A stretch of DNA of 64,000 bases from Perna viridis. Taxonomy: Eukaryota. Of this stretch, positions 1 through 64,000 are shown one piece after another. Below the pieces are notes generated by a model, which was not told the DNA's origin, did not search any database, and was given only the letters and a program-made list of their open reading frames with translations. Numbering within the stretch: position 1 is the first letter of the stretch; each line of letters opens with the position of its first letter. The position numbers were made by a program, and so were the translations under genes. The stretch lies in assembly GCA_037379345.1 (NCBI GenBank), contig CM074522.1, positions 868,001 to 932,000 of the forward strand, given 5' to 3'.

Positions 1-1589
1 CAATCAGTCAATGGTCATCAATCTGTCAAACCGTTGCACGGATTGGTTCAGGGACTGTACCAGATTCAAATGAACACAGGTAGAATTGTTTTCGAGATGT
101 AACAAATGTATTTTAATAATTTCTTGAATTATTTTGAGATATGACGAATCATCCTCTGCCTGGTTTTTAAAAAGACACATACTTAAGTTTTGACATTATG
201 ACTTGTTTTGTGTGTGAATACTTCGACCTTTTTCCTGGTTACACGTCTACCATATTTCCTGTTTGATAGATGTCTGTCTGAGTTGGGTAATTTTTTGTAA
301 GTGAAAACAGTAAGAAACTCTTTATGGGAACAATGTGAAATATGGTAAAGTAAGGTGATGGTGCCAGTAGAAATACCTTGAAAGACCTATTTATCATGGC
401 TAGAAAGATGTCAATATAAATTTTTTTTTACCTTTTTACCACACAAATGTTCACAGATTCCACTTAAACTTTGTCTTGTTACAGACTAGTTTGCAGTAAA
501 CATGGAAGATTTTCTGTCCAGTTTATTCTAGACTTTATTCCTTTATCTGGAAGTGCAAAACTTTCAATAAGTATGTATTTGAGGGATACCAATAAATCAC
601 AACTAGTAGACAGATGATTCTATAGTACATGGTTTAAGTGACTTCCTTGTTACAATTGGATAATTGAGATAACGATATCTAAGAGTCAGGTCCTTACTGT
701 TTGTTTATAGTCAGGTCTAGGTATACTACAGTTAAAGATACATACAAAACTTCTAAGTCAAAAAGTCAAAGGGCTGAAAGATGGGACAGAGAAAATGAGA
801 CCAAAAAAGAAAAAAAGAAACCAAACATCAAGCAGCCCACTAGTTCTTGTTTCTGGGGTTTAATGCACCACGTGACCTTTGAATTCTGAGCTACAGACTT
901 TTTTGTTTAAGAGGGATTGATTTGTGTTATAACAAATTAATCAGATTAATATTTCACTTTTGCTTTTGATGTGAACAAATCTTATTCTCGAATATTGACA
1001 TATTTTGACAATGAATGGAATGGAAGACCAGATATTAAAGAATATTGTTACTGTACATGCATGATGGTGTTGACTTAGTGGACTTTAACATACACCTTTT
1101 TTATTACACACGAATGGGTATGCTGAATTAAGTACCTGTTTTTGTAGTGATCAGCCAAATACAAAAAAAAAACTGAGAAAAAAAAACCCCATCTGACAAT
1201 TTGATGTTTGTCAAAGAAGTCATCTCTACTTGAAATGTTTGATTTTTGCAGTACTGGATATTTTTTTGATTTAACTTTCCCTTCATCTGTGGCAACATCA
1301 CTTCAGCACCTGCATATGTAGTTTTCATATCACTCATACGTTATGCCAGAGCTTGCTTAGAAATAGCCTGCCCACCAGCCCATGACTGGCTATTTTTTGG
1401 TAGGGCTGGCTAATTTTAGCAAAAATTTATATAGCCATATAGTAAATATGTTGAAAAATTGTATTGAAGACTGGCTGTGAGTTTCCTCCCTTGCCTGATT
1501 CTTATTTATGACTGTATTGGAACATGACAAAGACTATCAAATGTTGATATATACCGTTAATGATAAAGTTTTAAATTTTTCATCCTGTG

Positions 1590-1935
1590 AAAACTATGTG
1601 GTGTAAAAATTGATGATCTGTAAGCTTGAAGTGTCATGTTGATCATTATTATATGTCTTTATATTTCTTCCTAGCAGAGATTAAGATACTATAAAATCTT
1701 TCTATTGACTACTGTTGTATTGCATTATAGCTCAGAAGGACTTGACAAAACTTTTAAACTTCAAAAAAGGGCTATCTGCCTCATTCTGGATACTGAACTT
1801 TTTTCTCTGTCAGAACCCTTGTTCAAACAATTAAGAATGGTGAAAGTTGAAACAAGGATTAAATATCACAAATACCTATTAATCTATTAATCTCTCAATG
1901 GAGAGGCACTAAGTTACATATCAAAAAAGTTTAAT
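1590..1935 (+). mobile_element. CR1/L2-type LINE ORF2 C-terminal fragment
   Basis: Frame-broken GVKIDD, DYCC and KLQKRAICLIL...SEPLFKQL...RIKYH...LIY*SLNG, the usual post-RT segment of CR1/L2 elements. Confidence 0.7.
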
Positions 1936-3042
1936 GATGTTTCACAGACCTGGCGAAATCATTTTTCAACCTGTCGGACATTTTGTCCGGCAACCTAACA
2001 AAATCTGCTGGACCGAACAATTATCTGCCGGACCAAAATCATTCCTCTGATCCAATTTAAATTTGCCTCGATTCGGACGCCATCTTTAAACCAGAAGTTC
2101 CGGTTGAGGCATGTCTAATAAAATAAACGTACCAGACGTCTGGTCCCGAAATCACACAAATTTTACCGGATTGGCGGCTAAAAGTACTGGTCTGGTTTCA
2201 GGAATTCAACCGTATTAACTAAGAAATGCTGAACAAGGAAATTTGATTTTCCCAAAAATTAAAACTGAACTTTTCAGAGGTTCATTCATATGTTCTGGCT
2301 CTGTCCTGCGGAATAAGTTACCAAACATTTACGTAATCAAGCCACTGATAACTCATTCAAATCAATGTAAAGAAGTACCTTAATTAAGACTTCAGAATAG
2401 AGAAAGGAGAAATTTGTTGCTGTTTACACTGTTTTTAATGTTTTATATTGTATATTATCTTGAAGTGCCTTGTTATATTCAAATCTTTTTGTTTTATTGT
2501 GTGTGTGTTTTAGTAGTTTTTCCTGTGTGAGGACCTCAGGTAAGATTGGCTTGTAAACAAACTGTGTAACCCTCTCGTAATAAAGATTTTATTTTTATTA
2601 TTATTATTTAAACATTTCCATTTATTGGCGGGGTTGTACTTGTACAGATTGGCTAATAGAATAGTGAATGGACAGGGAAAATATTTTTCAAACATTTTTT
2701 TCATCAACTATAAATCACAGCCAGTAGATGTTTGGTATGTAACTTCAGTATGGGGTCTCGTATTGTGGGATGTGATTTCAGGTCTGTCACTCTTCTGCTT
2801 CCTGTTTACTGACCTTAGTGCAACCTTACTATTTCTGTCTTTGACCCTTTTATTTTCTTTTATGCTACAAAAATTGGCAGTCACCTTATAGTGATCACTC
2901 TCTGACCCTCCTTCTGTCTGTTCAATACAAAGTGTGTCTGGACTGTAACTTTTTTTTTCTTTTGAGGTCTATAAAAAAATTCTGTGTATCTGATAACCTA
3001 ACTGACCCTATTTTTCTGTGTCAACCCTTTTTTTTATGGTGT

Positions 3043-3081
<39 letters not shown>

Positions 3082-5205
3082 GATTTTCAGCGTTCTGTCA
3101 TAGATTTTTTTACTAGAATGGCTTGCTCTCTGATGTGGAGGTTCAGTATTCTAAAAAATTATTAAAATTATTATTAAAGATAAAAAGAAAAAAAACATGG
3201 CTGTGGCTATGACAAGTTCAGTATTCTGCAGTGTCATAATGGAGGCAGCAATACCTGTAGGTTTCAATGTCTTGCAAAGCTGTAAAAAAATTTCAGAAAA
3301 AAAAAGGACACAAAAGAAAAAAACTGTACCTACGGACCTTAATTCGGAAGATGTTTTTGTGAGGTCTGATGTAGGCTTCTGATATTTTGTATGTGGGTAG
3401 ATTACCTACAGTTGATGTGTTGGATACCATGGATAGTGGCCTTTGACTTTGAACTTTGACCTCAAGGTCAAATTCCTGGGTTTTTATTTTTTGTTGTATG
3501 TATGGCTTAATTGACACAAGAGGGCCCACAGAGACGGATTCCATTTCAATAATTTCTAGTTTTAATTGAAAGTGCAGAACCAACGTCAGCGAAATATATA
3601 AATCCTAGTACTTTTGTTTTACATTGAAAATTTGAGTATATTCAAAATTTATCCAAATTTCATTTTGTGATCAGGGATTTTTTAATTCAGTTAGGTATTT
3701 AATTAATGAACACCTTGAATTTTAAGCTGAATAAGTAGTTATGTACAGCAGACCCAGCAGTGATTGTTAAAGGCAGGAGCCATGAGCAATAAAGCCCATT
3801 TAATGAAGTTACAAGATTTTATTTTCAGTGCACCAATGGAATTAATTCTTTCTCATGCAAACAAACAATGTCTTCAATAGGCCTTAGCTTTTAAGATAAA
3901 ATTTTTTTAAATTATAGAGAGATAATTTCGGGATTTTTTCTTACAGAATATGAATTCCTCATTGCTAAGAAATAACCAAGGAAGTGTGAATAATTGGTGA
4001 AGTGTGAGAATAAATTGATCTGACTCTAGTGTTCATTTTCGCAGGAAGATATCATGTCTTCTCAATAGTAACAAATGGTTTGTTGATATTGTATGTAATG
4101 AAAGCTTTTAGATGAAATATGAGATTGTTTTACTTTGGGGCAATTCTGCTTTATTGCATTGGGGAAACAGTATTGTGAGAAAGTTTTCTGAGAGTAAATC
4201 ATAGATCTATTCTTTATTGACTTGCTGCAAGCCTCAAGTTTTCTTTCAAGGACTTAGAATTTATTGCATGCGTTAGGCCTAATGAAATCAATTATTAGTA
4301 AATTCTCATCCCCCTCCACTAGTAAAAATATTTAAAAATACCAAAGTTGGGTTGGGAATTTCAAATTCAGGATTTTTTTTCACATCATTTTCTAATATTG
4401 AGACACTATAACACACAAACCTTTCTTTTCTTGGTAATTAAAACAATATCTTATCTGAAACTGAAGTGGCTGTGGAGTTAGAACATATCTGTACGTCAAA
4501 TAGCTAAAATCAAGCTAGCAAATATCTGGTTAGAAATTGAAATAAGATAATAAAATACGCCAATCCACCCAATATTTTGTGTGAAGGTTGGATGAGAATC
4601 TGTCATTTTAGTTTACTTAGCCTTAGTTTGGAAGATTGTTAAATTTTAGCTGAAAGCGTTATTTTTATTAATCGATAATTTGTTGTACAAATAAAATTCG
4701 TCATCAGAAATGGACTCGTTTTTTTATATATAAGTGTCAACTTTACACATCCAGGTAGATATAAAGGGAGTCTCAGAAGCCCATGCATTTTAAGTGAGTT
4801 GGGAAGGAGATAGAAATAAAAAAAAGTTTTTCCTTGTCTTTCAGTTCTTTCTACCATAATTGATTATCTGTTTGAGTGGATGAATTATTTTGAAACTTTG
4901 TGGAAGCTTGAGTAAATCAATCACTCAAAGCACTTGATATCTTATATTATGTCATAAGTCAAGGTCACTTGAAAAAATGGTCACCATCCCATTACAATAA
5001 TGCTTTTGCCATGATGGATATAAATATGATACTTGCACAAATGAAGGCAAGGTACACAGGGCAACACTAGTTTTTTATAGATTATAGGTCAAGGTCATCA
5101 TTAAAATAGATTTTAGATGTTGGAGGTCCTTAAGCACTTTCTAGTTCGTTTTATAAGCAAGCATCAGACAGTGTCCTTAACTGTGATGAACCAGATAGGG
5201 AACAG

Positions 5206-5781
5206 TTGTTCTGTGAAGATATTTGGTCTGACTGGTTCTCTGTGAAGAGATTTGGTAAGACATGTTCTCTGCAAAGATATTTGGTCAGACAGGTTCTCTG
5301 TGAAGAGATTTGGTCAGACAGGTTCTCTGTGAAGACATTTGGTCTGACAGGTTCTCTGAAGAGATTTGGTCAGACGGGTTCTCTGTGAAGAGATTTGGTC
5401 AGACAGGTTCTCTGTGAAGATATTTGGTCTGACAGGTTCTCTGTAAAGGTATTTGGTATGACACATTCTCTGTGAAGATATTTGGTCTGACAGGTGTTCT
5501 CTGCAAAGATATTTGGTCTGACATGTTCTCTGTGAAGAGACTGGGTAAGACAGGTTCTCTGCAAAAATATTTGGTCTGAGAGGTTCACTGTGAAGATATT
5601 TGGTCAGGCAGGTTCTCCTTGAAGATATTTGGTCTGACAGGTTCTCTGTGAAGATATTTGATCTGACGGGTTCTCTGTGAAGATATTTGGTCTGACAGGT
5701 CTCTGAAGATATTTGGTCTGACAGGTTCTCTGTGAAGAGATTTAGTAAGACAGGTTTCTGTGAGGAGATTTGGTAAGACAG
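5206..5781. repeat. 29-bp minisatellite, about 20 copies
   Basis: Unit gttctctgtgaagatatttggtctgacag. Confidence 0.95.
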
Positions 5782-6550
5782 ATTCTAGTACAAATGTGAG
5801 CCTAGATACCTGTTTAAGCTATACTGATTAATTCTAAAAAGACTAAAGACATTCATTAACTTGGTTGACATGAAAACTCTTTATTGCACTGAAATAGCTT
5901 GAAATGGGAAAATTGTGGAAATGAGATTTTTTTTACGAATTATCATGTAATTTCATACAGTTAATAGCTGTTAAAATTCAGAAACACTAATTTGCAATGT
6001 CATTAAAAATCCATAAATTAGATCTCTTTTACTTTGTGACAAAGAATAGAATAAAAGTTCTACTGATGCAGATTATGTCGAATCAATTTTATGGAACTCC
6101 ATGGAACAAGAATATTGCTATCAGAGAGACAAGGAAATTTGTCATGTGACTTTATAGGCAATTTTCCAATAAATTTACATTTATTGACCAATAAATTTTA
6201 TAGTAGCCTGAGACAACATATAATATCCAAAAGATTCATTCAATTTAATAACTAAGTGAGGCTAGAGTTGCATTCTTTTTTATTTAGGGAGCAACCATTT
6301 GATTTTTATTGAAGGGTTAAGGATAAAATTTGAAATAAAAAGGCAGGATGATGATGTATGTTTACAAAAATTCTAGGATGAACAATGACAGCCTAGAGTA
6401 AAAAATAAAAGTCTGGTAAAAATTTATACTGAGAAAAAAAATCCAGGAGACAAAACTTGATCTTTGTCCCCTGGAAGTCAGTAGTTGCTCCCTTACCAAT
6501 AACACTAAATATTGGTACATGGTGAATGTATACATGTATTGATATATTGG

Positions 6551-9500
6551 AGGAGTCGGTATTTCGAGTATCCTGAGTCCGAGCCTGAGCTCAACTTCCC
6601 GGAGCTGAAAATAATTATTGTCGATAACTTTTTTAAATTGAGATGAATTGCTTAGAATTTTTATAATAATGTCTGTGAGTACCATATAAATGTATTGAAA
6701 TATTCAGAATAATGAGATATTTAGTTTGCTTTCAAGTATTGAAGAGAATGTGTTTGAAAATGGGTATTTTTGGTATCTCAGGAAAGGGAGGTAACTCGAT
6801 CTAAAAACTGCCTAAATTACAGAGTGCAATATCTGATCATCGAATTTCGTTGGATACTAAATTAAAATAGAGTTCGCTAAAATTTTCCAAGAATAATTGT
6901 ATGATAGTATTTCAATTTCATGTTGATTTAGTTATAGTCTTGAAGTTGTCTATGCTATATTATTAATAGTTAATTATATTTATGAGTCCTCAAGTCTCAT
7001 TTTAACACCTTTTTTAAGGCACTATTTCTGTTTTTTTCTCATATGTGTTTTTGATAACACTGGTAAGTATTTCAAATTGTTTGAATTATGTGAACAGACT
7101 GCAATTAGTAACTGAACAAAGGCTCAACACCTGATTGGAGCCATACAAACCCCAGACGTGGTCTTTCATCATTCCCATCAAATAACAGATGACAGTTTGA
7201 CAATTCTGTTTATTGGACTACAGTCAGTGTCTTTTCAAATAGGTAAACCAATATTAAGTCCAACACATTTAGAACTGTCTTAGTATATTTCTTTGACAAT
7301 TTTTTTTCCTGATATGGATCTTCTTGGCTTGTAAGGGTGTGTGTAATTGTGTTTTCGTTGAAATATGTAACAGTTTTGTTTAAACATATTTTATTCCTTA
7401 TAAATATGGATCTGACACAACTTATGTCATCTTCTCCAATATAGCATATATAACAATAATACAAGGATGACAGTGGTGTACAAGTTTATTAACATTTTAT
7501 AGACAGAAGAATGCATGAAAAAAAAAGAAGAAATACTTCCATATTCAGATGTTTCTTCTGATGACGACGATGATGATGATGATGGTGATGATGTTGAAGT
7601 TGATGATTATAATGTCTTTAAGAACAAATATTTAGTAACTATTAAGCTAGAAGAAAATGTTTTCTTAATAAATTCATAGACGTGTTTAAAAACTGTAATT
7701 CGTTTGGTTCCACAGTTAATAACTCACAATATCCGCTAGTATCGATGTCTATAATGCAGTTTGAGGGAGTCATCTCAGATTTTGAAGTAAGCCATGTCTC
7801 GCATCAGTATATGGGGGGCATTCAAGGAAGTAATGATAAACATCTTCTCTCTCGTGCCCACATTGAAAACTACAATTGTAAAAGATGTTGAGGTGAAAAA
7901 AGGTCCAATTTCATGAATGAAGCAGAGAGTCTCAGCTGCGTTAACAGTACGTTTAATATTCTTGGTCCTCACAAGAAATGTACAAGGACTTGAGTATTAC
8001 TAAGTGATGATTTTTGTTTTACTTCACGTTTGAATTTCGAAATAGTTTCTTGCTGATATATCAAGTGCATTCCATTCATGAATAGTAGATGGAATAAAGG
8101 ATTTATATGTTTTTGATAGTTTGCAGAATGGTACCATTATATCACTACCGTTTCTTAGAGGATATGTACTCAAACTTTTGAATACTACGGGGGTATAAAT
8201 TTGCGTAAATATTCAGGAGTATATCCGTACTTGACATTATAGAATAAATGGAGTTTTCTCAGCATTTTTGTTGATTATTTGGGGCGGGAATTTTGTGGAT
8301 CTAACTCACAAACTCAAGCACTTGTATTTTGAATGTAAATAGTCAAGGGGGAAAAGTCATGGAGAAATTTACAGGTAAAAAATAACAGGAAAAAAGTCCA
8401 CAGGAAATAAAGTCAAGAGTTTATACATATGTTAAGTTTTTACCAAAAAAAATCTGTTTGTTTGTTTCTTGTTTGTTGGGGTTTAACGCCCGAGCGTTCA
8501 GCTATATTCAGGCGATGAACATGAAGTGGATGATAAAATGAACATGAAATGATGAAATGAAAAATGGGATGGGACACAAGGATAATGGGGTTGACAAATT
8601 TTTATTGCCACTGGAAATAGAGGAAGGTGGGTAGGGTTGGGCAATTTAGCCTCCTATGGCGGAGCCCTATGGTTCCTACTCTGAGAGAATACCACAGTAG
8701 GGTTTTTTAACGTGCACAGAACGTGGCATCTTTCCCAACACGGTTTGCGGTCAGGTTTTCCGTATTATAGCCTGACAACCCTAGCATTTAACACACCAGG
8801 GGTACCCCATTCCACCACCAGGGGCACACAACCCAGTTCCTCTGTGGGCAGAGTGCCCTAGCCCCTGGCTAGGGTTCTGAGCACTATTTAGTCGCCTTTT
8901 ACGACAAGCGTAGCACTTCTGCAGGCCTATTCTTTTGACACCCGGACCTGCACGCTGTAAATGATACAAATGTATATTTGATACTGATATAATTTTATAT
9001 CATATTGGTACACATGTGTTTTGTCGTTAGGGACCCATTTACTTTCATAATTTACTTAATTATAACATGTATGAAGATAGGGGAAGGCTGCATCTGTTCT
9101 TTTTCTTTTCTTCTGTTTATTTTTTGTTTCAGTGACTTTATTGTGACTTTTTTCCCGTTTACTGTATTTTCAAGTAGTGTAATCTTTCATGTTGCAATTG
9201 TATATAAGTGGGTTTAATTATATATACCGACTTGCACGATGCTCTGTTAATAATATTGTAACATTAGACAAGGAATTTATTTTATACTAATATACACTGC
9301 CTATATTAGATAATAATAATAATGATAACCAACAAAAAATGAAAATTAAGTATAAATATATGACAAATAAAAATAGAAATAATAACTTAAATATGACACT
9401 GTGAAAAATCCATTATTCATATAATGGGAAAACATCTTTAACAAAGAAATGTCAAATGAGACAAAACTATAATTTTTTTATTTGTTTATCATCAGAAATT

Positions 9501-9781
9501 GCATTTTTAATTTAGAAAGTTTTTACATCAAGTTACCTCCCATTCCTGAGACAGGATACCTAAAATACCCATTTTTAAACACATTTTCTTTGATACTTGA
9601 AAGCAAAATTTATCCCTCATTAAATTGAATATTTCAATACATTTATTTTGTACTCACAGACATTTCTTTAAAATATTTAAGAAATTTACCCCATTTTAAA
9701 AAAGATATCGGCAATAATCATTTTCGGCTCCGGGAAGTTGACCTCGGGCTAGGGCTCGGTATACCCGAAATACCGACTCCC
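6551..9781 (+). mobile_element. Decayed Mutator-like (MULE) DNA transposon, 3.2 kb
   Basis: Imperfect TIRs of about 290 bp (GGAGTCGGTATTTCG... / ...CGAAATACCGACTCC); 9-bp TSD ATATATTGG (6542-6550, 9782-9790); transposase remnants in the expected order at 7700-8300 (YPLV, VISDFE, SLPFL, FVDYL). Confidence 0.85.
8454..8957 (-). mobile_element. SINE-like or non-autonomous retroposon nested in the MULE
   Basis: GC-richer island. The minus strand ends GGCGTTAAACCCC followed by (AAAC)n, and carries GTCGTAAAAGGCGACTAA and GTGCACGTTAAA motifs that I associate with invertebrate SINE/RTE-related repeats. Confidence 0.55.
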
Positions 9782-10453
9782 ATATATTGGTAACTTAATG
9801 CATATATGTGATCTGAGCCACAAAATTTTCAGGCTTATGGAGGTATCTGGGACAAAATCACTTTTTTTTGCATTTTCATGCAGCTTATATTGATACAAAA
9901 CACCCTGCAAATTTTATTTTTGCTATATTCTGCACAATAGAGATTTTATAGCCATTTTTGTAATTTAAAAAAAAAAAAATTAAAAATGCGTAAACTGTTT
10001 GATTATGGGTTATGCAAACCAACACTTTAAAGGCTTTAAGACTATATTATAGTTACTGCATGATGTGTTTTTTAATTTTTTTGTTGAAAATGAACATAAG
10101 CAATGTGATACAATAGCCGCATTAAGTACCATTCTGTGTAAGAATCTGGCAATGAGTGGCACATTGTTTTCCCCAATTTAGTCATTTTGTAACAGGATAA
10201 TAACTGACTTCTGTCATTCTTAGTATCTGATTAAGAATGCTCATGTCACTTTTTTACCACCAGGCACAGGGTTTGAAATAAGCAGGAGCCCACTCACCAA
10301 TAGCTCTTAAATTTGGTGTGGACTATTACAGTTTCTTCTGTGATTGTTAAGAACTATATAAAGGCTGCCAGAATTTAAGCTGTGATCTACCATGCCAAAG
10401 TTTAAGTTAAAACCCTGTGGCATTAATTAAATTTTAGGAGAGCTTACCTACCA

Positions 10454-11040
10454 TTTTTATCTCACCTGCACAAGGCCATTTGAGTTATTGCCATCACTTT
10501 GCATCTGTTATTGTCATTAACAACTATACAAAACTCTTCTTCTCTGAAACTACTTGCTTAATTAGAACCAAACTTGGTATGAATGTTCTTTGGGGTATCC
10601 TGCATTTAAGAACTGATGTAGGGATTTTTGATTCATCAAGAAACAAGGCCGCCATTACTAAAAATATAATATAAGGATCAGACAGTGGTTTTTTGCATAA
10701 ATTTCCAAAATCGTTAGGTTTAGCTTAATTCTAACTAAGTAAAAGTGTTCAGCATGATGAGATCTATCTGTTGTCAAATTTTGGTTTTAATCTGTTAAGT
10801 CATGTTGAATTAATGCCCTTTTTCAACAATTTTTGCTATTTTTAATGTTATTTCTTTCAAAAATCTTCTCTTCTGACACTACTGGATCAATTGAGACCAA
10901 ACTTGGTACAAATGTTCCTTGGAGTATCCTGCATAGAACTGATGTGGGGATTTTTTATCTGTCGAAAAACAGATGTTTTATGTGATAAATCAAAAACCCT
11001 CTGAAAGATGTGAATTTTTTTTGAATTTATTAAAGTCTTA
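10454..11040 (+). mobile_element. Helentron-like non-autonomous element, 5' part, ending at a Penelope-like fragment
   Basis: Starts TTTTTATCTCACCTG; core repeats (aaacttggtatgaatgttcc...tatcctgcat...ctgatgtgggga) are shared with the copies at 43474 and 47790. Confidence 0.7.
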
Positions 11041-11046
11041 ATAGAA

Positions 11047-11322
11047 AGAGTAATTAAGGGAACCAAGGTTATAGCGGTGATCATAAGAATGTAATCCAGG
11101 GACAAAGACCAAACATGGAAAACAGACATACACAACAAAGAACACAAAGTAACTAAAATCATACATACAAAGTAACAAAAGCAAATGAGCAACTCGGACT
11201 CCACTAAAAACTGGGAGCATGGACCAGGTGCATCGGTACGGTAAGCGTCCTCTGCTTTTCTCATAAAAAGTTGCTCATAAAAGGTCAAGTTTGGGGTAAG
11301 ACGAAAGAGGAAAGGAAAACTA
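11047..11322 (-). mobile_element. Penelope-like element, 3' terminal fragment
   Basis: Closely matches 21544-21825 and the reverse complement of 37128-37379. Confidence 0.8.
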
Positions 11323-11482
11323 TTTTTTGGAAGGAGAGCCTTGTTTGCTTTGTGTTTTTTTCCACTGATTTTTTAAATGGAAACACAAAAAAGAGGAACA
11401 GGTGTCCTTTATTTAACTGTACAGATTATATATTTGAATCAGAACAAATTAATATAGAATATTTCATTATTTTTATTTGTAG

Positions 11483-11707
11483 CTTCCTGCCATAACTATT
11501 TCTGTGCCTTTTATGGAGAGTGTTATGCCGACCCCGTCACATTAGAGCCCTCCTGTCGCTGTCCAATCACCCCTTGTCCAGACATCCATGACCATGTCTG
11601 TGGTGATGATGGAATGACCTACCAAACACTGTGTTATTTAGAACATACCAGTTGTAAACAACAGCAGCGGATTAAAATCAAACATAATGGAGATTGTAAT
11701 GAGGAAG
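11483..11707 (+). CDS. Exon: follistatin/Kazal domain (probable upstream agrin isoform exon)
   Basis: ttttatttgtAG acceptor, GTcagt donor, 225 nt, phase 1-1. Encodes SCHNYFCAFYGECYADPVTLEPSCRCPITPCPDIHDHVCGDDGMTYQTLCYLEHTSCKQQQRIKIKHNGDCNEE with the 10-Cys FS pattern. Missed by the ORF track. Confidence 0.9.
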
Positions 11708-12126
11708 GTCAGTTCAGCTTTTTAAAAAATCTGTATTTACTGTATTTTTTTGCTTTTTTTTGCTTAACTGTTGTTCCTTGAGATTTAATCATCTTAATCA
11801 TTCTGTCTGTAAAACATCTTTTATTGTGTAAGTTATTTTGGGAAATTGTTACTAAGGCAGAGAAATAGCAATCATACACAGTACATATAATGGGAATAGA
11901 TATGGTTAAACAGAACAACCCTGCAGGTTGAATTTAGTACTTACCCCTGAAATGTTCTTAACATTTTTTGTTTACTGATATTTAATATTACATCCCCATT
12001 CAACGAGTGGTTGTATATGATCTGTCTGTCCTTCTGAATTCTGTCACAATTATTTTGGCTCCCAAGGATTTATTTCAATTTGATTGTGTGGCTTTATATA
12101 TAGATGAGGCCTACATTGTGAGCTAT

Positions 12127-12336
12127 TACTTTGAAAGTACTATTGTTAGTAGGGTACCAATTTTTGTGGTTTTCATGGGTTAGTCAAACCACAAAATTTG
12201 GTTCCCAACAGATAGTAGATTTCCATTGATGTGTAAACTGAAAACTTCAAAACCATGAATTCAAGAATCCATGAACTTGTGCTTCTTCCCTGATTCATGA
12301 AAATTGGTATCCAAGAAGTAAAATACTTTCACAGTA
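12127..12336. mobile_element. TA-flanked MITE
   Basis: TACTTTGAAAGTA ... TACTTTCACAGTA terminal inverted repeats (1 mismatch) plus internal inverted segments. Confidence 0.7.
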
Positions 12337-12461
12337 TGGGTACTTTCTGATATCAATTTCCTGTACAAGTGGGGCGGGGTATCAACTTCATGTTTCAATT
12401 GGTTTCAAAGGTATCACTCAAATGTACACTGATCGATACTTTTATATTTTGCTACTACCAG

Positions 12462-12632
12462 AACCAGTACATGGGGGATGGGGATCTTGGAGTTCCTGGT
12501 CCCAGTGTTCTGTATCATGTGGAGCAGGGAAGAAAAGACGATTTAGACAGTGTAACAGTCCCATACCCTCCCCTAATGGTAGATACTGTGATGATTACTA
12601 TATGCAGGAAGAAACTTGTTATGTAGAATGTG
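12462..12632 (+). CDS. Exon: thrombospondin type-1 repeat
   Basis: ctaccAG acceptor, GTaagt donor, 171 nt, phase 1-1. Encodes [43 protein letters not shown]...ETCYVEC with WxxWxxW, CSVSCG and RxRxC motifs. Confidence 0.92.
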
Positions 12633-13602
12633 GTAAGTGAAAGATTTTAATGGGATTTTCTGGAGGAAAAAAAATTAGATATTTAATTTGGTAATGTATG
12701 GAAGGTGAGTAGGTAGGTGGCAAAACCTTTGCTCAGGTTATCGGGCCAGCAGCTATTGAAATTTATCTGTTCTAGAAATTGGATTTTCTCTAGTTGCCAT
12801 GAAATTAGCTGCCACAATTTGCACCTGGTGTTAAATTCTACTAATTTCTGTTAACAATCAACATATGCATAGAACTTGATCCAGAAAACCTTACTGTATT
12901 TCCTTATTGTCTTTTCAGATTCATTATTATAATGAAAATTTCCTTATATGTTTATATCTCAGATGGCACATACTGTTCCAAATTTATTTCTTTGACATGC
13001 AGATTCCTGAAGATAACAAACAGAATTTATGAATAATAAATACAATGTACATTTACTTATACTACAATGTCATATTTTGTTATGAATATTAATGTCATAT
13101 ATCATTACCCATTACTGTTTGTCAGATTATAAAGTGGTTCTATAGTATCAGATTTACCAACTAAGTTATAGTTACGACAGATTGGGGAATTATTAGAAGA
13201 TATGATAGTGGAAATTCCTGAAATTATTGGTACTTGGAGACTCATAACATTGATTTGAGTTGTCTATGAGCCAGTGAATTCCACAAATGCTTGTATTTAA
13301 AAGTTGTTTGTTTTATTGCTTCTGTAATATTATCTGATGATAATTTCGTAAAACCTTGATTGCTGGTACCAGTAGAATCGAGTGGAAAGTTTTATTTACA
13401 CCCCCACTCAATGAGTAGGTGGTATTTTGAAATCACCTTATCTGTCCATCCCCCCAACAAAAAATGGTTGACCACACTAAGTACTTATTTGTCCCTTACA
13501 AAGAAAAATAAGATTTTAGGACAAAGTTCAACGTCAAAGAGATGCTGGTGCCATGTTTTTTTACGACCACAAAAAATGTTTTCAGTTTTATTATGGTATC
13601 AC

Positions 13603-13801
13603 CAGGGTTCCACACTAACAGTAGTCCGGTAGTCCTGTGCCAACCCTGATTTTAATGGGTAGCCCTTTGGGCTACCTAAATTTATTCTTATAATCTTACT
13701 ATATCAAAGATAGGGCTGCAAGATAATTTTAAGGACTACCTAATTTGATGATTAGAGAGTCCTTTGGGCTACCTAGCTAGAAAAGTTAGTGTCAAACCCT
13801 G
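13603..13801. mobile_element. hAT-like MITE
   Basis: CAGGGTTCCACACTAAC ... GTTAGTGTCAAACCCTG TIRs (15/17); TSD not clean. Confidence 0.6.
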
Positions 13802-13992
13802 TTCACCCTATTGTTGTCTATGTTGGTTTCTGTTTATTTTAGTTTTTTTTTATGATAACTCATTAAAACTTACCTGTCTTATTGAAATATTAACACTGTT
13901 CCTAGGGACTTGGTGGAGAGCCCTGAAGTTTACGGAGGTGTGTGTCTCACCCAAAAGGAATTAAACGTGGGAAAATGGGTGTTGGCATTAGA

Positions 13993-14735
13993 ATAGAGGT
14001 ACTTACCTGTCTGAGCTGTGTAGGTCTCAGTGTAGAGGTACTTACCTGTCTGAGCTGTGTAGGTCTCAGTGTACAGGTACTTACCTGTCTGAGCTGTGTG
14101 GGTCTCAGTGTAGAGGTGCCTCCCTGTCATAGCTGTGTTAAGGTCTCAGTGTAGAATTACTTATCTGTCTGAGCTGTGTAGGTCTCATTGTAGAGGTACC
14201 TTTCTGTCAGAGCTGTGTGGTTTTCAGTGTAGAGTTACTAATCTGTCTGAGCTGTGTGGTTTTCAGTGTAGAGGTACCTTTTTGTCTGAACTGTGTGGTT
14301 TTCAGTGTAGAGGTACCTTTCTGTCTGAGCTGTGTGGTTTTCAGTGTAGAGTTACTAATCTGTCTGAGCTGTGTAGGTTTCAGTGTAGAGTTACTAATCT
14401 GTCCGAGCTGTGTGGGTCTCAGTGTAGAATTACTAATCTGTCTGAGCTGTGTAGGTCTCAGTGTAGAAATACTAATCTGTCTGAGCTGTGTAGGTCTCAG
14501 TGTAGAGTTACTAATCTGTCTGAGCTGTGTGGGTCTCAGTGTAGAGTTACTAATCTGTCTGAGCTGTGTGGGTCTCAGTGTAGAGTTACTAATCTGTCTG
14601 AGCTGTGTAGGTCTCAGTGTAGAGTTACTAATCTGTCTGAGCTGTGTGGGTCTCAGTGTAGAGTTACTAATCTGTCTGAGCTGTGTAGGTCTCAGTGTAG
14701 AGTTACTATTCTGTCTGAGCTGTGTAGGTCTCAGC
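13993..14735. repeat. 39-bp minisatellite, about 19 copies
   Basis: Unit tagagttactaatctgtctgagctgtgtaggtctcagtg. Confidence 0.95.
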
Positions 14736-15419
14736 TCTGTAATGTCTACATTTTACTCACTGTAATATAACATTTAACTTCTCATTTAGAATAGAAATCT
14801 TTTTACTCTACAGTTGATTGCCAGACTCTTTTGAAAACTAAATAAATATTTTACTGATGAAACATTCCATGCATAGTGAGAAGATTACTTCTAAGCTTTG
14901 TCCACCGAGACTCATTCTTGTGATCTTAACGTCACTTCTTTCTCTCATCTCAGGAAACCCATCCTTATCCATGTGACATCATAATGTATTACAACAGAAT
15001 GATTCCATGGAGAATTTCTGAAAGACAATATCATTATTTAATCACATTAGTTTTTTTTCAAATTTGGCATTTGGTAAATATCATACTTTGTCTAGTATAT
15101 TGATAATTGATGTCTTTGTTTTTATAATGTATAACTTGACTTTTTTCTGTTGCATTCTGGACCATTAATCAGTTACTGTCTGAATAAACATGTTTGAAAA
15201 TATATATCTGTATGTAAACTTAAGGGATTTAAATGTACATTGTATGCTTTATACTAATTATGGCAAAGAGTTTTATGTTCATCCTTGTTGCTTTATGGCT
15301 TTGGTATTCTGCTTTACATTTGTCTGTTCTATACCTGTTAACCTCTTTTCATGTGGGAAATTCTCCCCAATGTCTGTTCCATAACAGTTAACTTCTGTTC
15401 ATGGGGAAATTCTCCCCAA

Positions 15420-15910
15420 TGTCCGTCTGTCTGTCCGTAAAAAATTCATGTCTGCTCTATATCTAAAATATTGTTATAATTTCATACTTTATACTTAATG
15501 TGTATATTAACCAACACCAGAGGGTGTGTCATAATGTATGTACAACTTCCTAGGTCAAAGGTCAAGGTAAAAAAACTTTGATGTCAGTTGACAACCCCAT
15601 GTCCTGTGGTAAAGATCGTATCCACCCTATATCTTGAGAACCATTATGATTTCAAAGTTAATACTTGACATGTATATTAACTAACACCAGAGGGTATGTC
15701 ATAATGTTTGTATAACTTCCTAGGTCAAAGGTCTGTCTGTTGTTCATACTGTCCATCTGTCCATTCTTAACAAATCTTAGAATAAAATCTCACATAACGA
15801 GACTATGTAATAACTTCAAATAATGCTGCATATCAGCTTATTTACCACATGTTATTGACAGCGGGTCCCACAGAGATGGCTCCCATCTCAATGATATCTA
15901 GTTGTTTTTG
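15420..15910 (+). mobile_element. Helentron-like fragment with duplicated core
   Basis: gtcc/gtct microsatellite, two cores of about 170 bp ending aacttcctaggtcaaaggtc; the 3' segment cccacagagatggctcccatctcaatgatatctagtt is shared with 3524-3560. Confidence 0.5.
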
Positions 15911-16294
15911 TGACATTCTCGCTCTCAAGTGAGAGGATTAACAGGTATGAATTCAAAAAGCTGTTTTTATTTCCACTGGACAAAGTGGCTGGAGCATTTA
16001 GTGTTTTATTTGTCCATTAGTCTGTTATTTAGCAATTTTTGGGGATTTTTTCTTAATGCTCACAGATAATAAATGGTCTTTGATATGTGAAATATATTTA
16101 GCTACACTTAGAGGCTATGTTTTCACTTTAGTGGAGTACAAAATACAGGACATGGACTCAAGACATTTCAATTTTCTTTTGACTGTTAGTGGTTCTGTTT
16201 TCAGAAACAAAAATGTTTCAAACACCATATCATGGACTTAAATATCTATCAAGCTTAAAAATGTAAATATTTGCCTTTAATGTTCTGTGTTCAA

Positions 16295-16506
16295 CTTTTG
16301 CTGCAGCCACTTTTGTGTAGCTCCTGCCTTTTGCTGTGGGGCTTTTGTGTAGCTCCTGACTTTTGCTGTGGGGCTTTTGTGTTGCTCCTGCCTTTTGCTG
16401 TGGGGCTTTTGTGTTGCTCCTGGTTTGCAATGTAGCTCCTGATTTTTGATATTTTGTGTAGCCCCAGATTTGTTGTTGGGGCTTTTGTGTAGCTCATGAC
16501 TTTTGT
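16295..16506. repeat. 32-bp minisatellite, about 6 copies
   Basis: Unit ttttgtgtagctcctgccttttgctgtggggc. Confidence 0.85.
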
Positions 16507-17319
16507 CAATTGCTTTCTCATACATTGAGTTAAATTGAGTGTGTATGTAGTTACATGTTGAGCTCATTGAGTTATTAAGACATCATTGTGGTATCCACAC
16601 ATTCATCTAGATAAAGAGGAAAAAATAGGTTTGTAATATTGTGAAAATATGCCTCTTTCAAGGGTTTTGAAATGGATTTATATTCTTTAGGGGATTTTGC
16701 AGAATTTTTTATATTTTAATATTTTGCTGTTGTCATTTAGTACTAACATATTCAGTTTTTTTTTTAAACTGGCATTTAAATTTCTTTAAAACATTAATAT
16801 ATTCTGATCTATCAGTTACTGCTATGGGTAACAAATTACAGTGCACTACTTATGTAACTTAATGGAAAAAATAATGCATGGTTAAAAATGACATTTATAT
16901 GTCTCTTTGTTTTCTGATGCATGTATCACTTTACATTTCATATTTATATAATGGATGCAGTAGTTTGTGTTTAATGTATTGGTCTGCTAGCTTGTCTATT
17001 AATCATTTAAATGTTGGCTTGGTTTGCTATTCAATCTGTGTACTTTTAGATCATCATGGGACGGACTTATATTACACATGTACTGGAGATAAAACACTTG
17101 TAGTTTTTTCTTGTGCTCTAAGTTCAGCTTTAAGAAAGAAAGTTCTTAATCTAATATTTACTCAGGCCTTCAACTGGTCCTATATTTCCTATATAATCCC
17201 TGTCTTTTTTGGCAATGTTCTATAATCCCTATATTTTTGTTTAAAATTGCCCTTTCCCCTATATTGTCCCTATAAATTGAAATTAATTGGTTGAAAACAT
17301 TAAAAAGTTGGTTTTTTTT

Positions 17320-17490
17320 TTTCCTCCTTGATTTGATGGTAAAACCTGTTTTTCTACATGTATTCATGACTGATGACTTAATTCATCATATTGAAGAAAA
17401 GTTGGGATTTTATTTCTCCTCGATTGGATAGTAAAACCCGTTTTTCTATATGTATACATGACTTATGACTTAATTCATCAAATTGAAGAC
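17320..17490. repeat. Tandem duplication with 92-bp period
   Basis: gtaaaacc...atgacttaattcatca.attgaaga at 17339 and 17431. Confidence 0.75.
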
Positions 17491-18664
17491 AGGTATGTTT
17501 TATTTCACTTTCTCAAAATCTGATTTTTCTTAACATGTAATACATGACACTCAACAACATGATACCAAGACAGCTTTGACAGTCTGTAAATCTGTGGTTA
17601 CTGAAGACTTCAAGATGTTCCAAAGCTGCTTTGGTTTCCCATTTGGTGTAGTAAAGTCATTTACAGGACATGAATTAAGTGTGTATGTTAGATTTGATGT
17701 CATTTGGTAAGAGTTTTCATTATAATGAGGTGAACATGATGAATAAGATGTGTGTGTCAAGAGTATAATGTAGTGCTAAATTTATAAAAATCACCCTATA
17801 ATATTCTTTTACTTCATCAGATTTGCCCTGTCATACCCTTTTTTAAAAATTTTCTGGAAATTTAGTCCTATTAAAAGCCTAATTGTTTAACCAACACCCA
17901 CCTGAATGCCGGCTTACTGTACAAGGGGCAATAACTCAGTTTTAATTTTGTGTCTCATTTATAAGATGATTAAAAAACATTTTCCTAATATGAGATTGAT
18001 ATTTTACCTTATATGGCAAATGATTTCCAAGATTTAGAAGTGATAGCCCTCAGATGCTATGGGAATTGGAGCATCAGTTTAAAATTTATATGAACTGTTT
18101 TTTTTCTCACGGAGACTATAGGACATTATGTGTTAAGTAAACTAGTAGAAATAACTCCTCTAGCTCTCTAGGACAGTTGATAAATGGGAACAGATTTTCA
18201 TGTTGTATTACATTCCCTGATCTGCTCAACTATAAAAAGGATCGATGACCAATCTAAAATTACAGATAAAGTTTCGTCTAAATTTCAGATATGAAAAAAA
18301 AATGAAAGCTATTTTCACTTAACTTGACTTTAAATTATTTAATTCATGAATTGTATTTAATTTTTAAAAAAGCAAGTAAAAAAGAAAAGTAATTGAAGTT
18401 ATTTCTTAGGTTAAACTATTTAGTAGTTTTTTGTGAAAAGGAAGAATATATGATATTCAATGGCAATGATCATGATTTTATTGGTCGTGTTTGACATATT
18501 GATGGCTGATCTGTAATGGAACAACAAATGATGAAGGACTGAAATAATATGGTAGTTGCATGGATTGCTTCAGGTCAAATTCACCTGTTATGGAAAAAAG
18601 ATGTTAGATTTTCAAATGATTTTGTCACAAACAGTGCCTATTGTTTTATTACAAATTATTAGTA

Positions 18665-19790
18665 AAACTCTCTACATGTATTAGAACTCTACATGTATTA
18701 GGAAAGAGTAATCAACTCTACATGTATTAGGACAATCTACATGTGTTAGGACACTCTACATGTGTTGGAACTTAATATATGTATAAGAACTTTCTACATG
18801 TACATGATATAGTAGCATTTTCTACAAGTATTAGAACTCTCTTCATGTACATGATGTATTAGCATTTTCTACAAGTACAAGAACTCTCTTCAAATGTATT
18901 AGGACTCATCTGTATACATGTATTAGAACTCTCTACATGCTTGCAAAGATCCTCATTGTGGATAACAAAATTTTATTGGAACCCATGCAAGCCATGAGGT
19001 AGTAATGGTGGAAAGCAGTTTTATTGCAATTTATGCTTGGAAAAATCTTGTTGTGGAAAACAAACAATTATTGCAACTGATGCAGTCTTAGAAGTCTTCA
19101 TACTGAAAAACAAAGTTTATTGCAATTCATACAGTAAGAGAGGTCTTCATGTTGGAAAACAAAGTTTTATTGCAGTCCATGTCTACAAAGGTCCTATTGG
19201 TGAAACCAATGTTTTATTGCAATTTACGATGCAAAGGTCTTCATGTTTTGCAACTCAGGTTTGCAGAGGTTCACATGGTGGAAAACAAAGTTTTATTGCA
19301 ATTCATACAAGCTGAGTGGTACTAGTGGCAGAAAACAGTTTTATTGCAATTCATGTCTGCAGAAGTCCTCAATGTTGAAAACAATGTTTTAATAAACAAT
19401 TCATGCTTGCAAAAATACTCGTGGTAAAAAAAAAAATTTTGTTGCAACTCATGTAGTCTTAGAAGTCATCATGGCAGAAAACAAAGTTTTATTGCAATTC
19501 ACACAAACTGAGAGGTATCATTGGTGGAAAACAGTTTTATTGTTTGCAAAGATCCTCATGGTAAAGAAACAAAGTTTTATTGCAAATCATGCATTAAAGG
19601 TCCTAATGGTGGAAAACAGTTTTATTGTTTGCAAAGATCCTCATGGTAGAAAAACAAAGTTTTATTGCAAATCATGCATTAAAGGTCGTAATGTTGGAAA
19701 ACAGTTTAATTGTTTGCAAAGATCCTCATGGTAGAGAAACAAAGTTTTATTGCAAATCATGCATTAAAGATCCTTGTGGTGGAAAACAGC
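18665..19790. repeat. Two abutting degenerate minisatellites (about 19 bp, then about 37-45 bp)
   Basis: ctctacatgtattagaa units to about 18940, then ggaaaacaaagttttattgcaa...ctcatggt units that form a dimer of about 80 bp at 19525-19790. Confidence 0.8.
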
Positions 19791-20737
19791 AGATTGTGAT
19801 GTAGTTTCTATCTGACTTTTAAAACTGTCAGATCTCAGTCTCTTCGTGACAACAACAGAAAATGTTAGCTCATTCCATTCACAAACAAAGGCATTGATTA
19901 ACATCATCCACCAATACCATTTCCTGACAAAATATTAATTGTAAACTGACTTTGCAGAATGTATTGTACATTGCATAGAAGTATACCTCAATAACCCCAT
20001 ATCTGTCTTAAGACTGCTAAATCTCCTTTTGTTTTTAACCGCTTGTTTGGTTATTACTAGTCATCTGAACATAATTTAGAATTATAATCTATGAAAAGTG
20101 ATATCTCTTGGTCTGAAGTTCAGGGAAACAAACCAAGTAAACTGGTACCATTATTTTAAAATCATAATGGATTTTGATGAAGATAATGCAAGAGTGTGGA
20201 TAAAAGAAGAGAATGAACAAGAACCAGAACTGGACTCACTGTCAGATTGGGTAAAAGTCTCTGGTACGAAGTCGCAATTGTGATCTTAAACACTACATAA
20301 TTGATCACTCAGTACACCCCTTCTCTTTACTAGAATAATTCTAAATTCTCAAATTTGTTGCATTTAAATGAAATAGAAAAAAAAGATATTCCACCTATGG
20401 TTAAAAATTTTAGTTTATTATTAGGGGACTTGCGGGTTAAATTGTCCATTATTGAAGACCTGTAGAAGTTTAATTGTTTGTTGTATTTGATGGATGACTG
20501 TCTCATTGGTAATCATACTACATGTATCATTATGTTGTACTGAGGGAACATTTGTTAAGCAGTTTTAAGGTGTAAAAAGTCAACATATAACTACAGATAT
20601 TAGTGTAAGTACTTCCAATCATGATACTCCTCTGTCATAAATGTTTGTAATGAAACTTTTCAGTGATGGTTTGTTATCCAATTAAGAGGATGATTCTATT
20701 AATATAAGGGTATTAATATCTTGAAATTCAAAGTGGT

Positions 20738-21115
20738 TATAAGTGGGAAATATTGAGCCAGCACATATTGATAGTCTGTCTGCACTTACAAAATCATTAA
20801 GCATGTATAAAGTGGGAGTCATTTAGCCTAAGTGGAGGTTTTTTAGCCTACATAAAGTGGAGTTATTGAGCCAGCACATAGCTGGAGTCTTTTAGATACA
20901 TGTGCAAAGTGGGAGCCTGAGTTGGAGTTTGTGAATTTACACATAGTTGAAGTTATTGAGTGTAAATTTGAGTTTTATTGCCTACACACAGTGGGGGGTA
21001 TTGAGTCAGCACATAGTGGGAGTGTTTTTGCATGTACAAAGTGAAAGTTATTGAGCCTTTTATTCATCAAATAATGGGAGTTATTTAACTTGCATAACAT
21101 ATGAATAATTGAGTT
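20738..21115. repeat. Degenerate minisatellite of about 27 bp
   Basis: Recurrent aagtgggagttattgagccagcacat. Confidence 0.65.
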
Positions 21116-21117
21116 TG

Positions 21118-21413
21118 TACAGTCCCTGAACTGATCCACACAACGATCACTGACTGATTGCTGACAGATCAATAAACAATGACCGCTCACTGATCTGATT
21201 GCAGTTTTGTTATTTAAAATGACAGATGATCTGTAAAAAACATAAAATAACAGTATTAATTGATGTTTTAATCTACTGCCTAATGTTTATATGTGTAAAA
21301 TTGACATATATAACAACGGAATGTGTAAAATATATTGACCACTCTGTGGTAATTTGATGCAATCACCGCTTTTAATGGCTCAGTTTGACAGACGGACCGG
21401 TTCAGGTACTGTA
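21118..21413. mobile_element. TA-flanked MITE (family also at 1-59 and 40137-41073)
   Basis: TACAGTCCCTGAAC ... GTTCAGGTACTGTA TIRs. Confidence 0.7.
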
Positions 21414-21543
21414 TGAAGTGGATATCCTGTATTAAGCATTAGTAATTAAGCTTGTACTAAATAGAAATCATTCATCCTGTTCATTAAGTGGAAGCCATTG
21501 TGCCTGTACTGAATAGGAATTATTTAGTCTGCTCACTCTGTCA

Positions 21544-21975
21544 AAAGAGTAATCAAGGGAACCAAGGTTATAGCGGTAATTAAAAGAATGTAATCCAGGG
21601 ACAAAGACCTGACATGGAAAACAGACATACACAACAAAGAACATACAAAAAATAAAATCATTCATACAAAGTAACAAAATCAAATGAGCAACTCAGACTC
21701 CATTAAAAACTGGGAGCATGGACCAGGTGCACCGGTAGGGTAAGCGTCCTCTGCTTTCTAGAAACACCCGCCGAGTTGCTCATAAAAAGTCAAGTCCGGG
21801 TGTAGACAAGCGAGGAAAGGAAAACCATGACCCGTTGAATAATTCAGTTTTGGTGGTGCAGATGGGTACACCATAACGATCCACGAGTTCAGGATGACGA
21901 CCATAGAACTTCTGTAGTGATGACTTCAATCTTGTAGCAACATAACCCTTATCCAGAAGCCTATTTGTAAAAGTA
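21544..21975 (-). mobile_element. Penelope-like element, 5'-truncated copy
   Basis: Minus strand encodes TNRLLDKGYVATRLKSSLQKFYGRHPELVDRYG..., followed by the same 3' segment as 37128-37379. Confidence 0.8.
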
Positions 21976-24006
21976 TGAATTGAGTTTGCTCATAAGTAGT
22001 CAATTTATGCTGCTGTTTAGCAAGTAATTAGGCTTGTGTCAAAGCATCTTTTTATAAAAATATGATTACATATAACTTAAAATTTATACATAATGAAATT
22101 GTTTTAAGGTATGTAAAATATTCAATTGTTCTCATTGACAAATGCTGAATTGGACATTTGTGTTGTTTGTTTACCTTAATTTCCTTCATGTCAATCTTAG
22201 TAACAGTTATATATAAGGACTATTCGTTTATCATGGAAATTACCTTGGTATTTGTATGGCTAAGTCAGAGGAAAATGTCATGGTATCCAATTAATGTCAG
22301 GGAATTCTGTTGTGAAGAACAGATCAGGATTAATTTGGCTTCTTTGGCTCTGGTGATGACTTTGAAGATGAACTTGACATAGAGCAAAACACTCATTGAT
22401 CGAACGTTTGTCTAAACAAGAACGCCAGCTTCTAATTATCTCCTTCACGGAGTCAGGCATTAATGATAGATCAGGAAATATCCTGATTCTCAATGTATTG
22501 AATAGTTTGTACAGTTCTATTGGAAAGAGGTCTTTTAATAATAACAAATTTGAAATACAAAAACAAAACACATCAGGTTGATTTGGTTTGTTGCTAATGG
22601 TGTGTTATATTACTAGTATTATCCCAAATGTGGGACATGTTGTGTTACATCAGTGGAATATATTGTATCAGTTAAATGAGTGCCCTGTGTAATGAAGCTC
22701 TCTGATATCAGATTAAGCTGTCATTGTGAACCAAGATTAAAAGGGAATTATGGGTAAAATTGTCGGTATACACCAATGGATTTAACATCAAAGCGCAGAA
22801 ATGTATTGATTTTCTTTAAGAATCATTAGATAGTTTTTTTGGAAGCATCGGTTTAAAGTAATACTTTGGAATCAAATGCTTCTGCTCATCAAAATTGAAT
22901 TAAGTTCCTTGTGTGGGGGAACATTATTAAGACTGCAGGACTTCCATTAAATGCTGAATGATTCCCGGAATGTAAATTTAAGTAAGCAGTTTGAGTACTT
23001 AGAATGGATAAGGTTGATAAGCACCATGATTTGTGATTATTTTGGACCATGGTATAAAGCAGAGAGAGATGATGACAAAATGTTACAGATTTTCTCTCTT
23101 TAAAGTACAAGTATCAGGACTAATTAAAGATTTATGTTTTGAACTGAATCATAAGACTAATTATAACGTCGGAAATTAAAAGCTTTAAAAATGAACTAAT
23201 TACATCTACTTTCCATCACTTCTGTGGACCTTCCAAGATGACATAGATGTGGAATGATTTTTGTCTAAGATTGTAGGGAAACCACAGAAGATACAGTAAA
23301 ATAGGAGTGCTCTGGAAAATTGTTAAACTTCATCTCAATGATTGCTGATTGGATGAAATTTGATATTTTCAATCAAATAATGTATAGAATAAAACCAACA
23401 CAAATTTGGAACTAAACATTATGGGAATATCCTCGGAATCATGATACATGTAACGATTTCCTGATTATATGTTTACACACCACAAGTTCCTGAGGGATCC
23501 AGAAGAAATTCACCATAAGATTAACTTGACAGGTGGCGCATAAAACTTGGCTTATGATCATGGTTTTCTTATTATGATGTGTTGTGAGAGCTATAATGTT
23601 TATTTTGTGAAAAAGTGTGCTGAAATATTTTTTCAGGTTTGTAATTGAAAAAAAACAAAAAGACAGCATAAACTCTCTGGTAACTTGTTAACTGTATGTA
23701 AATTTATAGAAACATTTATTTCTGATTAACCCTCATAGGATATAATAGAAACTAGTCATTCCATACCTTCAGTATGAGTGAGACCTATGGAGGAGTTTGA
23801 GATGAAGGCTTACAGGGTTGCTGAAGGAAATTGATTTTATGTCAAAAGACAAATAAAGCAGGATGAAACCTCTAAGTTTCTAAAGGATTAATACAGATTA
23901 CCCTCAACAGGCAGGAACCATCCTTAGCCAACGTTATATGAGGTGATAGGATTGTACATGTAGTAATGTAAACTTTGTTATTTGTGGAACAAAACTGTAT
24001 AATATC

Positions 24007-24340
24007 ATGGGGTTTAAAAAATCCAACAGAATTCTTCACAGATTCTGCCTTATTTTATGTCTCATGCATAAAGATGTGAGGGGCTGCTACAAGTATCCAG
24101 AAGGTCAACACGACCCCTGTGATGGGGTCATATGTAAGTTTAGCGGCATGTGTATTCCTGCTAGTGACGGGATTAACCATGTCTGTAAATATCCAGACAG
24201 GTGTGATAATTATGGAGACAGTACTGATAGTATACCAGTTTGTGGAGATGATAACACAGATTATCCCAATGCATGTGAAATGAGGAGAGTAGCATTTAGT
24301 CAGATGAAAAATATTACTGTTAAATATTACGGAAAATGTG
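24007..24340 (+). CDS. AGRN: Agrin exon: probable start codon, signal peptide and follistatin domain 1
   Basis: ATG in atcATGg context; MGFKKSNRILHRFCLILCLMHKDVRG/CYKYPEGQHDPC...YYGKC; donor G|GTAAGT at 24341. The 5' boundary is less certain because phase-1 AGs also precede 24074 and 24101. Confidence 0.85.
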
Positions 24341-27300
24341 GTAAGTACCAATGTCAAAGACCTTCTGGTTTACGTAGTTCAGTTTTAAAGCCAACAAGTA
24401 ATCCACATGCCTGTATGTATGTAATGTTTCCAGATGATGATTACAGAACTTTTTAAGCAGACCTTTTCAAATTATTTATAAAATTCAGACCAAGTACATG
24501 TATTTATGGTGTATACTGTATTTTCTATTCAGGAGTTATGTCAAATTATCACTAAGACAAAGGAGTTATGTCCCCTTTTTACTTAGACAAAGGAGTTGCA
24601 ACCCCTTTGTGCTTAAACAATGGGGTTATATGGAATTTTCACTTAGGCAAGGAAATTATGACAAGTTTTCACTTAAAGAAAGGAGTTTTGGCCCATTTTC
24701 ACAGACAAAGGATTTATGTCCCATCTTTACTGAGCCAAAGGAAGTATCGCCTCTTTGTACATAAACAAAGGAATAATGGTCCATTTTCACTTAAACAAAG
24801 GAGTTATTGCCCCTTTGCACTTAAACAAAGGAGTAATGGCCTATTTCACTTGAGACAAAAGAGTTATTGCTTATTTTCACTATTACAAAGGAGTTACTGC
24901 TCTTTTTCAGTGTGAATACAGGATTTATGACCCATTTTTACTTAGGCAAAGTAGTTATGACCAATTTTCACTTTGGCTAAAGGATTTATGGCCCATTTTC
25001 ACTAAGACAAAGGAGTTGTGGCCCTTTTTCATTATGACAGAGGAGTTGTGGCCCTTTTTCACTATGTCAAAGGAGTTTTGGATCATTTTCACTGCTTGAG
25101 TACAGGACATCTTTGGTACCTGATCAACATTCTATAGGTAATTTAGAAATCTCTCATCTTCTGCATCTTTTCTGCTATACCATCAAATCAAGAAATCAAA
25201 TTATAAAATAAATGTTTACCTCATGTGAATGTAACTCCTTGTTGTCTATGGAGAAGATCACAACAAACTTTGGTTTACCTGATTAAAATAGGAGGCTGTC
25301 AGCCAACTTATTTTACAAGTAATTAATTTTTACAAATTTTGCAAGCAAGAAAGACTGGCCAAATTAAATAGAATTACACAGAAAAACAAAAGAGAATATC
25401 AGTTTGAAAGAAAGGCAACATGAGTTTAAGCTTGTTGGCTGTCTGATTTGCTGTATAAATTCAAATTTCAGTGCTTATAGCAATAATGGCTTTAGTCAGG
25501 AGATTAGTTTTGATTGTTATATGTACTCTATGTGAACAAGTTTATTATAAATGAGAATGTCAGTAAATGTTTTGTAGTTACTTCATCCTTGGTTTATGTC
25601 TGATTACCAATTAAGAGTAAATTGATGTAAATAATTCATTTTAATATATGTTTTGTTACAAATGTGTAATATTGTAGTGGTTTTAAGTTCAATTCCATGA
25701 CATTTCCTGTTATGGGAAATAATGTATGGAAGAATTGCTTCATTTTATGACTATAATGATAAAGAATTAAATATATGACATTCTAAAAGACAGGTAACAT
25801 AACTGCATGAATTATGAACATGTGTTTAAAATCCTGCTACAATGTATTGCCTGTCATAAGTGTTGATTTATGATGCATTTCAATGTAATCTTCCCATATG
25901 CTAAATTCACAATATACAATGCTTTCCCTGGACTATACCTTAACCTCTATCTAAAGAAGACTATATATTGGCAATGATTCCAAATGTGTCAGGACACAAT
26001 TCTCAAAATGGCATTGGTGTTAGAAGACTTGTAGCGAAACACTGGTCACCAAACTGAGGGATCTATAAATAGTATGGAGAATCCCATCGTTTTCACAAGA
26101 AATAGGGTATATTTAGAAATCTTTTTCTCCTAAACCATAAATACATGTGGTATAGAGAAACATTAAATACATACAGCAATTGAAATAAATTACAAAAAAT
26201 AGCATAACATCATGTTCAGTGTTCACACAGTAATGTTGTTTGTCTCTTAGAATGTCAGGAAGAAGGACCTGGTCTTTATCAAGATTAATGGTCCACTTGA
26301 GAAAAACCTTAAGTCCTTTTTAAAGTGTCAGTGAACAGCTTAACCTTCTGAACCTAGGTAATTGAATTTCCGAAGGTCGTAGGTCAGAATTAGAGGTCCT
26401 GGACTACTGACTACTAAGTATACTGAGTCCTCAGGACGTGTTGGTGAAATGTCAAATTACATTGTCACTGGTTTCTGACAATGTTATAACCACTGTCTGA
26501 TTCTTACAAGGACTGATACTGAAAGTTTTATTGCTGCATTGTTTTGTTAAAATTTATCTTAAGAACTTTTTATTTTTTGCATTCATGGCAGGGTCAAGAT
26601 ATCCATCCACAATAGAATGTTTTCTATAACTTTATCAAGGATGAATAGCATTCAGAATTCAATGAAGAAATTACACAATAGTATTATAGAAATCAATTCT
26701 TTAATGAAATCGGACAAACTGCATCACCATATCACAATTAAATCAGTAGTCAGCAGCGTTCCACCGAGCTTTTAACGTTAGCGTGGTAAAAATCAATACA
26801 GTCTGAAGATCCAAGCTTTCTCACTAGGAAAGGAAATATATTATTAGTTATTTTAACGTGGCGAGAAAATGTTCTCTCGTGGGATTTCTCGTCATTAATC
26901 TAATCTACAACAAAAATCAATGTTTAGATGAAAATCAAACTTCACCATTCCAGTACACAGTGTAGGTTTTATTAGTCTCAAATGTAGTCTCATGGGAATT
27001 TGGATACAGAAATTTGATACAAATTGCGTGAATCATTTTGGAATTGGAATGAATGGGTCTATGGCCCTTGACTTGTAATTAAAATGGAAAAAATCGTATT
27101 TCACATTTGTGTAAAGAAATCTATTTGTATTAAATATGGCCTAAATTTAATTTTCCAGATTGACATATTTGATATAACTGGAAAACTTTCCAAATTTTAT
27201 ACATATATATACAATTGTTGATACCTCTGAAAGTAATCCACATTTGTTAATAAAATTTTGTAGGAAGATTTTTAATCATGAGGGAATAAACTGGGTAGTA

Positions 27301-30300
27301 ATTGTTGGTGGCCTCTAAAGGGAGATAATCCTTCTTAAGAGTTTAACATTTAATCCATTTTATTATCTGTTCGTCTTCAAAATCTATTGGCTCCTTGGGA
27401 AATCTATCCACTCCTCTGGGTAATCTATCCACTCCTGTGGGAAATCTTTCTACTCCTCCTTGAAATCTATTCACTCCTTTGGGTAATCTATCCACTCTTC
27501 TGGGAAGTCTATCCTCTCCTCTGGGAAATCTATCCACTCTTCTGGTAAGACTCTCCATTCCTCTTGAAAAACTATTGGCTCCTTGGGAAGTATATCCACT
27601 CCTCGTGGAAATCATTCCACTTCTCTGGGTGATCTGTCCAATTCTCTGGGTAATCTATCCACTCCTCTTGGTAATCTATCCACTCCTCATGTAAATCTAT
27701 CTACTCCTCTTTGAAGTCTATCCACTCCTCTGGCAAATCTATCCACTTCTCTGGGTAATCTATCCACTCCTCTGGGAAATTATCCACTTCTCTGGGTAAG
27801 CTATCCATTCCTCTTGAAAGTCTATCCATTCCTCTTGAAAATATTTTGGCTCCTTGGGAATTCTATCTACTCCTCTTGAAAATCTATCCACTTCTTTGGG
27901 TAATCTATCCATTCCTCTTGGAAGTCTATCTGTTCGTCTTGAAAATTTATTGGCTCCTTGGGAAGTCTATCCACTCATCTGGGTAATCTATCCACTTCTC
28001 TGGGTAATCTATCTACTCCACTGGGAAGTCTACCCATTCCTCGTGAAAATATGTTTGCTCCTTTTGAAGTCTATCCCCTCGTCTGGGTAATCTATCCACT
28101 CCTCTGGGAAATTATCCACTTCTCTGGGTAAGCTATCCATTCCTCTTGAAAGTCTATCCATTCCTCTTGAAAATGTTTTGGCTCCTTGGGAATTCTATCT
28201 ACTCCTCTTGGAAATCTATCCACTTCTCTGGGTAATCTATCCGCTCCTCTTGGAAGTCTATCCGTTCGTCTTGAAAATCTATTGGCTCCTTGGGAAGTCT
28301 ATCCACTCATCTGGGTAATCTATCCATGCCTCTGGGAAGTCTACCCATTCCTCCTGAAAATGTATCGGCTTCTTTGGAAAGTCTGTCCAGTCCTTTGGGA
28401 AATCTATCTACCTCTGGGAAATCTATCCAGTCCTCTGGGAAGTCTATTTGCTCCTCATTAAAATTAATCATCTCCTTTGGGAAGTCTATCCACTCCTGGG
28501 AAATCTATCCATTCCTCTGGATAATGTATCCACTCCTCTTGGAAGTCTATTCACCCACTCCTATGGGAAGTCTATCCAGTGGTTGGGAAATCTATCTGCT
28601 CCTTTTGAAAATTTATCGTCTCCTTTGGGCAGTCTATCCACTCTTTTGGGAAATTTGCAGAAGCAGATTGAAAACTTAAATTCAAATGTTCATTACTTGT
28701 AAATGAAAGTGATATGAAGTAGATATATTTTTGTGTGGCTATATTAAAGTATCTATGTCTCCTTTGTATATGAATGTTCCTAGAAAAGAAGAGAATGCTT
28801 ACTCTACCAGTACATATAGTCTTAACTCTTTAGTTTTTGGTGGAGTCCAGGTTGCTCTTTTACTTTTGTTTCTATAAGTGTGTTATTTAGTTACTTTATA
28901 TTCTGTACATTCTATTATCTAGGTAAAGTCGCTGTCCTTGGATTATGGGTTTGTTCTTTTTTGATAACCATTTGAATCCTGGTTCTGTTGGGTTTCCCTA
29001 AACTGTTTTTATTACTCACTGTGCTCTTTGAGGTTGTTACAACAAATAATTACTAATGTGTGATTGTTTTTTTTAGATCCTTGTGCGGACTACATCTGTC
29101 CATACCCACAAACTTGTATGGTGACGCCCACAGCGAGAGAGCCTTCTTGTCAGTGTCATACACGATGCCCTGACCATCTAAACTTAGTCTGTGGAACTAA
29201 TGGCCATACATACAGTAACAAGTGCAAGTTGGAGCAGGAAGCATGCTTGAAACATACGGACATTAAAGTTTTCCATGCTGGACGCTGTAAAGGTATTTAT
29301 AGAACTGACATCGACCCCTTTATTGTCCTTTTACTGGTTATATGTTGGACTAGAGTTGGCTGATTAAGATATTGCAATGGCTTATTTAAGTCTATTTTTA
29401 TCGTGTTTCATGGCGCTAGGGATTGCTTGTCATGTGAATGGGTGTTTTTTTTAAATGTTAGTAAATTTTTGAAATCTGTTGTATGTTCTTGTAGATTTCA
29501 GCCGTTGAAAAAAAAAGACATATTTTTAAGCCTGAGCTTACTTGCCAGTTGTCACCACTCTGTCTCTGAGAGCTTTCTGCCAGCTAAAACTTTGCCAGAT
29601 TTTTTTAAACCATTGATATTATCTCTTATGATGATTGCCAACCATTTTCTGATTAAAATGATAAACAACTCAAGAAATTTATATTGCTCTGAAATACTGT
29701 TTACAAAACTGAAACTATCTATATACTCATGTACTCTTTTGGATCATTTGAATGACATTACCTATCTATTATTTTCCAGATCTTTCAAGTAATCATTAGG
29801 AGTATTAGCTTCTCTAAAATTTGCACACACCATACTGCTTATGTAAATGTCACAATACAAGCAGAGTTATACCCCTTTTTAAAGTGGAGGTCATGAAATG
29901 GTTGGCATTAACTTTTGCTTATAAGGATCTATTCTTTACTGTAACCTTAAATTTCCAGATCACTTTACCAAATCATTTCTTGATGGTAAGGCTACTTCTT
30001 AACTTTGCTTGCAACCTGGAAGATCTTAAGGCCAAGTTAATAACTAATTTGTTTTGACATTAGAATGACCTTTTGCTATCGTGTTTTTTTGATATTTTTC
30101 TTAATTGAGTAAACTAAATTATTTACTTGAACACATGATTTTAAAAAGGAAAATAATAAATTCACAAAATCTTATTTTTCAATTACAAGATCAGGAAAAA
30201 AATTAGTATTGCTTGGCCTTAACATGGCTTACCGCCACCCTTCTTTGCAATTTATATTGGTTCTTTCCTTGTGCAAGAGTTATTTCCCTTTGCAATAGCT

Positions 30301-33300
30301 AATTTATGTAGTCAGTGAACCCATTCCTTCCTCATCTGTAAAATAGATTATCTTATGAGGGAATAGTGCAAAAAAAGATTTTTTATACTTGCCCAACTAG
30401 AAAAGGGAGTTAACTAGTACAGTAATAAGAAAAGGGAGATAATCAATATAAATTGCATTGAGTAAAGATGCAAAACCATAGAATGAAATAGGTAACTGAG
30501 TAACTACACAATGCATCATGCATACAGACGCTCCACTGTTAGGGCATGACTGATTGTTTGTAGGATTGTTATGAAATTTTGCAGGTGGATGTTAGATTTT
30601 TAAATTTACTGCATTGCATGTACTGAATTTAACCTGAATGAATGACTGATAATTGTTGTTGAAGAAAGATTGTGTTAATTTATACAGGAGATGGACCCAC
30701 CAAAGATAATTTCTATGGTAACAAGCTTTTGTTGTATATGTTAATTGTCACCCAATATGTAAGTTGTCTCCCTTATATAACCTCTTTTATGTGAAGGTAG
30801 TATTTAACCCAAATGATGTTAGATTGAGATTTATTTTTGGTTTAAAACACCTTGCATTGTTAGTTTTATATAAATATTAAGTGTATTTTATTGTCACACT
30901 ATATTAATATAGGTATAAAATAATTACACATTCATTACACAAAGTGTGGGTGTCTGTAAACTGTATGTATGTGCATGATCACAAATGATTTTGATTATAT
31001 CAAGTACTTGTGCGTCTGCATTTATCATGTTTATATATTTATCTTTAAATGTAGTTGATTTAATATACAGTGAAACCTACCTAATCTGTCCGACAGCTCC
31101 TTTAGGGCGGATGATTTGTCTAGTTAAAACCTACCTTAACTGTCCGACAACTCCTTTAGGACGGATGATTTGTCTGGTTAAAACCTACCTTAACTGTTCG
31201 ACAACTCCTTTAGGACGGATGATTTGTCTGGTTAAAACCTACCTTAACTGTCTGACAACTCCAACGGATGATTTGTCTGGTTAAAACCTACATAAACTGT
31301 ATTACAACTCCTTTAGAATGATTTGTATGGTTTGAACCTACCTAATCTGTCCGACAACTCCTTTAGGGCGGATGATTTGTCTGGTTAAAACCTACCTTAA
31401 CTGTCCGACAACTCCTTTAGGACGGATGATTTGTCTGGTTAAAACCTACCTTAACTGTTCGACAACTCCTTTAGGACGGATGATTTGTCTGGTTAAAACC
31501 TACCTTAACTGTCTGACAACTCCAACGGATGATTTGTCTGGTTAAAACCTACATAAACTGTATTACAACTCCTTTAGAATGATTTGTATGGTTTGAACCT
31601 ACTTTAACTGTCCCACAACTCCTGTAGGATGATTTTTCTGGTTAAAACCTACCTAAACTGTCTTACAACTCCTTTAGGATGATTTGTATGGTTTGAACCT
31701 ACCTTAACTGTCTGACAACTCCTTTAGATGATTTATCTGGTTAAAAGTGTTTGGATTATACAGGTTCAAAATGTATTAAAACTGTATTGAAGAAACTACA
31801 AAATTTGTCTGGTCTAAACATGTATCTGTTTTATTCAGGATCCAGTTAAGAAAGGTTCCCAGTTTATTCAGGGTTTAGTTTAGACAGGTTTCCAGTGTAT
31901 TCAGGCTTCACAATATTCTCCCCTAGAAATCTCTGGATAATTCTTTAGTCTCAGGTATTAATGATCATACCTCACTTACCACAAATGAAGGATGTAATAT
32001 AACATATAATGAAATCCCTACTCAATAAGTTGATGGCATGTTGGAATCTCTATATCTGCCTGTCTATCTGTCCATTCAAATTTCATCACAGCAATTTTTA
32101 CTAATTATGGATGGATTGAAGTTGGAAGGGCTTTAAGCTATCAGTATTGCCCAAAAATATCAACCGTGTTGTAATAACATCAGAATTGTTCACAACATAC
32201 TAACATATATGAATATTAAGAAAAAGAATGATGGTTGCATAAGCTATGGTAATGACATCATATTGCATGGTGCCACAATTATATCGTAATGATGCCATAT
32301 TGCATGGGGCCACAAGTATATTGTAATACGCCATATTGCATGGTGCCACAACTATATTGTAATGACGCAATATTGCATGGTGCCACAACTATGTTGTAAT
32401 GATGCCATATTGCATGGTGCCACAGTTATATTGTAATGATGCCATATTGCATGGTGCCACAGTTATATCATAATTATGCCATATCACATGGTGCCACAGT
32501 TATATCGTAATGACATCATATTTCATAGTGCCACAAGTATATGGTAATGATGCCATATTGCATGGTGCCACAGTTATATCTTAATGACATCACATTGCAT
32601 GGTGCCAGTTATATCGTAATAGTGCATAATAAGTATATTATGATACACCACATTGCATGGTGCCATTAGTATGTTGTAATGACACCATATTACATGGTGC
32701 CAAAATTATAATTAAAAAACTATAAAATTATAAAACTAATGACATCATATTGCACAGTGCCACAATTATATTGTAATGACATCATATTGCATGGTGCCAC
32801 AAGTATATGGTAATGATGCCATATTGCATGGTGCCACAATTATATTGTAATGACACCATATTGTGTAGTGCCACAGTTATATCGTAATGACATCATATTG
32901 CATGGTGCCACTAGTATATTGTTTTGACACCGTATTACATGGTGCCACAATTATATCCTCATGACTTCATATTGCATGGTGCCATAATTATATCATAATG
33001 ATGTTATATTGCATGGTGCCACAATTATATCGTAAAGACTTTATATTGCATGGTGCCACAGTTATATTGTACTGACATCATATTGCATGGTGCCACAAGT
33101 ATATTATAATACGCCATATTGCATGGTACCACTAGTATGTTGTAATGACACCGTATTACATGGTGCTATAATTATATCCTAATGACATCATATTGCATGG
33201 TGCCACAATTATATTTCATTTAACAAAAACTGTTGTGTTGTTCTTCTTTTAACATATTTACATCCAGAAAATTATTACCACACCCAAGAAACAACTTTGT

Positions 33301-36300
33301 ATTTTCACATATAATACACTATGTGACAATGACTTTCATATTCATTAAATATGCAGTTGTTTCTCGAGTGTAGACACCATTTCCCTGTCAAAAATGTGAC
33401 TGGAAGTGACCAAATAGTACAAAATTGACAGAATACCTTAATTTTAGTCTGTTTGAAGCAATTTTTAATACAAGAATCATCGGAAGTCTTTATGTTTTCT
33501 CATTTTTAGCTCAATTTTCAGGTGAGCGATTCAGGCTTCTGGGAGCCTCTTGTTTATGGATTAAGGTCTCCAAATTCACAATTAAATCTTTCAACACTTA
33601 ATGATTAATTTTCAGTTGCATTTTAGACTAATGGGAGCCTGTTTTATTGCCCTTTATCCTTTGGTACTGTATACACATTCATATAGATAAGGCTTCGTTG
33701 GAAGCAATTTTGGTTGATGTTCAGTATCAACTCTCTGTTTTGTGGGACTTACCATTTTTCACTGAATGCATTGATAGATTCAAATTTTGAACCTTTTTTG
33801 TTATTAACTTTCTGTTCAAATGTTTTACACCTAGCAAGACATTGTGTGAAAATTCATATTCCTGTTGTCCTTAGTGCCAACGATAATATCATGATCATTT
33901 ATACAGCTGCACAATTATTAAGTTATCTGCATTGTTTTTATCTGCAGCATTGTTGACTCTTTTTTTCTCATAGCAATCTGAAAGGCACTGGAAGAACGTT
34001 GAATGGATTAAATTCAGTTGTGGTCCAAAAAGTAGGCACTCCTAAAGGTTCCAACTTCAAGATTTGTATTCAAATCCAGTTTACAATGTCAATTTTTAAC
34101 AATTATCATGTAACAAATGATTGACAAATACTCCAATATAACAAATCTAAATATTTGTAGGCTTAATGTTTTCAGAAATGATGTATGAAATTACTTTCCA
34201 TATCTTGTTTAAAAGTGTAATTGATATTTTAATTTGTAATTTATATATATTTTTTTCCATATTCAAAAACTTAATTAGAACTTTTCTTCCCATTTTTATA
34301 ATTATACCCATTTTGTTCTTTCAAATTGTATCAAGTATTTTTAAAATCACTATCAAAATGAAAGGCTTGCATGGTCAGGTGGCTAGTGTATAGTAACTAC
34401 TGTTGTATCAGGCTGTGTTCTGTAGAGCATCTTTTGATAATAATAGATATACATCTACATCAATATAATTTGATTAAAATACTAGAATATTTAACTCCAT
34501 GGCTGTATGATATCTCACTATATTGTACTAATATTTTAATTTACATCCAAAGAATTGCATTATATTTATAATTTACTATTTTTCACTTCAATGATGGAAA
34601 ATTTTGATTAAATGAAAATTAGTAATACATTTATTTTGGCAAATTTTGCTAACTTGAATTAGGCATACATGTGATATCAACACATCTTGGCATACATGTG
34701 GCATCAACACATTATCTTGGCATACATGTGGCATCAACACATTATCTTGGCATACATGTGGCATCAACACATTATCTTGGCATACATGTGATATCAGCAC
34801 ATTATCTTGGCATACATGTGGCATCAACACATTATCTTGGCATACATGTGGCATCAACACATTATCTTGCTATATTTATATCACTGTCACCTCCTTTATA
34901 TTGTTGTTGTTCTTAGTTATAATTGTTGTTACACTAACTTTAGCAGAAATGATTGGAAACCTTTCATCTTGTAGGTAACATATGAAACTACATCCTCAAT
35001 ATCTTGGGTAAATTCAAGTGGTGGATCCATTTATGAAATCAATTTAAAGTTATACTTTTGGTAAATACAAGGCATATTTTTTCACATTATTCTTGAGAAA
35101 TTTGGAAAGCCTGGTAGCCTCCACCCCCTTTTGAAAATCTCTGGATCTGCCACTACAATCTCTTAAGGTTTCATGGTCTTGTACTCTCACAAATGTTAGC
35201 TTATTGATTGTAATCTCTTTATGCTAGTAAGTTAAGCTCACTTTATCTTGGATACATGTAGGCAATAAAATGTTCATAAAAATATGCTGCTATTCAATTA
35301 TTAAGCCAGACTGTACTTGCTAGGAAATTGGGAATGACCTCAGAAGGCCCAACCACTCCCTGATTTACTACACATCTGTTTTTAGGCTATGCTATTGGAT
35401 GTGAAAAAAAATCAGAGTATCAGAGCACTACCTCATTACAAATCTATGATGCTCTTTACAGTTTACTTTACAATTTTGAAAAGTTTTAATTCTTTGTCTC
35501 AGGTTGAGGCACAAAAAAGCTTTGTAAATAGCCAATATACTCTCTGTTCTGGAGTTTTGGAAATTTATTAGCACTTAACTATATGGAAACATTTTATGCA
35601 TTTTTTTTAGTGAAATCAGTTATGTTAATGTTATTTTCCTATTTCTTGGTCTATATATGCCTTTTAGTTTAAATTAAATTTAAAAACTGGAGTTATATTT
35701 AAGAGTAATATTGGTTTATAACTAAAAACATTGTTCATATTAAGCAGAGTGAAGCATGTAAAGGAAAACTCTAGTTTTGAATAGCAGGCATTCTGTTATG
35801 GAATAATTTCCATGTAAATATCATTACAATCCATTACTGATTATTGATCAGTCAAATACATATAAAAAAAAATGGTGACTGCTTTCTTTTTACATTATGG
35901 CAGCCTGAATCACATGTTTTACAAAATGATTTTATTTTAATATAAATAAATCATTTTTATATTTGCTTTTGAAAATACATTTAGTCATCTCAGTCACCTG
36001 AACTGCTTTCAGGGGTCAGTCAGTAATCAGTCATCCTGGTCACCTGAGGATACTATCAGGGGTCAGTCAGTAATCAGTCATCTCAGTCACCAGACTGCTG
36101 TCAGTAATCTGTCATCTCAGTCACCAGACTGCTGTCGGTGGTCAGTCAGGTGTTGGTCATTAAACAGTCATTGAGTCTCCTGTCAGGGGTCATTCAGTAA
36201 TCGGTCATCTCAGTCACCAGTCTTCTGTCAGTGGTCAGTCAATAAACAGTCATTGAGTCTCCTGTCAGGAGTTGGTCAGTAATCAGTCATGTCAGTCACT

Positions 36301-39300
36301 GGACTGCTGTCAGGTGTCAGTCAGTATTCAGTGATTTCAGTCATCAGTCTGCTGTCAAGGGTCAGTCAGTAATTAGTCACCTTAAGCACCAGCCTTTTGT
36401 CAGCTGTCAATCAGGGGTCAGTCAGTCATTAAGCTATCATCAATCAGACAAATATTCTGGGACTAAAGGTGACAAAAAACATTCATGTACCCATGTACAA
36501 TAAATTCAACATTTTTTCTTTGAATTGATATTATCATGAATTACATATATTATGGGACAATTTTTTGTAATTTTTAATCGACAACATGTTTGTAGAGTGT
36601 GGTGGACGCGTTTTTCAACAAACGCTTGCCATTCCAATGGGAACAAATTGTGCTCCTCTATTTTCTGACATTTCTTTACTCTTATGAGGCTGACTTTATA
36701 GCTGATCTGATCCGAAAGAAAGAATATTGTTTAGCTAGATCCTTTTGATCTCAGTTTCCACTATATAGATGATGTACTATCTTTAAACAATCCTAATTTT
36801 GTGGATTTGAACTTGATTAGAACTTGAGATAAAGGATACTACAGACACTGTGAGGTCAGCCTCATATCTTGACCTATATTTAGAAATCCATGGTAAAGGA
36901 AAACTGTTGACCAAACTTAACAACAAATGTGATGACTTTTCATTGAGAATTGTCCACACCTTTCATCTGTGCCAACATCCCTTCAGCACGTGATTGTAGA
37001 GTGTTCATATCACAACTCATGCATTATGCCAGAGCTTGCCAAAACTACATTGACTTTTTGTATCGCGCTAGACTTCTAACAAATAGGCTTCTGGAACAGG
37101 GTTCCATTCCTCTTTTGTCTACCCTGGACATGACTTTTTATGAACAACTCAGCGTGTGTTTCTAGAAAAGCAGAGGATGCTTACCCTACCGGTTCACCTG
37201 GTCCATGCTCCCAGTTTTGGGTAGAGTCCGAGTTGCTCATTTGCTTTTGTTGCTTTGTATGTATGATTTTAGTTACTTTATGTTCTTTGTTGTGTATGTC
37301 TGTTTTCCATGTCTGGTCTTCGTCCCTGGATTACATTCTTTTGATTGCTACTATAAACTTGGTTCCCTTGATTACTCTTGCAATAAAGTGCAAGCTGCAT
37401 TTCCTGCATAGTCAAAAGTGGCATATATGATTATCATATATTGCTCAATCATTTGATATTCATATGATTATAATGATTATCATGATTATGATTTTGTTAT
37501 GTACATATTGGCTTGCTAACATGTGATAATTAGGAAATAGATCACAGAAAGTCCATATTATCATTGTTTTACCTTGGGCTGACCATTTATGTTGCATTTT
37601 TCCCCCGGAGTGATAGCAAGTGGTTAAATATAGACATAAATGGCCAGTACATGGTATAAGAATAAGTAAATGGATTTTCTGTTATTTATTTCAGTTCTAA
37701 TAGTACTAGTTTATTCCTATTGTTTAAAGATGCAGCCTATGTGTTGCATGATAGTTTTGGAGCAAAATGATGTTAAGTTGGTAAAACTCAACTACAATAT
37801 GTCAGAAAAGTCATACATCTATGACATAAGTCAAATGTTTGTCAGTAATTTCCTACAGCTATGGTCTTTAAACCTTTGTAGTATGTCATATTAGAACCAT
37901 ACTGTAAACAGATGTGAATTGAAACATTACATTATCATATGTCAAGCTCTTATGTTTCCCATGAGTGTCACTTTTGGCTGTGTGTGACCTGCAGTCATTA
38001 TCCTAACAATTGTAAATCAGCATAGTCTGTGCTGGTTCATAGAAAATCATAAATAATGACTGAATCCTCAATAATGCATTGCTGATGCACTGCTTAATTG
38101 CAGCATATAGAAATAATGATTTGTCTGCATGCAACATTAGGAATGATGATTCAACACAAATTATCTTATTGAGTCAATAATGTAGATTTTACTTTTAGAC
38201 TCACTATTACAACCTTAATGATTTGGGGATCATTCATGTTATAAATCGCTTTATTTTCAATGTCAATTTTGTGCTTCAAATACAGACATACTAGATTGTA
38301 TGACTAAAGGTACATCACAGAGTGAGTTTGCCAATTACAAATGAAGTTACAATTTTTTTAGGCATTTTGACAATTCTCAATCATACCACACTACCATTTT
38401 GATTCAATAAATTTACTCTGAGAGTTTAGACTTTGATATTTTTTAGTAGAACATTAAATTAAGGGTGTTGTATCTATATATGGCAAGCTTGAATTGTATT
38501 GTATATTACAGTGTAATGCACTGGAATAACTTACTTTAATTGCTTCAGTTTTATTTTCTATATTGATTGTAATACTGTACACTTATAAAATACATTTGAA
38601 TCAGCTACAAATATTTGAATAGAATTTCAAATTATTGATCTCTACATTTTCTGCCAAAAGACTATAAAATCTATGAAAAATTGCATGGATGAAGATCTGA
38701 CATTTATTAACTGTTGTACTTTTGAATACATAGAAGCAGATTGATCAGAGGAATGCTATCCTTCTTGGTTCCCTTCTTCAGTAATACTTTGGTACAAATT
38801 ACTACCTAATTAACATAATTTTGATTAGAATATTCTTTAACCAATCTCAGTTAAGAAAGATGACTATAAACACAAATTTTGTGCACATGAATTTTCATTC
38901 CAAGAATTTTAGCTTTTAAAGTACATTTGTGTAAACTTACTAAATTATTGAATAATTTCAGATACAAACCCATGTAAAATTATGAAATGTGGATATGGAG
39001 AGGAATGTCGGATTGACCATGAGGGCAAAGGTCATTGCCAATGTCCATCATGTCAACGAGGTGGAAAAGAAGTTTGTGGAACAGACGACAGGACATATGA
39101 GAATGAATGTGAGCTGAGACGACAGGCTTGTCTGAACAAGACTGAGGTTGATGTTAAACATCGAGGAGCTTGTGGTAAGAATATATTGCATTGTTTTTCA
39201 AATGTATATTTGCTTAGGATTAGAAGGAGAATGAATATTAAATGTGTATACTTTGTGTGAAATCTTGATTTAACATTTTGCAGATAGCATATCAGACTAG

Positions 39301-42300
39301 ACATCCTTTAAAAATATTATTGTTAATGAGCCATTTTCTGAGATGAAAGTCTCAATCTTAATATAAGATATAGCAGGACTCAAGTAATCTACTGAATATT
39401 AAATTCACGGATGTATCTTTGCAGGTGGTGACCATTGTAAGAGACGTTGTACACATGGTCGGAGATGTGTAATTAACCGTAACGGCCAAGAAGAATGTGT
39501 TTGTCCTCATCAGTGTCAGGAACAGTACTTTGAACCAGTAAGTCTTTGTGCCTTCTCCCCCAAAACAAACAAAAAAATGCTGCGCTTATAATTTATAAGT
39601 TTGTATATCTGTCCTTTTTTAACTGTGTCTGTAGACAATATGTCTTATCTGTTATAACGTTAAAGCTTTTTTTTGTCCCCACCACTACATGGAAGGGAAC
39701 AGAAGTAAAGAATTACTGGTGTCCATGTGTCTGTCTGTCACACTTGTGGACAAATCCTCACTCCTAAATAGATTTTGAACAAATTTTGAAGGATTGTTAG
39801 TCACCAAATTATACAATATTATGATTGGACAAATTTTACTGGAGTTAAGAGCCCGTGTTTTTGGGCAGTGGGGGATATAACGCTACCTGTAGCAATCTTG
39901 TTTAAGATGATTGGTTCATTTATAATCATGAAACATCTGTTTATTTATGTTCACTACGAGTTAAAGTTAAAAAATACTCACAATAGGTAGTTATACAAAT
40001 CTTATAAAAAGACTTGAGAAGAATAGCATTATATTGCTTTGACATATACCAGTATTATATCATTCTTATAGAAGTTTCAAATGAGGATATATCCATCGAC
40101 AAAGCATAGCCAATAACACCACTAAAACAGATCATGTACAGTACCTGAATGAATCTGTGCAACTATAACCATGATCATTTCATCAATCACAGATCATTTT
40201 CAGATCAGTTTCAGATCAGTCATTGGTCCTTCAAACCATTCTGTTAAAGCAGTGATCACATCCATTTTATATCCTGTGACCAATGATTACTTTATATATT
40301 TTAGGTATTTGTTTAACACAAATTTACTTAATGATATAAGCTGAGACATTAATTCATTTTATTTTTATTTTAAAAATTGTCTTTTTTAATGAAGTATGCA
40401 ATGTTGATTGTTTCAATTTCAAATTAATTTAATATGGAATTTTATTAGATTTGTACCATTCAAAATTCATGATCAGATCATTCGTCATTTTTACATAACA
40501 CATTTGGTCATATTGGTCACTGGCCATTTGTTGTTGATACATTGGTAATCATTCATTCATTGGTCATCGATCTGTCAGGAATCATTCAATCATTGGTTAT
40601 TGATCTATCAGTAATCATTCAATCATTAACCATTGATCTGTCAGTAAGTCAGTAACCATTCAATCATTTGCCATTGATCTGTCAGTTATCATTCAATCAT
40701 TGGCCATTGATCTGTCAGTAATCATTGGTCATTGATCAGCCAGTAATCATTCAATCATTGGTCATTGATCCATTATTAGTAATCACTCAACCATTGGCCA
40801 TTGATCTGTCAGTTATCATTCAATCATTGGTCATTGATCCATTAGTAATCACTCAACCATTGGCCATTGATCTGTCAGTTATCATTCAATCATTGGTCAT
40901 TGATCCACTAGTAATCACTCAACCATTGGCCATTGATCTGTCAGTTATCATTCAATCATTGGTCATTGATCCACTAGTAATCACTCAACCATTGGCCATT
41001 GATCTGTCAGTTATCATTCAATCATTGGTCATTGATCTGTCAAATAGTTGCATATATCAGTTAAGGGACTGTAATGCATAACACAAAGGAAGAAAGTATT
41101 GTGAACTAAATATCTATGCCACTAATACTGTAAAGATAATTTGTATTTCAGGTTTGTGGCAGCGATGGAAGGTCTTATAGAAATTTATGTAAACTGAAGG
41201 AACATATCTGTCAAGAGATGGCTGATATTGTAAAGGAACATGATGGACTCTGTAGTATGTATTCCAGACAAACAAGACTGCTATAGATAACTCCCAGAGG
41301 GATGTATCTATAATAAGGACCTATGTAGGGATGGTTTTGGGTAGGATGAATCATGATGAAACGTAATTGTCCTTAAATGGCTCTTGTATGAAAGGTTTTA
41401 GTGCTGCAGTATAATATTTTTACAAATAACAGAAAAATTTGATTGATGCCCATAATAACACGTACTAATCAATCATTGAAGAAGATGGTTCTATTTCTGA
41501 AATGAAATGTTGTTGAACCATTAATTTTAGTGGCCATTTTAACTTTCAATGTCTGGTTTCCACTGAAAACTGAATTTATTTTTTTTCAGATGGTTGTGGT
41601 AAACAAGAGACCTGTGAACACTACTCTTTCTGTGACAGGACTGGTGATAGAGCTAAATGTATTTGTCCAACCTGTGACACTGTAAGTTTTGTCCTTTATG
41701 TGACATTGTTGATTATGTCATTACTATGACACTGTAATTGTTGTCTTTTATGTGACACTTTCAATTATGTCAATACTGTGACCCTGTAACCTTTCTTTGA
41801 CAGGTAACACTATGTCAATACTGTGACATATAATTTGTCTGTTTTGTGAGGGATTAAATTAACAGTATGTCAATCCTCAGACCTGTGACATTTAAGTTAT
41901 GTCTGTTTTGTGACAGGTTAAATTATGTCAATAATATGACAATGCAAGTTTTGGCAATTTATTTTTTTTCTCTTCTGTAACTCATGAGTTAGTCAAAAAC
42001 TATGAATTTCATGGCCTGTTTTTTTTTAATATAATGCAGTACATGAGTAGATACCCAACTTCTTTCAACCTCTGCAAAGATATCATTGATGATTAAACAT
42101 TCTTATTTCCTTCTCAAGTTTTTGATTCAAATAAGAATTAAATATAACATGAAAAATTGCAACATATGTTTTCATGTTTCAAAACGTATGGAAACACATG
42201 TTTAGGACAAATATAGAAATTTATGTTTTTGTGCGTATAAAATCACATGAAAACAAAATTTTTTTTTCTGAAACTAAACCTTTTTCATACATTAATTCCA

Positions 42301-45300
42301 TGCAAAATGTATAATCACAATTTGATTTTTATTTACCTTTTTTCATGAATTATTTTTATCCCAAACATATGTTTTTTGCATGTGTTTTCAAAGCATATGA
42401 AAAACATATGTTTCAATTTTTCTTGTGTTACTTAATTGTAATCCATCTTAACTGAGCTATTTATTTATGTTACATTATATTGCAGTCAACAGGTCCTAAG
42501 GTGTGTGGTTTAGATGGGAAAACCTACGACAATGAGTGTAGGCTACGAGTGGCTTCCTGTATGAATGCCGCATTCATTGCAGTGGCTCACATTGGAGAGT
42601 GTGAGAAAGATCCATATAATGGTATGATATGATAAATAGAGATTTTGATATTTTGTTTTAGGATTGACATGTAAATAATGTGGAGAGCTCCTTCAATAAA
42701 AGTGTTTTCCAATTAAAAAATGTACTTAATTATGAGTTATTAAGTTAAAAAATAATGTCTATTGTAAATATTGAAAATTATGCTAATTTTTGCAGATAAA
42801 ATTGCAGGTCTCATTTTTTATTAGCTTAAAATTGCTCATTATAATTTCATAGGGTAGAAATAAATTTTACTGGTGGTTTTTAATAGCCCATCAAAGACGG
42901 GACATATTATGGTATACCGTTGTCCGTCCGTCGTCCACACTTCAGTCCGTCGTCCACACTTCAGACAATAACTCAAAAACGCTTTCACAAACTTTAATGA
43001 AACTTTGATGAATTGTTCATATCTATTGACATAAGCTTTCTTTGTATTTTTTTAAATTTCCGATTTTTCATTTCCGTGTTACGAATTTTTATACTTAAAA
43101 GAAGGAAAATTTTGAAGTTTTCACACAATTACTCAAAAACACTTTCACTAACTTTTATAAAAGTTTGATGAATTGTTCATAACCATTGAAGTAAGCTCCC
43201 TTCCGATTTGTATAAATGTCAAATTTTACATTTCTGTGTTATGAAGTTTTACTCTTTAAAAAAGGCCGGATATGTCCAAGGAAATTTTTTCTTTGAAATA
43301 TCGTTTAAAACCGACCATTTGTTATGATGATCGACTAGTAAAAATTAAAGTTACTTGGTAACCTTGTCAGTAAAGTGTGTTTTAAACAAGATAGAAATGT
43401 ATGGGTGAAAAATCAAGACAACAAAACTTAGTTAAAATTGAGGTACCCTTGATAGTGGCAAATTTTTTGTGCATTTTTAGCTCACCTGGCCGATGACCTG
43501 AAACTACTTGTCCAACTGATACCAAACTTGGTATGAATGTTCCTTGGGGGTATCGTGCATGGAATTGATGTGGGGATATTTGATCCGTGGGAAAACATAG
43601 CCAATGTTACTAATAATAGAACATGGGGTCAGACATTAGTTTTTCGCATATATCTCCAAAACTGTTAGGTTAAGCCAAATTCTGACATGGGGGGTGGGGG
43701 GGGGTAAAATTGTTCAACACAATGAGATCTATCTGTGGTCAAATTTTTATTTTAACCTGTCAAGCCATGTTGGAGTTATTGCCCTTTTTAGACGTTTTTT
43801 TGCTATTTTTAATGTTATTCTTTCAAATATCTTCTCCTCAGACACTACCTGACCAATTGAAACCAAACTTGGTATGAATGTTCCTATAACTGATGTGGGG
43901 ATTTTTGTTCCGTTGAAAAACATGGTCGTCGTTACTAAAAATAGAACAAAGTGGTCAGGCACTAGTTTTTCACACATCTCCAAAACAGGTTTAGCAAAAT
44001 TATTTTCATAGCTGAAATGACCCTTATTATATGGAATTCAAAAGTCTTCAGGGATCAAAGTTGTCAGGTGACTCCTTGTAAGAGTTATTGCCCTTGAAAG
44101 ATGAATTTTTACAGCTTTCAGCCAATATCTTGAAAACTCTAATAGATAGAAAGAAACTTTCTATTGCTGAAGTGATCCTTTTGATAGTCCTACCAAAGTC
44201 TTCTTGAGTCCAATTGTTGGACAACTCCTTGTTAAATTTATTGCCCTTGAAGGACAAACTTGAACAAGGTGAGGGATTCAGGCTCTTGGGAGCCTCTTTT
44301 TATTTATTTATTTTTTTTGGAGGGAGGGTATTCACAGTATTTCTAGTTGATCATATAAATTCATTAAATGCATAAGGACAAGTTAAAGGGCAATGGGCGT
44401 ATCATGCGTGTAAAGTACAGCTGTTTATTTCATATGCTTGTCAGTCTACTGCATAAATAGCCAAAATAAGTACTCTGTGAAAATTTATGTAATTGCAGAA
44501 GTAAAAAGATCAACCTATAGATTTTCTAAGGTGTGTTTGATTTGTCTTATGACTGCAGTATCATACACTTTTTTCCTGGTATATATTTCTTACAGTGATA
44601 TGCAAAGGAAAGCAGTGTAGATTTGGGCAAATCTGTAGTGGGCATGGGCGATGTGTCTGTCCTCAAAACTGTGAATCTACAGGAACAGAAATTTGTGGAA
44701 GTAACAGAAAGACGTATCGTAACAAATGTGAGATGATGCGTGATGGATGTAGGAATCACATTGATCTGACAATTCAACATTATGGATCATGTGGGCAAGG
44801 TATAGATTTGTCATGTGGGCAAGGTATTGATTTGTCATGTGGGCATGGTATTGATGGATCATGTGGGCAAGGTATTGATGGATCATGTGGGCAAGGTATT
44901 CATAGATCGTGTGGGCAAGGTATTGGATGAGATATATTATATCTCTTTAAAGACACAAATAATTTTGTGAACCTTTCATCACCAGTTTTATTTTTTTTTC
45001 TCAATGTACAAACAATTTAATCATTGACAGAATTGACTGAATTGGTTTAGTGTGATTCATAAAAAACTTAACTCTTAACTTTGCTGCATTTGTTTTGATA
45101 ATAGGCTTCAGAGCTGTTTAGGATGGTCATTTGAAAGTAGACCCACAAAAAGATGCCAGTTGCTGTAAGCATGTCTAAACGAGTCAAGACAGAGATTTTT
45201 TCCCTTGTTTTTAAGGGTTGGACTGGTACCCAATCTGACTACATGAACATGTATATTTACTTTTACTTTATGAGGTTATAACCCCCCATCAGTGATTGAC

Positions 45301-48300
45301 TGAATCACCTTGTCAGTTTGTCCAACTTTATTACAATTATCTTGTCTCCCAATGGATGGAAGTTTAGTATATGGTTATATAGATGTGGACTACTTAATTA
45401 GGTTGTTGTCAAAATCTGCTTTCAACTACCTGCTTTGGCAATAAATCCATCGAAAATTATACTGAATGAGTAGGGGGTATACTTCACATGATAACTGCAC
45501 TATGTTTATGTTAATGACATATAATTAGAGAACCTTTGATAACAAGCTTCATCATAAATGAGTTATTTGTTAAGTCTTAGACTCACATCTGCATCCCTTT
45601 TACCGGAGTTGTACTAGCTCATTGCTTTTAAAAGTATGAAATTCAATGTCCTGTTTTTTTTATTATAAAAAGACATGATTTTTTTCCATTTTTTAGTGGA
45701 ATTCCATTATTTCAAATCTGGATTTCACTGTTACTATTGTTTTTTTACTGTATGTTTACTTCCGATTTTGCCAATTTTCGCTTTCTTTGTTGACCTCGTT
45801 AAACCTTTCATGATTTCACCCACTCAATGAATTGATGGTGCATTGGATTCACCTAATCTGTTTATTTGTCTGTCCATATTGCAACTCTTAATGGATGGAC
45901 TGATTTCAAATTCAGTAAGTGGCTAGAGAAAGATGAGGTGTACAATGAAAGTGATTTAAATTGCTGTCTAACATCAACTTTCAGTACCATTGGATTACCA
46001 ATTATAGGTGGAGGTATACCTAGAATGACAAGGTGTACATCGTCATATTTTTTTCATCGGTAAATATTCCTATCATTGCAGTAGATTGTGATTCCCAGAT
46101 TACCTGTTCTGAGATAGTTGATATGGTGTGTGCCAGTGACGGTAAAACTTACAGGAATGAATGTAAAATGAAGGAGGAGGAATGTCTGACAAAGAAAACC
46201 CTGACAATCATCAGTTTTGATTATTGTGATGGTGGCTCTGGATCTGGGTCTGGCGGAGGTATGATTCTAAATTATCTGGATGTTTGTCAGTAAATGATGA
46301 CCTTGCATGACAATATTGTTGTTGTTGAAGTGTTGTTTTGGCTTAGTTTCGTTTTACAAAGAAAATTTTTATAGCGAGTAATATTGTCAACTTCACGTAA
46401 GAGTGTTAGTCTTCACTGAATGAAAGACAATCACCTGATGAACTACTGTTAACTTCCTTTGGTAATTAACAGTTCAATTGACCATTCTATGCACATGACT
46501 TTTAAACCAACAGGTGGTAATTAAATTTGTGTGAGAGTTTTTCAGCCATTTTACATTTTGCAAGTTGTTTTGCAAATTTCATGGGAGAAACTGATTCGTC
46601 TTCAGCCTATTCTTCATTGAAATTATTACTCATCTCGCTATTGTGAATTTATGATTTTAACATGCTCTCTTATTATCTTGCTTGTTGAAAAATATTAATT
46701 TTACCATAGAAAGTGAAGAAATGTTTCAAACCACTCATTACTATAGGAGAATCTATGTATCAAACAGATTAAAAAAACGTATGAAATAATTGAAAATTTA
46801 AACTTCTTATATTGTTTATTGCCGGAGACATTTAGTCAATCAAAACCAGTCCTTGAAGTTATAACTATTAAAATCACAGTAAAGGCCATTCTTGTCAATA
46901 GTATGTTTACTACATCCGTGATTATTATCAAGTGGTACCAAAATAAGTCCTAAAACGTTAAGCTCAATAACAAGGGAGATAATGCTTTCTTTTTTAGCTA
47001 TTGCCATCACTTGGCGTCCATTGTTGTCGTTTTCATTGATGTCCATCAACCGAACTTGATAAGAATTTCCTTATGGTATCCTGCACAGAACTGATGTGGG
47101 GATTTTTTATCCGTCAAAAAACATGGCCGCCATTTCTAAAAATAGAACATAGGGGTCATACAGTAGTTTATCACATTTATCTCCAAAATTATTAGATTTA
47201 CAGAGGTGTGTACTGATACAGATTTTCCATATTTTCTACAGACTTTGAATATCTCTGTAGTACTGTCGTTAAAATTGCAGAAATTTCAGGATTTTACGGA
47301 TCATTTCCATAGAATACTGTGAAAAAAAATGAATTGTTGTTAAGAAGTATAAATAGATCTTGGTTTAGCCAAACTCTTCCAATTGCTGAAATGACCCTTA
47401 TTATAAGGCCTTCAAAAAAGTCTTCAGGATCAGAGTTGTCAGGAAACTTGTAAGAGTTATTGCCCTTGAAAGATGAAAATGACATGTTTTGTTTGTTTTT
47501 TTTTTACAGTTTCAGCTAATATCTTGAAAACTATAATAGATAAAAAAAAAACTTTCAATTGCTGAATGTTTTTTTTACAGTTTCAGCCAATATCTTGAAA
47601 ACTATTATAGATAAAAAGAAACTTTCAATTGCTGAAATGATCCTTATTATAAGTACTACCAAAGTCTTCTTGAGTCAAAATTGTTGGACAACTCCTTGTT
47701 AAATTTATTGCCCTTGAAAGATAAACATTAACCAGGTGAGTGATGCAAGCTCCTGGGAGCTCTTGTTTTATATCAAAACTGAAGTGTCATTTTTAGCTCA
47801 CCTGGCTGAATGCCGTGTGAGCTATTGCCATCACTTGGTGTCCGTCATTGTTAACAATTTTTCAAATCTCTTCTCCTCTGACACTATTTGACCTATTAGA
47901 ACCAAACTTGATAGGAATGTTTCTTGGGGTATCCTGCATAGAACTGATGTAGTGATTTTTGATCCATCGAAAAAAACATAGCCGCTGTTACTATAAATAG
48001 AACATAGGTGTCAGACAGTAGTTGTTTGCATATATCTCTAAAACTGTTTAATCAAATTTTGTTTGGGATAAAAGTGTCCAGCATGATGAGATCTATCTAT
48101 TGTCAAATTTTCATTTTAATCTGTTTAGCCATGTTGGAGTTATTGCCCTTTTTCGACGTTTTTTTGCTATTTGAATGTTATTTCTTTCAAAAATCTTCTC
48201 CTCTGACACTATTTGACCATTTGAAACCAAACCTAGTACAAATGTTCCTTTGGGTACCCTGCATAGAACTGACATTGGGATTTTTGATTTGTCGAAAAAC

Positions 48301-51300
48301 ATGGCTGCTGTTACTAAAAATAGAACATAGGGGTCAGACAGTAGTTTTTCTTGTTGGAGTTATTGCCCTTCTTTGACGTTTGCTTGCTATTTTAATATTT
48401 CTTACAAAAATCTTCTCTTCTGACTTTGTTTGATTAATTTGAACTAAACTTGGTATGAATGTTCCTTGTTGTATCCTGCATATAATTGACATAAAGGTTT
48501 TTGATCTGTCGAAAAACATTAATGCTGTTATTATAAATAGAACGTAGGGGTTAGATGTAAGTTTTTCCCATATAACTCCAAAACCGCAAGGTTTAGCTAA
48601 ATTTTTTCAATGGGTAAAATGATCGTTATTATTAGGACTACAAAAGTCTTCAGGGATAAAAGTTGTCAGACAACTCCTTGTAAGTTTGTTTGTTTGTTTC
48701 AGAAACTTTCAGTTGTTGAAATTATCCTTATGGTAGGTCCTACCAAAGACCTCTTGAGTCAGCATTGTCGGACAACTTCTTGTTTAATTTAATGCCTTTA
48801 AAAAGACAAATTCAACCAGGTGAACGATTCAGGCCTGGGAGCCTCTTGTTTATAAAAAAATATGTTGAGTTAAATCATTACATAAGTAAGGGTGAAGTTA
48901 TCTTTCATTTGTAATATGTTAATTGAAATATAGCAGTTTTTTACTTGGAGTTGTACCTATATAGGTCAAAGAGACTGTGTCTTCATTTTTTCTTTTTCCC
49001 TTTGCTTTTTAAAATGTGAGTTTGATTTAGTTATTGCATGTGTTGTTGTGTCACATGTATAACTTGATAGGTTCTGGATCTGGTGACTTTGATTTTGGTG
49101 ATGAACCATTTATCTGTGACGAGGAGGTCAACTGTAAATTTGGAGGGAAATGTGAAGCAGACCGTCACAATGGTATTAGGTGTGATTGTAACAGGAACTG
49201 TAAGGCAGTCAGGTGAGTTATATTGATTCATCAGGCGTGATCCAAGGACTGGTGTACTGGGTATATGCCATCCCCCCCCCTAAATCAGTAAGAAAAAAAT
49301 TTTTCACTACAAGTTTCACCCCATAATATTTAAATTCTGTATACATAAGAAGAAAATAGGTGATTGTTTAATCATTTTTTTCTTACCACATGCAAAATCA
49401 GATAAAACACAAGACAGAAATAAATTGCTGATTTGGAATAATTAACTCATTAAATCAGTTGTTTCATGGCAGTATGTTTGTCTGAGTGAGTTAGAGAGGT
49501 CAATGGTCTGATTCCCAACCAAAATTTCTAGTCACTGCTTCCCTAGGGAAGACATGTCTTCCTAAAGGTTGTTTGTGCTACTACTTTTAACATCTTGCTC
49601 ATCATGTCAGACTATACTCTGTGTCAAATGATATATTAAATGCCAGAACCATTCAAATTTGAAATAAAAATAGAACTACAAGTTTAGTGCCATCTACTGA
49701 TGTTTAAATTATTTAGAACGACTAGCTCATGATCAGTAGTAAAATAGAACAACATCTCCCTAAAATTAGTTAATATGTCTGAGTTAGGGGAGACATGAAA
49801 TGACAACAGTAAATCAATCAATCATTTAATCAATTTAATTTTGATGAACATGAAGACATTTTTAAATATGGGTGACTGCATGTTCAAGTTCTTCGCACAC
49901 TTCTTTTAATGAAAAGGCTTTAAGGGACTTAATAATGTAGGAAAATAGTAGGAGAACGTTGTGTCACATGATTTGAGCTGTTTTTAGACAGACAGTCTGT
50001 GGATCTGATAAAAAGACATATGGTAACTTATGTCAGATGGAGGAAGAAGCATGTCTCCAACAGAGGGAGATAAAACAGATCGAAATAGACAATTGTAATG
50101 GTAAGATATGTAGTCATCTTAGTCATCATAGTCATCTTAGTCATCATAGTCATCTTAGTCATCATAGTTTTAAAGGTTTAGTATAATGCCACTGTCTTTT
50201 TGTCCGTCTATAACTATCTTAGATTACCTTGACCTATGACCTTGTGTAATGTGTTGCCCTTAATTTGAATATTTATGTCAATATAACGAATAAGAATATT
50301 GGGTATTGTTCCAGAGTTATTTCCCTGGATACAGTTATAGTAACTTATTGTGAACACCGCGAAGCATTGTGAGCTCTATGGTTTTTACATGTACTATCTA
50401 AATTTTCCTTAAGGTTCCCCAATATACTAACCAAAACAAAGTCATGTCCCGGAAGTAACAAAAAGTGACTGTCCTTACAGAGAAAATTCATCACTTCCTT
50501 AAACCAAATAAATAGAAATACATAGGTTAAGTTCATCTTTTTTGATAGTTTTCGAGTCTATCTCTATTTTTTTTTTACTTATTAAAAGAAGTGAATGTGT
50601 TTTAAAAAGTGCAGGAAACATGTGGATGTAGGTTTGTGTATCTCTGCTGTTCCACTGTTATATTACACATGATATGTGTAGAATATTCCCACCATCCTTG
50701 GAGAACTGTAATATTTCCGGTATCTGTACAGATTGATCTGACCTGCCAAAACTGAAATGGATGTTGCTAGAGATGCCCTGAAGGCCATACAAAAAATAAT
50801 GCTGAGGTTCTCAGGTCACTTCATAAAAAAAATGATGCGGGAGGAAAGCTTTTTTTTTTTTTTTTTGAAGCAAGTTTTTATTCAAGAAATTTCATTGAAT
50901 TGAACAAATCTGTAAACATACAAAGATGTTGAGAAGTTAAATACTCCATGGCATTAAAACTTTACTGGAATATGAGATGTGGCAAGAAATAAGGGCCATC
51001 TATCAGCCACGAGACATACTTTCGTTTTTAATGATCAATGTTAAATAACATCCTCATTCACATTGTACTTTTTACCTTTCTGTTAAGTGCACAGACGATT
51101 CTGTTAACTAATTAAAAGTCGGTTCCAGACTGGATATGAAAATTTGCGGAATGGATATAAAATTTAAGGATTTTACCATAATAAAACTCACAGATGCGAG
51201 AGGGTTTTTAGGGATGCGTTGGGGCCTGAGAACCTAGTATATTTTATTTTAGCCTAAGCCGGCTAAGGGAAAAAATGTATTCAATTATTGAAAAAAAAAC

Positions 51301-54300
51301 TCTCCCATTTATTAACAAGATAGATTTACAAATAAAATTAAAGCACTTGCGAAGCAAAACTTTTCATCCAAGTCTACACCCCCCCCCCCTCTTTGTAATG
51401 TCCTTTATTATTTTCACACAGTCTCGCACAGATGGTACATGTATGATAAAGCTGACGGTGCTCGCTGTTTTTGACAATGCTTACCCTATATTATGATTAC
51501 TTATAATAAGTTATTTAAACCTTTTCAACAGACTTATACTAGTGTTTATTATAAGATTGCCACAGCACTTAATTATCAACGCACCCAATTTATGTTTGAT
51601 GATATTTCATTGTCTAATATACAGTTTTATATTCCGTACTGACCAATTTTAAAGTTGGTGATGTGCAAGTGAAGACTCTGGTCCAGATGTGAAACGGGGT
51701 TTTGATTGGTCAATGTGTTAAACTTGCCAATGCGTTTCACAATTTTGACCAATGTGTATATTTGGTCTTTACCACTGCTCAATGGCAGTACATCCATGTT
51801 AATGCTCTAACTCTGCTAATCTATTTCAGATAGCAACCATAATTCTTGTTCAGAATTACTTAAATAACCTTCTTACCATCTGTGATAGAGCTCTTCACTT
51901 TAACCTTTAGCCAAATGAGTCAAACTTGAGACTGATAGAAATTATGATGATTAGGGGTTTTAACGACCTTGAATACCAATACAGGCCTCTCAGTGTCGAT
52001 GTTAGTGGCTTAGTAGAACTAACTGGTGTTGGTGGCAGAGCCTAGTTTTCGGGATACCTGACCGAAGAACTCGGTCAGAGTATCTCCTACTAGTGGCTGG
52101 GCTGCGGTGTTGACGCTCTGGCCTACTCCCGGACCCCATGTTGGTCCAAGAGCGTTTCCCCACTCTAATTGTTTGGGAGTACGTCAATTATGAAGCATCC
52201 ATTATATGTATTGTCATTAATGGACTACTCCGTTATTGAATATACCCCTAGTGGATGAGTCCACATAAAACCTGTCCTTAATAAGTCTGCATATATGAAA
52301 TATTTAATGGATTGATGAAGTCTCTGTCTCAGATCATTTACCCATATTCAAAACATACCATCTTTCAAAATTTGGGCTATTCCAATTCATCAAGGTCAGA
52401 GGTTATGGTCAACTTACTGTAAAGGTTAATCCTAAGGTAATATTACTATCTTTCTGTCCTTCCGTATCATGTTGTATTTGATGTCTTTCTGAAAACTCTC
52501 AGAATCATTGATCCTTGGTTAAAAACAACAGATACTTTGTTATTACATCCTTTCATTTTGATAACTTCTAATGTTACATCCAGCATCAACAGTGCAATAT
52601 AGATACAATAATGCATTGTATTATTTTCTTTGAAGTTCTTAACAGAATCTTCTAACAATAATAATGACAATGATAAACCCTGTAGCCCTCACTACTTCTA
52701 TAGTTTTCGGAAAATTATAATGAGCAATTATATAATACAGAACAAATGTCAAAACCATATCCTTGTTGGGCTGAGATATTTGTACAGCAATTGTAGATAT
52801 TACACAGATTAAAAACACATTGGAACTGATATAAATGGACTTTAGAAGATGTTTGGTTTACTAAGAAACCTCCATTTTGAATTAAAACAGGTTTTTTTTC
52901 TGTATTTTCAATTGCATGTTTAAATTGTTTTTGTATGAATTGTTATTGAGATTTTGAAAATTATGTTTTTAAATACCCAAAACAATATTAATTTAGATGT
53001 GTTTTTTAAGCAATGGAGGAACTAGCCTGTGATGGCTTACCTCCCCTTATTGATCCAGTCACCAGTAAGGATTATAGCTGTAAAATGGAGAACCACTGTC
53101 CAGAGAGGAGCTACTGTCATCTGAGCTTCAATAAATGTTGTAAAGAGGGTGAGTTTTAAGGATGGCTAGCTTATTGGTGTTCAGGCTTCACATTGTGTGG
53201 CTGCCATTTCATAGATATGCTCATGTGTTTGAAAGGGAAATGCTCATGATGCTGGTTCAACATCTATTCAACAATTTTGTCTTGTCTTCCTGTCTATCTG
53301 TCTGTCTGTGTGTCAGGTACAAGGGTTTTTGTCAAAGTGTTTTCATTTTTTTCTGCTGAAATGCAATTTTCAATTAACAATTTATTTTTCTATCTTTTTA
53401 ATATTTTGACAGATTTTGGCTGTAGCTATTTATTGGTATCATTTTTATATCTAGACTTTGTTTAAAGGCACTAATTTTTTATGAACTTGTTTTAATTTCT
53501 TTGTTTATTTTGACATATGTGATGAACCCTAGATTTTCAGAATTCCCCATCTGAAGGCTGCCATTCCTCCAAACATGGATGTTGTTCTAATGGAGTCAGT
53601 ATGGCAACTGGACCAAATTTTGAAGGATGCAATGGTAAGATATATAACAATAATTAAAAAAAGAAAAATTGAGACTTAATCAAAACATATGAACACAATA
53701 CATACATGCACAGAGGAACATACATTGACATTTCAGAGATTACATCAAAATAGAAATAAGGATTGCTGTCAATTATAATAAAATTGTAATGGTCAAGAGG
53801 AATGCAGAAGCCTGTTACTAATTTTATATTGCTTTCATTTTCTATTTTTCAGGACATCAGATCTTTTTTGACGTATTCTAGTTTACATTTATTATCATGC
53901 ACATTTTTGTTGTGATTTTCCTAACTTGGTGTTGTATTTTTCATGTGTAACATTTGTGTTTGGGGTGGTTCTGTGGAAAAAATGATGAATTGTCAGAAGG
54001 CACTGATAATTGACATTTAATGGCACAATGCCGTCCATCAAAGTAGGGTAAATTAAACAATTGATTAAATGTAATAAGTTTTCGTTTTCATTGTTTTTTT
54101 GTGTTCTTATGGTCACCAAAAAAAAAGGGGGGCTATAAACAAGATATTATGTGCTCAAGAGCAGGCATTGTTATATTTAAACAATATACTGAAAGCTTTA
54201 TTATATCCCCAAAGGGGCCTTCTACACTCTACATTTCTGCCTGGAATATCCCTTAATTCGTTTAATACCTCCAGCACACATTGTTGGTTAATCATAGCAT

Positions 54301-57300
54301 TTGAATGTCTTTTGATTGACATAGAGTTAAGTATGAAATGTGGATGGGTTCTTGATTTTGTACTTCATATTGACTTAAATTTGTATTTAATAAAAGATGT
54401 AGAGAAAGTGATCTATTGTTTAATACTTTTTCTCAAAATCTTCTCCAAAGAATATTTATATGAAATTGCAATCCTCAATCTGAATAACATAATATTTATA
54501 ATATAAATTACAGCATAACATTTTGAAGAAATAATGAAAAATTGACATGTAGAATATTTAATTTCAATTATTCTAATTTTTTTTATTTTTTGGTGAATAT
54601 TTTTAGGTGAGTGTACCTGTAGTAAGTATGGTACAATAGACAACACATGTCATCCTTCGACAAATCGCTGCAGGTGTAAGCCAGGAGTGGGTGGAGCCAA
54701 ATGTGATGCATGTCTTCCAGGATATTGGAATCTGATCAGCGGAAATGGATGTTCATGTGAGTATTTCAAAGTCCTCTTTCATTTTTTTTTTGTTTTTTTG
54801 TTTTATTTTTTTATTTTTTTTTTGTTTTTTTTTGCTAATCTATCTGATATACATTATGTTTACCATTTGAGGCTATAAAATGACCCATTGACACAATCAT
54901 TAGTGAAATAGGAGCTGCATTATGAACAGTTTTTTCTTTGTTCATTAATATAAGTGTTGTGTGAGACAAAACAAACCAGTAATAAGACTTATTTGTGTAA
55001 TTTGGACAAGGAGTAAAGTTTTGTAACTGTGAAGTAATATTGTAAAAATGATGGCATGTTTCTTTATATTAAAAAAAAGGTGTCACCTTTAAGATTTCCA
55101 GACTTGATATTTTACTTGGATATAAACAAAATATGAAATATGAATTATGTATTTGTGAATTTACAACAAAAGCAGAATTGAGAAATCTTATTATCAAGAT
55201 TGAGACAGCTGAATGTATTCCGCCTCGTAGCCAGACAGGTACAGACAGATAGATAACCATCTATGGGCCTCAATCAAAAAACATTTGAAGTTCACTTTTA
55301 TTTGATGAATGCACATAGTGTGTGGTAAAAAGCTGAAAATATACAAAAAAGGATTTTCCTAAATAATTGTCCAATCAAAATTATCATACATTCAAAATAT
55401 CTAAGATATTTATCAGAATCAAAATACAGATAACAAACAATACATCACACAATATTTTAAAAGTGTTATGAAATAAACTTGAATTATCTCCCTTTATGAT
55501 GCAGGGGTAAGATCAATTTTTCAAGCAGGAAAGTCTCCCCCTCAAAGTATCTCAAAATATCTCAAAACTGGTGAAGGGAATGTGGGATGCATAAATAATT
55601 ATGATATATCATATTTTACGTCACAATATCATCAATACTGCAAGTGGAATGAAAACAACTCAAAATACCTATCATAAACTATAAAGGCATGGCTTATCTA
55701 GGCAAAATGTAAGAAAACAACATGTGTGCCAATTGTGTAAAAAATATCATTAATTTCTCTTTTCCCATCAAAAATATGTATGCAACTATAAAATGTAAGC
55801 ATTAAAGATAATAATAAGACTTACATAGTGGTCTGTCATGAAAAGATTGACTCAAAAAATCTCGATGGAAAACGCATTGGTTCAATGCTCTGACTTATGT
55901 GGTTCACATGTAATCTCAAACCCGGAAACAGAAAATGACTCAAAAATGAAAGTAAAAGTACAATATCCAAAATAGAAATCAAGCGTACCGTAGGGTCATG
56001 AAATAGGACATAGAAATAGGTTAATTATTAGAACATCTAAATATATCAAATGTTAGATATAACCAATGAAAATATAACTAAACAATACCTATTGGGACAA
56101 GGGAAAAATATCAAAATTGTAATTGAGAACATTACACTCCCCGTCTGATATGAAAATATTACTACTTAAAATTGAATGCAAAGACACAAAGAAAAATCCC
56201 AAACATATAGTTTACCTAACTATAGTTAATCATAAAAAAAATCAAAAACCATAATACAACAAATGTAAAAAATAAAGTCCATGATTCACAGTTCTCACAA
56301 AGTTCACACCTCATTATGGCTTAAAAGAATAGTTTGTGTGATAGGTCTCACATACACACGAGGTTGACCATCTTTTATTGTCCTTAACAAAACTTTTCGA
56401 ACGTGACTGTCTTTACTTGGAAACACATGCTCGACAATAGCAAGAGGCCAAAAGTTTCTATGTTGTTCATTGTCTTTTAGAATCACAATGTCACCTTCTT
56501 TTATATCGATTTGAGTCTGTTGCCACTTCCTTCTAAGTTGTAATGTTTGCAAATATTGTCGTTGCCACCGAGTCCAAAATTGGTCTGCCATAATTTGAAC
56601 TAGTTTCCACTGTGAAGTATACACATCTCGGATGTTCAGATTGCTAAAGTTTTCAACACATGCATCTGTTTTAGTAGTTAATAGAGAATTAGGTGACAAA
56701 ACATCAGGAAATCCTGCATCAGTTGAAATAGGAATCAACGGACGAGAGTTCATTATGGCTGTTGTCTCTGCCATAAATGTACTTAGAACCTCATGTGTTA
56801 GCTTCTTGTGTTTATTTTCATACAAGATTGAATCAATGATGCGACGTGCTATTCCAATGAGTCTTTCCCAGGAGCCACCCATGTGAGACAAATATGGTGT
56901 GTTCAACCTCCAAACAGTACCTTGATTGTTGAGAAAGGTCTGAACTTCTTTGTCTTCTACACATATTGTAGGGATACCAAGTTCTTTGGCGCCTCCAACA
57001 AAATTTGACCCTCTATCTGAAAAGATTTGTTTCACTTTGCTTCTAATTGAAATGAAACGTCTCAATGCGTTGATAAAGCATGAGGTACTCATATCCTCAA
57101 TGACTTCTATATGAACTGCTCTACTAGAGAGACAACAAAACAAAACAGCCCATCGTTTTGAATTTGAACTGCCACCTCTTGTACGGCGCGTAACTACCTC
57201 CCAAGGTCCAAAACAGTCTATTCCAACATAAGTAAAAGGTGGACAAATTGCCAATCTTGCTTCTGGTAGATCTGACATCTTTTGAATTTTAACTTTGCCT

Positions 57301-60300
57301 CGAAATCTTTTGCACAAAACACATTTTGAAATTTCTGAATATACTATTCGTTTTGCTCCAATAATCCAAAATCCTTCACTTCTGATTTTACCTTCAGTTA
57401 AATGTCGACCTTGATGTCGAATGAGTTCATGACAATGTGAAGCAATAAGTTTGGCTATATAATGTGAACCCAGAACAAGGATAGGGTGTTTCTCTATAAC
57501 GGAGAGAGTTGAATATTTGAGTCTACCACCTACACAAAGAATTCCATGATCATTGAAGAATGGGTCAAGCTTAAGTATGGAACTAGATTTGTGAACAGGT
57601 CTGTTAAGCTTCAAATTCTCAATTTCCTTTTCATACAATTCATTCTGAACTTGTTTGAGAATGAACATTTCTGTTTGTTTCCTAAAATTTGGATCGTTTT
57701 TACTTACAACAACTTTTTGACCATTCCGTTTTGATTTCCATAATTGTATGAACTGTCTCAGATGTGATATTGCGCGTACAAGCGATTTCCATGAAGAAAA
57801 CTTGGAAAAACGATGACTTCCAATTGCTAAGTTTTGTATACTGACTTTCAACGCAACTACTTCCGGACGGATATCTTTATCCTGATTTGGTTCAATTAAG
57901 GGATAGGTTTCTGTTTGTGAATCACTACAGTTTTCAGAGAGTAACCATGCAGGACCTTTAGTCCATCTTTCAACGAGAGTCAATTTTGCTGTGTTTGAAA
58001 ATCTTGTACCGATATCAGCGGTGTTCTTTTCTGATGCAACATAGGACCATTGTGACGGTTTTGAGACTTTATGTATTTTTTCAACACGATTTGAAACATA
58101 AGTGAAGAATCTTCGAGTTGTATTGCAAATATAACCTAAAGTTATTTGACTATCTGTGTAGTAGTGAAATACATCATGAGATAGATTCATATGATCACAA
58201 ATAGCTTCTCCTAGCTCAGTAGCAAGTACAGCACTACATAGTTCCAATCTGGGTATTGTGTGACCCTTTACTGGTGCAAGTTTTGACTTTCCCATAATGA
58301 AACCTAAAAAGCAGTACTATCATTGTCAATTGCTTTCAGATAGACAACTGCAGATATTGCTTGTTCACTCGCATCACAAAAGATGTGGATTTCAGGATTG
58401 TGTACAGACGATATTGAAATAGGAACGATCATGCGTGGGATTTTAAAGCTATCTAACGATTTAAGTGATGCAAGCCACAAGTTCCATTTTTCCTCATGAT
58501 CAGGACTTAGAGGTTCATCCCAATCAGTGCCAGGGGGAATAACTTGACGGAGGAGAATCTTTCCACTAATAGTAACAGGTGCAATGAAACCTAATGGATC
58601 AAACAAACTATTGTTTGTTGATAGCATGCTTCGACGGGTAGCTGGTCTGTCAGTGATATGGTGTTGAAACACAAAACTGTCAGATTGAAGGTTCCAAGAT
58701 AGTCCTAAACTTTGATGAATAGGTAACATGTCAAGACACAGATCTAGATTTTTAAGCTCTTTACCAAGATCATCATTTGGGAAGGCTTTCATAACTTCTA
58801 CACTGTTAGATACGATTTTATGAAATCGGATGTGTCCATTTTGCTTCAATCCGTCCTGCGTTCTTTTCACAAGATCAATTGCGTATTTGGCATTTTTAAC
58901 AGAGGTTAGACCGTCATCAACATAAAAATCATTCGAAACAAAGTTTTTGACGTCATTCTCAGAATTGGAAGTGGCAAGTCGTAAACCATAAGTTGCTATA
59001 GCAGGAGAAGGTGTATTGCCAAATACATGAGACATCATTCGGTACTCAATGAGTGGTTGATTGAAATCATTGTTCTGGTACCAAAAGAATCTCAAATAGT
59101 CTGTATGATTCTCTATTACACGGAAACGGTAAAACATTTGTTCAATATCGCCAGTTATGGCTACTTCATTCAAACGAAAATGCGAAAGAATACCAATCAA
59201 GCTATTGGTAAGATCAGGTCCAGTCATTAAAAGACTGTTTAGTGATACACCCTCATAAACAGCTGATGAATCAAATACACCTCGGATTTCATTCGGTTTC
59301 TTTGGGTGGTACACCCCAAATAAAGGAAGATACCAACATTCTCCAGCAAAGGTAGTTGGTGCTGTTTCTGCTGCACCGCTCTTTAATACTTTATCCATAA
59401 AGGTCATGAACTGATCACGCTTCAAAGGATTTTTATGCAAGTTTCTATTAAGTATCAGTGCTCTTTTGTGGGCTTGTTGGCGATTGTTAGGTACAGGTGG
59501 TTTAGGTTGTTTGAACGGTAGTGGTGCTGTCCAGAAACCTGTTTCATCCTTAACAAGACTACTTTTCATCAGAGAAACAAATTGCTTATCTTCTACAGAA
59601 AGATCAATTTTGTTGTCATGTGGAGTTTTTGCAAATATTTCATCCTGAATATCAAGTTTAGGTTGACTGATTTCAAAGTTGTACTCACATAGTGGAAATG
59701 TTGTATGCCTACCATTGCTGAGAACATTTGTCTTACGAACATTAATAGAAGATGGTGCATGTACCTTACCAAGACAGACTTCTCCAATGACAACCCAACC
59801 AAGTGGGAGTTTCTGTGCAAAAGGTTGACCTTTACCTCCAAGGATTTGATCTTGAACATGGTGGATCTCAGGAATGTCACGCCCTATAAGAAGTTCAACT
59901 TTGACATTAGTATCTAGTTCAGGAAAGTATTGAGCTATTCTACTGAGATGTGAGTGTGCTGAGGCAACGTCAGTTGTTGCTATTTCAGGTAAGTCATTAG
60001 GAATACATTCACATTCAATTACGTCAGGTAGATCAAAAGAGCATTTGTTGCCTACTGAATTGACAACTAACCCGTTGACAAGCCTACCAGTTAAGGTGGA
60101 TTTACCGGAACATGAAGACATATTAAATGTTTCTGATGTACCTACAACACCAAGTTTATCTAATAGATTAGGCGACGCAAGAGATTTATTGCTCTGGTCA
60201 TCTATGGCAGCGTATACTCTAACAGAGTTTTCGGGTGCGGTAACGCAATAAACATCTACGAGAACCGTTTTTCCACATGAACGTCCACCAAGAAGATTTC

Positions 60301-63300
60301 CGCATAATGTAGTACATTTTGTAGAAACAATGTCTTTGACTGACTCCCCGCCATGATTGTTTGAAGTTTCATTGTGTGAATTCAATGACTTATCTATATG
60401 CAGTGCAGTGGGGTGACGTGTATTTCCACAAATTTGACATTTAACAGAAATCGTACAGTTTACAGCTACATGTTCACTCGATTGGCAGCATTTGAAGCAA
60501 ATGTTCTTTTCACGAAGAAATTTCTTACGGTCTTGAAAGGTAAGCTTTCTAAAGCTGTGACAATCATTTAAAGAATGACCCCCTTTATGTAATGGACAGC
60601 GTACTAAACTACTTGAGGTAACGTCTAATCTTCTAGAAACAACAGAAGTACGAGGTTTGGTAGTGCCTACTTGATTAGTGCTGGTGTATGCAAAAGCTGG
60701 ATCATTTCAAATATTACAGGTATCTCTAATGAAGCTGACAAAAACACTGAACGGAGGGAATATAACAGAATGTGATTTTTTGTAAGCTGAAGCAACAGTT
60801 GTCCATTTCTCTTGCAAAAAGTGTGGCAGTTTAGAAATAATAGGAATAACACCAGATGATGAGTAGCGTATTGTGGATTTAACATCGCTGATTCTATCTC
60901 CGTAAGAATGTCTAACAAATCATAGAGTTTTACATGTTCTTTAACAGTGATTGACGGAAACGAGTTAAGCTTTCGTTTTAGGGCACTTTCTATCATTTCG
61001 GGTCTTCCGTATTGTTCAAACAAACGTTCATAAATTCGCTGAAGTCCTTTAACAGGATCATGAGCATTGGCAACACGGATACTTGATGCGAATTTCGAAG
61101 ATTCAGACCCTAACCACTTTACAAGAAGATCTATTTCTTCAAACGCCTAATTCTCGGGTAATACTTTGAAATGAAGCTCGCCAAGATTCATATGACTCAG
61201 GTTTATCGTCAAATTTCACAAATCTCGACAGCAGAAAGTCTTTTCTGAAAATAAGTTTCGAAATATCGGACATGGCATTATTTGTAGTCTAACTTTGTGG
61301 TATTTGACTGTTTTGTACGCTATTCAAGAATGGCAACTGTTTCTGTTGAGAATCCATTTCTACAGTGTTTGTTTTTGGTAACTTGAGATTTTGCACATAT
61401 TCATACGTGTCTTTTTGTTTTGTATCACCAAGATTGGAGAATACATCTTTTTGTTCCTCATCACCTTGTTCTAGAATGCGTGCTTCTGTTTCGGCTGCTG
61501 CTACTTTACTTTCCTGTTTTATTACAATGATATCTGCCTCTAAGGCTGCTTTTTGCTTCAAGAGTTCGCTTTCTTTTTTAATGTATTCTAAGCGTACCTT
61601 TTCGGATTCAGCCCTTGCTCTTTTATGACTTGCTGTAGTACCCGAGGATGATCCACTAATTTCTGACATTCTCTCTACCATATCTAACTTCTTATTCTTG
61701 ATTTCTAAAATTACTTTTCGAAAAGTTTCATTACATCTTTGAAAATTGTCATTATGATCAACCAAATACTGCTGAGATTCACTAGTGTTTGCTCTTTGAA
61801 GGAAACCTTTATATTCCTCTGATCTTCTACAAAAGTTTTTGTACAATGTTTCAAGATCTTTTTGAAATTGTCTTATATTGTCTATTGCATCTAATGATGG
61901 CACTTTCAGAATCAAATTTTCAATTTTGTTCCATAAACTGTCACATTTACCTTCAAAGTCTTCTCTCTGTTCTTCGAACATGGCTTTACCTTTGGCCGTT
62001 TTTCTGCGTAGTCTCTTCTCTGACATAAATCCGGTATCTTTTTACTATTCCGCCTCGTAGCCAGACAGGTACAGACAGATAGATAACCATCTATGGGCCT
62101 CAATCAAAAAACATTTGAAGTTCACTTTTATTTGATGAATGCACATAGTGTGTGGTAAAAAGCTGAAAATATACAAAAAAGGATTTTCCTAAATAATTGT
62201 CCAATCAAAATTATCATACATTCAAAATATCAAAGATATTTATCAGAATCAAAATACAGATAACAAATAATACATCACACAATATTTTAAAGAAAAGTGT
62301 TATGAAATAAACTTGAATTATCTCCCTTTATGATGCAGGGGTAAGATCAATTTTTCAAACAGGAAAGTCTCCCCCTCAAAGTATCTCAAAATATCTCAAA
62401 ACTGGTGAAGGGAATGTGGGATGCATAAATAATTATGATATATCATATTTTACGTCACAATATCATTAATACTGCAAGTGGAATGAAAACAACTCAAAAT
62501 ACCTATCATAAACTATAAAGGCATGGCTTATCTAGGCAAAATGTAAGAAAACAACATGTGTGCCAATTGTGTAAAAAATATCATTAATTTCTCTTTTCTT
62601 ATCAAAAATATGTATGCAACTATAAAATGTAAGCATTAAAGATAATAATAAGACTTACATAGTGGTCTGTCATGAAAAGATTGACTCAAAAAATCTCGAT
62701 GGAAAACGCATTGGTTCAATGGTCTGACTTATGTGGTTCACATGTAATCTCAAACCCGGAAACAGAAAATGACTCAAAAATGAAAGTAAAAGTACAATAT
62801 CCAAAATAGAAATCAAGCGTACCCTAGGGTCATGAAATAGGACATAGGAATAGATTAATTATTAGAACATCTAAATATATCAAATGTTAGATATAACCAA
62901 TGAAAATATAACTAAACAATACCTATTGGGACAAGGGAAAAATATCAAAATTGTAATTGAGAACATTACAGAATGGACCAGTCAGGAGATATTAAAATAT
63001 TTGTATTCAGATTAGAGTCTTGACATGGAGATGATGTTTTTCCTGTGACATTTCTTTTTTTTTGAAAAACAGTTCAGCTTTTTTTATTTTTCTTTAATAC
63101 TTCCAGTATGTGACTGTAACCAACATGGGACACAGAGTCGCCGTATTGATTGTGACCAGATGACAGGACAGTGTTTATGTAGGGAGGGTGTTACGGGACC
63201 CAAATGTGATCGGTGCTTTAATGGCATGCCTGTTGGTGTAAATGGATGTAATTTTGGTAAGAGAAAAAAAAAAAATCATTGCCTTCAGCCTGCTAATTGA

Positions 63301-63787
63301 AATCAAGGCCTGTAATTTAAGGCTATTGTTTTTTAAGTACAGTTAACAGTTTTATAATATATCACAGCAAACACCTCTTGCTGATCTTCAAATTTAATTG
63401 TTTTTTTAGCTCTTAGAGCACATTTAGTCTTTGCCAGAAACTTATGTTGTGTCAAAAATTGAATCAAAATAAAAATTCAGAGGTGAAACAAGCTACAATA
63501 AAGAACTGATAGTCCTACCAGTCTAGCCCCTTTAATTTCTCTATTTCCAGGAATATTTATTCGAGGGACCTGTAAGGAGTTGACATGTGGTTTTGGTGCT
63601 GTCTGTGAGGAGATGGGTGGCAGAGCATACTGTAACTGTAGTAACCTCCCTTGTTTACCGAGGGATCATCAGAACTCTGCCGTGGTCTGTGGCAGTGACA
63701 AGAGAACGTATGACTCAGAGTGTGCCCTGAACAGAGCCTCCTGTGAACAGCAGAAGAATTTATACATGCACTATATTGGTCCTTGTG
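24007..63787 (+). CDS. AGRN: Agrin (heparan sulfate proteoglycan), multi-exon, 3' incomplete; 16 exons, 873 codons in window
   Basis: Exons 24007-24340, 29077-29292, 38962-39174, 39425-39537, 41152-41254, 41590-41681, 42486-42621, 44596-44799, 46082-46258, 49071-49212, 49988-50100, 53011-53148, 53533-53634, 54607-54756, 63107-63256, 63551-63787 join with GT-AG introns and matching phases into one stop-free frame. The order FS x6, Kazal, SGSG, FS, Cys-rich, HGCC motif, 2 laminin-EGF (CDQMTGQC), FS is the agrin architecture. Confidence 0.93.
24530..25093. repeat. 30-bp minisatellite, about 18 copies
   Basis: Unit ttcacttaaacaaaggagttatggcccatt. Confidence 0.88.
27380..28655. repeat. 21-bp minisatellite, about 60 copies, with a 332-bp higher-order duplication
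   Basis: Unit aatctatccactcctctggga; blocks at 27751 and 28083 are near-identical. Confidence 0.93.
28820..29000 (+). mobile_element. Old, diverged relative of the Penelope-like 3' tail
   Basis: agtttttggtggagtccaggttgctc...ttagttacttta...gtccttggatta resembles 37213-37335. Confidence 0.45.
29077..29292 (+). CDS. AGRN: Agrin exon: follistatin domain 2
   Basis: T-tract AG acceptor, GTattt donor, phase 1-1; DPCADYICPYPQTC...VCGTNGHTYSNKC...HAGRCK. Confidence 0.92.
31068..31897. mobile_element. pogo/Tigger-like MITE containing a 54-bp tandem array
   Basis: TA|CAGTGAAACCT left end and degenerate AGGTTTCCAGTG|TA right end. Confidence 0.5.
31073..31746. repeat. 54-bp minisatellite with a 261-bp higher-order duplication
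   Basis: Unit aaacctaccttaactgtccgacaactcctttaggacggatgatttgtctggtta; 31080 aligns to 31341. Confidence 0.93.
32245..33215. repeat. 37-bp minisatellite, about 25 copies
   Basis: Unit catattgcatggtgccacaattatatcgtaatgatgc. Confidence 0.93.
33503..33555 (+). mobile_element. Minimal Helentron-like element (ends only)
   Basis: TTTTTAGCTCA joined almost directly to CAGGTGAGCGATTCAGGCTTCTGGGAGCCTCTTGTTT. Confidence 0.65.
34662..34869. repeat. 30-bp minisatellite, 7 copies
   Basis: Unit ggcatacatgtggcatcaacacattatctt. Confidence 0.95.
35017..35154. mobile_element. Small hAT-like MITE
   Basis: AGTGGTGGATCCA ... TGGATCTGCCACT inverted ends. Confidence 0.45.
35982..36430. repeat. Degenerate minisatellite of about 45 bp built from cagt/gtca
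   Basis: Recurrent cagtcatctcagtcaccagactgctgtcaggggtcagtcagtaat. Confidence 0.75.
36571..37379 (+). mobile_element. Penelope-like retroelement RT fragment with 3' UTR
   Basis: FLIDNMFVECGGRVFQQTLAIPMGTNCAPL, YIDDVLSLNN, SASYLDLYL, ISQLMHYARAC, with frameshifts. The last 250 bp match the inverted copies at 11047 and 21544. Confidence 0.85.
38962..39174 (+). CDS. AGRN: Agrin exon: follistatin domain 3
   Basis: tttcAG acceptor, GTaaga donor, phase 1-1; NPCKIMKCGYGEEC...VCGTDDRTYENEC...HRGAC. Confidence 0.93.
39425..39537 (+). CDS. AGRN: Agrin exon: N-half of follistatin domain 4
   Basis: ctttgcAG acceptor, GTaagt donor, phase 1-0; GDHCKRRCTHGRRCVINRNGQEECVCPHQCQEQYFEP. Confidence 0.9.
39667..39903 (+). 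mobile_element. Short Helentron-like element
   Basis: TTTTTGTCCCCAC start, gtct microsatellite, inverted GTGGGGATA, hairpin GCTAC-ct-GTAGC and CTTGTTT end. Confidence 0.5.
40137..41073. mobile_element. TA-flanked MITE containing a 33-bp tandem array
   Basis: TACAGTACCTGAA ... TTAAGGGACTGTA; the right end matches window positions 22-59. Confidence 0.65.
40545..41042. repeat. 33-bp minisatellite with a 66-bp dimer
   Basis: Unit tcattcaatcattggtcattgatctgtcagtaa. Confidence 0.9.
41152..41254 (+). CDS. AGRN: Agrin exon: Kazal half of follistatin domain 4
   Basis: tttcAG acceptor, GTatgt donor, phase 0-1; VCGSDGRSYRNLCKLKEHICQEMADIVKEHDGLC. Confidence 0.9.
41590..41681 (+). CDS. AGRN: Agrin exon: N-half of follistatin domain 5
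   Basis: T-tract cAG acceptor, GTaagt donor, phase 1-0; GCGKQETCEHYSFCDRTGDRAKCICPTCDT. Confidence 0.9.
41674..41955. repeat. Degenerate 26-bp repeat starting across an exon/intron junction
   Basis: gtgacactgtaagttttgtcctttat, gtgacattgttgattatgtcattact, atgacactgtaattgttgtcttttat, gtgacactttcaattatgtcaatact and further decayed units. Confidence 0.7.
42146..42430. mobile_element. Fold-back MITE
   Basis: taacatgaaaaattgcaacatatgttttc is inverted against gaaaaacatatgtttcaatttttcttgtgtta. Confidence 0.55.
42486..42621 (+). CDS. AGRN: Agrin exon: Kazal half of follistatin domain 5
   Basis: ttgcAG acceptor, GTatga donor, phase 0-1; STGPKVCGLDGKTYDNECRLRVASCMNAAFIAVAHIGECEKDPYN. Confidence 0.9.
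42878..43265 (+). mobile_element. Second Helentron-like family fragment
   Basis: T-run start, gtcc microsatellite, then two cores of about 160 bp (aataactcaaaaac...tttgatgaattgttcat). Confidence 0.5.
43474..44300 (+). mobile_element. Helentron-like non-autonomous element
   Basis: 5' TTTTTAGCTCACCTGG, internal core repeats, 3' sub-terminal inverted repeat AGGTGAG, hairpin AGGCTC-ttgg-GAGCCT and a T-run. Confidence 0.75.
44596..44799 (+). CDS. AGRN: Agrin exon: follistatin domain 6 (3' end ambiguous, six in-frame donors)
   Basis: ttcttacAG acceptor, phase 1-1; VICKGKQCRFGQIC...ICGSNRKTYRNKC...HYGSCGQ. First GT at 44800, then every 24 nt to 44920. Confidence 0.88.
44782..44926 (+). repeat. 24-bp repeat spanning a splice donor, 6 copies
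   Basis: Unit atggatcatgtgggcaaggtattg. Confidence 0.92.
46082..46258 (+). CDS. AGRN: Agrin exon: Kazal-only unit 7 and start of Ser-Gly GAG site
   Basis: CAGTAG tandem acceptor (start 46082 or 46085), GTatga donor; DCDSQITC...VCASDGKTYRNEC...DYCDGGSGSGSGG. Confidence 0.9.
46990..47768 (+). mobile_element. Helentron-like non-autonomous element, rearranged
   Basis: Same family core; ends CAGGTGAGTGATGCAAGCTCCTGGGAGCTCTTGTTT; unrelated insert at about 47195-47345. Confidence 0.7.
47790..48851 (+). mobile_element. Helentron-like non-autonomous element with three core repeats
   Basis: TTTTTAGCTCACCTGG start; cores near 47870, 48190 and 48410; ends CAGGTGAACGATTCAGGCCTGGGAGCCTCTTGTTT. Confidence 0.78.
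49071..49212 (+). CDS. AGRN: Agrin exon: Ser-Gly/acidic segment and N-half of follistatin domain 8
   Basis: tAG acceptor, GTgagt donor, phase 1-2; GSGSGDFDFGDEPFICDEEVNCKFGGKC...CDCNRNCKAV. Confidence 0.9.
49988..50100 (+). CDS. AGRN: Agrin exon: Kazal half of follistatin domain 8
   Basis: tttttAG acceptor, GTaaga donor, phase 2-1; RQTVCGSDKKTYGNLCQMEEEACLQQREIKQIEIDNCN. Confidence 0.9.
50110..50168. repeat. 18-bp perfect repeat x3 (9-bp subunits)
   Basis: tagtcatcttagtcatca, beginning 10 nt into the intron. Confidence 0.85.
51948..52185 (-). mobile_element. Short GC-rich retroposed insertion with 8-bp TSD
   Basis: AATTATGA direct repeat at 51940-51947 and 52186-52193; minus-strand tail GTCGTTAAAACCCCTAATCA. 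Confidence 0.6.
53011..53148 (+). CDS. AGRN: Agrin exon: small 6-Cys module (lustrin/WR1-like)
   Basis: ttttttaAG acceptor, GTgagt donor, phase 1-1; MEELACDGLPPLIDPVTSKDYSCKMENHCPERSYCHLSFNKCCKE. Confidence 0.85.
53533..53634 (+). CDS. AGRN: Agrin exon: C..S.HGCC...A.G...GC module preceding laminin-EGF
   Basis: ctAG acceptor (the only phase-compatible one nearby), GTaaga donor; DFQNSPSEGCHSSKHGCCSNGVSMATGPNFEGCN. Confidence 0.82.
54607..54756 (+). CDS. AGRN: Agrin exon: laminin-type EGF repeat 1
   Basis: tttttAG acceptor, GTgagt donor, phase 1-1; ECTCSKYGTIDNTCHPSTNRCRCKPGVGGAKCDACLPGYWNLISGNGCS. Confidence 0.93.
55216..56136 (-). repeat. 3' LTR (921 bp)
   Basis: Direct repeat of 62046-62970; adjacent to the polypurine tract at 56137-56146. 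Confidence 0.95.
56304..62026 (-). pseudogene. Disrupted Bel/Pao gag-pol polyprotein
   Basis: Coiled-coil gag N-terminus; three Cys/His knuckles near 60410-60600 (CPLHKGGHSLNDC, CFKCCQSSEH, CQICGNTRH); protease AIDDQS; RT YVDD; RNase H IFCDASE; integrase GIDCFGP, SDRGSNF, GGSWERLIG. Broken by stops and frameshifts near 61290, 60710 (TGA) and 58300. Confidence 0.93.
62046..62970 (-). repeat. 5' LTR (925 bp)
   Basis: Direct repeat of 55216-56136 with about 10 substitutions and one 4-bp indel by eye; minus-strand ends TGTAAT...GGAATA. Confidence 0.95.
63107..63256 (+). CDS. AGRN: Agrin exon: laminin-type EGF repeat 2
   Basis: ttccAG acceptor, GTaaga donor, phase 1-1; CDCNQHGTQSRRIDCDQMTGQCLCREGVTGPKCDRCFNG. 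Confidence 0.93.
63551..63787 (+). CDS. AGRN: Agrin exon: follistatin domain 9
   Basis: tttccAG acceptor, GTatgt donor, phase 1-1; TCKELTCGFGAVC...VCGSDKRTYDSECALNRASC...YIGPC. Confidence 0.92.
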
Positions 63788-64000
63788 GTATGTATAGCTT
63801 ATAATAGAATTTTATACCTCGCCAAACAAAGTTTTAGGGGGTATATACAAATCATCCTGTCTATCTTTTCTCAAGTGCAACTCAACTTAAACTACTCAAG
63901 GGATTTCAATGAAATTTTATGGGAAGGTTGGGAATCATATGCAGATATGCATGATGGAGTATAGTAACAGTATGTATATTAAAAAGGGGGATAATCTACA

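Follow-up and report, generated by a model that had tools for sequence, protein, structure and literature searches.

How is reverse transcription initiated by an LTR retrotransposon that carries no recognisable tRNA primer-binding site? The question is raised by a Bel/Pao element on the minus strand of a 64,000-nt stretch of Perna viridis contig CM074522.1 (the window; positions 868,001 to 932,000 of assembly GCA_037379345.1), in which only 19 nt separate the 5' LTR from the gag ATG. A first-pass annotation, made from the sequence alone, proposed that the transcript starts within the LTR at 62164 and that its first nucleotides fold back onto the sequence directly after the LTR, as in Tf1, although it allowed that an A/T-rich 8-mer match could be due to chance. 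Here, we find that the 11 bases abutting the 5' LTR pair with a sequence that exists only once an intron inside the LTR has been spliced out, a pattern that holds with compensating changes in 13 Bel/Pao families from molluscs, a fish, a frog and two further assemblies, suggesting that minus-strand synthesis is primed by the element's own spliced LTR RNA (estimated probability 0.75).

The element and its leader

Alignment of the two repeats gave a 5' LTR at 62970..62046 (925 nt, TGTAATG...GGCGGAATA) and a 3' LTR at 56136..55216 (921 nt) with 98.5% identity (all features are given on the minus strand). The element is flanked by the 5-bp target-site duplication CATTC (62971..62975 and 55211-55215), whilst the polypurine tract AGACGGGGAG (56137..56146) abuts the 3' LTR and is conserved across families. 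The LTR termini are TGT...ATA rather than TGT...ACA. A search of the genome with the LTR end plus leader recovered about 10 copies that continue into the leader and about 20 3' or solo LTR copies that stop at GGAATA and whose flanks differ immediately thereafter, fixing the LTR end at 62046 to the base. The roughly 10 full copies were 96-100% identical and invariant at both the leader site and its LTR complement, and hence gave no covariation within the family.

The gag-pol coding region (56304..62026) is a single region that in this copy is broken into four open pieces of 245, 118, 693 and 663 aa in frames 0, 1, 0 and 2. A Pfam search identified the Pao-type peptidase (Peptidase_A17, PF05380; E 3.8e-28 and 2e-08), split by a frameshift between the last two pieces, DUF5641 (E 4.4e-24), a domain that accompanied the Pao peptidase in the relatives found here, and a sub-threshold integrase match (rve, E 1.7e-05, 25.4 bits against a cut-off of 32.6). 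The element is thus Bel/Pao.

The sequence features recorded by the first-pass annotation were confirmed. The leader (62045..62027) is GTAAAAAGATACCGGATTT, followed by the gag ATG at 62026, and contains no TGG, and therefore lacks the 18-nt site complementary to a host tRNA 3' end that is described for the family. TATTTAG, the initiator-like TCAG with its A at 62164 (CAG at 62165-62163), and AATAAA at 62132-62127 are all present, and CTTTTTAC (62162-62155) is the exact reverse complement of GTAAAAAG (62045-62038). However, the tenth pair claimed (A62164-T62036) is not part of the conserved helix. In dinucleotide-shuffled LTRs an 8-mer match occurred anywhere in 5.6% of shuffles, and within the plausible zone in 1.1%, and so for this single element the match would be weak evidence.

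An intron within the LTR and its junction in 13 families

In order to determine whether the complementarity is conserved in related families, a comparison that the annotation had itself suggested, we first searched the same genome with the gag piece and found many divergent Bel/Pao families. Families with only 30-50% gag identity and otherwise unalignable LTRs all keep ATA|GTAAAAAGA at the leader, together with a polypyrimidine tract followed by AG|CTTTTTACC 78-171 nt upstream. For one of these the whole element was assembled from three loci, and its LTR pair and the duplication AGTAT place the LTR end exactly before GTAAAAAG. The open polyprotein of that family was then used to find relatives in oysters, mussels, a limpet, fishes, a frog and others, and DNA around several of these was retrieved, with LTR ends defined by LTR pairs and target duplications. 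In total, the LTR end was fixed to the base by many LTR copies, or by LTR pairs with target-site duplications, in eight families. The first bases after the LTR vary between these families and the LTR motif varies with them, being GTAAAAAA with AG|TTTTTTAC in Saccostrea and Magallana, GTAAAAGA with AG|TCTTTTAC in Ostrea, GTGAAA with AG|TTTCAC in the fish, and GTAAAA with AG|TTTTAC in the frog. In the unspliced sequence the match is only 6-8 nt and the pairing stops at the AG in 12 of 13 families, whilst in the frog it runs one base into it.

Logan contigs of four public runs, whose RNA status is a guess based mainly on their small size, were next examined. In one of them (run X1) a contig joins 62659 directly to 62162, and the 496 bases that it skips (62658..62163) begin with GTAAGT and end with a polypyrimidine tract and CAG. 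The depth of this GT..AG joint is 32, against 44 for the unspliced path; the other three runs show only the unspliced path, and further contigs show read-in and read-through of LTR copies. A 21-nt pattern spanning the junction gave no match, with up to two mismatches, in the 723-Mb genome, so neither an intron-less LTR nor a host gene carries the contiguous sequence. The supposed initiator is therefore a 3' splice site, used in this RNA-like run and conserved in every family, although RNA support rests on one junction contig and contigs cannot show transcript starts or ends. The 3' LTR carries the same donor and acceptor, with the intron at 55824..55333.

After this splice exon 1 ends in ...CCACUAU and is joined to CUUUUUACC. 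The junction UAU|CUUUUUAC is then complementary to GUAAAAAGAUA, the 11 bases of the putative primer-binding site GTAAAAAGATA (62035..62045) that directly abut the LTR. The exon-1 part of the strand is TAT (62659..62661), the last 3 nt before the donor, which pairs after splicing with ATA at 62037-62035, whilst the exon-2 part is CTTTTTAC (62155..62162), which begins immediately after the acceptor AG.

This arrangement makes a prediction for the other families, namely that the leader bases that follow the 6-8-mer should be the reverse complement of the bases just before a 5' splice site in that family's own LTR, and this held in every family. Within this genome the exon-1 end, donor and total pairing were CAATGT|GTGAGT and 14 nt in the C1 family, ACTAT|GTAAGT and 13 nt in the family of locus L047, AAT|GTAAGT and 11 nt in that of L048, and ACGAT|GTAAGT and 13 nt in that of L059, which with the window family make five. 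In other genomes they were TCCACTAT|GTAAGT and 16 nt in Saccostrea, ACACT|GTAAGT and 13 nt in Ostrea, CACACT|GTAAGT and 14 nt in Magallana, GGA|GTAAGT and 11 nt in Patella, CGTCG|GTATGT and 11 nt in the frog, TGTCT|GTAAGT and 11 nt in the fish, CCACGGT|GTAAGT and 15 nt in a Logan assembly, and CATTAT|GTAAGT and 14 nt in an ENA assembly. The pairing thus continues across the junction into the last 3-8 nt of an upstream exon, giving 11-16 bp, and the predicted introns are 227-618 nt. Degenerate copies (loci L046, L052 and L056) have mutated or interrupted sites and were left out of the counts, as were L069, which had no LTR pair, a shrimp protein for which no DNA was obtained, and L077, a more distant assembly (32% identity) with a possible 11-nt junction match at a GTTAGT donor but no 3' LTR to fix the border.

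Over the 13 families, positions 1-11 after the LTR are Watson-Crick paired in 13 of 13, with 2-4 pair types at positions 3, 7, 8, 9, 10 and 11, and pairing falls to 10, 9, 7 and 4 of 13 at positions 12-15. The summed exon-1 matches at strong donors are 49, compared to 5.8 +/- 2.8 for shuffled leaders (maximum 21 in 5000), and leaders swapped between families mostly gave 0-2. A blind scan for the whole configuration (strong donor, AG acceptor, intron 150-700 nt, loop 60-260 nt and at least 11 paired) over both strands of the window (128 kb) returned only the true site, whilst over 522 kb of the other loci retrieved it recovered every true site, added the L059 family and gave three unrelated hits. 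Folding of the spliced 5' RNA gave the helix a mean pair probability of 0.87-1.00 in 11 of 12 families. As a control we used a moth Pao element (28% identity), which has 201-nt LTRs, the duplication CCTTC and a TGG-type site one base after the LTR, and which gave no hit in the blind scan. The method therefore does not invent the pattern, and the trait is confined to one large clade.

How reverse transcription may be primed

Taken together, these data partly support the interpretation in the first-pass annotation: self-priming is likely, and the absence of a tRNA-type site and the complementarity to the element's own LTR RNA both hold, but an RNA start at 62164 with a Tf1-style fold-back of the first 10 nt is not supported. 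We propose instead that transcription starts in the LTR upstream of 62659, that the spliceosome removes 62658-62163, and that the junction pairs with the site abutting U5. A cut after C62155, which pairs with G62045, would leave RNA ending in ...UAUCUUUUUAC with a 3'-OH paired to the first base after the LTR, from which reverse transcriptase would extend into U5; by analogy with Tf1, the element's RNase H would make this cut. In Tf1 and retroviral replication the strand whose 3' end pairs with the first base after U5 is the primer, and plus-strand synthesis copies the primer, so that in this view the site would be rewritten from the primer each cycle, which would explain why it tracks the junction sequence in every family.

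The analysis establishes the complementarity, its exact position at the LTR border, its covariation across 13 families, the consensus splice sites and one spliced contig, whilst that the helix is the priming duplex is inferred from position and covariation only, without an observed cDNA or primer. RNase H cleavage and the transcription start are likewise inferred, as is whether the primer acts on its own molecule or, as a short spliced LTR transcript, on an unspliced genomic RNA. All integrated LTRs keep the intron, and therefore the 3' R that is copied must remain unspliced while the primer is spliced, which favours either differential splicing of one RNA or a primer acting in trans. The model also leaves unexplained how a primer with a long exon 1 would be limited to 11-16 copied bases. 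A more specific and only tentative possibility is that the LTR encodes a dedicated primer RNA, a short transcript that starts in the LTR, is spliced and polyadenylated at the R/U5 border, pairs in trans through its exon junction with unspliced genomic RNA and is cut to prime reverse transcription. The intron would then act as a safety device that splits the primer so that genomic RNA cannot cleave or prime on itself, splicing would gate retrotransposition, and the trait would be ancient since it is shared by mollusc and vertebrate Bel/Pao lineages.

The best surviving alternative, although unlikely, is that the helix is a regulatory or packaging structure of the spliced mRNA that might control gag translation (the start codon lies 8 nt downstream), suppress the polyadenylation site or mark RNA for sorting, the true primer being something else. 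This is in keeping with only complementarity and covariation having been shown. However, in every family the helix ends exactly at the last LTR base, where a primer 3' end must sit, the 19-nt leader is too short and too variable to hold another conserved site and lacks TGG, and a purely structural helix would not need to abut U5 to the base. Less likely still is the original model, in which the transcript starts at 62164 (or 62162) and its first 8-10 nt fold back with no role for splicing. AT-rich, TATA-like motifs do lie about 30 nt upstream of the AG in several families, and the unspliced pairing is exactly 8 nt and begins right after the AG, but this model cannot explain why bases 9-11 (up to 16) of the site match the bases before a consensus donor 227-618 nt upstream in 13 of 13 families. 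In addition, the AG with its polypyrimidine tract is a used acceptor in run X1, and a start at a pyrimidine following AG is atypical, so the TATA/initiator reading of TATTTAG...CAG is at best secondary.

Priming at GTAAAAAGA by a host tRNA, tRNA fragment or other host small RNA (one ending in ...AUCUUUUUAC-3') is very unlikely. Priming by tRNA-Arg or tRNA-Gly is the accepted rule for the family (ICTV profile, PMC8742986), and the first 8-9 nt of the site are shared by several families. However, with no TGG no mature tRNA 3' end can pair, and positions 3 and 7-11 vary between families, including families within one genome, and always match that family's own LTR, which argues against a shared host primer. 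An Rfam search of the region found no match, the window holds no tRNA gene, and an Rfam tRNA search of the genome scored only 63 candidates in a few tandem arrays, from which no sequences were compared with the leader, so this reading is rejected on covariation and the lack of TGG. A chance A/T-rich coincidence is refuted by the 11-bp pairing and covariation in thirteen families and by the specificity of the blind scans.

Comparison with known priming systems and further LTR features

Two solutions to priming, a defining step for LTR elements, are established: host tRNAs and, in the Tf1/sushi group of Ty3/gypsy elements, the 5' end of the element's own RNA (self-priming elements are listed in PMC6934838). 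As in Tf1/Tf2 and that group, the Bel/Pao element has no tRNA site, a site abutting U5 is complementary to the element's own LTR-derived RNA, the core duplex is 11 bp and the loop between the two strands is R-U5. It differs in superfamily, its polyprotein and relatives being Bel/Pao, and in that the complementary strand is not the contiguous first ~11 nt of the transcript but is split by a 227-618-nt spliceosomal intron and exists only in spliced RNA. Compared to canonical Belpaoviridae (PMC8742986) it shares the Pao-type peptidase, DUF5641, a sub-threshold integrase match, LTRs with a 5-bp target duplication, a polypurine tract and a single gag-pol coding region, but has no tRNA site and carries an intron in the LTR. 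Priming of copia-type elements by an internal tRNA fragment, and the 'conserved hairpin site' of GalEa copia elements (PMC6934838), are also non-canonical sites without a tRNA 3'-end complement, but there the partner is a host tRNA half or a local hairpin in the internal region rather than the element's own exon-exon junction. Retroviral and errantiviral leaders also contain splice signals in the 5' untranslated region, but their donor lies downstream of the primer site and serves subgenomic mRNAs, whereas here donor and acceptor both lie inside the LTR, upstream of the site.

A primer site matching an exon-exon junction would be a third solution, and the first non-tRNA priming described for Belpaoviridae. 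It would tie the host spliceosome directly to cDNA initiation, explain why standard annotation tools find no primer site in these elements and provide a simple sequence signature for finding them. Literature searches found no description of self-priming, an LTR intron or a junction-matched site in Bel/Pao, although many subscription papers lay outside these searches and a prior description cannot be excluded; the main Bel/Pao survey (PMC3118150) and the Sinbad paper (PMC554778) do not mention a primer site.

Three further features of the LTR recur in related families. An ETS-like core, TTTCCGGG (62755..62762), is a putative promoter element, with similar cores 81-119 nt upstream of the donor in 9 of 12 families, and the transcription start is inferred, on this basis only, to lie downstream of it, with R running from there to a poly(A) site after AATAAA. 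The AATAAA polyadenylation signal in exon 2 (62127..62132) has an equivalent in all families. Finally, a conserved U5 motif, GGTTATCTATCTGTCTGTACC (62068..62088), is shared with mollusc and frog families.

Primer sites and flanking LTR sequence

In the frog element (locus L066, positions 2789-2835) the site GTAAAACGACGGCC occurs twice, 33 nt apart, after the 5' LTR, and since both copies match the junction over 11 nt this is a tandem duplication of the primer site. In the window element, the sequence around the donor at 62666-62653 (CCACTATGTAAG) resembles the sequence just after the primer 8-mer at 62154-62141 (CCACACACTATGTG), which may reflect an old internal duplication in the LTR. Among copies of related families, that at locus L046 (G000:C2:25789591-25793082, where G000 denotes the genome searched) has about 1.1 kb inserted in its LTR between the acceptor motif and U5, whilst those at loci L052 and L056 are degenerate copies with mutated sites. 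The Pao-type element of the moth Leguminivora (L076:2736-2960) has 201-nt, 100% identical LTRs, the duplication CCTTC and a site TTGGTCCATCGCAGCCG one base after the LTR, and is a canonical tRNA-type control, albeit one for which the matching tRNA was not identified.

LTR termini and a conserved U5 motif

Mollusc families end their LTRs in ...ATA instead of the usual ...ACA, as seen at 62046-62048 of the window and at the LTR ends of loci L045, L063-L065 and L068, whilst the fish, frog and Logan families end in ACA and the start is always TGT. A U5 motif, GGTTA(T/G)CTATCTG(C/T)CTGT, located at 62068-62088 of the window and also found at loci L063, L064, L066 and L075, is conserved from molluscs to a frog, although the rest of the LTR is unalignable. 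An integrase site, a poly(A) downstream element or part of the priming fold are all possible functions for this motif.

LTR copies in host transcripts and tRNA gene arrays

In run X10, one of the four RNA-like runs, a contig at depth 87 with a loose end at 62044 of the window reads from the LTR straight into the flank of another LTR copy (locus L022, G000:C1:4066951), and a second flank (TAATATGAATT...), joined to the LTR start, appears in all four runs. Some LTR copies therefore sit inside well-expressed host transcripts. The genome also contains long tandem arrays of identical-scoring tRNA genes at G000:C6:28992243-29010160, where they are pairs 391 nt apart repeated every ~1091 nt, and at G000:C8:20315829-20356301, where the period is ~682 nt.
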